Shown here one piece after another: positions 1 to 64,000 of a stretch of 64,000 bases of DNA. The stretch lies in the NCBI RefSeq assembly GCF_964204865.1, contig NC_135257.1, positions 3,472,001 to 3,536,000 of the forward strand, in the 5' to 3' direction. A model generated the notes under the pieces. It had not been told where the DNA came from and did no database searches. It was given only the letters and a program-made list of their open reading frames with translations. The position numbers and the translations under genes were made by a program. The stretch is from Styela clava. Lineage: Eukaryota. The stretch's first letter is position 1, and each line of letters starts with the position of its first letter.

Positions 1-2031
1 GTGAAAATGTTATCATCATATTTGGGTGTATTAACTGTATATATTTTTAATTATAAGACAGTCGTTTTTTTTATTAAAAATACGTATGAATTTCTCCTGT
101 TTTCTAAAAATTCTTGAGAAATTTTTGTATTTTTTCGACAGATCTAAAAAAAAGACAACATGGGTGTGATAATAACATTATTGAAAATGAAAAAAATTGA
201 TGGCGCTTAACAAAATCCCCCTCCTCCCTTTTCAAATTTGCTGAATGCAAGCATCATACGCTATTTTGGCATTTTCATAACTTTCAAACAGTGATTGTTT
301 TCGAAACTAATACTGCAATGTGGGCATTTCAATATATATTTATATATATATATATAAATATATTCAAATTGAAATCTCCTTGATATCATTTCAAACGTCA
401 TAACAACCTTTTACATGTTGATGCCATTGATTTATTTTTTATTTTTGTTACAGTACTCATAATTGACTATTTAATTAATCTTGACCGTTTATGTCAATGA
501 TAAATATAAATGTTCGGGTGTGCTAACTTACTTTTTATTCATCAAATTCACATTTTCAAATTATTTAAAAACACCATATTTTATGGAGATATCACTTTTC
601 ATGAGTGGCAATAAAATTTTGCATTTATTTGGTGAATTCAAAGTAGGTCGTTATAGAATGAGAAAATTCTGACGAGAATTCTGATGAAATGATTTTAAAA
701 AATATTTTTCACCTGTTCTGAATTATGATTTCCAAAAGATAGTACATTTAGTTAGACCCTATAAGCTGCCGTTTTCTGAAAGTATTTTCTTGCCGCGAAA
801 ATAAAATAATGTCTTTGGATAGCCATATGACTATTTTTTATAATCCTGCTGCCTATTTTTCATAACAATTCTGCTAAAATAGCCATAACAACAACAATGT
901 TGCAATACTCAATACATTTATTATTGGATCTTTCTATATATACTACATGGCTGCATACTACAATTCTATCATAAAATGCTTCATTTTTTAATGCTGAACG
1001 TTTTGCTGCTTTTGGTCGCTGCTTTTTTTAACTTGTACTGTACATGAAATTATTTTATTATTTGAAAATTTGACGTCAAGGCGCAAAAATGCTTTGCAAT
1101 GAATGTAAAATTGATTCGTATTTACAATTTTGCTAGCGATCAAGGCGTATTCTTCTATATAAAACAGACAGATTTGTTCGATTTTTTGGTGCACCAATAT
1201 ATTTATAAACTATATTGGACAAGTACTGCTAGTTATTTGCATTAAAATTGCCGAGATTTCTAGGTAATTTATTTTGGCATCAACGACTATGTCCAGTTAT
1301 AACGTTCAAGGAATTGTACTTTTCGTTGAAACCTTCATTCATTTAGGAATTACTTGTAATTTCATAACATTTTACTCATTATTTTAACAGTGCTTGCTCG
1401 AGATGAATATAACAATTTTGTTCCCTAACACATTTACGTACTACGTTATGGATGTCTAATTATTCCTTGTTATGTCAACTTTTATTTTAATTTTAACAAA
1501 CCCACGATTTTCATTTCTTTATTTGTTTATTTTTCATATTCATTGTGCTGCACGCTTTATTTTTGTTTATGTATTGAATCAATCGTGCTTATCGTTTTCC
1601 AATTTGCTATGAAAAATAACGGAAAATTACTAATATTCGTGCCTACTCGTGGAATCTGTGGGTGCGGTCTTCTGCTGAAGTAATTCTCATGAAAAATGTC
1701 TTTTTGATTCTTAAAATGGAGACTAAATTTTTAGGAATAATTGTTTTCAGTACGGTCTTCCACGATTTATGAATTTAAACGTCATTTCCTTTTTTTATTT
1801 CTCAATTGAGCCACGAGAACAAAATGCAATAAAACATCAACACGTACATTGTTGTCGATTTTAGTTGATGGGTCTTACAGCAACAATTTTATCGATTCAA
1901 AAATAGAATACAGAGTTTCAGACCTTGGAATTACATGATCACCAGCAACATAAACATTGGGTCGTTTCAACATATTCTAAAGAGAACATAACGTTTGATC
2001 TAAACGTCCCAGATTACTGGAATTCTGATAT

Positions 2032-2257
2032 TCCTGTAGTATGTCAACCAAGATGGCGGACACCGGAACGAGGTATAGGTACCAGGTTAGGGTTAGGCCA
2101 TAATTTTATTTCAATTTCCCTCATTTTAGTTCTATTACGAGTTCGAGGAATACCCGAGTGACTCCCGTAGTATTTTTGCCTGAAATTATGGCCTAACCCC
2201 AACTTGGTACACATACTACGTTCCGATGTCCGCCATCTTGGTGCACACACTTCGGGA
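2032..2257. mobile_element. Palindromic MITE (TIR consensus ~CTCCCGAAGTATGTGCACCAAGATGGCG) with internal TTAGGG repeats
   Basis: agtatgtcaaccaagatggcggacaccggaacg ... cgttccgatgtccgccatcttggtgcacacact form inverted ends. ggttagggttagg is at ~2086-2098. Related copies at 53345-53569 and 56347-56469. Confidence 0.8.
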
Positions 2258-2936
2258 TTACTGAAATTTCTGGGTTCATTCATACACAAACAGAAATTTA
2301 ATTGTTTAATAAATTTTCTTAATTTTCGTAGAAGTAAAAAAAAAATGTAGGCTTCGGTCGAACTAGAATACGCAGACCTGACGCTTTGGTTCACTTGTAA
2401 TTTTTTTATTAATATTACTTCTATAATCTTATCATTTGTCACTATGAGTTTAGCAATGTTGACTTTAAATATAGTGAGATTGGTAGTGAATTTGGTGCTT
2501 ATTTATAACAATCGAGTATTACGACACGTTATTTTATGACCCTTTAGATCAGTGGTTCTTAAACTGGGTTCAATCGAACCCCAGGGGTTCGATGAGTCGG
2601 TATCAGGGGTTCAGCGGAGAGGAAACACCTTTGTTATAGAATTCCCGCCCTGACGTTATCTGATTGTGCAATCGGCGCAGTTTTTAAAAAAGCGTCTGTT
2701 TTGTCTTTGTAAGTAATTTCGTTGTGTAAGCGTAGTTTTCTTTTGTTCAGAGTTAGTTGTGAAGTATTACTTGATTAAAGCCTTATTAGGTTTTTAATGA
2801 GTCTGCATATTAAGTGAGTCCACTACAACAATGATCAGCATTGTTTTAATTGAAAACATTATTTTGTAGGGTCAGGGTTAGTTTTAATTTCAGACATTAA
2901 TATTTTTTATAGTATTTTAATCCCTTCATTCTAACT

Positions 2937-4676
2937 ATGTCGAAGAAAATAAGTAAGTGGTCAGATGAATATGTACAACATGGATTTACGTATATCACAG
3001 AACCTGATGGGAATCAGCGTCCTCAGTGCACCATTTGCGACGCCAAGTTGAGCAATTCTAGCTTAGCACCGGCCAAACTGAAGGATCACTTTCTAAAGAT
3101 GCATGGCGTTGGAAAATACAAGAACACAACGCTCGCTGAATTTAAAATAAAAAGAGCCAGATATGATGAAAAGGCTACTCTGCCTGTTTTTGGCTTTGTT
3201 CCCATCGACAAACCGATCCTCACAGCATCGTACGAAGTTGCATACCTGATTGCCAAACAAGGCAAACCACACACCATTGGGGAAAAACTCGTAAAACCAG
3301 CTGCGTTGAAGATGGCGAATATCATGCTCGGAAAAGCAGCTGAAAATAAATTATCTCAAATTCCTCTTTCGAATGACACTATCAGCAAAAGAATTGATAA
3401 GATGAGCGATGACATTTTGGCTCAAATAATTTCAGACTTGATTTTGAGCCCGGCAAAATTTAGTCTCCAACTTGACGAGACCACCGACGTTGCCAGTCTA
3501 AGCCAGCTTGCTGTATTCGTGCGCTATGTGAAAGAAGACGTGATAAAGGAAGATTTTTTATTTTGTCAGCCTCTAACAACATCAACTAAGGCTATTGACG
3601 TTAAGAAACTTGTGGATAATTTCTTCAGAAACAACGATCTTTCGTGGGATATGGTTTGTGCAATTTGTTCGGACGGAGCCCCAGCCATGTTAGGGCGAAA
3701 ATCTGGTTTTGGTGCGCTAGTGAAAGCCGATGCACCACACATAACTTAACGCATTGTCTTCTGCACAGGTATGCGTTAGCAACAAAAACCTTCAAAACTC
3801 TCCAAAATTGGCAGAAGTATTAACAATTGTGGTGGAATGTGTGAACTATGTGCGAAATAGTGCTTTGAAGCACCGCATATCCAAGGACCTGTGCAATGAA
3901 ATGGGCTCTGAAATCGAGGTACTTCTGTACTATTCTAACGTTCGGTGGTTGTCCCGAGGAAAAGTGCTGAACCGTGTTTTCGCCTTGCGTGTGGGATTAG
4001 CCGTGTTTTTGCGAGAGCACCAACACTGTCATGCAGATTGTTTTGAAAATTCTGAGTTCATTCTCGTTTTGGCATACATGGCCGATATCTTCGGAGCTCT
4101 CAACCAACAGATGCAGGGTGGTGGAGTCAACATTATCGAAGCGGAAGAACATCTGAAGGCTTTTCAAAAAAAAATCGAACTATGGAAACGACGAACAGAG
4201 AATGATAACTTCGCTAATTTTCCTCTGTTGGATGACTGTATAAGTGAGATCGAAGATGTGTTCGGAAATGGGAACATTTCCGTACCCACAGAACTGAAAC
4301 AAGCAATTTCCTTGCACTTAGATGAGCTCACAAAGTCTCTCGACGGATACTTCCCGAACAGAGAGTCATATCCAGCATGGGTGAGACAGCCATTCACGTT
4401 TAGTGTTGATAAAGCAGATGTCAATGATAAATACCTTGATGAAATCATTGAACTTCAGCAGAGCCAGGATCAACAGCAACTCTTCAGAACAACAACGCTC
4501 TCAAAGTTTTGGTGTCACCAAATCGTAGCTTACCCTCTTCTTGCTAAGAAAGCCCTTGAGATACTTATACCGTTTGTTACAACGTATCTTTGCGAGAAGT
4601 CATTTTCTACGATGGTAGACATAAAAACTGAAAAAAGGAACAGACTTTGTTGCGAAAATGACATGAGAGTGGCACT
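2937..4676 (+). pseudogene. hAT Buster-family transposase (ZBED8/SCAND3/FAM200-like), frameshifted
   Basis: BED finger PQCTIC...DHFLKMH, catalytic LDETTD, SDGA and LCEKSF, and VRWLS. The CxxH motif (THCLLHRYAL) sits in a third frame at ~3749-3795, so there are two frameshifts. The C-terminus is cut off by the LTR insertion. Confidence 0.92.
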
Positions 4677-5529
4677 TGTGACATCGAGAATCGCATTCAC
4701 TTGATTTTTGTATTGACTTAAACATTGCGTCCGTTTAACTTGTGTAGTAATTTATTTGTTATTGTTGACGCCGTAATTTCACTTGATTGACAGTGTGCTT
4801 CTACACACTTTGTTACGAAACAATTGAGAGAGTCTTCGTGGCAATTGCTTGCCCAGACATGTCTCGCTTAGACATGGATAGTTTCGGTAATTTGCTTTAG
4901 ATAGCGCTTTACTTTTGCAGAGAATGGCGCTCGTTTCGTTGTAATTTGTAAATAAGTTAAACTTGTTCAGCGACCTTGGTTTTTTGTTTTGACTGTAGGA
5001 CGATTAAATAATGTAGATTATGGCTGCCCACCTAGGCCTAACTTAGGGATATTTTATGAGCATTAAATGGCTTTTTGTGATTGATTTTACAGTTATAGTT
5101 TATTTAATTGATTTGTTCGGATTTCATTGACGAATGATTTCATGTTCAACTTATGATAATTTAAGCCTGGAATAGCAGACAAATTCGGTATGTTATAATT
5201 TGTAACTCTTTCTGATTTAAAGGCTGCAAGTTATTCAATAGTAATTTGGTTCGACTTAATAATTAACTATGTTTGATAATTGTGTTCATAAATTTGAGTA
5301 GGCTTTCTAAAGGCCGAATTGTGTATAATTATTTATTTATTGCAAGTATTTTGTATTGATTTGTTTTTACGTTTGTATTAAGATAACCGTGTCAACTGTA
5401 TACCTCGAGTTGTGTGATTTTCTGGATTGAGGATACAAACTTGGGGCTTGAAAGACCGCGTTATTGAACTGTTAATAAATATCTAGTGTGCAGTCGGTGT
5501 CGTCCAGGTCACAAAGAACGGCTGTTACA
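4677..5529 (+). repeat. 5' LTR (853 bp)
   Basis: Direct repeat of 11857-12709. I counted 8 substitutions and no indels by eye (~99% identity). Confidence 0.97.
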
Positions 5530-5718
5530 TTAAAGTTATCGAATTTCCGCAAATAAAGTTATCAAATTTATGCAAATAAAGTCATCTGATTTGCATAACA
5601 AAAGTTTCGTCGAATGCCGGCAGGAGTTCGGTAAATCGTCAAAATTGAAGAAATCATCCTAGTGTTGAACATTTAAACTTTTGTGTTGCTTGTTTGATGA
5701 GCACTGTAATTGTACATT

Positions 5719-7134
5719 ATGGACGCAGAATCTGTTTCGAAATCAAATTTAGAAGAGTTACGTGCTCGTATGAAGGAATTATATCAAGATGCTGAGGGAC
5801 TTATGTCAGACTACAAAAATCGAGATTTGTTGAAATTGAAAAGTGCTGACATTGACAAACGGTTCACCGAGTATTCAAATGCTCATGAAATATATGTGAG
5901 TACTTTACGTTCTGAAGAAGATCGAAGAAATGTCAGTGAATTTTTCCAGTGTGAACTGCGCGAGTTTCAAGAATTTAATGTGCACTTACGTGATTGGTTC
6001 AAAAAGAGTGACGCTGATGGTCATAAATCATCGACACATAGCCCTGAAGCACGTTCTGTAATTTCTGGAAAAAGTTCCCGTCGTTCATGTGCCAGTTTAA
6101 GTTCGAGTACTAAACGTACAGAAGCTATTGCCATTAGAGAACTTGCTCATGCTAGTATTTGGCAGCAAGTAGAAAAAGATGCCGCAAAAAAGCGAGAACA
6201 TGATGCTAAAATGGCAGCGGATAAAATGAAATTAGATGCTCAACTTGAAGCTGAAAGACTAGAGCAAGAAGCGCAAAGACTTAAACATGAAGCCATGGAA
6301 AATGCTAGAAAGCAAGAGCAGGAAGCCCGAATGAAGGCTGAAAAGCTCAAACGTGACGCTGAAATAAGAGCTAGAGAAATCGAAGAGGATGCTCAAAGTG
6401 GAACGAAGCGTTTGGAATTGAAGCATGCATATGAATCAGCCTGTATAGCTGCCGATGTATGGGAAAATGCTTCGCAGGGAGGTGAAGGTATGTCATTATA
6501 TGAAAATATGTCTCGTTCACATTCACCTAATCAAATCCAAGAGTCGAATGAAATAGTGGTTCCAGTATTAAAGCCTCCTGATGTGAGACCTAAATTGCCA
6601 GCATTAGATTTGTTATCACAATCTCGAGTCAGAATGGAAAATCCTGTACTAAATGTTAGAAGACCTGCTTCTACTGATACTGTGCGAGATGCTGTGAATG
6701 TGAATATTCCTGATCAGTATGAATCAGTGAACCGACCGCCGTACACAGAACCACACATCCCACAACAAAGAAACACGCATGATCAATCGGCAATAAATGT
6801 GGAAAGTTTATTGGGCAATATGGCATCTATGTTGCAAGACGGAATTGATAGACCTCGACCTGAGTTATTGCATTTTAGTGGAATAGAGACTGAATATGTC
6901 CGGTTTATCACTACCTTCAACTTAAATATTGATAGAAGAGTACATGATACAAGTACAAAGTTGTCATATTTGGTACAATACTGTGAAGGTGATGCGAGGG
7001 AAGTGATTATGCACTGTACAATGTTGCCACCCGACGAAGGTTATAAAGAGGCATGCGATTTGCTCAGAAAGACATACGGTCGACCAATGCTTGTGGCTAG
7101 AAAATATTCAGAAAAGTTGACTAAAGGACCATGA
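5719..7134 (+). CDS. BEL/Pao gag N-terminal part (coiled coil plus DUF1759-like region)
   Basis: ATG 5719. Charged coiled-coil stretch, then FSG...KLSYLVQYCEGDA...GY.EA..LL...YG. Frameshift at ~7131 into the downstream ORF. Confidence 0.85.
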   Translation: MDAESVSKSNLEELRARMKELYQDAEGLMSDYKNRDLLKLKSADIDKRFTEYSNAHEIYVSTLRSEEDRRNVSEFFQCELREFQEFNVHLRDWFKKSDADGHKSSTHSPEARSVISGKSSRRSCASLSSSTKRTEAIAIRELAHASIWQQVEKDAAKKREHDAKMAADKMKLDAQLEAERLEQEAQRLKHEAMENARKQEQEARMKAEKLKRDAEIRAREIEEDAQSGTKRLELKHAYESACIAADVWENASQGGEGMSLYENMSRSHSPNQIQESNEIVVPVLKPPDVRPKLPALDLLSQSRVRMENPVLNVRRPASTDTVRDAVNVNIPDQYESVNRPPYTEPHIPQQRNTHDQSAINVESLLGNMASMLQDGIDRPRPELLHFSGIETEYVRFITTFNLNIDRRVHDTSTKLSYLVQYCEGDAREVIMHCTMLPPDEGYKEACDLLRKTYGRPMLVARKYSEKLTKGP

Positions 7135-10100
7135 TTGAAAGTTTGAAACCTGGAGATAATGAAGGTTTATTACGTCTTTCTCAAACATTAGAAGAATGTT
7201 TAGTCACTTTGACTCATTTGAAATATTTTGGGGATTTGGATAATTTTGATACTATTTTGTCCATCGTATTACGACTTCCTCTCAAGTTGCAGAACAACTG
7301 GAAAGAATCAGTGGCAGAATTAGATGGACAAGATAGAGAAGTGAGATTTAAAGATCTTGTTCGATTTATGAAGAAAAAGGCTGCGGCTGCAAATACGCCT
7401 TTTGGAAAAGCCTTGAGAGCTCGAAGGGAGCAAGAACAGCAATATCGTTTACGATTTCAATCATTGAATAGGCGAAAGATTCACGCTCATTCAACTGCTG
7501 TGAATTCAGCTGTTGACAGCAGTGTTACCAGTGCAAAACATATTGAAAAGGGAAGAGATGTCTGTCCTGACTGTTTAAAGACGTCACACAAACTTGTTGA
7601 CTGTTACAAATTCCTGCAGAAGTCACACGGTGACCGCTTGAAGATTGTTAGAAAGGCAAGATTGTGCGATAATTGTTTTGTATATGGTCATATGTCGAGA
7701 AATTGTCGTAAACCACCTGCTTGTACTGTTGACGGGTGTAGGTTGAAACATAATACTTTATTGCATAGAAGAGAACAAGAGACATGTACCCAGACAGAAA
7801 ATGCTGCTGGTATAAATGAGTCAAAAGTTGAAGCATATGCGACTTCAAAAAGCTCAGCAGGATGTTTTTTGAATATTGTACCTGTCAAGATCTGTGCCAA
7901 CAGAAGAGAGATAGAAACGTATGCATTTCTAGATGAACGCTCTACTGCTTGCTTATGCGATGAGCGACTTCTTGATCTATTGAAGTTGAGAGGCAAGAAA
8001 ACGCAGTTTTCGTTGACAACTGTGAATGCGGTACCAACATCACAAGATGGTTATGCGGTTGATTTTACTGTAAAATCACTTGATGGTAGAGAAAGTGTTG
8101 ATTTATCTCATGTGCTAACTGTTGATAGACTGCCTGTTAAAGCTAATGAAGCACAATTTGATGTACAAAGTTATGCACATTTGAAGGGATTGAAGATTCC
8201 TACTCTGCCGTGTAAAGACGTGATGTTGATGATTGGGGTAAATGTCCCTAAAGTGTTTTGGACAATGGATGAGAAACGAGGGAAACACAATGAACCTTCG
8301 GCGAAGAAATCCATTTTAGGATGGTCATTGGTTGGACCAGCTTTATCTCAGGAGAGAAACAGTGATGTTCACATTCATTGCGTTCAAGTGCAAGAGGAAG
8401 ACTTGCTGAGTCAGCAAATCAAATGTTTGTGGGAAAGTGATTTTAAAGACGCTTCACTGTCGCCTATTCCATCAATGTCTAAGGAAGACAAATACGCATT
8501 GCAATTGATGGAAGATTCAGTTGAGATCGTGGACGGACATTATCAGTTACCATTGCCATGGAAGCCAGGATGTCCTGATTTGCCAGACAATCGAAGTGTT
8601 GCGATGAAACGCTTAAAGTACATTGAACGAAAATTGAAGAGTGATCCTGTTTTGAAAAAGAAGTACTGTGATACTATGGAGAAATATATTAGTCTTGGAT
8701 TTGCAAAGCGTATCTCGAATGAATATAAAGTTGGCCGTAAAGGTGCAGTTTCGTACTTGCCTCATCACCCTGTGTTTTCTGAACAAAAGCCAGGCAAGGT
8801 ACGCGTTGTCTTTGACGCTGCATCACGTTGCATGAATACTTCCTTGAATGACCAACTATTGAGAGGCCCGGATTCGGCAAATTCTCTACTTGGAACTCTT
8901 CTCCGCTTTAGACAACCAGAAATAGCTATTGTGGCTGACATTGAAGCAATGTTCCATCAGGTGAAAGTACACCCGAAGGATTGGAATGTATTGCGATTTA
9001 TGTGGTGGCCTGGAGGTGATTTGTCACAGGATCCATCAGAATATTTTATGGTCAGGCACATATTTGGTAGCGTCTCATCTCCATTTTGTGCTAATTGGAG
9101 TCTGAAGAAGACAGCTCAAGATCATCAAGATGAATTTGACGAAAATGTTGTTAAAGGAGTTGAGCGAAATTTTTATGTTGATGATTACCTGAATGGCTCA
9201 TCTACTGTAGACCAGGGAATTCATATTGTTCGAGAAACGAATAAATTGCTGGAGAAAAAAGGATTTCATCTAGCAAAGTGGAAAAGTTCCAATCCTGAAG
9301 TTCTGTCAGAGATTCCTGCTAAAGACAGAGCAGACACTGCGTCAAGTGTAAACTTAATACCTGAAAAGATCGATCGAGTACTCGGAATAAAGTGGAATAT
9401 CCAAGAAGATTGTTTTGGATTTGATGTTAATGTGAAATCAAAACCCGCAACAAAACGAGGGATTTTGTCTGTACTCAGTTCGATATTTGACCCGATGGGA
9501 ATAGTGGCACCTGTAATACTAAAGGCAAGGATATTGATGCAGCAGTTATGTCGAAATAATTATGAATGGGACGATGAAATATCGAATAGTGAAAATATAT
9601 TGTGGAACAGATGGCTCGAAGATATTCCCGGACTTGAGAATATATTCATGCAAAGATGTTTTGTGCCGTCTGGTTTTGGCAATATTGTGACTCGTCAAAT
9701 ACACCATTTTGCAGATGGCTCAGCAGTTGCCTATGGAACTGTATCGTATTTGCGACTAATCAATGAAGATGGGAAGATTCATGTTGCGTTTCTCTTAGGA
9801 AAAGTTCGACTTGCACCCATCAAAACTGTTTCAATACCACGGCTGGAGTTGACTGCTGCCGCTCTTGCAGTCAAATTAGATTTATTCCTGAGACGTGAAT
9901 TAGACTTCGAAGAAATAGAGTCGATGTTTTGGACAGACTCAACTTCCGTGCTTTTGAGTATTAATAATACATCACGAAGATTTCCAACATTTGTGGCAAA
10001 TCGACTTGCAAAGATTGAAGAGGGATCGAATGCTTTGCAGTGGAGATATGTACCTACAGATTTTAATCCGGCAGACGATGCATCCAGAGGGTTGTCGGTA

Positions 10101-11771
10101 CTATCGTTGATGGATGAACGATGGCTGAAGGGACCATCATTTCTCCAAGAGCAAGAGGAACATTGGCCTAAACCGCCAGTACAGTTACCTGAGCTTCCTG
10201 ATGAATTTGTAAGATGCAAGCCACGAGTTGTTGCGAATTATGTTTCTGAGTTTGATTTGAAGCCAATGGATAAATTTATTTCATATTTCTCAACATGGTA
10301 TAAATTGAAAAAGGCAAGTGCATGGATGATTCGATTTAAAGAATACCTTCATAAGAAGAAGAAATATAAGTGCAATGAGTAACTTGAAGTTGAAGAATTG
10401 CGAGTTGCTGGAGACGACATTTTGAAATACATACAGAGACAAGAATTTGGCGAAGTTATTGATGCATTGCAGAAAGCCAATCATAGAAGTACATCTGGGA
10501 AACAAGTACTGAAGAGATTGAAGATTGCAAATTTCCTGCATAAACTCAATCCGATTATGAAAGATGGCTTCATCAGAGTTGGTGGGAGATTGAGAAATGC
10601 ACCGGTTGATTTCGATGTTAAACATCCGATTATACTTCCACAAAAACATCATGTAACTGAGATGATTATAAGAGAACATCATGTATCTACACATCATTCT
10701 GGTATGGGGAGTACATGGACTTCTCTGAGACAACGATTTTGGATCGTTAAAGGAGGCGCTATGGTGAAATCTGTTATCAGAAAATGCATGTTTTGTCGAA
10801 GAAGAAGTTCACCTGTGAGTAAACAGATTATGGCAGATCTTCCGAAAGAAAGAGTCACACCAGGTGAAAGACCATTTACCTATGTTGGAGTGGATTACTT
10901 CGGACATTTTCTTGTAAAGCAAGGACGAAGTACTGTCAAGAGGTGGGGCTGTATATTTACATGCATGACAACTCGTGCCGTACACTTGGAAGTTGCATAC
11001 TCGATGGATGCAGATTCATTCATAAATGCGTTAAGAAGATCTATTGCACGTAGAAGTAGACCATTCAAGTTCATCTGTGACAACGGTAGTAACTTCGTTG
11101 CAACAAATAAAATCCTACGTAAAGAAATAGAAGTTTGGAATTCAAGCAAAGTTGGACAATTTTTGCGTCAGGAGAATATTAAATTTCATTTCAATCCACC
11201 TACTGCTTCTAATTTTGGAGGATGTTACGAAAGATTAATTCGGTCAGTTCGAAAGATTTTGGTTGCTCTCTTACACGATCAGTTGGTGTCAGATGAAGCT
11301 TTGGCTACTATTTTTTGTGAAGTGGAATCACAGTTGAATTCCAGACCCATCACTCCAATAAGTTTCGATCCGAAAGATGATGAGCCACTCACTCCAAATC
11401 ACTTGCTGTTACTGAATCCTACAAGTAATTTACCTCCTGGCATATTCGACAAAAAGGACTGTTACACTCGACGAAGAGGGCGACAAATTCAGTATTTAGC
11501 TGATCAGTTTTGGATCAGATGGACCAAAGAATACTTACCCACACTTCAGACACGACAGAAATGGACCTCTAAAGAACGTAATATGGAAGTTGGTGATATT
11601 GTGCTACTTGTAGACAATACTATATCCAGGGGGAAGTGGCAGACTGGACGTGTTATGGAAACTACACCTGATAAACTTGGAGCTGTGCGTCAAGTTACTG
11701 TGAAGACATCCAGGGGTTTATTGAGAAGGCCAATTGCAAAGTTGTGCTTGATTCATAGAGTTAATGAGTAA
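7131..11771 (+). pseudogene. BEL/Pao gag-pol remainder (Zn knuckles, protease, RT, RNase H, integrase) with one in-frame stop
   Basis: Three Cys/His knuckles (CPDC..H...C, CDNC...H...C, CTVDGC..H...LH), protease AFLDERS, RT FYVDD, RNase H FADGS/RLEL/WTDS/NPADDASRG, integrase HHCC plus GVDYFG/CDNGSN/GGCYER. TAA at 10380-10382 is in frame with the 10398 ORF. Confidence 0.93.
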
Positions 11772-11856
11772 AATGTTTTCAAGTGTGTGATATCCTCGAT
11801 GTAAGAAACTTGTGAGTAAGATGTTTTCACTGGGTTCCAACATCTGGCTGGGGGAA

Positions 11857-12709
11857 TGTTACATCGAGAATTGCATTCACTTGATTTTTGTATTGACTTA
11901 AACATTGCGTCCGTTTAACTTGTGTAGTAATTTATTTGTTATTGTTGACGCCGTAATTTCACTTGATTGACAGTGTGCTTCTACACACTTTGTTACGAAA
12001 CAATTGAGAGAGTCTTCGTGGCAATTGCTTGCCCAGACATGTCTCGCTTAGACATGGATAGTTTCGGTAATTTGCTTTAGATAGCGCTTTACTTTTGCAG
12101 AGAATGGCGCTCGTTTCGTTGTAATTTGTAAATAAGTTAAACTTGTTCAGCGACCTTGGTTTTTTGTTTTGACTGTAGGACGATTAAATAATGTAGATTA
12201 TGGCTGCCCACCTAGGCCTAATTTAGGGATATTTTATGAGCATTAAATGGATTTTTGTGATTGATTTTACAGTTATAGTTTATTTAATTGATTTGTTCGG
12301 ATTTCATTGACGAATGATTTCATGTTCAACTTATGATAATTTAAGCCTGGAATAGCAGACAAATTCGGTATGTTATAATTTGTAACTCTTTCTGATTTGA
12401 AGGCTGCAAGTTATTCAATAGTAATTTGGTTCGACTTAATAATTAACTATGTTTGATAATTGTGTTCATAAATTTGAGTAGGCTTTCTAAAGGCCGAATT
12501 GTGTATGATTATTTATTTATTGCAAGTATTTTGTATTGATTTGTTTTTACGTTTGTATTAAGATAACCGTGTCAACTGTATACTTCGAGTTGTGTGATTT
12601 TCTGGATTGAGGATACAAACTTGGGGCTTGAAAGACCGCGTTATTGAACTGTTAATAAATATCTAGTGTGCAGTCGGTGTCGTCCAGGTCACATAGAACG
12701 GCTGTTACA
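11857..12709 (+). repeat. 3' LTR (853 bp)
   Basis: Runs tgttacatcgag...ggctgttaca, preceded by the PPT and followed by TSD gcact. Confidence 0.97.
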
Positions 12710-12778
12710 GCACTTTCCAAGGTCAAGCCACGCATTTCTAGAATTGTTTCTGAAATGCAACAGCATAAAACGCATTGA
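12710..12778 (+). pseudogene. Displaced C-terminal tail of the Buster transposase
   Basis: Removing the LTR element and one TSD copy rejoins ...DMRVAL to SKVKPRISRIVSEMQQHKTH* (TGA 12776-12778), a typical Buster C-terminus. Confidence 0.9.
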
Positions 12779-12994
12779 TTTGTAGTAAATATTTATTGAG
12801 TTGTGTTTTTCTGTGGAATTCATGTTTTGTTCGTTTTCTTTCTTTGAATAATAAGATCTTATGTGCAACAGATGCATAGTTCACTTTAGGCTCAAGTTTG
12901 TTAACAGATATAATTTGAATTTCAACGAAGGGTTCGGTGAATGCCTGCATAAAACTTGCGGGGTTCGGTACCTCCAAAAGTTTAAGAATCACTG

Positions 12995-13690
12995 CGTTTA
13001 GATAATCGTTGTTACTGGGGTTGTACCGAATTCATGTTTTGATGCTGGGCTGTCGTTCGATCAGCAATATACTGCATGTTATATATTTAGATCCGGGTTG
13101 TATTAAATATAAATTAATTCAGTCAATTCTTCTGGATACAGAAGAGAGAGAAATTCATTATATCGCCAACCAGAAAAAAAAACGAGCATAGCAACAATAA
13201 TAAAAATATACAACACGCGAAAAGTTTTTCGGTATAGACGATGGTCAGAGTCTGCTCCCCGCACGACGAACAAAATGATTTATACGTAGAGAATAACGAG
13301 TTTTAAGTATTTTTATGTGTGAAATTGATCATCAGTTGGTAGAGTAGGTGGGTCAGAAAATCAAATCTCTATGCTCTTTCGAATACAATAAAAATTTTGC
13401 TCCTTTTATATGCAATCTAATTTTCGCTGTTGGATTTAAATTCCGAATTTGCTTTGAGAGCAGATATAAATTAAAAACAATATTTTGGTTTAAGACGTTT
13501 TCGTCTATATCTTTACTACTTTTGTTAAAAAATGCCTTTTGTTTGTTGGGAGGATACCGTTGATAGAGAACCTACTGGAAGGTAGTGAAAACCAACAGTG
13601 GTAGCCGAATTTAATATTTGATATTTTCAGGCTCTTTCATGGTGAAAATTTAAAGAAAGCTTTCCTATAACAAGAATGATGACAGAAAAG
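12995..13690 (+). repeat. Unclassified dispersed duplicated segment, copy 1 (right half; left half ~2365-2549)
   Basis: Collinear with 27354-28100 once the hAT is excised. Confidence 0.8.
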
Positions 13691-13978
13691 TAGATATATA
13701 TATATCTTACTCATGAAATATTTTGGACGAAATCAGCTATTAAAAAGAAACGTTGACCTACGTGAAATATTGTACTGGGGTTCCGTTCCACCTCAAATTT
13801 TCTAATTTGAAACATGCTACCATGCAGAATTGATCGATTTCGGCAGGCTCGTGCTCAACGAACAGCGTCCGTTCATGAGCCTTGAAGATCGACTGTCGGT
13901 ACGCTACCTTGTGTCTGAAATTTACGATTTTCTGTTGTGTTTTAGATAAGACTGGTAGAACTTTATACAACACTTTAC

Positions 13979-14720
13979 CCGCACCGCCTGAATATCCAAT
14001 AAGGAAGGAGAATACTATAAGAGTGGTTTGAATCAATGTAGCTTTCTGTTTATTATCTTGGCGTGAAACTGCTTGACCGAGTGTAACTGAAATGTACAAC
14101 AAAATATAACAAATACCCATTAATAACGTTCAGCATGAAGATAAAAACTGGGCATCTTTTGTATAAAGCCCCCGCCAGAAAATACACTGGCACCGCTTTA
14201 TAATATTTTTATCAAATTTCACATATTTTGCATTAGTAGCGGGGCTCCAAACTCTTGAAATTTTCTAAATCAATCATAAATTCGAATCTCATCGATAACT
14301 TTTTCTAATCTTCAGTAATATTTACTAAAGTTTAAAATGTATATATTTATTATAAATTAAGTAAAGTGTGTCATGAAAGACTTTCACATTTTCCACCATC
14401 TCGATAATGTCCGGAGATGATACTGATAAATATTACAATCGTACTCCTCGATTAAAGCATCCTGCTTCGTTTTTTTTTTTGGTGACGACGAGGAATGAAA
14501 TTTCGACGCAAGCAAAATACAGGCTACACGTGCAGGTGACGACCGCCTAAAAATGATACGCATGTTGTATGTATTGTATGCTCGTGTTTGATTTAGCTGA
14601 ATTATAAAACAGGTACTTACCTCGTTGCTTCCGTACTGATATGAGTTTAGTAATTATACAAATTGTACAGATGACAGTGCTGCCCATCGGAAGGAAGAGC
14701 ATAATTGGAACAGCAAATCT
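13979..14720 (-). pseudogene. Rhodopsin-class GPCR fragment, TM5-ICL3-TM6 (exons 14720-14621 and 14086-13979)
   Basis: Phase-compatible AG/GT exons give RFAVPIMLFLPMGSTVICTICIITKLISVRKQR-V-TLGQAVSRQDNKQKATLIQTTLIVFSFLIGYSGGA. I could not find the other exons. Confidence 0.65.
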
Positions 14721-17700
14721 CTGGAACAGTATTGTGATTTATTTAGCATTTCAAAGGAAAATCAGGCAGAAATGAGGAAGAAGAATTGACCTTTTGCTTT
14801 ATTTGTTAGGCCTACATGTTTACAAACTTTAAGAGGCATAAAGTACACATTAACAATCACAAAATTGAGTTTAGTTACAGGCAACAATGTTTCTTCGAGT
14901 CAAAGCGCGTGAGTTTTTTCCCGGATAATTTGGCGCCTGACGCACAAAAAGTTTTAAGGGTACCGCTGTCTTAGTGAATCCGTTCGTAAATAGGGGTTTA
15001 GTTCGAAGGTTTAGTTGTAAAAAGTAAATATTCATGCTTCCATTAATACTTTTACGATGATTGATCAAAACTTTAATCGATTGACAAATATCTATCGCAG
15101 GAGACTTTTCACAAAATGTCTCTGATTTGATATATTGGGTGAATTGAAACTGATATTATTTCCCTCTTTTTATTTTTCAATTTCTAGTCATGGCCTGCTT
15201 TCCTTTTCACAAGTTCAATATTCCATTAAATACTTGAAGTACTCATAATACTGATACAAAAATACCGTTTCAATTCGCGTAGCAATGTTACCCAAATTAC
15301 CAAAATATGAGCTCGAATTCATATCTGTTTGTCGACTAGTTCTGTTTAATAAAAACCTACCACGAGTACTTGACGAGTAGTTTGTGAATAATCAGTTCTC
15401 ATGCTGTGTTATTAAATATGGGTGATGTCAGCTCAATCGTGTAATTCGACTACATGGTATCGGTATAAAAATATTTTGTGGGGTTTCAATTTGAACTATC
15501 AACAATCATGTTATGATCAGGTTATAAATTATGAAAGCTATCAGATACATTGACGCAGGCATGTTTATTCCACTTAACAGGTGAATTGAGTAGATATTGC
15601 ATACTCATGAAATAGATATTTCGAATCGATGCGGGCATAATTTTGTTAATAACATAACAAATACATATTTTGTTAAATGTGTTCATTGATTGATTCATAT
15701 AATAACAGTGTATTTAATTAGTATTAGTATGAACGATCGGTCATATAGAGTTAAAGTATAGGTTTTGAAAGCAGCAATGCATCTGTTATTTACGCTTTTC
15801 TATGCTGAAATCATTTTAGATTTCATACCGACGGGTGTATTTATATTTCATTGCTTTTTATAATCAATATTTTATGTTGGTGTGTGAATATACAGAGTGA
15901 TTCCCCCCCCCCCCCCAAAAAAAAAATATTAACTTTGTTCGTGCTTGAAGTTCGGTTTGTGTATGATTATACACAAAAGCTTTCGAAATTAAATCGCTCC
16001 GTACTTAGTTTTGTTTTCCCATTTATATCCTCTGTAAGGGCATTCAAAGGAAAAATTTCAAACAATTGGCGACCTAAGGCTACAATTACAGAATAAAAAC
16101 GAAAAATCTACATAGAAGAGTATGAGCCAGTGATAATTTAGTGCAAGTATATTTTGGCAACATAACTCTATAACCTCATTTGATGTGTTATTAATCTTCA
16201 CCTCGGAATAATGTTGTGAGAATCATGTTATTCATCAATATTTAAAATAAAATTGTAGAGGAAAAAAGAGAAGAGAACAAATTCGGGCAAGCATATCAGT
16301 TCTTAGTAAAATAAATGTCTGATTTCAAGACCTCGAATTAAATTAACTAATATCAATTCTTCATCAATTCAAAATGTTTTAGCTGATTTTGCGTATTGGC
16401 TTTTGTTGTCGTTGAGGTATCAATATTATACACTACCAACGGCGGTACGGTGCGCAATTTTTATGACGTCTTCACATAAAAAAACGAATCTTATAGAGGC
16501 TACAGAAATTTTCTATAAAAATAAAAGTACTACCTTTCAGCGCAAAATAAAATCGTTGACCACTAACAATTTTAATCCAATTGGTCCAGTAGTTGAGGAA
16601 TGGTGCAATTTTTTCATAACAATAAAAAGAAAAATACCAACAAGAACAACAGCAGCAAAAAAAAAAAACGATTCATATGTACATTTAGTGTCCAAAAAGA
16701 ACAACAAAACAACAAAACGATACCAATGCACTTTGTTTAAAAAACACACACAAAATAAATTACACCTTTTTCAATTAAATTACAATAATTGGCGATCCAG
16801 ATTTCAGTAATTTCGTGATATCAATTTCAGCAGAATCATGAATTTATTTTTGGTTACATCAAAAACAATCACGTAGATATTAATGTGTTTGTGGTAAGCA
16901 GTATCGATACAAATAATAATATAATACACTTTCGTTTTTTTGTAGGTTAGATGATATATGACCAATACCCACAGGTAAGTGCAGGAACAACCAGAGTTGC
17001 AGAATTAACATTTTCAAAAGATTCCTACCCACTATTGGAAATGCAAGCTTTTTGAAAGAAAGATTGCTTTTTGAACATTGTGTATTATTGCATACATTCG
17101 AAAATATAATAAATTGGCATAATATATAATAATTTAGATAACTGCAAAGTGAGAGAGCGGGATATACAAAAAAATGTTCCCTAAAATGGAAAGACTAGCA
17201 GACAATAACCAACTTCAACTTCAAAAACAAAGTATAGCCATCTTCAAATATACTCCTTCCCCTCCAGTCGCGAATAGAAAAACATTCGATTGATTTATAT
17301 AACATCCTTATGAAGCAATATATTATATTATTGTTGTACGAAATAGCAAATAATAATGATCCGAAAATAGTGTTTCGAAATGAAGGTTTGTACACAAACT
17401 GCGTCAAAATTTTTCACATATTTCTATACTGCTCAGATCCGAAATTTCAATCCGAAAAAAATAATTATCGAGGTATACTAAAATATTGGTATCCGCGATC
17501 ATGGGTCGGATGCTGTTTTTGCTACAGTTAGAACGTAGTAATACAAGTTTTTACAGGTTCTGCTAAATATATTGCTGGCGTATATTTTTTGCTGTATTTA
17601 TCTTTTTGGGTGTGTTTGGAGTATTTGCAAACGGTGTTACCATTTTTGTGATCACGAAGAATAATGAGCTTAAAAAGTGAGTTTTGACGAGTATTTGAGT

Positions 17701-18769
17701 TTCTTACAATCAATAGTTAGGAAAATGTCATAAGTTTACTATATTACCGGCTTACCATTTTCTAAAAGTTTTTGGTATAATGACTTACCGCATAAAATCC
17801 GCATAAATGCTACAATATAATCGACTATAGTACAGCCATACCCCCATCCTCCCACCAAAAAACAACCCAGATCATATGGAAAATATTTTAGAGAGAACAT
17901 ACATAACTTTTGTGCAAGGCGTCATAGATCGATGAAACTTTTTGGGCATTTACGAGAAAACAGAAGTGTTATTTTTTTATTTTCAAAATAGTAATTAAAA
18001 ATTTATGGGTCCAGATTAAGATTTTTCGAGTCACTGCCCATACCGTCACAAATACAGAAGAATAAGCAGAAAGATTACGGATTTATTTACATAGGAACGG
18101 CTCATTTCATGTTACATGCCTTTTTAGTTATCTTTGAAAAAGCTAATTTCCATTTACCAGGATGTGATCCCTTGTCCGAGCAAGTTAACACAAACATTTA
18201 TTTGAAGTTCTTTTTCTATGTGGCAAGAGAAGATTACTCATATGTTTTGTGCCTGTTTTCTATGGCGTTTCTATTGAAAAAGACTGTTTTCAATTTTTAT
18301 TGTTTATCAGGTCTGCGTTCAACATTCTTCTAGTAAGTCTTTGCGTCTCCAATTTCATTTCTGCTTCTAATAGTTCAATTCAATCCTATCGTTTGTTATG
18401 GTCTTTGAGGACGTACACTGGACCAGAATTTTTTTGCAAGGTAAAAAAATATTCACAGATGCACTTTTGGAGTTATTCATTTTGCAATTAGCTCTTTTTG
18501 ATGAAACAATATCATGTCACTGACAATTCTAAAATTTTGTGTTTGATCGGTTTTTCCCATCCAAAATAAATGTAATGATATTATAATAATATAAACACAT
18601 ATATACTATGAATAAATAGATGTATGATGAAATGGGTAGTGTCAAACTCTAATATTCCAGTCATTTAGTTAGGCCCAGGTCATATCGGTTGTAGTAGTGA
18701 CTTTATTTGTTATAATCCATGCAAATGAAAAACGCCTTACGTTTTAAAGATAATTTTGTGCAAGTTGAT

Positions 18770-19376
18770 TCACTGCGAGATCCTATCAGAAGTAATTAAC
18801 CTGCATATTTTCAACCTATCTGTAAGTTTTTGAAAGTCTAGGCAATATGTAGTCAATGTAGTGTGAGGAATCAAATCTGTCACATGATCATTTGTTAGAG
18901 TTGCACGAAATTTTGATTGTATAGAGTTCATTATTGAGGAACAACGACTCACAGCAGTATGTTGTGCTAAAACAGAAAGGAGTCGTACGCTGGCCTTTTT
19001 AATTTCAGGGTTTTTATTGTCTGGAGCTTTTTTTTTCACAGTGTATAGCACGAGAAATATCCCCTGTTATAACAAAACTAGCTTCAGTTGTTGCACCGGA
19101 TTTTTTGCCAATTGATATCATAAATTTCTGCTGTATTTCTAGTAAAAATTCACGTTCATTCACGTTTCATGGACATGGTGCCTACGCTACAACGATTTTC
19201 ATACTAAAACATAATTTTTCTTAATCTCTGATGAAAACTTTTTGTACCGCTTAATAAATTAAAAAAAACTGTTACACTACAGTTTCTCTTATTCAGATTT
19301 GGACAACAATCAATGTTAGCCGAAAGAGAGCCGAATAAAATGTGGCCAGCGAGTCGCGGTTTGCCCGCCGTTGCTA
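18770..19376 (-). mobile_element. Decayed hAT (SPIN/GTF2IRD2-like) relic
   Basis: Frameshifted hATC-like tail SIMNSIQSKFRATLTNDHVTDL...DFQKL. Degenerate GC-rich hAT end at ~19340-19376. Confidence 0.6.
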
Positions 19377-19464
19377 AAGGCACATCCGCCTAACATCTTT
19401 GGGGTTGCTTCTTATAAAGTTTTATTCAAAATTATTGTAACAAGATGTTTCTTCTTTTTTCCAG

Positions 19465-20580
19465 ATTACTCATAGTTTTTGTATTTGGACCGAATGCGTT
19501 ACAGTTCAACATATCCTAATATTCAGCATTGTTCGTCTGTATGCGCTGAAATGTCCGATGCGTGTCAAGCGTGTGTTTACGGCGAGCATAGCAAAGGTAT
19601 ATCTATGTAATTTAATTTGATAAGGTTTTGATTTAATCAAAATTTGGGACAGAAAAATAATTAAATTTGTTTAAATCATAAACCTATCCTCATACGAATA
19701 TTACTATCTATATATTTTCAGATTACGGCTGTTGTTATCTGGTGGGAAGTGTTTTTAGTAGCAGCAATATTTCGCTATATGTTTGCGGCTAATTATCCAG
19801 TACAACCAGATTTAGCTTTTTCGGGCTGCGTTCCAGTCGGACTTGAATGGTCATAATTGAGTGAAATTTACAATCCTATATTTCTACATATATTTCTTGA
19901 TTGAAGGATTTAATCAATTTCACGAACATACCTAAATCCTGATGTAATCCTTGATGCCAATAACTATTTTATAACTCTGATTTAGTAAAATAACCTATAT
20001 ATATCGCATAATATTATTGTGTCACCAGTTTAATACCAAATATTTTGGACATATACTTATTTCAATGTCCAATTGTGCTCGATAATTTGACTTTTCAGTC
20101 GAAATATTGTTTTCTGAAAACACAAAATCATTCACAATTTAAAAGTAATTAGAACTTCAAATTTATTTTTTGCCATAAAGTACTTGCACCTGCAGTCTTT
20201 GAACTCCGATTTTTATGAATGAAAAAGGTTTGCAATTCTTGAAAATATTAAAAGTAATACCATGTCTGATTTTCCAGTTTAAAATCAGACGTAAAACTGT
20301 TTATTATGTTATATTTACGGGGGAAATTGAGATGTTGTATTTTGAATAAATATCAATAATCCGTGGATGCTGGGTTTAATTTCAGTTCGTAAACACTTCA
20401 GTATTGTTTACATAACACAGCATAATTTTCCCTGTCTCAAAAAAAAATACATTTTGGAAACATTCTCATCCACTTCTCTGTAATCATCTAATATATTTTC
20501 ACAGGATTGAAGCATTTCAACTACACAAGTATACAGTACCGTTCATGTTTTTCCTACCGATGTCCGGAATAATATGTTAG
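19465..20580 (+). pseudogene. Rhodopsin-class peptide GPCR fragment, TM3-TM5 (exons 19465-19596, 19722-19849, 20505-~20577)
   Basis: Spliced translation ITHSFCIWTECVTVQHILIFSIVRLYALKCPMRVKRVFTASIAK/ITAVVIWWEVFLVAAIFRYMF...SGCVPVGLEW/IEAFQLHKYTVPFMFFLPMSGIIC*. TAG at 20578-20580 falls within TM5 unless a weak donor at 20576 is used. Confidence 0.7.
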
Positions 20581-20979
20581 ATAAATTCTTTGAAATGGTG
20601 TAATTGAAGCTTAAGTTACGGGTATTGTATCTAATTCGATTATTACATTTAATTTTTAAGTGAACAGACTTCTTCTATCGATGCCCTTCTATTCTAAGAT
20701 TCCTCTTTCCTTAAGGACTTGGTTTATCTTTATCAGTTACCTGCTTCTAAGATTGAGTGAATGTCTAAATCCTGTTTTCTACTGCCTTGGTTCTGAGTAA
20801 GTGAATTTTTGATAGACTTGAAGTACGAATAAACTGACTGTAAACTGTTTGGCAAACAATTTAAAACGATTAGATATTTGACCGTTTCAATCACACAAAA
20901 TGAAGAGTTCTCTATTTGTCAATAAGCAACGCTAAACCAACGTACGTAAAATGATTTATGTATATCAAAACGAGATGGA

Positions 20980-21435
20980 CAGGCTTGTCCATGGGACATA
21001 TTTTTCTGTCCCATTCCCATCCCATAGTAATTATGACTGTCCTATCACCATCATCCCATGGGATTTCGATTGGAATAAAATTCAATAAAAAGTGTTAAAT
21101 TTAGGTTTAGCGTCTACTAAATAGGACTACATGTACGAAGAGACATGCAAAACAACAAAATTCACGGTCTTTGTTAACTTTATATTCATAGCTAATATAC
21201 ATGTGTCCATCAGCCCCTTCACAAAGTATATTGTTAATGCTGAATATGTTTTGCTCTTTATAACTAACAAGAGGGCTATGCTCAAATATATGGACACGAA
21301 ATCCATAACAAAATGCTTTACCATCATTTCCCCGAAAATCAAACGGTTTTGTGTCCCACATATCCCATGAGAAATACAGATGTGTGCTGTCACATCTCAT
21401 CCCACCCCATGGGACGTTTCCCGTGGACAAGCCTG
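20980..21435. mobile_element. Non-autonomous TIR element (probably hAT)
   Basis: TIR caggcttgtccatggga versus tcccgtggacaagcctg, with subterminal tccca/tggga motifs. TSD is degenerate. Confidence 0.7.
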
Positions 21436-22012
21436 GAAAAGGGATTATATATTCTTGACACCATTAAAACTAGTTAATACTTGATTTATTAGTACATTGA
21501 TGAAGGCCACAAAGAAGATCTTTTTCAAAAGAAAGCTTGACACAGTCGGGGGTGTAAACAGGAATCTACAACCTCCGAACAACATTTCAGTGTCAGTCTC
21601 CCGTACCAGAATATCCTTGACGTAAAAATAAACAAACATTTCAAAAGCGACTAAATGTGATTGGCTGAATTGTGGAGTTCACACGGTGAAATTATGTCTA
21701 TGATTAGTTTTTTTGTAAATGTGATCTCGATATGTTTTTGCCTGAACCACAATAATTTTTCGAGTTTGTTATCTGTCATTAGTAACAATAATTAGAGTTT
21801 TTTGGGTCTGTTTTGAATACTAGAATTGCAGTTGTAAATATCGAATATTTATGATACGTTATGTAAAATATGAAAGTCTGAATTTTTATTTGCAAGTAAA
21901 ATTACACAAATAATCACAAAATTGATTTATTGTCATTGTTTGTTTAAATAAAATTCACAGAGTGCTTTAATTACTGTGAGCATCCTCTCATCACTAATTC
22001 AATGAGCTAAGT

Positions 22013-23372
22013 CAGGGTGACCCAAGATTGCGAGGTTGGCGGGCCGCAAACAAAATTTGAGGATGTCTCGCGGGCCGCAGTCGGAGAGAACCCAAAATGG
22101 ATTCAAACATCGCCAGTTTTCCACTTTACATATATATATTAGATATGAAAGTTTACCGTTTCATTCAATTTTTTAATTATATATATATAAAGCCTTTAAT
22201 CAGTGGCGTAGCCAGCCCAAAATTTTGGGGGGGGGGGCCAAATTTGAAAATTTTAGAAATTATATTGGGTTTAAAACACCCGTTCTTTAAGCGCAAAACA
22301 ACAACAGTTGGTCAACAAGCAAACTGATTCAATTACTCAGCTGGATTTTTGTGAATACAAAATCCATTAATAAACAATTTTTTATTTGAAACAACAAATA
22401 TTAACAACGCAATTTGAATAAGTAAAATACATCGCCCCGATTAAAAGTCCATCCTCCGCTTCCCGCTAACTATGCTCGACACAACTCGATTAATTTTCTC
22501 CTCGGTGACCATTTCACGGTGACAGTGAAGCACACACAAATCAGAAAGGCGATTGGACGTCATTGATGAGCGCAGCCATGTCTTTACCCGTTTCCTTCCG
22601 GAGAAGGAATACTGGAATACTGGAAGGAATCTATTTTCGTGTTTGGTTTTATTATATCGCTTCAAATTATATTTATATATATTACTTGAAAACACACCAG
22701 ACACTGTGGTTTAACGTTAATTGTTATGAGTTAGGAAATACGTTTCCTCACAGTTTACCTCGGTCACCTTTTTACACTCATTGTATGAGGGATTGTTATC
22801 TAATTTTATTAGCATACTTGTAGCGTGAGAAGGCCTGGTGCTTTCGTCAAAAAACAACCAAGTCTGTCAAAGTTGGTGCTCCCGACCCAGCTAAAAAAAA
22901 TAACTGGATCGCGTGGCGCTAAGTCATCTTTGTTCGTTACTTCTGTCACATGGCCAACGCTTGAAAATAGAGGAGTAATTTTACTAAAAGACACGAAACG
23001 TCTCCCCAAATGCGGAGTTACTTGACGCGAGCTTAAGATACGAAGTTTAGATTAAAATCGCGACCCATCAGATCGGCTTGGTCCTGTTTGCACAAGACAA
23101 TCCATTCTCCTTGTATCAATCACAGGACGTCATTCTGATATTGGCACCGCACTGTTTCGACGTTCATTGATACAGCATTGAAATTCCGTGATTTTACCAA
23201 ACCTGAATTCCGACATCGGAATCAGGAAAAGGGCTATTTTCAGTTGGAAAAGTTGAAACAAAACTCCAAAATGCTCTGCCAATAAAAACAAATATTTGCC
23301 AATGATATAGTGCACACTAAAATTGATCTGCGGGTCGCATGCGGCTCGCGGGCTGCGGTTTGGACAACCCTG
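22013..23372 (-). mobile_element. Internally deleted Buster/SPIN hAT carrying the 3' end of a second hAT
   Basis: Ends cagggtgacccaa and ttggacaaccctg with gcgggccgc subterminal motifs. TSD agctaagt versus a-ctaagt. BED-finger relic EETYFLTHNN..KPQCLVCFQV..YNLKRYNKTKH on the minus strand. Confidence 0.8.
22201..22620 (-). mobile_element. 3' remnant of a Tip100/ZMYM1-P52rIPK-type hAT
   Basis: TIR cagtggcgtagccag plus G-run at 22201. hATC tail FSGRKRVKTWLRSSMTSNRLSDLCVLHCHRE...KRRMDF*. Confidence 0.7.
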
Positions 23373-24659
23373 ACTAAGTGTTTGTCCGAAAGGTGCAAAC
23401 GGTATCTTTATATACCCGTATGATCATCTAAAAATAAATAAAAGTAAGTGCTTCCCAGCAAAAATACAGTCTTTAAACACTGAAAATTTCAAAGCAATCG
23501 TTCCAGTAAATAGAAAGAAAAGCGATTTTTCATAATAGCAAGAAAAAAAAATACAAAAAGAACATTTCCGACAAAGCCCTCATTTTTTTCGTAAACCGTT
23601 TTGTAGAATAAATCAAATACATTTCTTTTTTGCCCAAGACAAAACGCAATTTGCAGCTCACAAACGCACAAGGTGCAGCTAAACTACGAAGACACACAAA
23701 ATAGGAAAGTGGTGTAAATAAATTTTCTTCATTTCCTGGTCCAAGACAAAAATTCTTTTGCCAGATTGCAACTACAGCGCAATTTGCAGCTTGCGAACAT
23801 CGAGGATGCAGCTAACCTACATAGACTTACAAAATATGAAAATGACGTAAATAGACAATTTCAAATTATTCATTTTTACGAATTTTAGATGGCGACTTCA
23901 ATACTTATAGGACACGGAAAGGACTTCTCGACAATCTCGACAATTCGCTAACGGTATATAAAATCGACGTTTGATACCCATGTCGAAAACGCATATTTTT
24001 CGTTCAGTTTTCCGCCTATTTACCACAACAACTCGTTGCTTTGAAAGTCATGCGTTAAAGACAATTTATAGTTTACTAGTACGGCGTAATAAGTTGCAGT
24101 TACCTACATAAATAGTGGGTCAAGTCAAATTATTTTTTCCAACCAGTAAAAAACAAACACAAACAATATTCAAAAAGAGGTAATAATACATTTTACTTTG
24201 GAAGATTAAGCGCGTTTAACTAAATTAGAAGGCTTCAAGCACTTGGGAAATTGGGATGGGATTCAATCAATTGCATATCAAGTATTATCGCATCCACTGC
24301 ACCTTCGCTTAATTAGAACGCATCTCGAATAGGAAATTGATGAACCCTGACATGCCTGCATATTTTCCAGTATTTTTATTTTGCCACGAAAACGATTTAA
24401 TCGCTAGAATCCTCTTGTTCAAAATAATTTTAATTCAAAAAACAGAGTGAACAATGAAAGTTCGTTCCAGGTTTTTAAAGAATAACTTAAAGACTAAAAA
24501 TCGAGTTGGGCTAAGACTCAAAGATTTTAGATTCCTTTTCCGCGTTCCATGTATTTTGACAAGAATTAGGCAAACATTTGAATAAAATCATGATTAAACT
24601 TAAAGGCAAATATAATAAGATTTTATTTACAGGCAATCAAAGCTGTTCAATTATTTTAC

Positions 24660-25140
24660 TAGAATGTTAAATCGGTCGTATTTTCATCTTCGTAACTTTG
24701 ATAGAATAATATTGTCCCATCAATGCAGGAAGACCATGCAACACCATCTGCGTAAGATTTGTGGACTCCGCCACTGAAGTAATGACCATTTAAAATGCTT
24801 GAATGGCAGCTCGTGTACCACCATCCCCCTTTTAAAAAAATGCACAATTCGCAGAATTTGAATCATTGTCTTGAACCTTAGTCGTAAATCATTGACCGTT
24901 GTGACACCTCAAATAATCCCCCGCGTCTCCAGTGTATCCTCTAATAGCGAGTGCAATACTCCTATTTCGGTCCTCCCATTTTAAAATTTCTGTGAAATTA
25001 ATATCAACGTTTAGACTTTAGAATCCAATGAAGTAAATCATATGAGATAATTAAATAATTCTTACGAATATTTTGCATATTTTTCCCAATCTCCCAAATC
25101 AATACGAAGTTCGTAGTCATTATCACGCGTCAACAGTATT
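24660..25140 (-). pseudogene. Fibrinogen C-terminal domain (FReD; ficolin/FIBCD1/tenascin-like) pseudogene
   Basis: Exon ~25140-25066 gives LLTRDNDYELRIDLGDW..YAKY. Exon 24989-~24670 gives NFKMG...GYTGDAGD...[13 protein letters not shown]...NCA / [17 protein letters not shown]...YADGVAW. Stops at 24962-24964 and 24889-24891 plus frameshifts. Confidence 0.88.
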
Positions 25141-25769
25141 TCATTTAAAAATATTATATATAATAAAAACATTAATATAAGAATATGCGTTAAACCCACT
25201 TTTTTGATTTTCTGATTGACTTCTTGTTGAAACGTAACCAACGTCATGAACCGATGATTCATAATTATTCAGGTATCATCATTATTTTTGGGAAAAACCG
25301 TAGATGTATCGTTAAAGTTATATATCTTTGCTGAAGTTTTTTTTTCAACAATGTAGTAGTATTTCAGCGAAAACAACTCTGTGAAACGTCAGAGAATTTC
25401 CAATCTTTTTCAATTTCAAACATACGGGACTTTTGCATCCACTTTCTGTTGACATGGCGCAGTCGACATGTCAATTTTCGTGAAACTCAGTCAGTAGACT
25501 TATGGTCAGTTAGCAGTAATGGTGATTGTCCAATATTGATTTGTTTTATTGTTACATTTCAAGATAAAGTTTCAATAGTTTGCGTATTCTTGATATTGCA
25601 TCTGTTACCGACTAACACCATATAAAACATCTATCTCACTACAAGATCTGATTTATAAAGCATTATAGCAGCAACTGTCAGTATTGGTATCGGCTTATTG
25701 GTATCGGCGCTTTTCGTTAGTATTGGATAGATATCTGTATGGCCTGGAAAAAGGGTTATCGGTACATAC

Positions 25770-26202
25770 AAAAGTGTCGTGTTTTTAGGGGACTTGCGTA
25801 TAGCTTGATTTTATATCGATTGCTTTCTATGCATATGTCAATAATCCAGTATCGTGTTGTATTGTTTGGCCTAGAACTTCTAAAGTTTGCCTCTACCTAA
25901 TTGCTAATAGTAATAACAACATACTTTGACGAATCAATAATAATAGAATGAAGAAATAATCCACTTTCACTAACGAAATATTCAGTAACGGCGATCGAGC
26001 CTTGTCTTCTATCGCGTTGCGCATTGTTGATAAACGTATATCTCCGCATTCAAGCCTGCATCGGCCGAAACTTCCATGGGTCGCAACGTCTGTAAGCCGT
26101 CTTCGACTTCGTATTTTAGAGTGTAGACTACTCTATTTCGTTAAAACGCATTCCTAAATTCAAAATCTGCAAATGTAACTTGCGACTAAGATGTTCGATA
26201 CC
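25770..26202 (+). repeat. Dispersed repeat, copy 1 (copy 2 at 32723-33130)
   Basis: Collinear diverged copies running aaaagtg(t/c)cgtgtttttagggga...aattcaaaatctgcaaat...gatacc. The adjacent 25571-25670 segment recurs at 29993-30095. Confidence 0.75.
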
Positions 26203-27353
26203 AATTCAATTCGATATTTATAATGTGATGAAAATGTTATGTATTTATGATCTAGGTCTAGGATATGAAAAGAACAAATATAAATTGCAACGTTCCCGAA
26301 ACCGAATTCCTGAAAGTCTCTATGTATCAAATGTGAGTATATTGCGCTCCATTCCTTAGGTCAGCCATTAATATTGCTTTGAATTTCCATAAAATTATAG
26401 AGTTTTGTAATTTTCCGGTTAGTAGACTCAACACAACGTTCGGTCAGCATATCCAAGCGACGCAACAAACCTTATCGCAAGCCCACCCACGTCCTCAAGA
26501 CGTGAATAGACATCGCAAAAGCAAAAACCAGAGAATTACGCCGGACCTCGAACTATCACCCTCGTCAAAGGCGTCTGTTTTTTCTGCTTCAGGGTGCAAA
26601 CCGGGCCCTTGGAATGGTTTTCTGTGGCCACAAGCAAAGGCCTTCAATGGGTACCATTCACGAGGACTTAAATTTGAAGTGCACTGACTGGGATTTGCTC
26701 AGTGCCTCGACTGCATATATTCTTCCGCTTTCATCTGTTGTTTTTCATTAATTTTACATGGCACATAACTAACATAGAAGCATAACTAATCAATTTTTAT
26801 GGAAATGACTAATGCCGCTGTCTTTAGAAGGGACTTTGGATCATGGAAGTTTGAGAACCACTGATTCCGGCTATGCTTCTTAAAATATAAACCTTCGATT
26901 TATTATAACGTTAGGTTTCGTATTATGCAATCACATTGTCTTAATTTTTGTTGATGATCACCATGCTATCGATATTCTTTATGTATCACTGCTTGTCGCC
27001 ATGGGCTACCGGTAAAAGGCATAGAAGATCTCCTACATCCTTTCCTTTCTCACAGTTGAATAAAAATCACATGATAACCACCCCATTTTAATTTATTATT
27101 TCGATATGAAATGATAACGTATAAAGTTATGGGACGAAGCAAATACACATACGGAAATAGCTCAGTAACAGCTAATTCTATTGTATCCAAAAGGAGTCGA
27201 TGTCGACGCTGTAATTCTTCAAAGAAATATTCAAGATTAATCGCCTTGATGCTTCTTTCAGTTGTCTTTTGTGGACATTTTGTTGTTTTCCAATATTTAC
27301 AAAACAAGAAGAATTACCGTTAGCGACAATGGGATCTAGAGCGTTCAGTGAAA

Positions 27354-28100
27354 AGAATACACAGAACTGACGCTTTTGTTCACGTGTCATTTTTTCATTA
27401 ATATTACTGCTATAATCTTATCATTTGTCACTATGAGTTTAGCAATGTTGACTTTAAATATGGTGAGATTTACAGGGAATTTGGTGCTTATTTATAACAA
27501 TCGAGTATTACGACACGGTAGTCATGACCGATAACATAATCGCTGTTGCTGAGGTTGTGCCGAATTCATATTTCAATGCTGGACTGTTGTTTGATCAACA
27601 ATATACTGCGCGTTATATTCTTAGATTCTGGTTGTGTTGAATATAAATCAATTCACTCAACCAAATGGATACAGAATAGATTTATACAGAGAGAATAACG
27701 AGTTTTAAGTATTTGCATGCGTGAAAAGTGACCATCAGTTGGTAGAGTAGGTCAAAAAATAATAAAATCTCCTTTCTCTTTTGTAGACAATCCAGATTTA
27801 GCTTCTTTTGTATGCACTCTAATTTTCGCTGTTTGGTTCAAATTCCGAATTTGCTTTTAAAAGCAGAGAAAAAAAGAAAATTTTTCGGTTTGAGACATTG
27901 TCGTCTATATTCTTTACTACTTTTGTTAAAGTATGCCTTATTGTATGTTGGGAGGATACCGTTGATAAAGAACTTACTGGTAAGTGGTAAAAACCAGCAA
28001 CGGTAGTCGAATTTGATATTTAATATTTTCCGGCTCTTGCAAAATGAAAATTTATAGGAATGCTTTCCTATATCAAGAATTATTGACAAAAATGAAGATA
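27354..28100 (+). repeat. Unclassified dispersed duplicated segment, copy 2 (empty site of the hAT insertion)
   Basis: Shares long near-identical blocks such as ctataatcttatcatttgtcactatgagtttagcaatgttgactttaaatat and gttgggaggataccgttgata with 2365-2549 plus 12995-13690. Confidence 0.8.
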
Positions 28101-28237
28101 TCTTAATAACAAAATATTTCAGCAGGCTTGGTTTAATATAATGGTGTATATCTGACATGTTTATTAGCTGGATAATATGTAGTCAAAGATTAAAGATAAA
28201 AAAAATCGAAGATACGAATAAATGAGTTCCCGAAGTC

Positions 28238-28269
28238 GTAACCTAGTTACTAATACAACACGTAAACAA
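28238..28269. promoter_or_regulatory. Candidate RFX X-box-like palindrome plus forkhead site
   Basis: gtaacctagttac (28238-28250) and gtaaacaa (28262-28269), about 0.4 kb upstream of the CNBD2-like ATG. Confidence 0.35.
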
Positions 28270-28637
28270 ATTTCGGTTTCATCTACATTAAAACAATAAC
28301 GGTATAGTTTCTCAAATAGAAGTGTGTGTCGATTGATCTGTATGTCGATACCATATTAATGCGTAGTTGAATGGGTACAAGTTAGGTCAACACAATAATA
28401 GTGTAAACAGGTAGGTGGTTCGTTTACTCATTTTTACAGCCAGGCTCGAGTCGCTCGAGTCGGAACGCAAACTCGGTTTGAGGAGTCGTATCCGATCTGA
28501 AACTCTCACATAAACGTCATTCTCGTATATATGATTTATAAAAATATTGCAGTTTCAAAATAAATTATTTTTTTTGTTATTTGTATTCTAGGGATATTTT
28601 GTATTTGGACAAACTTTGAGTGAACCTTTGTAACAAT

Positions 28638-31600
28638 ATGAACCACAAACAAAATAAAACACAATCACATGGACTAAAGCCTACTATTTATGATTCACCA
28701 TCACCCACCAGTAGACCTGTGACACGGTCATCATCCAGTGCAAAATGGGAACTAGGTAAGATGCTTAATGATATAATATGAATTGAACAAAGGATTGTAC
28801 AGCGATGAAGTTTGGAATGGACCTAATATTTCATTTAAACACAGTCCGAACAATCTATCTTAACTAAACTGAACTAACCACCATGATATCAACAATCTGA
28901 GCTGTTTTCGGCAGGATTTTCCAATCATACAAGACGTGATCCGACCTTTTCTGCATTGAAAACGGATTGCGCAATGCGATGCCATAAGACTGTTTCTTTG
29001 CAGTATGCAAGGTGACATCCAGAAGCCTAACCCATACATTTTTCAAATAATTTCACGTAAATTAACACTACAAAACTTGATTTTCTGTTTGTTTATGAGT
29101 GTACCCAAAAGTTTTAATAATCTAAGGCACTTTACATAAATTTTTTTTTTTCTAGAATACAATCCATATAAGTTCGGTTATATTTTATGGCCACTCTGTA
29201 TGTAGTTATTGTGGCATCATCACGTTTAATCGTTCTATAAGTGGCTGTTCGTCTTTAAGTTATAAGCTCATATGTGCCCTCTCTTTGAGCGCATCAAAAA
29301 TAACTAACAACCGAAAACCAACTATTGCGGGAAAAATTAAGAGGGTTTTGTGATTGAAGTTTGAGTGCGCTTAATCCTAATTTGTGTGTGTGATTTTCTA
29401 ATTTATTTTTATAAATACCTTATTCGTGACTGTGATATTCTTAACAGGTTGGGAAGATCCAGATGCACTACTGAAAATATCTGTGTTCAATGAATCACAC
29501 GTGCAACGACCAAAGGGTGCCTCACAAATACTGAGGAACAGGATATCGGTAAGTTAATAATTGTTATACCGGTACTGAATATAAATTGTTATACCGACTG
29601 AATGCAGTCTCAAATTTTTTAAATAAAGGAAACGAACATATACAGTATATATATTTTTCCTGAACTCGACCACGAAAAAAATACACCATGCCCCTCCGGG
29701 TTAATCACGCTTAAATTGCTCTAATAAAATGAATTTGGTACAAATACAAACGCGGGTTAAAGGAAGTAAACTGTTATCTCTATTTATTATGATTTGTTGT
29801 TCAAGATATTATAAAACCAAACATTTGTTCAATCAGCGAATGGAGCAACTAAGTTTACATGGAAAAAAGAGAAACCGGTCTTTCTCAGTCAGTTTCAAAC
29901 CACAAGAGGTAAGATATTGAACCATACAAAACAGTATTAACCTCTGTTTTTTTCATGTAGTTTCAATAATTGTTCAACTCAAAATAATGTTACAATAGTT
30001 TGCGTATTCTTGTTATCGCAGATGTCATCGACTAACCCCACATAGAACTTCTCACTACAAGGTCAAATTTATAAAATTCAAGCATTATAGAAGCCAGCTA
30101 TCAGGATATAGATATTCAGTGGCTAAATATCGGCTTCAGTTTGTCAGTTACTACTTTCGTTAATATTTTCGTCATTCACACTTAACGCATAATTGTATCA
30201 AAAATTTATTTTAATGGTGGGGTATCAAAATTGGAATTATGATATGAATATTACAATGTTGGCGACTGGGTTAATTGCAAAATTGTGTTTCGAAAGTCCA
30301 GGACTTTGCAGGGTGGTCTAGCTTACATAGAGTGCACATTTTATACCTTATTGAAGTTCTCTATATATATGTATATTATTTCCCCTGCTTGTTGCTTTAC
30401 AGTATTTATCATTGTTTCGAAAATTTGCCAAGAGCGTTATTCTACTTTTGAAGTGTTTCAGAATGCGACGAAAGTGAGATTTGTGTTTTTTTAGATATGA
30501 TTTATGAATTTTATTACACATAACCATGTTTGGGAGTCAAAATATACATACAGTTTGTAATAAGGTAGCTTATAGTAACTGTACAATATTTTATAACGAA
30601 TAATAATATCGAATAAACTGCCAATTGACTATAGTTTATTCGATATTATGATTCGTTGTTCAAATCGGTCTGCCTATGTGACAAATACCAACTTATGATA
30701 AAAACGAATATGTGTTTTGTTTTGCTTGAAATGGCAACAAAATAAGCGCTAGAAAAATTTGAAATTTTCCAAAAAACAATCTTCAAATTTAATTTTTTTA
30801 TTGGATCTTACGTCGTTTGATTAAGTGTGGCAGTATTACATGATTGTAAGATAATGATGTAGTATTATATATTTTAGGTTTGCTGTCCAGTCAAGGAATA
30901 TGACTTTAAAGCACACGGAACAAACTGGCGATTTTAATGTATTTAAGACCAGTTCAGTGAGTGATTTCGTTTTAATATAAATGTTCTAGGTTCAGGCTTT
31001 GGTATTGGTGTGAATATATGTTCGTATTTGCCACCACATGGAAAAAGTTTTTTTTTTTTTTTTGACAAATGCTTCTTGGTCAACTAATTTCGATCATACA
31101 GATAATTACCTACTTACTCTACATTTCTTAACGAAGGCCGTCGATTGCCTCTATAAGACAACAATACATCATAATGCGTCACACGAAATACATACAAAAG
31201 TGGATCTTCTTTTTTTCAGATAAACCGAGAATTGCAAATTATATTATCAACTCCACCCGAACATAGAACAATAGAAAATTTGAGAAAAATCCAGTATTAT
31301 ATGAAAGCAACTGGGGCACATAGACTTTTAGCAAGTGCTTCAACAAATGAAGATTTACAAAACCTTGCTCGATATGTTGCATATGAAAGGTATACTGTGT
31401 ATGCTCAAAATTTTTTAACCTCGACTAATTTAATATCGTGAATCTTCGTTGAGGTAAACGCTCTGAATTATAAAGGTGATAACCAAGATTTTTTTCAATG
31501 CGTGCTAGCTCAAACCTGAATCCGATATAAATATAACCGGTTTAGGCCTTCCATTCCCAGTCATTAAAATTGGCAATTTGCAAACTTACATATATGAATA

Positions 31601-34600
31601 AATTAAAAGAGTTTCATAGCCCTCAATTAATTGAACTAAAAAGTTGAACGCTCACCACTATCTAAATTCAGTAATGTTTAGAATTTCACAGCTGCACACA
31701 AAGTAATTTGGAAATTGTTATATTGTTTCAACACAGATATGAAAATGACCGAGTAGTTGCCCAGCAAGGGCGCCCTCCAGATAGATTTTATTTTTTGATC
31801 ACCGGAAAGCTGCTGATTGTGAAGGAATATCAAATAGACACAGGAATAATTTCCAAAACAGTCGGAGTTCTAACGAAAGGAATGACAACAAATGTTAGTA
31901 ACAAAAAGAAAAAGTTTTATAGAATTAGAAAGAGTGAACCTAAAAGTATGAATTATCACATTAGTTTGTGTGTGCATATCAAAATCCGACCCGATGTGGT
32001 GTCTGCAAATAACTAGCAGTGGAAGATAGAAAAGGCATTTAAATAAGCCTGGCGCATCCAATATAAGCAAATATATGTCGTAATAATATTTTTTCACCGT
32101 TCCAACGGTGTTGTGTATAATTCTTTTGCTCGTGTCATTTCGAAGTTGGAAAGTATACACAGTCATTACTGTGTATAAGCGAAGCTCTCGCCCTTTTCAG
32201 GTAGAGGAAATGGAAAAACGAAATTTACGAAAATCCTCTCTGATTTGCCGAGGACCTGTTGAAACTCTCGTTCTTGATTGCGATGTAAGTAACTTAATAA
32301 CCGTTTTCAATTCTAAACTAGCAAACTCAGATGCCAAGCACATACAACAAACTTGGGTGGAATGTAATCTGCGACGGTATACAAACATTTCAACCTATGC
32401 GAAACCTTTCGGCCTAGAGATATATCGCCATCGGGTATCGGCAATATTGGTCATTTTTTCGATGTCAGTTTGTTTCGGTTCCGGCTAAAATAAACTGATA
32501 TTTACGATTTATTCAGCTCTTTGATCTGATCCAGAACATCACGATTCCCAGCGCCTGTGCACAACTTACAACTATTTTATCCAATCTGTCCCAGACATCC
32601 GAGATGATATACGTGTCGGCCCAGATAAGATCGAGTGCGCGGATAGGTCTATCAAGGATGCGAGATGCAATAGGAGACGAGGCTCGATTTTGTATCGAAA
32701 TAATATTACATGATATGGCATTAAAAAGTGCCGTGTTTTTAGGGGACATGCGTACAGCTAGGTTTTATTCCAATTGCTTTCCATACACATGTTAATAACC
32801 TAAGTTCGTGTTCAATTGTTTGCGTTTAAACTCTCAAAGTTTGCCTCCAATTGTAATAACAAAATACTTTGACAATCAATAAATAATAGAGAAGAAAAAT
32901 GACTTTTTTTCACTAACGAAATATTCAATCAGGGTGATCGAGTCTTGTCTTCTATCGCGCTGCACGTTGTTTATAAACGTATCTCCGCACACGAGTCTGT
33001 ATAGCCAAAACTTCCGCCGAAACGTCTGTAAGTCATCTTCGATCACGTATTGTAGGCTACTCTTTTTGTTAAAACACATCCCTGAATTCAAAATCTGCAA
33101 ATATAACTTGTAACTAAGGTGTTTGATACCAACGGGGTGGGGTGTTCATAAAGTCTTGAAATGTTTTAAATTTATACGCGAATTTATAAATTTATTTAAA
33201 ATTTTGGATCCGAGATTCATTCAACACAAATCGCATATAACTGTAAATGTAAATGTCGTAGTAGTCAGAAGCATCCTCAAACCAAAAACTCCTTTTGTCT
33301 AAATATTCAAGGGCGAATGAGCTCATTATAAATCGATTCATTCAATATAGCGCTATTCAATTCAATATTAGATTCGATCTTCATATTTGCAATATACCTT
33401 CTCCAATAGGATATTCTGAATCCGTCGAAGAATCGTATATATTACGCCTAGTAATCGTCCGAGATGAGACCAAATCGTCAGTTACTTTATATGAAATATA
33501 ATTACCCATCTACTGTTATATGAGCAAATATTGTTTCTTTAAAGAATTATTTTCTAATACACGGAGAAAGAGGTGGAGCACCTAGGGAGTTCCTGTCAAG
33601 ACATTCACTATTTCGAACGTTTCCATTTGAGACAGTTAAATGTCATAAACAGTTATTGAAGTTGCAATATTTTCCGTAAGTCTTACATTAGTTAGTAAAT
33701 ATGTTTTATAGGACGGATTCAAGTTTATTTTACTTATGTTCAACAAACGTTTACATAAAGTTTAAAAATATAGAGTATATATAAAAAAGTTATGTGCAAA
33801 TTCTTTTTGTGAACTTTCAAGTATCTTTGTTTATTGCTTTTCAGCAAAGGTGCTATTATTTTTGGCGGTGGTTCGGAATTTGAATGGATTTATATTATAA
33901 AATCAGTAAGTTCTTTTTTTTAGTCTTATTGTTAATACACCATTAAGTCTTATTGTTAATACACCATTATATATACACTACAGACCGCATATGACAACAT
34001 GATATGTTCTAAGCACTGATAAAAATTCATAGCGCCACATACATATTCAGGTGTCATTATTTGGCTGCACATGCATATCTCAACCCGCACTCCACTTAGC
34101 CACACCGTTGTCAAACTTTATTTCCTAATAGTGCTTTTGTTTTGTTTTTAAGATATTATAACATCTAAATATTCAGGGGGAATGTTCATTGATACGAGTG
34201 CAAACTGTAGCCGACTTCAAGAAAAAATATCCTGCTTCCTCCATAAACAATTCGGAATTTGGAAATAGACGCCGTAGATCGAAGTCAGCAGCTGAAAAGC
34301 TTGCTGATTTCCGAGCTTGGAAAGGTCCCATAAGGTCACCACTGAGCTTTCGACAGACTCGTCCTCACAACAATGAAGAACAAGGTAGACAGATGGAATT
34401 GCACAAAGCAAGGTTGGTGTGCAGTGTCTGGAAAATATTTTGTAAAAGAAAGCACTGGGTACTGTCCCGTTGTTGCTTTACTTTTAATTAGATCTGTTTT
34501 CTTTGAGCTACTCGCCTACATTCCGATTCATTCGTAAAACCGAAAGCCTTGTGTAACACGATATATATACTATAATTTATTGGGTTACTTTTAATGATAA

Positions 34601-36590
34601 GTGTACGGGCCACGATAATACAAAAAATGTTATAGAGATGTTATAGAAATTGATCTAATTTTTTACCCTCAGTATAAAGACAGCCCAGCCCGTTAACGAG
34701 TTATATGCGTTATATGCATCGCATGATCATAAATAATTCCAACGTCAAACTGACGGTTCAATCGATTAGGCAGGAAAGGAAACTTGAGATAATTCGTACA
34801 CACTTGACGCCTTTGTAATATATATCGCTGTATCGACAATAAGTGAATATGAAACGAAACATTCTGCAGGTCTACTGGAATTCCATTATTTTCAAATTCT
34901 TCGAATCAAGATGAAAATAAAGGACTCAAGTTCAATCAGGAGCAAAATAACAAGACGTTCTCAACAGAGAGTGAAGGTTTTTACCGACCAAAAACTGTCG
35001 GTGATGAATTAAATAGTTCGGATTATACCTCTGTTGGTCGTGTAAAATTGATACCAATACTGGGAAAAAGTAAATTCACTTCATCACAAACATATGCTAG
35101 AAAAGAAAAGGCTCAAAGTGCGTCACCAAGATACAGACAAGCTTATCTAGAACTTGGGAAATTAAAATATGGAGATGTTCTGGTGAGTACTTTTTACATC
35201 CATGGACAAATCAACGATGTGAAGTTATATTTGTTAAAATAAGATAGGTAACGTGGTTCAGACTTGGCTATTACTAATGAAAATATTTTATTATAAAATT
35301 TAGTACAACAATTTTCAGTTTTTTTTCGCATGTCGTATTTGCTCGATTTTTGAACACGATTATCTAAAATATGATTAATCGAAAGCTAGAACTAACTTAA
35401 CTAGAAGTAGTTAGGTTATATCTGATTAATCTTGTTGTTAATAAAATTTCACATACTTAAATGTATCTGCTAATTGAACCTCTTTAGGACAATATTAGAA
35501 TTGGACAGTTTGTGCCTTTAAGTCGGAAAACTTTTTCTACACCTCTTCATTTTAATGATGTGAGCAAGTGTCCGGTAACCACAAACTCGTCAAATATAAT
35601 ACCGAGATGAATAAGAATAGTATTCAAACATGAACGTTTAATAACATTTGATAAGTTATAAAATTAATCGGCATAGACAAATAAATAGCGTTAACATGGT
35701 TTTGCTGTTTACACATTTCAGGGCTTTGAAAATACATTTCAAATCGAAGATTTACCAAATATCAGATTGATGAGTGAATCAGGAGCAGAAGTTGTTCTTT
35801 TCAACAGAAATTTTTTTCTAAGAAATGCTCCAACATCACTTTTGAGTTTGATAAGTTACCGAGTAAGCTATTAGTTTCAATAAAAACAAGAATACTAAAA
35901 AAAAACGAAAAGAACGGGAATCCCATTAGTTAATATGCAATAGCCAAATGGCCTACTATATCTCCGATTCTTTCTATGTATCCACGTATCCAAGCGGTTG
36001 AAAGGAGTAAATTTTGGCCATGTTTTCAGTAATATCGAGTCATATTTACGCTCGAACATGTTGACTAGAGTGTTAGATTAGCATTATAAATTATTTCTTC
36101 AAGAGCTTGAGTTATTGTAAACTCACTTACCACTTTGATACTACCATTCTGCAGCCTGGCCGACGTAAAAGAGGACATCTTTGTAAAACAATCTTACATG
36201 CTGGGCCGAAGTATTGACAATTGCGTCTGGTAATATAGTCCCATTTTCTCACTTTAATATTTAATTCAGACCAGCAGCTATCCGGACACACGAAAAGCTC
36301 GATCGGACCTAGAAACTATAGAGGCGTGGTCAATGTACAAAGCCACACTTGTGAGAGCTTTATCTGGAAATAGCTCATCTGGTGCCGATGTATTGTCAAA
36401 CAGAGTATTACAGAGAAAATATGTTTCTCAGCCGACTACACGGGGAAATATTTTTCTTCAAAAATCACAAGCTCATCGAATCCCACCCGGGACGTCTGAT
36501 GGAATCCGTTTTCCTAAATTTCGAAACTCTTTCTCGTCTTCCGTGCATAACAATTTATCTATTACTAGGGGGACACGAATAACGACATAG
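28638..36590 (+). CDS. Cyclic nucleotide-binding domain protein (CNBD2-like), 14 coding exons
   Basis: Phase-consistent exons 28638-28755, 29448-29548, 29837-29908, 30403-30473, 30878-30956, 31220-31389, 31737-31893, 32201-32284, 33545-33675, 33845-33905, 34177-34412, 34870-35182, 35722-35862 and 36270-36590. CNB motifs VAQQG...FYFLITG and WIYIIKSG...LKYGDVLG; C-terminal YP...W..YK. Confidence 0.85.
30595..30657. repeat. Near-perfect intronic inverted repeat (25-bp stem, 13-nt loop)
   Basis: aacgaataataatatcgaataaact and agtttattcgatattatgattcgtt pair at 24 of 25 positions. Confidence 0.85.
32723..33130 (+). repeat. Dispersed repeat, copy 2 (intronic)
   Basis: See 25770-26202. Confidence 0.75.
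33922..33969 (+). repeat. Perfect 24-bp tandem duplication (intronic)
   Basis: agtcttattgttaatacaccatta occurs twice in tandem. Confidence 0.9.
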
Positions 36591-37759
36591 ATAAGTTTAT
36601 TGACCCTAAACTCCGACGTTTGAGTTCATTTTATCCTGATATCCTAAATAGATAATTACAGTAGCAATTTGAACAACGTTGTCTTCTAACTTTAATCAAC
36701 TTAAATATACAAATTTATATATATTTCAGAATTAATGTTCTTAATATAGCGAAAAAGACAAAATTACAAGTATCCATTGGAGTAACTTCAAGCCTTATAC
36801 CAATCCGTATTTAACGATTTTTCTTTCGACATTCAAGGCATTTCGTCGGCCGGGGATAGCATGTACTTTTCACGTCAGTGATGTTTCCACGATGTAGATT
36901 GCATCATCGTGGTCGTCAACGTGAATATATGCCTTTCATTGAGTATCAGATCGCCGAAATCTGCGACCGGAAAATTCACGTGATGGGTTTTACTCGATAA
37001 ATTTGGTGTAATACAACGGACACGAGAGAGCTTTACGCTTTAAAATACTTTCCCTATATGACACTTCTCTGGCAATCACAAACTTCACGATGGTACATTA
37101 ATCCAATTAATTGCCTTGATAAAACTAAAGTAATGCATCTGACCCCTCGTCGTCTGTCAAACTGTCACGGTTCCAGCTGACAAGTGTGTACAATTCCTGC
37201 CAAACGCTCAGATCTTAATCGATTATTAAAGTTACAAATATGTACACCAAACGCCATAACTGTTGCCACAATTAATTCAAAAAATAATTCACGAAATATA
37301 AACTTAGTGTTCGGCCCAACAAGAAATTATTTTTTTTAACGGTCAAAGTTGAAATAAGACATTCAGTGAACAGAAGCAATTGTGTAAAGTAGAGAAAATG
37401 TCAAGAAAATTAATGGGTTCTATATCAATTTAAAGGATCCCATGTTATCGACACGATCTAGATAGCAAATTGAACAACTACCAATTCGTTTACATCGCTT
37501 CCGTGTGCAAAAATATTCTCTAATTTGAGGCTTTGATTCGGACAAATTTTGATGAATAGATGTTGCCTACATTCCAAAATGTTGAATTTTAAAAAGAAAG
37601 AGAAGTACGCATGTATATGTATATATGCATTATTCAGCATTGTAAAGTAAACATGAGTTTAAAATTTTTCTTCGTCTGCTAGTGCCTAGAAAGATCAACG
37701 TTTGTTTTTCATCGCCAACGAGTTAAGAAAGCAACATAAACTTGGTTGATTGATCCTTT

Positions 37760-40417
37760 TCAGTACATATAGTCTTTCTGGTTTAAATTCTGGAATATAC
37801 ATTGAGAAAATATGAGAAATAAAGATGTAAATCGTAAATGGTCATGTCGGATATATGTGTATTGGAAGCAGAAAAAATTTATGACTCTTATAACAATTTA
37901 TTTCTCTCCATGCGGAAGATAGATTCATCCTAATCTACATTAATTCAAGTTTGAGTTTTGGGTTTGATATGTTTGGATGGCATTTATTTGATAATCTTGC
38001 TTGGATTTGTGAAAATTGGATATTATATTCGATCGGATATTATTTCTATTGTCTAAAATAATTTTGCACAACACTATTGTAGATTTAGCGCAAAAGTCAG
38101 CGTACCAATTATCTTAGCATGGCGAATTAACAATTTTGAACAAAGAATATTTCGAAAATGGCTCATATCGGTTATTTTTTTAAGTGCATATTTGTTCCGG
38201 ACCCCCTTTTGGCATTTGAGTTAGATTTATGCAATATGAAATAATTTTAATTCATTATCATTGCAGAGAACATAGTCACGTATGACAAAAGATATAATCT
38301 ATTCAATTTATAGTTTTCTTCAACTTTTACGTTTACAGGGTTCCAGAGTTCAATGGATTTGGGATTCGAGAGACAGGTTCGTGCATAGTTTCTAATTAGG
38401 TTCTGATTCGCGTTTAAAAAGTGAGTGCACTCACAGATTAATTGTAGCAGGCTCACCTTCATTGGACGCTTAAATATGAATGGAATTCGGGAAAATGTTC
38501 CTCCAATTACTTCTTGGTCCTTAGGATGATCTTTCTGCGTTTCTGCTTTCTGTTGAATAAAAATCGTTATATGTTTGGCATATTTCTGTGCTAATAGGTT
38601 CTCGTTTAGATCAAAATTTGAAATTTTAAAGCTCGCATAATTTGTAACAAAATAATAGTGTCAGAAATTGTTGTCAAATAGACAGGGACTTTCTACTAAA
38701 TTAAAGCTTTAATACTTGATCGTGCCACTATACCTGAAAGTAGTTTCTTCTGATTATGAACGGACTGACGTAAAGACTTGTGCTTTCTCTCTTTCTTGGC
38801 ACATCCTGTTGCAATACGTTTGCATGAAAACAAAGTGTGAAATAATCAATTTAGCAAAAAGTAAGAAATGGCAAAATACTTTTGTGCTGTATATGTGCTG
38901 GAGCTGGGAGATAAAATTCCGATTAAGTATTAACATTTTTTCTTTGACTTGCTTTATGGCCTTAGGGAATACAATATTGGGAGTATAACTCGGGAAGTGA
39001 ACCGTTTCAATCAATTGAACGTTTTCATGAGCTACGTTTTTGGACCGAGCTCAACAAAAGCAGTCGTTGTGAAGGAGAGGGGCGTTCAGAATACTGAGAT
39101 TCTTATTTTTGAACAAAACCTTTTTTTTGCACTTTGCGACTGTGTATGCAATGTAAGGCTGGTACACTAACAAACAAGTGGTCGCGCATCGAAGGAACGA
39201 CACAATTTCAATGAATGCAAATAACACAGGGGGCACACAAATCATTATCATGGTGCGTATATACAGAATCTAACAGAAATAATTCACCATGATAGATTTT
39301 CTTTCCATTTTCATAGGATTTTTTATTCGTCGAATATCATCTTTCACTTCTTGAAACCCCAAATCGTTACCGTTGTCCAGGTTTGTTGATTCGTATTGCT
39401 CAATCAGTTGCTATCGTGTCAATGTAACAAAAATAAAATTCGTTACATAATATTAACTTTTGAATGATAATAGTTACTAGTTAGGTATTTTTCAGATTGC
39501 AATCATGAAGGCACCTGTGATAATATTCCCTCATTTTTAATTGCTTTGTATTCAAATATATACTTCATGGGAATATACTTTAATCAACTATTAATGTTGA
39601 GGCCTAAGCTTTAACTATAACTTATAATATAAATAACACCAAACTCACCATCTCTAACATATCGGAGACTACGTCAACGTTGGGCTCTCGATCGAACACT
39701 AAAATAAACATTCAACATAAATAAAAAGCATGTTATCAAATACAAAAATACAAAGTCGTGTACTAATAAATAGTGTGGCCCTAATTGAGTTCTATATATT
39801 TGTTTTCGAATACAAAATGTACTTAAAGCTTCAGAAAGAAAGCTGTAATCTATGGAAGCTATAAGATATTAAGTTGGTATTGTAGACGCCAAATTCATAT
39901 CCACGCACAGCAGTCAAGGGAACTCTTGAATCAAATAGAATAGTTATCTTTATTTCTGCTACAGCATCTTTTTATTATACGCATACGTATCCACGCGCGA
40001 ATAGGCATAGGGCAAGGGAAGGTAGTTTGTCTCGCCCTACCCCTGGTATTCACGTATTTAACTATGTTGTTATCGCAGGTTAAAACCCTTGGATCCAATC
40101 TCTATGATCACCAGTTGTCCTACGGTTAGTAGTCTGTGTTGAATCGAAAACTATGTTCTTTCAAAAATAGGAGCTTGTAAAGTATCAGATGTACAAAGGA
40201 CCTCATAAAACACACAAATGCTTTGTCAAGCTAGAAATTTAAACATTACAAAGTAATGTTGAATATATATCGGGATAGTAATTCGATAACATAAATTAAA
40301 ATGTGCAGTCTACTTACCAATAGTTGCACCATGGGTTGATACGATGAAAAAATTCTGCATCAAAATTATACCGTACACTAACCATATATTAGAACTTCTC
40401 GGCGTTGTTAGAAGCAT
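37760..40417 (-). CDS. Secreted peptide precursor (~131 aa), neurotensin/neuromedin-N-like candidate
   Basis: Exons 40417-40318, 39698-39649, 39410-39288, 38549-38457 and 37789-37760 splice in frame. Donors are strong (gtaagt, gtgagt, gtgaat, gtgagc). It has a signal-like N-terminus, an acidic spacer, RR/RK/KR sites and SRIPFIF-KR. The last exon is the least certain. Confidence 0.7.
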
Positions 40418-42545
40418 AACTTTCTTTCCTTGAATATCACAAATTATCAAATATATACTGTGCAATAAGATTAGATATTAGTATTGTAAAGATAATGAAG
40501 TTGATAAAAATGTTCATCAATTAAAGTATGTCGTAGCTGTAGTTATGGGGAACGCACCACAGAAGACAAAAACAAAGCGATATACATGTATCAAAATCTC
40601 ACTGCGACCTCGCAGCGGGGCACTGGTGAAGTTTCTCTCATGCCGGACCGTTTTATAGAAAACGTTTCCCCGCGAACTTTCCTCTTGATGTCGCCGCTTT
40701 CAATGCACATGGCAACAAATTTGTACGCACATAAATTACTTGAATATTAAAATGCACCACTCGACTCGATTTTCTGTCTCAGTGACTTCCTAACTGTCAT
40801 ATCCAAGATGGTTTTAAGATAATGGCTTATTAGTAGACCTTATTTTGAAATTTTATTTAAAATCATGGCACAGAACAAAGTTGCAGCTGAACCTGACTTT
40901 CGAGACTAATTTTATGACAATAAATAATTATAGTGACCAGTCTTGAAATCAATAATATAGGTTTCATTAATATTCGTTTTGTGTATTGAAATTTGCTTGA
41001 CGTTTGATCGAAAATGTGGCATGAAACATACATTTATGTTTTCAATCAATTTATTATATTTAATTAGATTGGGTCCTTAATATTTTTTTGAATATTTACT
41101 TGCCTCATCAATATCCTGTAGACGTCATGGACCTCATTGATAGAACAGACATTAATTAGCCTGCACATATACGGTATGTATTTTTTAATGCATTTTCACG
41201 TAATGTGACATCGAACAAGGCTTTGAACACAGATACTTTAAAAGAACTCGAACCTTTTACATTGCCCAATTCATTTATTACACTATGGGTAAAGTGAAGG
41301 GCATGAACATGCGCATTTATTAGTATATATTTCCATAGTCAATCTAGAGCTTAAAATCGGAATCTTGTCTAGAAACTGAACCGGCCCGCAGCACAAAATT
41401 CTCGATTTGAGGTACTGAAGTGAGCAAAAACAACACATTCAATTCTAAGATTATTAAGAATCTTGTCAGCAAGTGGGACGTGTTCAACTGAATTCCTAAT
41501 TTACAATTGTGCTTTGAATATTTACCTGATAGATAAACCCAAACCTGGAACCGACCTGAAAAGTCAGCCCACATGTACAACTCCATAACTATAATTTGAT
41601 TATTTGAGACTTTACCTAAGAAGTCTATTGTGTGACTTTTGAGACACGGAATATGCAATATTAAAAAAATTCGTGTTGTTCTTGTTCAGGCATGGTTATA
41701 GTACCAGCAACCTTCTTGAGTTTGTGTGTTGTGATATCATTTAATAATATGTATTATGAAATATATGAATTATGAACAGTCTTTTGTTATTCTTTCTTAC
41801 CTTATCATTACCCTAAACTACTCGTCCTCTTTTCTCACTAAGTCACCCATTCAAATCTGTCATTTGGTTTGTGAGCTGCCCAGTTTTATACATCGTGCAT
41901 AGTTAGAAATAAGTACAGTAGATTGAAACAAAGTTATTAAATAAGAATGGCCTGTTCATGCTGATCTTAGTGCTGAACTATGAGGTTATTACGATTTAAT
42001 CTATTATTGAAAACGGAACGACTTCCGAAGTCATAGAATCTATGTGGAGATCCAAATGAGGCTGAAACATCAAGAACCTTTTTGAAATCGGTTAAAAAAC
42101 TTTTTCATGACTTGTTTATAGGCAGCTAGGCAGCCTTGCCCAGTACGACCAACATCTTTGCATCCGCTGAGGTAGAAAGCTTATAATACTGATCGCCATG
42201 TGTACATGCGTACATTGAAGAAGCGATCGTAATAACTTCAAAATTTGGAGGTCAGTTTGACTTTACTCACAAAAATTGCATGACAGAACCTGCTCGTAAA
42301 ATGCTCTCTGATATGGTATTTAACATTTTTAAGTTTAACTGCCCTTTTTCTGTTTACTTTTAAAACTTCAAGAAATGGACTTCAGTCAACGGGCGGTTGC
42401 AATATCGCTGCATCTAATCAATATCTTTAATTAAAACAAATATTGCAACCATTTATTCTCTTAATCGGCCCATCATATGTCTCATAATGACAGTATTACA
42501 GGAAACGTATTTTCTTGAATATTTATTTAAACTGCAATCATGATA

Positions 42546-45500
42546 TCAGGGAGTTCTGTTCTGTGGTATTTCCTCAATACTATCCATTTCACCATCATGA
42601 ATCTTCTTCAATTGTTTATTTGTTATAGCGATTCCAATGATAAGAGTAATAGTAAAGAAAATTCCAAATGCTTTGATGAATTTTGAATTGTCATTGATAA
42701 TGAACCAGATTTTATATCCACATCCATTTTCATAAAATACCGACGACGTTTCGCAGAGTTGTTCGGAATCTTTTGGAAGTTCAACGCAACAAGATGATGG
42801 CAACACCATTGAGCTGTGCTTCGTTTGTAAAAATTGTTAAAATATCTGGACAATTTAGGTACAGATATACACTACAGAGAAAGAAGTAGCTAGTAATGGA
42901 GATAAAGACTGATATTACTAGAATATTACAAAATAGTTGTATCTCTAACAAAAGTACAGTACTATATGTTTGGGTATGTAATAGAGATAAAAGGTAGCTT
43001 TCCAAGTTTAAGTGAAATATTATGTGGCTAAATATTCTGTTGGTGCAATTTCTATTTTTAGAAAATGCCAACCTGTTTAATGAAAGCTGTGAAACAGTGT
43101 TCACCCAATTTTCATTTTTTGACCAATCCAAGTAGGATTTAACGCCACAGCATTCTCCATATTGCTGAATGTGATCAATGGGCTCTTTGTTCGAGTTATA
43201 GGTAGAAAACATAACTGAAAATAAAATTAGGAACAATTTGCAATATAGTCATATTTTGGACATTATTAAAAATCCAATAATAAAGGAAACCACTACATTC
43301 AATGGATGAAAACTGACAAATTTGAATAGTTCCTGCGTTTCCTACTTCCTAACGTTACAAGTTTCAATGTAATATTTATAAAATACCAAAGGTTACTAAG
43401 TTTTGTATGAAAAAATTAAGTTTGTTTGATTTTCCTTTCCTCAGATAAAAAGTTTCCCATATATAAATGGCCATAGACTTTTTCAATAATTGCGAATTCA
43501 AACGAACTTATTGTAAGCATTGTTATAACTTTTAAACCTATACTTTCACCGACATTTTTGTCACGATAATAAACCTTTTAATTGTAGCTTCTATCGCATT
43601 GGTGACCGTTTGCACTTTTCCGATCAATTCTGTTCTACGCCTTTTGCGCTTCGGACAATAGTACAACTAGAATTCGGTTGGAAACCGAAGACTTATCGAT
43701 CGAAGGTTAAGGGATCCCCCAAAACAGTGGTCTTACTCCATAGTGACACCGTGTGTTCCATCACTAATTAATTAATAACTCGCTAATTATATGACATAAT
43801 CCATCCAAAATCAATAGGCTTCTGATCCGAGCTATGATGAATGCACATGCAAAATTTGGAGCAGATTGAACCTCGCTTCAAAATTCAGACCATTTACAAA
43901 CGAAATAGAATCATTGCCAATCTTTTTTATTTATGATGTAACTTTGTCGCGTTTCTTTCACTCACCCTTTTCTAGAGCGATAAATAAGAACGGTTTTGTG
44001 ATTGAATTTTAATAATTTGTCCGCGAGCGAACAACAACAACAACAAGTCCAGTTAATGTAGTAACGGTAGTATCATAACGTTGTTATTTTCTTTTATCAG
44101 GCCATACAATATTTAACATAAATATAGTCAAACTCCTCTCGGTGTTCAAATGATCAGGTTTTGGCGTGATGTGTTGAAACCGCACTCTTGCAGAATGACG
44201 AATTATCGGTATATCCCGTTTACTGAGTACCATGACTGCAAATTGACTTTGTCGTTTTGCGATGTGTGCGATGTGTGTTCATGGAACAAATGTTGGGAGT
44301 ATTTTACCAAGAGCCTCCGTATACTATCGAACGTCAAGTCACAAAATAGACAAAACCACCTTATACTGACTGAGCCTAAAGTCACAAAATATGGCACTTA
44401 CATTCTACTGATTGCATAATTGTCATCTCTAGTGAAGAGGCGGCCACTATTGTTAATATCGTGAGTACAAAGTATAAGATAATAACAGCGAACAATACAA
44501 ATTTGAAGATCTGAAATCATCAAAGTTTTATTCAGTTATCATTGATAACCGTTATTCTATTTAATACATGCATTCTTACCATGCAGAATTCAAAAAAAGT
44601 TTAAATCAAAATTCTATATAGTTGTTGCTGTGCTGAGGCAGTTAGAACTTCCTATTTCGGGTAGTCCGTTAGTAAGTTTGCCGGTTGTAACTATTGTAAC
44701 CGAGATAAGTTAAGCGACTGTAAAACAAGTAAACTCCAAAACGCTACTCACCCTTAAACGATCCCGAAACGAAGAACAGTTTTGGGGCAAAGATAGTTGG
44801 ACAACTTACGCTTTATCATTTGTCTAGCAAAATGTCATTAAACTTTACCAGATTCAATATCGTTTGTTTATTATATACCATACAGTGTACGGAAAATATG
44901 AAAATGAGCTACGGTAATTCTTGTTAGAGCAATCTTCAATCGGGATTTCTCAATCATTATTGCTCGTAAAATACAATGAAGAAAACTTTAATTAAAGTAA
45001 AAATATATTTATATATAAAACTTGAGAATATATGATAATTACTAATGGGTCCTTGAAAGTAAAATGGTTTTCAGTCAGTATTTTACTGCCCTGATATCTG
45101 CCACAATATTCTTAGTGTTTTTCTGTATAGTCCAAAATAGAACGCAACTGAGAGAAAATATTATTGATAAACCTATATGGGTGATTGTTACAATGTATTG
45201 AAATAATTAAAATACGTTTCTCACCTTCAACATGCAGATATTTCCATCACGGGCTCCGTGCCAACCACATAAAGACACGAAAAATATTATCAGTCCCACT
45301 GAAATCGATATTGCAGATGAAGCCGCGAATACATTCTTGGGTGTCGCAATACCGGTGTCATCTTAAATTAAAATAATATACATAGTAACAGATTGAATTA
45401 GTAAGCAATATTCAATTAGGAGTGTATTTATTGTTAGCTTTTAAAAGCTTGTGTTCGTCGTAAGAAGATGAACACAATTTACTGGCTGCCTATTAGTGCG

Positions 45501-47203
45501 GGATTTCGATTTTTGAGTTTCAAAATAGTGATACATTGCTATTTAAATATCTAACAATTTGGGTCTCCAGCAGCCTCATACCGGAAAAATCGAGTGTAAT
45601 TGTGTATATCCGATAATTAAAGAGAAATGAACAGCTAGTGGGAAAATTGAAACTAAAAAATTTAGAACCGTGGATTTTTATATTCATTAGGGTAGTGTGG
45701 AACTTCCGAATCCCTGGGCCGGCCGCTTTTTTCGGGATATCTTTCACAAGATATCGAAGTGTGCATTTAGTATTTATTCACAATATCTGTGAATATATTT
45801 AGATCACAATCTCCTGAGCATATATGATACATTCTGTCTGTATATGAAAATCATAATAAGCGATAAAATGAAAATACAGCCATGATTAGTGACTCAACAA
45901 ACGGCGTCACACCACATCGTCGCCAGGGTGAGATTTCAGTGAGACTGGAGAGAAGTGAGAGCGTCAGTGGTATCTTCGTTTAGGTGACCGTACATTTGAA
46001 CCCACGTACATTTGAACCCATGTGTATATCCACGGGTTCAATCTATATGCGGGTGCTAAAACCCATGGGTTAGGGTTAGTGTGGGTTCAACTATCCGAAA
46101 AACAAAAAAAATTCCATAGGTGCAATAGCATACAGGTGCAATTGCCATGGGTTCAAATGTACGTGGGTTCAAATGTAATGGAACCCTTCGTTTACGGCTT
46201 TGGTCTGGTCGTCAACACTCTTCATGCCGGGGATCACGTTCAACTTATTTATCATGTTCTCGGCGGCTGTGAGAAATTTTCATGCACAAATACTCAGGGA
46301 AAATTAGCTATTGCTGGTATACTGTTATATATAAACATCGTTTCATAATGCTCGTGATTTCTTGGGCAAACCTTTCCATGACTTCATTCTTGTTCAAGAA
46401 TTGATTGTGGAAATCTTAACAGTTCAAACTCAAATGAGGACTAAAACAAGCTCTCGTTGTGAATATGAATGCCGTCTGCTACAGCCAGGTTGCAAAGGGC
46501 CTGGCTAAGCTTTCGATGTACAGTATTCGAGTTCTAATTGAGTTATGGCTACTTTTATTCCGCTGATCACGTTCGTGGTTTGTCTCGGAGTACTCCCACA
46601 TATTAAAGGATAGTATGGTATTATATTACATCAAACCCGTCGTTTGTCGCGAAAGAATTTGAGTAAACTAAATTGAAATGAACGATATCATACACGCCTA
46701 GCAGTAGCAGGTTCAGCAACTTTCATAGGTGACAACTTGGGATGCCGACCCCTGGTTTACACGTACGACATCAACTATTTAAACAGGATTGTAAGTGACG
46801 CATTTTAAGTTACTTAAAATCGTCACATGCTTAAAAATCTATCACGTTATTTTACAACACATTCATTGGCATCGCAGTCAAAGACCTGGAAACGTTCTAT
46901 TGCGTATAATGGATTAGTTAGTAGGCCGTGCGAGAAGAATTCTTATCCATTAAAAAAACTGTATTGCAAAACCTCTTATAAAGAGCCTTGTGGTCTAGAG
47001 ATCCGTAAAACAGCATATAAAATTAGATTTTTATTTCTGCTGCAAACGGTTCAATAAATAAAATATTACTCACCTAAAGACACTCTTCCTATAACATGTC
47101 CATATTTTACCTCGAAAAAAATACCAAAAGCAAATACCAAAATACCCGTTACAGCGAACATAAAGCATAGTGATGTAAAAATTCGCGTGAGAAAGCGCTC
47201 CAT
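42546..47203 (-). CDS. Tetraspanin, 5 coding exons
   Basis: Exons 47203-47074, 45361-45225, 44510-44402, 43214-43073 and 42813-42546 are in frame. Four TM segments, CGWHGARDG after TM2, and EC2 with CCG, DW, PSSCC, C and GC (6 Cys). Confidence 0.9.
43667..43880 (-). mobile_element. Helitron/Helentron-like non-autonomous fragment (intronic)
   Basis: The minus strand ends in hairpin ttcggtt-tcc-aaccgaa followed by CTAG then T. The other boundary is approximate. Confidence 0.4.
45983..46185. mobile_element. MITE with 9-bp TSD (Mutator/MULE-like) in tetraspanin intron 1
   Basis: Perfect TSD cttcgttta (45974-45982 and 46186-46194). Inverted arms are built from tacatttgaaccca repeats; internal gggttagggttag. 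Confidence 0.85.
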
Positions 47204-47863
47204 GATGCAATCCTAAACATTAGTTTTTTTTAATAAAACGACTAAGAACTACAGCACTCGGAAAAAACTATATAATTTAAATGCTATTGTTTCATCACAA
47301 ATCCCTTAACATTTTATTTTATTTTGCTGTTGTTGAGGCAAATTGAGAGAAAAGAATGCAACAATCGATATTATTCAATGGACATTCAGAATTCTCTGAT
47401 GTCTCATAGTTATGTAATATCATACCTTCCAATTTTCCAAAACACTTTACATAAAAATTATTTCAATTAATTTATTATGTCTCAAAGTTGGGAAAGATGA
47501 ACATTCTTATTTGTAGTAATAAAATATAAACAATACAATACCGCAGAATAGTCATAGCTAACATAAAATAATTCAAGCAACGTTTATTGAAAATCTACAT
47601 CAAGTAAGACAATATTCGTGCTTTTACCGGATCTGAATCGCTCCGCCTGGGCAGAATATAACTCCCGAAATGGAAACGAATTACAATCTCGAAAAATATG
47701 TGGCTCATCATAAGAGACATGATCAATTAGTCAATGATATCGGTTAGTAAGTTTACACCCCTTTTAATAATATCAAATGGTTTGACGAAGAATCCAAGAG
47801 AAGTTTATTTATGGGATGAACAATATGTTCAAAAAATGAGCTTATCGGCACGCGAATTAAAAG

Positions 47864-48766
47864 TTATTTGGCTTTCGCTGCTAATTTATTAGCAACACTG
47901 TAGTGGGTAGCATTGACAGTCAATACACCAAACGTTGAGCCATGTCGAAACTTGTAGCTTGGAACGTAGCCTAGGTATTTCGGTACCATTCCTTCGTGCC
48001 TGTGATATATGACGCCATCTTTGCGAGTTAGCCGACGATCTTGTGCAAAAGAATTCGGGCGTTCCCGAGATGACTCTTTGGTTTGTGGTCTATCATTGGG
48101 CCAGGCATACCAGTAACTTGCACCGTATAATGTTTGGGGATAACCCTCAGGATGCTTTGATGCAATTATGACAGGTTGCTTAATTGGAGGAACGGATATA
48201 TCGGAAAGTCTTGAAGACGATTTTGGAGTTTCTCGATCCAGCTTTACTTCTTGCTTCGCTTTAGACCTCGTTGCAGAGTATGCCGTTCTTGGGCGTAATG
48301 ATTCTTTTTTTAGCATATCTGAACTTCCCGATGCTAGCATTGATATATGTGATGGATGTGGACTAGGTTGCCTGTTATCTTGTGGTCGACCTTCTCTAGA
48401 TATCGCTGCTGGAGCTGACCTTACTCGATTCGAGGACGTAGGAGATTTAGGTGTTTTAGGATGTTCTGATTTATTCGAACCCTGTTGGCTTAGTGTATCT
48501 TCATCTTCAGGGCGGTAAAACCGGCTAGATTTTGATTTGTACCCTGTAGCTGTTGTGGGCTTCATTGGGCTACTTACACATCGCACTAGAGACCTGACTA
48601 CTTGAAGTTCGTGGAGACTGTTTCTGTAGTAAGGCACATGTCCACCATACCCATTTATCGGGTCTGGATTTGGCGTCGACTTGATAGGTTCGTCACCATA
48701 TTTCTTTATATATTTCTCATGCTGTTCTCTCAAAAATTTCGTGTAATCAAAATTCAGTCCCGGCAT
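47864..48766 (-). CDS. Intronless 300-aa FAM166/CIMIP2-like (PYG-repeat) ciliary microtubule inner protein
   Basis: Motifs INGYGGHVP and GMVPKYLGYVPSYKFRHGSTFGVLT, separated by an S/P/R-rich linker. Confidence 0.7.
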   Translation of the reverse strand: MPGLNFDYTKFLREQHEKYIKKYGDEPIKSTPNPDPINGYGGHVPYYRNSLHELQVVRSLVRCVSSPMKPTTATGYKSKSSRFYRPEDEDTLSQQGSNKSEHPKTPKSPTSSNRVRSAPAAISREGRPQDNRQPSPHPSHISMLASGSSDMLKKESLRPRTAYSATRSKAKQEVKLDRETPKSSSRLSDISVPPIKQPVIIASKHPEGYPQTLYGASYWYAWPNDRPQTKESSRERPNSFAQDRRLTRKDGVIYHRHEGMVPKYLGYVPSYKFRHGSTFGVLTVNATHYSVANKLAAKAK

Positions 48767-51011
48767 TTTTGAAGTGAAGTTAAGTTATTGGACTGACAGA
48801 TTTACAAATTAAACTAAAATTGTATATAGTACTATTTCCGCCTCACTCTTTACCGTTGTGTTCAAGCAGCGGATATATATTATCTGTTTTCTCTGTCAAC
48901 TCAAAGAAGTCTGCCAGTATCTAAGCTACCGACACAGCTTTTGAATTAACAAAACAAGGTGAAATTAGTAACATATTTCAGACGTTGTAGTAGTATACTT
49001 GAGTACTTAGGAGCCAATATTTACGTTAGAGCTGTTGTTGGATCGTACAATGATGTCAAGCTGAATTTATTCCGTGTACTGATTTCGCAAAAACAGATTT
49101 TGATCGTCAAAGCGAAATATGAAGAATTACAGCTAAAAAGTAGTTAATTTTCTTTTTATATTAACATGATACGGCCCACCGATGATGTCCCTGCGTAAGA
49201 GACAATTGAACAATAGGCATTTTGTGTTATTGATAGAATCAAATTTCCGTCTCGTAATGTAGCTTTGGAAATCTACATTGTTTAGAAATGTTTACATAAT
49301 CAAACGAATAGAAGAGTCGATGAAAGTTGTATCTATATATCCATGCTTATTTATAGTTCTGTTCTATCGCAAAGAGGTCATCTAATGTCATGGTTTCGCA
49401 GATTCAAAATGGTAAATATTCCGTCAGTAATAGTTCACGCCACCAAGTGTTTCAAGTCATTAAATAGTTGTTCGCCGCGGAGCGTTTTGGTCTTGAAGCG
49501 CCAATTTTCAATTACAAAAGTATCATTCTGTCCGTTTTTTCTTGCACAACGCTGAAATATCTGAGTCTCATCTAACCAATATCTGAAGACATTCCTTTGA
49601 AAGAAAGTAAAGCTTATTTCATTATACCTAAATGATGGTTGTACTTAAAGGTGGGTTATCACGGAAAAGGCTTCGAAGAACTGATTTTATAGTCAGTTTT
49701 TACCACCTAATTTCGTTTCCCGTCTGTTTGATGTAATATTTATTCAAAGTATGATGCTATCAAGTCATACTGTTATATAAACAAACATTTGACTGGCGTA
49801 ATTCATGCATTCCATGTTTTCATTAGCCATAGAATACGGTTCCGATAAACTGTTGAATATTTGAATACTGGAGTGTAGGGAAAGGATGAGTATCTGCAAA
49901 TAACGAGGAGAACAATATGCACAATATAAATGTTATATATTAGATAATGATTTAACTTCAATATAATGTGAAGATTTTGCAACGCTGGAGTTCGGTAACA
50001 CGTGGTATAAATTGCAGCTTGATCGGCTGAGCATTACAAATTGGTAAATTTACTAAGAGAGTGATATCGGGTTAAAGTACAATCCCAGTGATGGTGGCTT
50101 GATGAAGCAGCATTCCAAATTTAATTTGTATACGATATGTTCTCCAGTTCACATTGGTATTGACAACACAATCCAGCTGTCACCATTTCGAACTGATCAT
50201 TGTTGAATGATGCTGAGGTATGATTAAAGCGAAGATGACAAATAGAAATTCGTGAGGAAACATTTATGGACATGAATGAATTAGATATGATGAAAACTTG
50301 TATTTGTTTGGTGAAATATATACCACAAAATGATACAAAAAAAAATAAAACCTTGATCTGATAAACTGCGTCAGGCATTGTTGTTTTGGGCTGTGGGGCC
50401 CACTTGATTTTTAGGCTGAAACGGTCGTTTAAAATGGATTTATTCTTTGAGTTCCATGGGGACATCAGGACGGGTTAGTTGAGCAAGTTTGATCCATAGT
50501 TTTCCTCCTGTTTCATGCTCAGGGAATTCATATATATAGGGCCAGACCGTCCGTCATTGCTAATTATGTAGGAACTACCAAGTACACATCTGCTTGCTAA
50601 TCATTGAAATACCACAGCACATATATATGCTAATTTTAGTATAGTCTATATATATCGACTATATAACAAAATGACTGTTTACAGAAGCATAGAGCAAACT
50701 AAACCCACATGAAATATCAAATCTAGATGACTCGAGGCAAAAAAAGTATCCTAGTGCGTTATTTAACTTGAAAATATGTTACAGCAATAGATTAGACACA
50801 GACATCGAATATATTTTAATCTCAATTTGTTATGTTTACTTTGATTTCTAATAATTCAACAATATCATTTGAAGATATTGGTATTTATTTAAACCACTGC
50901 ATTGTTTGCCAAATGCACCGCCCAATAGAACTAGCATACCGTTCAAAATTAGCACATATAACGCTATAATTGCTCTTAACCTAATGAAAAATTACGCCGG
51001 CGATTTCTCAG

Positions 51012-51428
51012 TACTACGTTGGTGTTCTGAATGCTAACATAACGATCGACAGCATCCTATGGTGTATTGCATCAAACGATTATAAATCAACCGAACGTGA
51101 AGGATTCTCATATGGATACGATTACAATATCAAAAGAAGAAGTTATACGAAGCTTCCCATTCACTTTGATTATATAAGCGACGTGTCTTCATCGGAACAG
51201 CAAACAACTGATGACAAAATTGTTGATGATTTTCCGATGGTGACTGCATACACTGATTACAAAAGCTACATAATATACACAGTTTATCTTGACGGAGATA
51301 TTGAAGGACGCTCTAGAGGTGTTTGGGTAGAAATGAGCAATCGACATTTGACCGCAGAAAATTTGTTGCGAGTCTTCAACAAAATGATCGAAATTGGGAA
51401 TGAATGGAGTGCTGTAAAATTATATTAA
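51012..51428 (+). CDS. Probable terminal exon of a lipocalin-like protein (5' exon not found)
   Basis: Acceptor ttctcag then 138 open codons: YYVG...YTDYKSYIIY...VWVEMSNRHLTAENLLRVFNKMIEIG, resembling lipocalin SCR1/SCR2/SCR3 and the C-terminal helix. Confidence 0.4.
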   Translation, partial: YYVGVLNANITIDSILWCIASNDYKSTEREGFSYGYDYNIKRRSYTKLPIHFDYISDVSSSEQQTTDDKIVDDFPMVTAYTDYKSYIIYTVYLDGDIEGRSRGVWVEMSNRHLTAENLLRVFNKMIEIGNEWSAVKLY

Positions 51429-53344
51429 ACTGAAGAATACATTCATGTTTAATATTAATCTATCAAACATATTCATTATCTGTATTGTTAAAATATATCC
51501 AAGTCATATATTCAGCGCTTATCTTTTTCAGGTAGTTTGAAACTCGATATATATAATATACATTTATTTAAGCATGATGAAACAGACTATACGGACTATG
51601 CGATAATCTTGGCCATACTGTTTATAAAAACTTCTATTCAACTTCTTATAAACTTCTATTCAACATTTGTATTCGTTGCCTCATTTAATCGCCGAAGAAA
51701 TTTGTTTAATATATATTCCTCATCGGCTGTGTCATACGAATTATGAAAAATAACGTCATTAGCATCTTTAACAGGGTTGACTAACGCTGACAGCATTATA
51801 TAATTTTGAAAATGATTGAAAACGAATTGGAAGTTCAAAAGATTTTAACCGCCAACAATATTTCTTCCCTGAACAATTTTGGTGCAAACAATTACAACGT
51901 AGATTAAGCAGTATTCGCCCTTTTCCAGAAAATGCTCGAACAAAATACAACACAGCCCGGAGTTTTTAACTGTTTTACTGAACCGTGGCTTATAATTATA
52001 AGATTATAATTTGAAACAGGAGAAATTTTCATTTTTTTTCTGTTTTTGATTATTTTTCAAATTGAAACTCAATTAAAACTAAAAATGATTCATAATAGAT
52101 GTGATTGATAGTGTATAGCAAATAATGACAAAAAAAATAAATTTTTTGATGTTGTTGGTCTGTAGATGAATTTCACATTCTGAAGTTTGCAGCTAACCCA
52201 CTGCTAAGCCTAAAGCCCTAAAGAATTCTGAAATAACAAAATATATATGAGATAAAAAAGGGGCGGGAGGCAAGTATCTATTAGAAACAAAAAACATTAT
52301 AGTACGTTATAGTTTTATCAAGAATTATAAAAGAAAATAGGCAACTTCTACTTGACTTACAAAGGCTCTTGTCACAAGTAATGACAAAATGGAAAAAAGT
52401 GTTAAAATTCATTATGCAGATCTATGTACAGGATAAATAACTCTTTCGCGAATTTGCTTAATTAATTGTCAAAGACTTATCTAACGTTCTAAAATTAAAT
52501 TATTCGGCTAAATTGTGTAATAAAAGAATTGAAAAAGCCTTGGGTTATTATATTCCGCGAAAAAGCTGAAAATTCAATGCTCGCATCTAGTCAATGAGCC
52601 TGGTCATATAGTTACGCGGTTTGGAAATCATAATATACTTCGCCGTACAGACTGCAGGCATTACGATATTAAAAGTTTGGTAATCACTGTTCTGGTTGCT
52701 TATGGATTTTCTAATTATTCAAGACTTCGCATTAGGAACGAATAACCTGGGAACTATCTTTTTTATATTGATCCGGATTGGCGATTTAAATTAAACTTGG
52801 CCAGTTAATTGATTCAGCTATTCAGACACATCAAAGGAAAAGAATATTTTTCGAATTGCGACACATGAACAAAGAGGAGAATTTGAGGAAAGTTAAACTT
52901 CTATAAATAAATGTGTTTCTAGATATGATTTCACCTTGTGATAATATTTTTCACTATACGCCAGCGCTCTTTCCATATCATTATTCCTTGATTAAGTTTG
53001 ACTGCATAGAAACGTCACATTTTTACATTTTGCTAACACCAAATTAGAAAAACGCGAACAGACTTACTCAACGTATGAGTCGCTCGCTAAACGGAGTCTA
53101 GTAAAATTTACTACATTGTATGCTTTGAAAAAGTCGATTTTCTGCGATCTTCATTTCGCTTTGCACTTTTACACAAATGCACTTTGCACTCATACACAAA
53201 TCATATTGCCTACCCCTACAGCATATGCGCTCTACGATGTGCCCCTAGCTACCTCATTGCTTCAGCCAATACCATCTTCACCATCAGACTAAATTTTAAT
53301 TAATAAGAAAACGATACTCAAATATATGGACACGATGGCCGGTG

Positions 53345-53569
53345 CTCCATAAGTATGCGTACCAAGATGGCGGACACCGGAACGTAGTATATATACCACT
53401 TAGGGTTAGGCCATAATTTCAGGTACGAATACAACGGCAGTCACTTGGCTAGTCCCCGAACTCGTAATAAAATAAAATAAGGAAAATTGGAATAAAATTT
53501 TGGCCTTTCCCCCAACCTGGTACACATACTTTGTCCCGATGTCCGCCATATTGGTTCACATACTCGTTG
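53345..53569. mobile_element. MITE, same family as 2032-2257 (internal part in opposite orientation)
   Basis: accaagatggcggacaccggaacg...ttagggttaggccataa...gatgtccgccatattggttcacatact. Confidence 0.8.
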
Positions 53570-54059
53570 ATAATGAACTTAAAAACCTGAAGGTGTATGA
53601 TCTACTGAAAAGACATGCTTGAATGTTAATATTATATAAAAAAAAATTAATTTCAAGCACAGATTGGACTGTAATATTATCATGCAATCTAATAGGCTAG
53701 TGTCCGCAAGTTGTAAACGTGGTAAATTTGACCGACGGCCTCACCTTCAACTGGAATAATTTTCAATGTAAATCAAGCGACGTGCATGTCAGCCAAAATC
53801 ACCAACCCAGATACGTGCCCGCATTATCTATATAATTTGTGACGCAACAATGTTCTCAAGTCGGTTCTTTGCGTGAATGACATTTTATATTTCATGTGCG
53901 CCGCGTTTGCGTTGTTGTCTACGCTTGAATATGTTATAATTTATTATATTAGAGTTCCCGACTTGGACTGTAAACCCTTTATCAGTTGTGTATACCCAAC
54001 CCCAATAATTCGGAATGTTTTATTTTTGCTTGTATCGCGCTAACACATTTCGTTTGAAG

Positions 54060-54978
54060 CAGTGGTTCTCAACCTGTGGTACCCGTACCACTAGTGGTAC
54101 GCGGGAGCTTTTGAAGTGGTACGCGAGCAGATTTGAATTATCGCAGCAATTAACCTTTCAGTTGGCTAAAGTATGCCGGCTACGCTCTATCTTCCTTACT
54201 GTATGTATTCGCTGAACAGCGTTTATGGATGTTCCCCCAAGCATCAGTTTCCTTGTTTATCTCCGTAACTATAACCAATCAGCAAAAACTTGTAACAATC
54301 GCAATTTCTGCACCCAGCCGCTCAGACACTTCCGTCGCTCAAACAGATATTCAAGCATGGTTGCAAACATTGCCTCGTTTTTGTAGTTTTGAGTGATATT
54401 TGTCAGTTTTCAGTTGTGTTTCAAGAAAATAATTGTGATTTAATCAACTTAATTGTCATTATGTCTTCCGCGGAGCTTCACTTTAGTTGCAGTTATCCAA
54501 ATTGAATCTTGCAAATGCTGTGATGGACACGGTTAAACTTAGCTATATCAGTACTTGCGAACGGCACATGGTTGATTTGATTAATTTTAATAAAAATGAT
54601 GCTTTTGAACACGTAAACCAGTTTATATGCGCCAACACATCAAAACACTCTCAGAATAAGCATAAAGTTTGCGATAGTAAAGTATAGGGCTAATTTTTCC
54701 GGGTTCAATGGTCGGGTAAACGTCCATAGCGCTAGTGCGCTTGTCTTTAGAGATCGCCCTCGCCCGCTATTGCCCTCCTTAATGAAGCGATATGGGCATG
54801 TTTTCGTCCATTATGCATGTTACGCCACAGAGGATGTAGTGCTACATTATAAAATACTTCCATAGCACGTTTCTTGTGTCCTTTTCCCCACGCCAAAAAA
54901 GGGAGCTTTGTCGATGGTACGCGGCCATAGTAAAAACAGTACAGTGGTACGCGGTCAGTAAAAGGTTGAGAACCACTG
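54060..54978. mobile_element. Non-autonomous Buster/Charlie hAT (919 bp)
   Basis: Perfect 16-bp TIR cagtggttctcaacct / aggttgagaaccactg. TSD gtttgaag versus gtttaaag. Subterminal gtggtacgcg repeats. Confidence 0.9.
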
Positions 54979-56029
54979 GTTTAAAGTAACATCTGGAAAA
55001 TAAAACGTATATGTTCCTTCACATTGGGTTCCCCTCATTTCGTTTACCGCCACTCGATTTAAATAAATATTTTTGGATCAGAAACTTTATTGTCAATTAA
55101 AATGGCCGGCTAATGAAGTTATTCAGTAATATTTCTCTTCAAATATACGCGAAATATTTTACTCAGAATGAAGTTTAAATTGAATTTCAATCTAAATTAA
55201 ATATTTTCTAGACGTCGGTAGTTGATTCTTTATCCAATCATTCCAGGGCTTATCATCGCTTAGTCGCAGCGCAAGTGTGCTGTTGAAAATTTTCATCAAA
55301 ATTGTCACGAATTTTCAGTTTTACGATTCATTTAAATTCGCGCATAATAGAAACTTGATCCATTCAGTGGAAAACTAAACTCGCAGTTTGGGGGAAATTA
55401 TGCCACACAGCATCACGAAGAGAGTGTGTCGTGCTGAACTTGAAACAAATGACGGCAGATCAGTAAATAAGGCAACAACGAAAAATTCATTTTCGTCCCG
55501 TAAGTTGGTGCTATTTGGAGTGCCACATAACGCATTCATCAAATTTAATGCCGCCAAAAACAACTATTAACAAACGTTCAATGTTTGTTTGTTTTTTCGC
55601 TAAATCGCTCCCTTTTTCCGAATCGCTTTAATCTGATTCGAATCGATTCGGTTCGTAAATCCAAAAGTGGCATTCCTACTCATACACGTGTTGTTTCCGC
55701 TTTACAAAATTATCATTTCCAAAAATGGCGATAGTCGAGCGCGAACATATGGGCCGCTGCACGGGTAATACGTGGTCTTCAGACGCACCGCCGATCACGC
55801 GCTTCAGTTTTGTTCGCCCTTCCGCGTTCCACGTGACGCCCTTATTATTATGACATTGCACAACCCAACTATTTTTTGTTACAATTTGATACATTTATCC
55901 CATTGCCAAAATCATTCAATACTGTTATTATCGGCACTTGCGACAAAAGTGAATAGGGCAAACAAACTGTATTTCATCACAAAAATTATTTATTATCGCT
56001 AAAAACACTAAATTGGTTTAAAGTTAATT

Positions 56030-56389
56030 GTTTATAAACGGGTCTTACTACTTACTGAATACAGCGCGAAACACCGCAAAGAGCGCAAAACAGCGCGAAA
56101 CAGCGCAAAAGAGCGCGAAACAGCGCAAAATAGCGCGAAACAGAGGAAAACATCGCGAAACAGAAGGAAACCAGCGCAAAACAGAGGGAAACAGCGCAAA
56201 ACAGGAGACGCAGTCATTACCACCTCCTGCCACGAAAGAACCACGGCGTCTCTCGCCATAGTTTTATGGCGCTATTTCCGGTATATTTACAAGGTTATGT
56301 ACCGGATTATAGGTCATCATGCGAAATTTTATCTACCTTTTTGGTGCTCCAGAAGTATGTGCAGCAATATGTCGCACAACCTGAATCCG

Positions 56390-56421
<32 letters not shown>

Positions 56422-57976
56422 TTTACTATTTTCAGGTTGTGCGCCATCTTGGTGCACATACTTCTGGAGGTCCCTTTTTACCTAACCCTAACCCTAAAGC
56501 CAACCATATCCACATGGAAAATGTTCTAAATTATGGTACCCAAAATGTGTCACCAGCAGGGGCAGACCTGCCATTACAGCATTACTGGCTACACTGTTAA
56601 AAAATTTTTTCCAAATTTACTAAAAAAAAATGGCAGCAAAAGTACTGGCCCCATGTAAAAAAATTTACAGGCCTTATCAGTAGTATTATGAACAGTATTT
56701 TTAGTAAATTTACATAGATTGATGGTAGCAAAAATTACTATAAAACTGTAAAAAATACTACTTTTTTGACGGCAGTAAACCTACCCACCAGTAGTAATAT
56801 TTTTTACCTTAAAATAGTAAATAAAATTACTATCTCGATGGCAGCTACCTTACCCGACAGTAGTACCATACAATACTAGCATGATGGTAATTTCTCACTC
56901 GCGATGACCGAACCACTACGAGAGTAGCAAAGCTATTTACTAGCACGACACAACAGTAAACACACATATTACAGTTAAAATAAAAAAAACGAGATTCTGG
57001 AAACGAAAATCATTTTATTACAATTGATATTTTTATAAAACCATAAATACACACTGAACGCCTTTAAGGCTTCTAAAACAGTTTCGAAAGAAATTTCAGA
57101 AAATATATGGTCTACAGTCAAATTTAAACACCTATTAGGAGACGTTGAAGGCTATCCATGCAATAAAATGAGGGCACAAGTTCTTGTAGGACATAGGAAT
57201 TCTGTATGTAATGGATCAAAATCGAGTTTCTATTGGCACTTGTTAGAAATCTGGTCTATACATTTCGAGGTCTATTTATTTATCTCAATAGATCCAAATA
57301 AAGTCAAACAAGAAAACGTTTTAGGACTGGGTTGTTTAGTTGACAAACTTATTTTGAAATCAAATTTCTGGATACCAGGCTATGAGACGCTGGCAAACGT
57401 GACATAATAACGAGACTATTGTAAGAATTTCACGATTTTTTGCACTTTACTCTAATTATAATGTTTCAAAATGAAAATTTTGGGAAATATCATGCAACCT
57501 ATTTTGTAGCTATGGCAAGAGTTTCAAAGATGACAAATTCTAAAGTTAATTATGCAAGATAATTTTCAAGATAAGATTTCAAGGGGCGTGAAGTGGAAGA
57601 GCGGGAGTTTGAGGATTTTGGTAGGAGCATGAGTGGGAGTTCTAAATACATACGTTGGTTTGTGTTTTTAATTTGCTGCCGTGGTAATCCAACTCAAAAC
57701 AAGGTGCCCCGAACTCATTGCAAAAATTTTTTCTGCTTCACACTGTTTCCCTCTGTTTTGCGCTCTTTCGCGCTGTTTCCCCACTATTTTGCGCTGTTTC
57801 CCTCTGTTTTGCGCTGTTTCGCGCTATTTTGCGCTGTTTCGCGCTCTTTTGCGCTGTTTCGCGCTCTTTTGCGCTGTTTCGCGCTATTTTGCGCTGTTTC
57901 GCGCTCTTTTGCGCTGTTTCGCGCTCTTTGCGGTGTTTCGCGCTGTATTCAGTGAGTAGTAAGACCGTTTATAAAC
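56030..57976. mobile_element. Foldback-like element with modular 10-bp subterminal arrays
   Basis: Inverted ends gtttataaacg(g)gtcttactact(t/c)actgaatacagcgcgaaacaccgcaaagagcgc, followed by (cagcgcraaa)n arrays at ~56061-56203 and ~57742-57946. Confidence 0.85.
56347..56469. mobile_element. Short MITE (related TIR) enclosing a (CA)n microsatellite at 56392-56420
   Basis: ctccagaagtatgtgcagcaatatgtcgcacaacctgaa versus ttcaggttgtgcgccatcttggtgcacatacttctggag. Confidence 0.75.
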
Positions 57977-58939
57977 CGCTGGACGTATGTTTTCACGTCA
58001 TGAATTTCGTGCAAGGCCCGCATGTCGAAACGCTTATTCGACTTTTCAGACCGCAGAAACTATTAGACAAATGTAACCGTTTTTGTGTTCCAGATATGGA
58101 ATAATCGTCAATTCTACCACGCATTCGTGAAGTAGTGCAATTTACTAAATTTAATGAAGTTTTTATTAGATTTCATTGCATCATAGTTCGGACAACCACG
58201 CGTTTTGCCAGATTACTGCCGTGATTACAGATTGCAAGGGAGGGTAAAATAGAACATGTTTTATCAAATCGAATAATTCGAATATTTTTAACGAATTGTC
58301 AAATATCGGGTATTTTTATTATATATACAACAGGCATGTAGAACGCTAGACATTCTAATGTTGGTGAGCTATTTCTGCCTTTCCTCTTTTTTCACAAGGA
58401 CCAATTATTACACAACGGCGAACGTCAAAGTTTGGCTGTATATTCCTGGGAGAACTATGCGTTCATATCGGCGACATATGTTAAAGACAGCTAATAGGGA
58501 GTGAATTCGGGGTTTTATTCCGATTTTTATCTTTTGCGTCGGCTATGATCCTTCTCCCTACCGTTTTTAAATTACCTGTCCATATCTTAAGCTAAAAATA
58601 TTACCATTTCTGACGCCGGAATGCGGATATCTATGAATACGATAGTTGACCTTCTTTTTATTTTTCTACTGTGCCTGTTTTATTTTCGTATTGAATGGTG
58701 AATGAAAACCCGGCAAATGCCTTGGTAAAATTTCACACAATAATTTGTTACCTTGTTTGACATTTTCAATTTACGAAACGCGCGGTGTTGGCGCCCTTTA
58801 TGCAAAACTTGGAATTGAAACAATACCCAGATACGACTCCTCAAATTTGTCGTTTCTGTTCGGTAGCAAGAGCCGTGGGGTAATTCTCTGGAATTTAAGG
58901 GATTGGAATCACTTGAAATAAATTTAAAAATGAAATTAC

Positions 58940-59435
58940 TTCGCGGCACACCTAAATCATTTCGCGACGCACTAATGTGCCGCGGCACCCTGGTTGGGAA
59001 CCCCTGGACTAGAGGCATTGATTTGTTAGGAGCTGTGATAAAAATAACAAAGCGTCTTGGCTTGTCATTGGCAACTTTCGGAAATAACCACTGATGGCGC
59101 CTCATCAATAGTTGGGAAACAACATTTTTATTGTTCTAATAATTGTGAAAGTTTGGTGTGAGAGAATTATTTTTTATTTCATTAACTTGTAGTCAGTGTA
59201 GCAAAACTACAATATAACTACCATGTTAAGTGGCCCGCGCAATTATTAGTTAACTACATGTGGCCCTTTGGCCAAAAAGGTCGTAAGACCCTGGACTCTA
59301 AACCCTGAGGCCATTGAAAAATCGTCTATGTAAACTACTGAAGTGCGGAAATTTCTGTGGTGCCCATTTTCATTATTGTCACACGCACCTGGTTATATTG
59401 CTTAATGCAGTGAACCAGTGGTTCTCAACCTTTTA
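58940..59435. mobile_element. Cluster of unpaired hAT MITE ends
   Basis: cgcggcac repeats ending ggttgggaacccctg (59006), gtggccc...gaccctg (~59293) and cagtggttctcaacct (59417). Partners were not identified. Confidence 0.55.
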
Positions 59436-60729
59436 CGCCTTTACGGCAACATGTCCTAGCAGCCCCAGCCTGCCGGTACTGTTTAGTCCTGTCTGCCAGC
59501 ATCATCCAAGTCTTCATTAAGTTTCATTCAACGGCTCTTGCCCTAAAATAATAGACTACAATCTAATTTACAAACGTTATTGCGAATATTCTGCAACTTT
59601 GAGATTCTTCCGAAACTATGCCAGCAAAAAATTAATCAACTGAAAGTACCGCATGATTTGGGCACAGATAGCAAACGTCTGTCATCTGCCAGAACAGATG
59701 CGTCGTATGCCATGAAAATTACAAGGTTGCAAAAAATCTAAGCCCGCTGCTTCAGGCAAATACTTGCTTCACCTATGCAAGACAATGTTTGAATATTGTG
59801 ACAAATACCCATGTATAGGCGAAAAACAAACATGGGTGGAAAAATGTTTAGAAATATTTCACGTTCAATATTTTTCTGTTAATTGTAAATAAAATTGCAA
59901 GCTGGTTCATATTTTTTACACATTGCCATAAGTTTATAGGGTATATATTCCCGTAGTATGTAAATTGGGTTAGGGTTAAGCCATAACTAAACAAATATAT
60001 AGGAAAAGTCCTACCGTACAGATGCGCGACATTCGTGTCTATTTATCTGAGTATTGTTCTTGTATTTTGTTACATAATGCATTTGAAGTTTTTTTTTCAT
60101 GGTAAAATATATGCTTCTCAAATGACCGAACCCAAGTACTAGGCCAGTTATAAATGATAGTAAATGTACATTAATATCCAATATTTAAAACAAAATCAGT
60201 TTGCCGATACCAACGTGTTATGGTACCACGAACTCAATAAATATTTAAACGTTTTAGATCAAATGAAGGTAAATATGAAACACGTGCTTTATATTTCTTA
60301 GTATAGAGGTCCTGGGTTTTTATTTTTACTATTTTAATTATAATCGAAATATTCAATACGATTGCTGATAGTTTTTGAAAAAGAAATCTGTATTTTAATT
60401 AAATCGAAACCATGCCCAATTCATCGAGTAAGTTGAACTAAACCAAATTAAAACTGAAACCAAATTTAAAATGGAAGACTATATTTCTTACGGTTACCAT
60501 AATTATTATTATACATAAAAAACATCAAATTGATGACTATTCCTATAACAACTTTTTTTTACAAAATTAACAAATGGAGAACACAATGGCACTAATGGGT
60601 AATATATAAGCTCTATTGTGATTCTCGTACGCTCTGAATAATATATATGGGATTACATTGTAGTCTACTATGTCATATATTTGTTTAGCCTAATTAGCTT
60701 AAGCAAGATCAGTGTTTCAATGATAAAAC

Positions 60730-61760
60730 TTATTCATATATAAAATTAATTCCTCTTCCTTATATTTTTTCTTCCACTCGTCTGTCTATTTCACTAGATT
60801 GCTCAGCAGTAAAATGATTCTTCCAATTCCTGAAATGAGAGTTACTGTATACAAGAAGAAATTATATACAAATAACCATAGTGCTAGAAACCAATATATA
60901 TTCTCTACAAATTATTGTGATTAATACATTTACTAAGATAAATGTAATGCAGAAACCGCATTCATATGTACCTGTCATGCATATTTTAGTGGAATGGCGA
61001 AAATTGCATCTTCTGATTTCGATGCCATATCAGATTTTCTCATGGTATCAATTGAACATTTTTCAACTATTTCATTGATTTCGTCATCTGATAGTTCAAC
61101 TCCCAGAAATTGTGACAACTCTCTTGTTTTTTCATGAGGACTCTGGATAGAAAGCAAAACCTAAGTCTAATTGAAAGAATTATGTGTTACAACAATTGAA
61201 AATACAATAATTAGAAGTAGCAATTCGAAATGACCAATTATGCTTTTTAAATATCAAATAACTTTTTAATATATTAGAGATTAGGATACCCTAATCATTT
61301 CTTCATACATCATCAATATTGCGTTGTTGTTGTTTTTTATATGAGTCAGCCAAAATAGGATGTGATCGAAATATGTTTCTTCTTTTTGCAGGCCAAAGGG
61401 ATACGGCTATTAATAAAGAAATCAAATGCTTAATTATTCAATTCAATTTCAAATGTTATTCTCACGGTCTCCAATCTGCATCTCCAGTCCAATATTTGCT
61501 GTTTCCTAATACAATTTGCATGCTGAGCGTTTTTCAGCTGCTCCCACTCAAAAGATGCTATTTTTGTTACAGTAAAGATTTTGTAGAATGCTGTTGCTTG
61601 TTCACAGATTGTGGAAACAAATACCTTTTATTGCTCCTCCAAAATATTTGTTCCAATCGTTGATTGTAAATCTCGCTAGCTCGCTCTCGTAAGGAAATTC
61701 TTTTATGAAATTGAAGAACGAAACAAGCCTGTCCTTCGGATTTCGTAATGTATAAACAAT
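60730..61760 (-). pseudogene. Cytosolic sulfotransferase (SULT1-like) 3' exons, disabled
   Basis: Exons 61760-61625 (RNPKDRLVS), 61406-61290 (YFDHILFW...YEEM), 61142-60972 (SQFLG..L...CS...M) and 60829-60730 (NWKNHFT). Stops at 60975-60977 and 60760-60762, phase mismatches, and a broken RKGxxGxWK motif. Confidence 0.85.
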
Positions 61761-63085
61761 CTGAAAATAAAACACAAATATTATTTTCACTGCTTCTTTA
61801 TTTATACATTGCAAAGTGAACACTTTTGATGCTGTTGTTACAAAAATGTACAAATCTGAAAGTTTGTTAGATACGGCCACATAAAATTTTTCACTAACCC
61901 TCATGTGGTTTCGTAGATGCACGCAACTCGAAATTTGATGCAAATTCTCAGTGAAGCGTTTATCCCCAATTCTCTTTTCTGAGGGCGTTCAAAATAAGAA
62001 AAGAGTGCACCGCAACTAAGTGGCAGCATGTGACAAATAGGTCATTTTTTGTTTACCAGAGATCATACTAAGCTATTTTACTGCAATTTTTGAATGGGAA
62101 AATTTTGGAGGTGGAAGGATTTTATTATTGAATATTGATCCATAAACATTTTCTTAGTGAAGGAGGTTGGAGTATAACAAATAATAAATATTTTATTGAA
62201 TGAAATGACTAATGGTAAGAAATTAAGTAGTGGATTGTTCATTGGACTTGATGTTGTTGTTACTGTTATGAAAAAAATCGCTTCTCCTACTAACTATTTG
62301 ACCAATTGCGCTGTTAAAGTTTGTTGTTGCAAAGGCTAATACTACTACTGTATCTCAAAACCTTTGATACTACAATGGTGACTCGAATCAATGATTTGGT
62401 ATATGGATTCACATTGAGACTGGACGCATGAATTAACGAAAGCTTAATTGTTGTTTCTCTTTATTATTGCTTCTTAGGGGGAAATAGCGAAAGCATGGTT
62501 ATTGTTTCAGTTGAAAGTTGTTTAAGTAAAATGTAATACTACCGGTACGGTAATAAATTTGATACTACTTCGTTTTGACTTGAGTGTTCATATATTGAAG
62601 CATTGCTCTTATATTTTCGAAAATATCAATTATATATGTCTTTTTTCGTGAAGAATTTATCCTTGGCTGTTATGTAGCATTGCATGTATATTTATGTATA
62701 TTTAAAACATTTCTTTTCTAATTAACCAACACAACGATACCATAACCACTATAATAGCTAAAAACGTCAGGGGGTTATGAATTCAGCAAGACGCGTTCGA
62801 TGACATCCCTCCCGAATTATTACTGCGCGGAAAGCTTCAAAATGCAAAGTAAAAGTATTGTCAATGACAATACACTTCACGCAGTCGTACACTGATACAA
62901 AGTCTGTTGCACGCATTCTGTTTTATAAGACCACATAATATGCAGTAACTACCCGTCTCAAATTCATGCCATAATACATTTTTTTCCCTGACAGAAAAAT
63001 CAAATTGATTTTGCCGGAGGAAGTGATAGACGCCGGTGCAGACGTCTACTACGTGCATATTTTGAAACTGTCAGATTGTCTAGAG

Positions 63086-63841
63086 CAGGGTTCGGCAACC
63101 TTTTGTTGCTCGCGGGCCAATTATGAAGTGGCACATATTTTTAAAAAGTTAAAATCGAACGGATGGCCGATGAATCACAATTTTTTCACACAGATCAAAA
63201 ATTGAAATTATAAGCAGCGCCCATCTTACAATTCATTTACAAATAACATTTGATTTGATATTTTTGTTGCATCACGCTTGATACGTTTTTGACATCAGGT
63301 GACACACTGGATGAAGTTAAGATTTGAACATTTTCCAAATCGGCATCACTTGCCCTAGTTTCTCCACTTATTCTTTGTAATGATAATTTTCGAAAATAAT
63401 TGTTCGCACACATATGTACTTCCAAACATCAGTATGAATTTTTTCGCATGGTTTGTCAAATTTGGAGAAAGTTTTCAAGGAGATAAAATGAAGCAGTGAT
63501 ACATCACTCGAATAAAATATAGATTTCTTTCTTCATTGCATTGCATCAAAAAACAAAGTTCATTTGAATATTTTGTGCGCCATTGAACCCTTTGCACTTA
63601 GCATCAACTTTGTTGTTTTGTTGCAATTTGTATATTTATAATTAAATTATAGTCACATTAAACGAGTACTTGGGAATTATATACTTGTTAGAATATATTA
63701 TAATTTAATCTACACGTGTTTCGCAATAAATTCTGTTACGTAAAAAAATGCATTCGTCAAAACAGCCATTTTGTTACAATAATTCAGTGAAGCTTCGCGG
63801 GTCAGAGATCCGGTCCGCGGTTGCCGGGTTTCCGACCCTTG
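63086..63841 (-). mobile_element. Internally deleted Buster/SPIN hAT
   Basis: Ends cagggttcggcaacc and ggtttccgacccttg. TSD gtctagag versus gtctagac. hATC tail relic at 63237-63430. Confidence 0.8.
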
Positions 63842-63927
63842 GTCTAGACTAGAGTCGAGAATTTAGAATTAACACTCTAAGACACTATTATCGGCAATCT
63901 TCCGGCACTAAATATCACTACTATGTG

Positions 63928-64000
63928 GGTTTCATTATCTTTGCACCCACGTACATTTGCACTCAGGACAATTTCACCTACGAACAATTACACCCATACA
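63928..64000. mobile_element. Start of a MITE related to 45983-46185 (runs off the window)
   Basis: tttgcacccacgtacatttgcac repeats resemble tttgaacccacgtacatttgaac. Confidence 0.45.

What the first reader, a model, noticed from the sequence alone, without database searches (positions are those of the whole stretch)
37760..40417. Hidden 5-exon prepropeptide with a neurotensin/neuromedin-N-like motif
Seen: five short minus-strand exons, none assembled by the ORF track, splice in frame to MLLTTPRSSNIWLVYGIILMQNFFIVSTHGA-TIVFDREPNVDVVSDMLEMQLIEQYESTNLDNGNDLGFQEVKDDIRRIKNPMKMERKSIMKAETQKDHPKDQEVIGGTFSRIPFIF-KR-PMKNLNQKDYMY*. Established: neuromedin N is KIPYIL and neurotensin ends RRPYIL. Both are non-amidated, followed by KR and near the precursor C-terminus, and the human precursor ends KR-DSYYY. 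Ciona NT-like peptides end Pro-X-hydrophobic-hydrophobic. Inference: RIPFIF-KR, the Tyr-rich tail (DYMY) and a possible pyroGlu start (QEVIGGTFSRIPFIF) suggest an invertebrate-chordate neurotensin-family precursor close to the vertebrate motif. The first three intron phases (1,0,0) match my recollection of vertebrate NTS, which needs checking.
Basis: partly seen in the sequence, partly recalled or inferred. Interest (0 to 1): 0.85.

Follow-up and report, generated by a model that had tools for sequence, protein, structure and literature searches.

The report
Sea-squirt two-peptide neurotensin-like precursor gene

Summary

The six-exon splice translates exactly to RefSeq XP_039272576.2, [quoted passage not shown], 155 aa. 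Isoform X2 skips only spacer exon 3.

The missed exon strengthens the peptide reading. It encodes RKR-ESTSLYVSPFII-RR, a second copy of the motif in RIPFIF-KR.

The protein has these hallmarks of a peptide precursor:
- a hydrophobic N-terminus
- no cysteine
- an acidic spacer
- two non-amidated Pro-Phe-Ile-Ile/Phe peptides followed by dibasic sites

In a second allele, 11 of 13 substitutions lie before the peptide region.

Membership of the neurotensin family is not shown:
- There is no Pfam Pro-NT_NN match and no exact PYIL motif.
- The two peptides lie on separate exons, whereas vertebrate NTS has four exons with both peptides on one. Its intron phases, 1,0,0, do match the first three here.
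- Urochordates seemingly lack NTSR genes, and the PYIL motif has arisen convergently several times.
- No orthologue or paralogue was found.

The closest known kind is the Ciona NTLPs, which end Pro-X-Ile/Val-hydrophobic.

Interest is moderate.

The parts
40318..40417 (-). Exon 1, CDS part (ATG at 40417-40415). It encodes residues 1-33 plus one base: the hydrophobic N-terminus and putative signal peptide MLLTTPRSSNIWLVYGIILMQNFFIVSTHG|A. Donor gtaagt, phase 1.
   Evidence: hydropathy; AF2 helix at residues 7-29
40451..40457 (-). TATA-like element TATATAT, 40 nt upstream of the ATG. An in-frame stop lies between it and the ATG.
   Evidence: sequence only; function inferred
39649..39698 (-). Exon 2 (50 nt), start of the acidic spacer. 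Acceptor ttttag, donor gtgagt, phase 0 at its 3' end.
39288..39410 (-). Exon 3 (123 nt, 41 aa, phase 0/0), acidic spacer with RR77-78 and RK87-88. It is skipped in RefSeq isoform X2.
38734..38805 (-). Acceptor caacag, donor gtatag.
   Evidence: (ORF 38728..38814)
38752..38787 (-). Predicted peptide 1, ESTSLYVSPFII (residues 98-109). It is preceded by RKR, followed by RR, has no Gly for amidation, and its N-terminal Glu could cyclise.
   Evidence: processing is inferred
38457..38549 (-). Exon 5 (93 nt, 31 aa, phase 0/0): KAETQKDHPKDQEVIGGTFSRIPFIFKRPMK. Donor gtgagc.
38472..38489 (-). C-terminal hexapeptide RIPFIF of predicted peptide 2. From dibasic sites alone peptide 2 spans residues 112-141. 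It is followed by KR142-143.
   Evidence: processing is inferred
37760..37789 (-). Exon 6, CDS part: NLNQKDYMY plus TGA. Acceptor ttccag. No AATAAA or ATTAAA within 860 nt downstream.

Best explanation
This is a real, single-copy, six-exon gene of Styela clava: RefSeq LOC120346808, annotated only as 'uncharacterized protein'. It encodes a 155-aa secretory prepropeptide. After removal of a signal peptide of about 30 residues, prohormone-convertase-type cleavage at RKR95-97, RR110-111 and KR142-143, followed by carboxypeptidase trimming, would release two non-amidated peptides with a common C-terminus. Peptide 1 is (p)ESTSLYVSPFII. Peptide 2 is a longer peptide ending ...GGTFSRIPFIF. An acidic spacer and a 12-residue tail would also be released. 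The peptides most likely act as tunicate neuro/endocrine signals of the Ciona 'neurotensin-like peptide' (NTLP) type, through a receptor that need not be an NTSR. Shown here: exons, frame, identity to the RefSeq model, the two isoforms, the repeated motif with its dibasic flanks, and the allelic pattern. Inferred: secretion, cleavage, bioactivity and tissue of expression.
For: The window's six exons translate exactly to XP_039272576.2. A second RefSeq isoform, X2 (P0004), drops only spacer exon 3 and keeps both peptide exons. No protein relative exists in the searched databases, so the RefSeq models presumably rest on Styela transcript data; this is my inference from how NCBI's pipeline works. 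The N-terminus has one Arg, then a 16-residue hydrophobic core of mean Kyte-Doolittle hydropathy about 2 (my hand sum from the residues), then small residues T-H-G|A. There is no Cys, and the spacer has net charge -6. The motif P-F-I-[IF] followed by a dibasic pair occurs twice. About 0.001 occurrences are expected within the ORF from the protein's own composition, and the only two hits in the 64 kb six-frame translation are these. Each peptide lies near the 3' end of its own phase-0/0 exon. The other allele, XP_039272576.1 (P0003), differs at 13 residues. Eleven are in residues 1-94 and two in residues 95-155. None falls in LYVSPFII-RR, GGTFSRIPFIF-KR or the tail (Fisher p 0.05-0.08). The nearest clusters by language-model features for the whole protein are almost all peptide-hormone precursors: DH31-type, 26RFa, UTS2B, NPFF, NMU, CCK and PBAN, scores 0.88-0.91, a lead only. 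AF2 finds no confident fold, and residues 84-155 are unstructured. Ciona NTLPs are non-amidated peptides of 8-12 residues ending P-[SG]-[IV]-[ILV], found by mass spectrometry in the neural complex. Two of them carry L-Y before the Pro, as peptide 1 does.
Against: No RNA reads or peptidomic data could be examined, so expression, tissue and junction usage rest on the RefSeq models alone. No SignalP-type predictor was available. His29 at -3 makes cleavage after Ala31 atypical, although T-H-G|A fits. No orthologue was found in any other species, so conservation of the motif between species is untested. The last site is KR followed by Pro. From my recollection, not verified here, Pro at P1' is under-represented at dibasic sites that are actually used. 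Peptide 2 would be 30 residues unless additional monobasic cuts occur. The allelic contrast is only marginally significant. The atlas evidence is weak: its recognition value is 1724, below the 2300 that the tool says 91 in 100 proteins of known families reach, and the C-terminal part alone gave noise.
Confidence: 0.6

Rival explanations
1. The gene is a true orthologue of the vertebrate neurotensin/neuromedin N gene, by common descent in the ancestor of tunicates and vertebrates. The Styela peptides would keep the aromatic residue after Pro that Ciona NTLPs have lost.
For: RIPFIF-KR parallels neuromedin N (KIPYIL-KR; sequence from my own knowledge) position by position: basic, Ile, Pro, aromatic, Ile, hydrophobic. 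There are two tandem non-amidated peptides near the C-terminus, bounded by dibasic sites and followed by a short Tyr-containing tail. Precursor size is similar: 155 aa here, and the Pfam Pro-NT_NN model has 162 positions. The first three intron phases, 1,0,0, equal those of chordate NTS. Peptide 1 starts with Glu after RKR and contains Leu-Tyr, loosely like pQLY.. of neurotensin (that sequence is my knowledge).
Against: No PF07421 match was found for the protein or in the genome. The genome-scan control rang in no genome, so that scan is uninformative by itself. No vertebrate or Ciona protein was retrieved by any search. The motif is PFII/PFIF, not PYIL. Peptide 1 lacks the basic residues before Pro. 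The peptides lie on separate exons of a six-exon gene, whereas NTS has four exons with both peptides on one. A phase-1 intron after a signal peptide followed by phase-0 introns is common in secreted-peptide genes (my knowledge). Urochordates seemingly lack NTSR genes. The Ci-NTLP-2 receptor is unrelated to known peptide GPCRs, and the authors who discovered the Ciona NTLPs now call them Ciona-specific. The motif has evolved convergently at least three times.
Confidence: 0.15
2. The gene encodes a lineage-specific small secreted or orphan protein that is not processed into signalling peptides. It could be a tunic, mucus or immune-related product, or a young gene of little function. On this view the repeated motif and dibasic sites are incidental.
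For: The gene has no homologue outside Styela clava and no paralogue. Earlier notes of this scan report many lineage-specific secreted peptide genes in this genome (unchecked). Expression tissue is unknown. KR-Pro may be a poor convertase site (my recollection).
Against: The motif plus dibasic pair occurs twice, with about 0.001 expected. The peptides are not cationic (net -1 and 0), unlike styelin- or clavanin-type antimicrobials. There is no Cys and no predicted fold. Allelic changes avoid the peptide cores. Both isoforms retain the peptide exons.
Confidence: 0.2
3. The gene model is spurious: a non-coding or mis-spliced transcript whose open frame is accidental.
For: I could not see any reads. 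The exons are short and AT-rich, and the exon-4 donor (gtatag) is weak. No canonical poly(A) signal lies within 860 nt of the stop.
Against: A 155-codon open frame across five junctions has a chance of about 4e-5, and the other frames hold 7-14 stops. Two allelic versions both keep the frame open over 155 residues. RefSeq reports two isoforms. GC content is higher in the CDS (0.376) than in the introns (0.327).
Confidence: 0.05

Closest known systems
Ciona neurotensin-like peptides (CiNTLP-1..6; genes cint-A KY.Chr2.889 and cint-B KY.Chr2.888)
   Same: Both are from tunicates. Both give short non-amidated peptides released at basic sites, several per precursor, with a C-terminus of Pro-X-(Ile/Val)-(Ile/Leu/Val). 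The Ciona peptides are pQLHVPSIL, MMLGPGIL, NKLLYPSVI and SRHPKLYFPGIV. NTLP-5 and NTLP-6 have Leu-Tyr shortly before the Pro, as does ESTSLYVSPFII. One Ciona peptide starts with pyroGlu.
   Different: The residue after Pro is Phe here and Ser or Gly in Ciona. Peptide 2 ends in Phe. Ciona has two adjacent genes; here there is a single gene with no tandem copy in the window.
Vertebrate neurotensin/neuromedin N precursor (NTS; Pfam PF07421 Pro-NT_NN)
   Same: Both are secreted precursors of similar size, with two tandem non-amidated peptides near the C-terminus flanked by dibasic sites. Both peptide ends are Pro-aromatic-Ile-hydrophobic. RIPFIF parallels KIPYIL. The first three intron phases are 1,0,0 in both.
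   Different: There is no HMM match. Phe replaces Tyr, and Ile or Phe replaces Leu. There is no Arg-Arg before Pro. This gene has six exons with the peptides on separate exons, against four exons with both peptides on one. Tunicates seemingly lack NTSR.
Convergent neurotensin mimics (contulakin-G, octotensins, ancylotensins)
   Same: They show that a short Pro-aromatic-Ile-Leu C-terminus with dibasic flanks, sometimes one peptide per exon, arises repeatedly without common ancestry.
   Different: Those are venom or parasite products with an exact PYIL motif aimed at a vertebrate NTSR1. The Styela gene is endogenous, single-copy and lacks exact PYIL.

Membership tests
Vertebrate neurotensin/neuromedin N precursor (Pfam PF07421 Pro-NT_NN) | Match to the family profile at or above the curated cut-off (25.3 bits) | tested here: not met
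   hmmscan of P0001, P0003 and P0004 against Pfam at E<=10 gave no PF07421 hit. The six-frame scan of the whole genome with PF07421 gave no match, but its control genomes did not ring either.
Vertebrate neurotensin/neuromedin N precursor (Pfam PF07421 Pro-NT_NN) | Conserved C-terminal Pro-Tyr-Ile-Leu motif of both peptides | tested here: not met
   The peptides end Pro-Phe-Ile-Ile and Pro-Phe-Ile-Phe. The substitutions are conservative, but the motif is not PYIL.
Vertebrate neurotensin/neuromedin N precursor (Pfam PF07421 Pro-NT_NN) | Two tandem non-amidated peptides near the C-terminus, bounded by dibasic sites | tested here: met
   The arrangement is RKR95-97 / peptide 1 / RR110-111 / peptide 2 / KR142-143 / 12-residue tail, with no Gly before the basic pairs.
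Vertebrate neurotensin/neuromedin N precursor (Pfam PF07421 Pro-NT_NN) | Four exons, intron phases 1,0,0, both peptides on the last exon | tested here: not met
   This gene has six exons with phases 1,0,0,0,0, and the peptides lie on exons 4 and 5. Only the first three phases agree.
Vertebrate neurotensin/neuromedin N precursor (Pfam PF07421 Pro-NT_NN) | Cognate NTSR1/2-type receptor in the same genome | not testable with these tools
   No NTSR sequence was available by reference. The literature states that urochordates seemingly encode no NTSR genes (bioRxiv 10.64898/2026.02.02.703354).
Ciona NTLP-type tunicate peptides | Short non-amidated peptides ending Pro-X-(Ile/Val)-(Ile/Leu/Val), released at basic sites, more than one per precursor | tested here: met
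   Peptide 1 (12 aa..SPFII) fits fully. Peptide 2 (..IPFIF) fits except for its terminal Phe. The comparison is with Table S1 of PMC12441681.
Ciona NTLP-type tunicate peptides | Precursor homology or synteny with cint-A/cint-B | tested here: inconclusive
   Word-indexed searches with P0001, whole and residues 92-155, returned only the Styela isoforms. The exhaustive HMMER search used exon 3 only. No Ciona genome or precursor sequence was reachable.
Ciona NTLP-type tunicate peptides | Mature peptides detected in the neural complex by mass spectrometry | not testable with these tools
   No Styela peptidome was found in the literature searches.
Generic neuropeptide/peptide-hormone precursor | N-terminal signal peptide | tested here: inconclusive
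   The n-region has Arg7, the hydrophobic core is residues 11-26, and T-H-G|A fits the -3/-1 rule. AF2 predicts a helix at residues 7-29. No dedicated predictor was available.
Generic neuropeptide/peptide-hormone precursor | Spliced transcript exists | tested here: inconclusive
   Two RefSeq isoforms match the window exactly.

The most novel reading that the evidence does not exclude
The Styela PFI(I/F) peptides, the Ciona NTLPs and vertebrate neurotensin/neuromedin N all descend from one two-peptide gene of the tunicate-vertebrate ancestor. Styela would keep the Pro-aromatic-Ile-hydrophobic end that Ciona lost. The neurotensin ligand would then predate the NTSR receptors, or would have switched receptors in one of the lineages.
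Probability: 0.15. Interest if true: 0.7.

Novelty: new member of a known kind. Interest (0 to 1): 0.45.

Why it matters
Neurotensin is treated as a chordate-restricted or vertebrate-restricted hormone. The only invertebrate-chordate candidates, the Ciona NTLPs, are so divergent that their discoverers now call them Ciona-specific, and the one deorphanised receptor is unrelated to NTSR.

A second tunicate precursor whose two peptides end Pro-Phe-Ile-Ile/Phe is one conservative step from Pro-Tyr-Ile-Leu. It offers a concrete, synthesisable pair of ligands. With them one can test whether tunicate NT-like peptides form a family, which receptor they use, and whether the resemblance to neurotensin reflects ancestry or one more case of convergence.

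It also gives a function-level hypothesis for a RefSeq gene that currently has no name.

Tried and rejected
**Reads and contigs**

**Relatives**
- Exons 3, 4 and 5, sent by reference, matched only themselves in the own genome.
- The exhaustive HMMER search with exon 3 found only the RefSeq protein and a chance LRR hit. In hindsight exon 3 is the least constrained part.
- Word-indexed searches with P0001, whole and residues 92-155, found only the two Styela isoforms.

**Family and feature tests**
- Pfam gave only sub-threshold noise: OpcA and DUF3100.
- The PF07421 genome scan was empty, and its controls were also silent.
- An atlas search on residues 92-155 gave noise.
- Exons 4 and 5 show no significant similarity beyond the motif, so an exon-duplication origin is not shown.

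**Literature**
- Searches found no paper naming this gene and no Styela neuropeptidome.
- They did not verify the DSYYY tail of human NTS or the P1'-Pro rule (searches failed on syntax).
- A window-wide AWTAAA scan was uninformative; a local scan replaced it.

**Rejected readings**
- An antimicrobial-peptide reading is rejected, because the peptides are not cationic.

**Handling of the joined model**
- No typed or joined spliced model was sent to any search tool.
- Whole-length searches used the database record P0001, which the exon-3 search returned.
- The exons were joined only inside a local script, to compare them with P0001.
Full report
**Observation**

Each has GT..AG borders and gives the stated translation.

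|---|---|---|---|
| 1 | 40417-40318 | gtaagt | 1 |
| 2 | 39698-39649 | gtgagt | 0 |
| 3 | 39410-39288 | gtgaat | 0 |
| 4 | 38549-38457 | gtgagc | 0 |
| 5 | 37789-37760 | ends in TGA | - |

Exons 3 and 5 of the final model, and later exon 4, match only themselves in the genome. The window is G000:C9:3472001-3536000.

**Match to a database record**

An exhaustive HMMER search with exon 3 returned one strong hit (3.8e-18), P0001, a 155-aa protein that holds exon 3 at residues 51-91. P0001 is RefSeq XP_039272576.2, 'uncharacterized protein LOC120346808 isoform X1 [Styela clava]'.

A local script placed this extra exon at 38805-38734 (acceptor caacag, donor gtatag). It also showed that the six-exon splice of the window translates to P0001 without a single difference. 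Intron phases are 1,0,0,0,0.

No typed or joined model was sent to any search tool. All whole-length searches used the database record P0001.

A second RefSeq isoform, X2 (P0004, 114 aa), omits exon 3 and keeps everything else.

**Is it more than chance?**

- At the stop-codon frequency of the gene's own introns, 155 open codons have a probability of about 4e-5. The other two frames of the spliced CDS hold 14 and 7 stops.
- Two alleles, XP_039272576.2 and XP_039272576.1 (P0003), both keep the frame.
- No protein relative exists in the searched databases, so I infer that the two RefSeq isoforms rest on Styela transcript data. This is an inference about NCBI's pipeline, not a result.

**What it encodes**

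The N-terminus has one Arg, then a 16-residue hydrophobic core (residues 11-26), then T-H-G|A.

The rest has no cysteine. It consists of:
- a spacer of net charge -6 (residues 31-94)
- RKR95-97
- ESTSLYVSPFII
- RR110-111
- NYFQKAETQKDHPKDQEVIGGTFSRIPFIF
- KR142-143
- PMKNLNQKDYMY

Further points:
- The strict motif P-[FYW]-[IVL]-[ILVFM]-[KR][KR] occurs only twice in the six-frame translation of the 64 kb window. Both occurrences are in this CDS, with 0.375 expected per window.
- From the protein's own composition, about 0.001 occurrences are expected per 150 positions. The motif was defined after the fact, so these numbers are generous.
- Each peptide lies near the 3' end of its own phase-0/0 exon. 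Exons 4 and 5 share nothing significant beyond the motif.
- The two alleles differ at 13 residues: 11 in residues 1-94 and 2 in residues 95-155. None falls in LYVSPFII-RR, GGTFSRIPFIF-KR or the tail (Fisher p 0.05-0.08, suggestive only).
- A single-sequence AF2 model is of low confidence. It shows a helix over the hydrophobic N-terminus and no structure in residues 84-155.
- Language-model neighbours of the whole protein are nearly all peptide-hormone precursors at scores 0.88-0.91, a lead only. The C-terminal part alone gave noise.
- A TATA-like element lies 40 nt upstream of the ATG. No canonical poly(A) signal follows within 860 nt.

**Most likely mechanism**

The product is a secreted prepropeptide cut at the three dibasic or tribasic sites to give two non-amidated PFI(I/F)-ending peptides.

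Peptide 1 begins with Glu directly after RKR and could cyclise.

A caveat from my own recollection, which I could not verify: Pro after KR is an unfavourable P1' residue for convertases.

**Comparison with known families**

*Ciona NTLPs.* These are pQLHVPSIL, MMLGPGIL, NKLLYPSVI and SRHPKLYFPGIV, from two adjacent genes. The Styela peptides share the non-amidated Pro-X-Ile/Val-hydrophobic end and, for peptide 1, the Leu-Tyr before the Pro. They carry Phe where Ciona has Ser or Gly.

*Vertebrate NTS.* It has four exons with intron phases 1,0,0 and both peptides on one exon, and a conserved PYIL motif. The Styela gene shares the first three phases, the tandem C-terminal layout and a hexapeptide (RIPFIF) that parallels KIPYIL conservatively.

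Several points count against membership:
- There is no Pro-NT_NN profile match.
- The motif is not PYIL.
- The peptides lie on separate exons of a six-exon gene.
- No relative outside Styela was retrieved.

The literature adds that urochordates seemingly lack NTSR genes. The Ci-NTLP-2 receptor is unrelated to known peptide GPCRs, and the NTLPs are regarded as Ciona-specific. NT-like C-termini arose convergently in cone snails, octopods and hookworms.

I therefore file the gene as working like a tunicate NT-like peptide precursor. I do not file it as a member of the vertebrate neurotensin family.

**Novelty and verdict**

No paper names this gene or a Styela NT-like peptide. It is a new, plausible member of a known kind: tunicate neurotensin-like peptide precursors.

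| Reading | Probability |
|---|---|
| Genuine processed peptide precursor | about 0.6 |
| Shares ancestry with neurotensin | about 0.15 |

Interest is moderate (0.45). Expression, processing and cross-species conservation remain unshown.

Noticed in passing
window 5710-11771 (+): Three long consecutive ORFs of a BEL/Pao-type LTR retrotransposon: a DUF1759 gag-like ORF; Pao peptidase A17 plus reverse transcriptase; and integrase zinc-binding, rve and DUF5641 domains. The ORFs appear largely intact.
   Followed up: partly
window 2937-4704 (+): Two adjacent ORFs with DUF4371 and the hAT C-terminal dimerisation domain. This is a hAT-family transposase, apparently split by one stop or frameshift.
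   Followed up: partly
window 47864-48766 (-): A single-exon 300-aa ORF with a CMI2B-like (ciliary microtubule inner protein 2B) match just over the Pfam cut-off. It is the upstream neighbour of the peptide gene on the same strand.
   Followed up: partly
window 31708-32016 (+): An ORF fragment with a sub-threshold cyclic-nucleotide-binding domain match, probably one exon of a larger spliced gene downstream of the peptide gene.
   Followed up: no
window 38247-38663 (-): The frame of exon 5 stays open for 137 codons, running through the gtgagc donor for 70 further codons. An unspliced read-through would replace the NLNQKDYMY tail by a different C-terminus. No annotated isoform uses it.
   Followed up: partly
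window 57593-58104 (+): Overlapping ORFs in three frames made of a short tandem repeat (CFALFCAVSRSFALFRA-like units). It looks like a minisatellite rather than a gene.
   Followed up: no
PMC12441681 Table S1 versus PMC6475428: The peptide MMLGPGIL is labelled CiNTLP-3 in the 2025 atlas paper but Ci-NTLP-2 in the 2019 receptor paper. This is a naming inconsistency in the literature.
   Followed up: no
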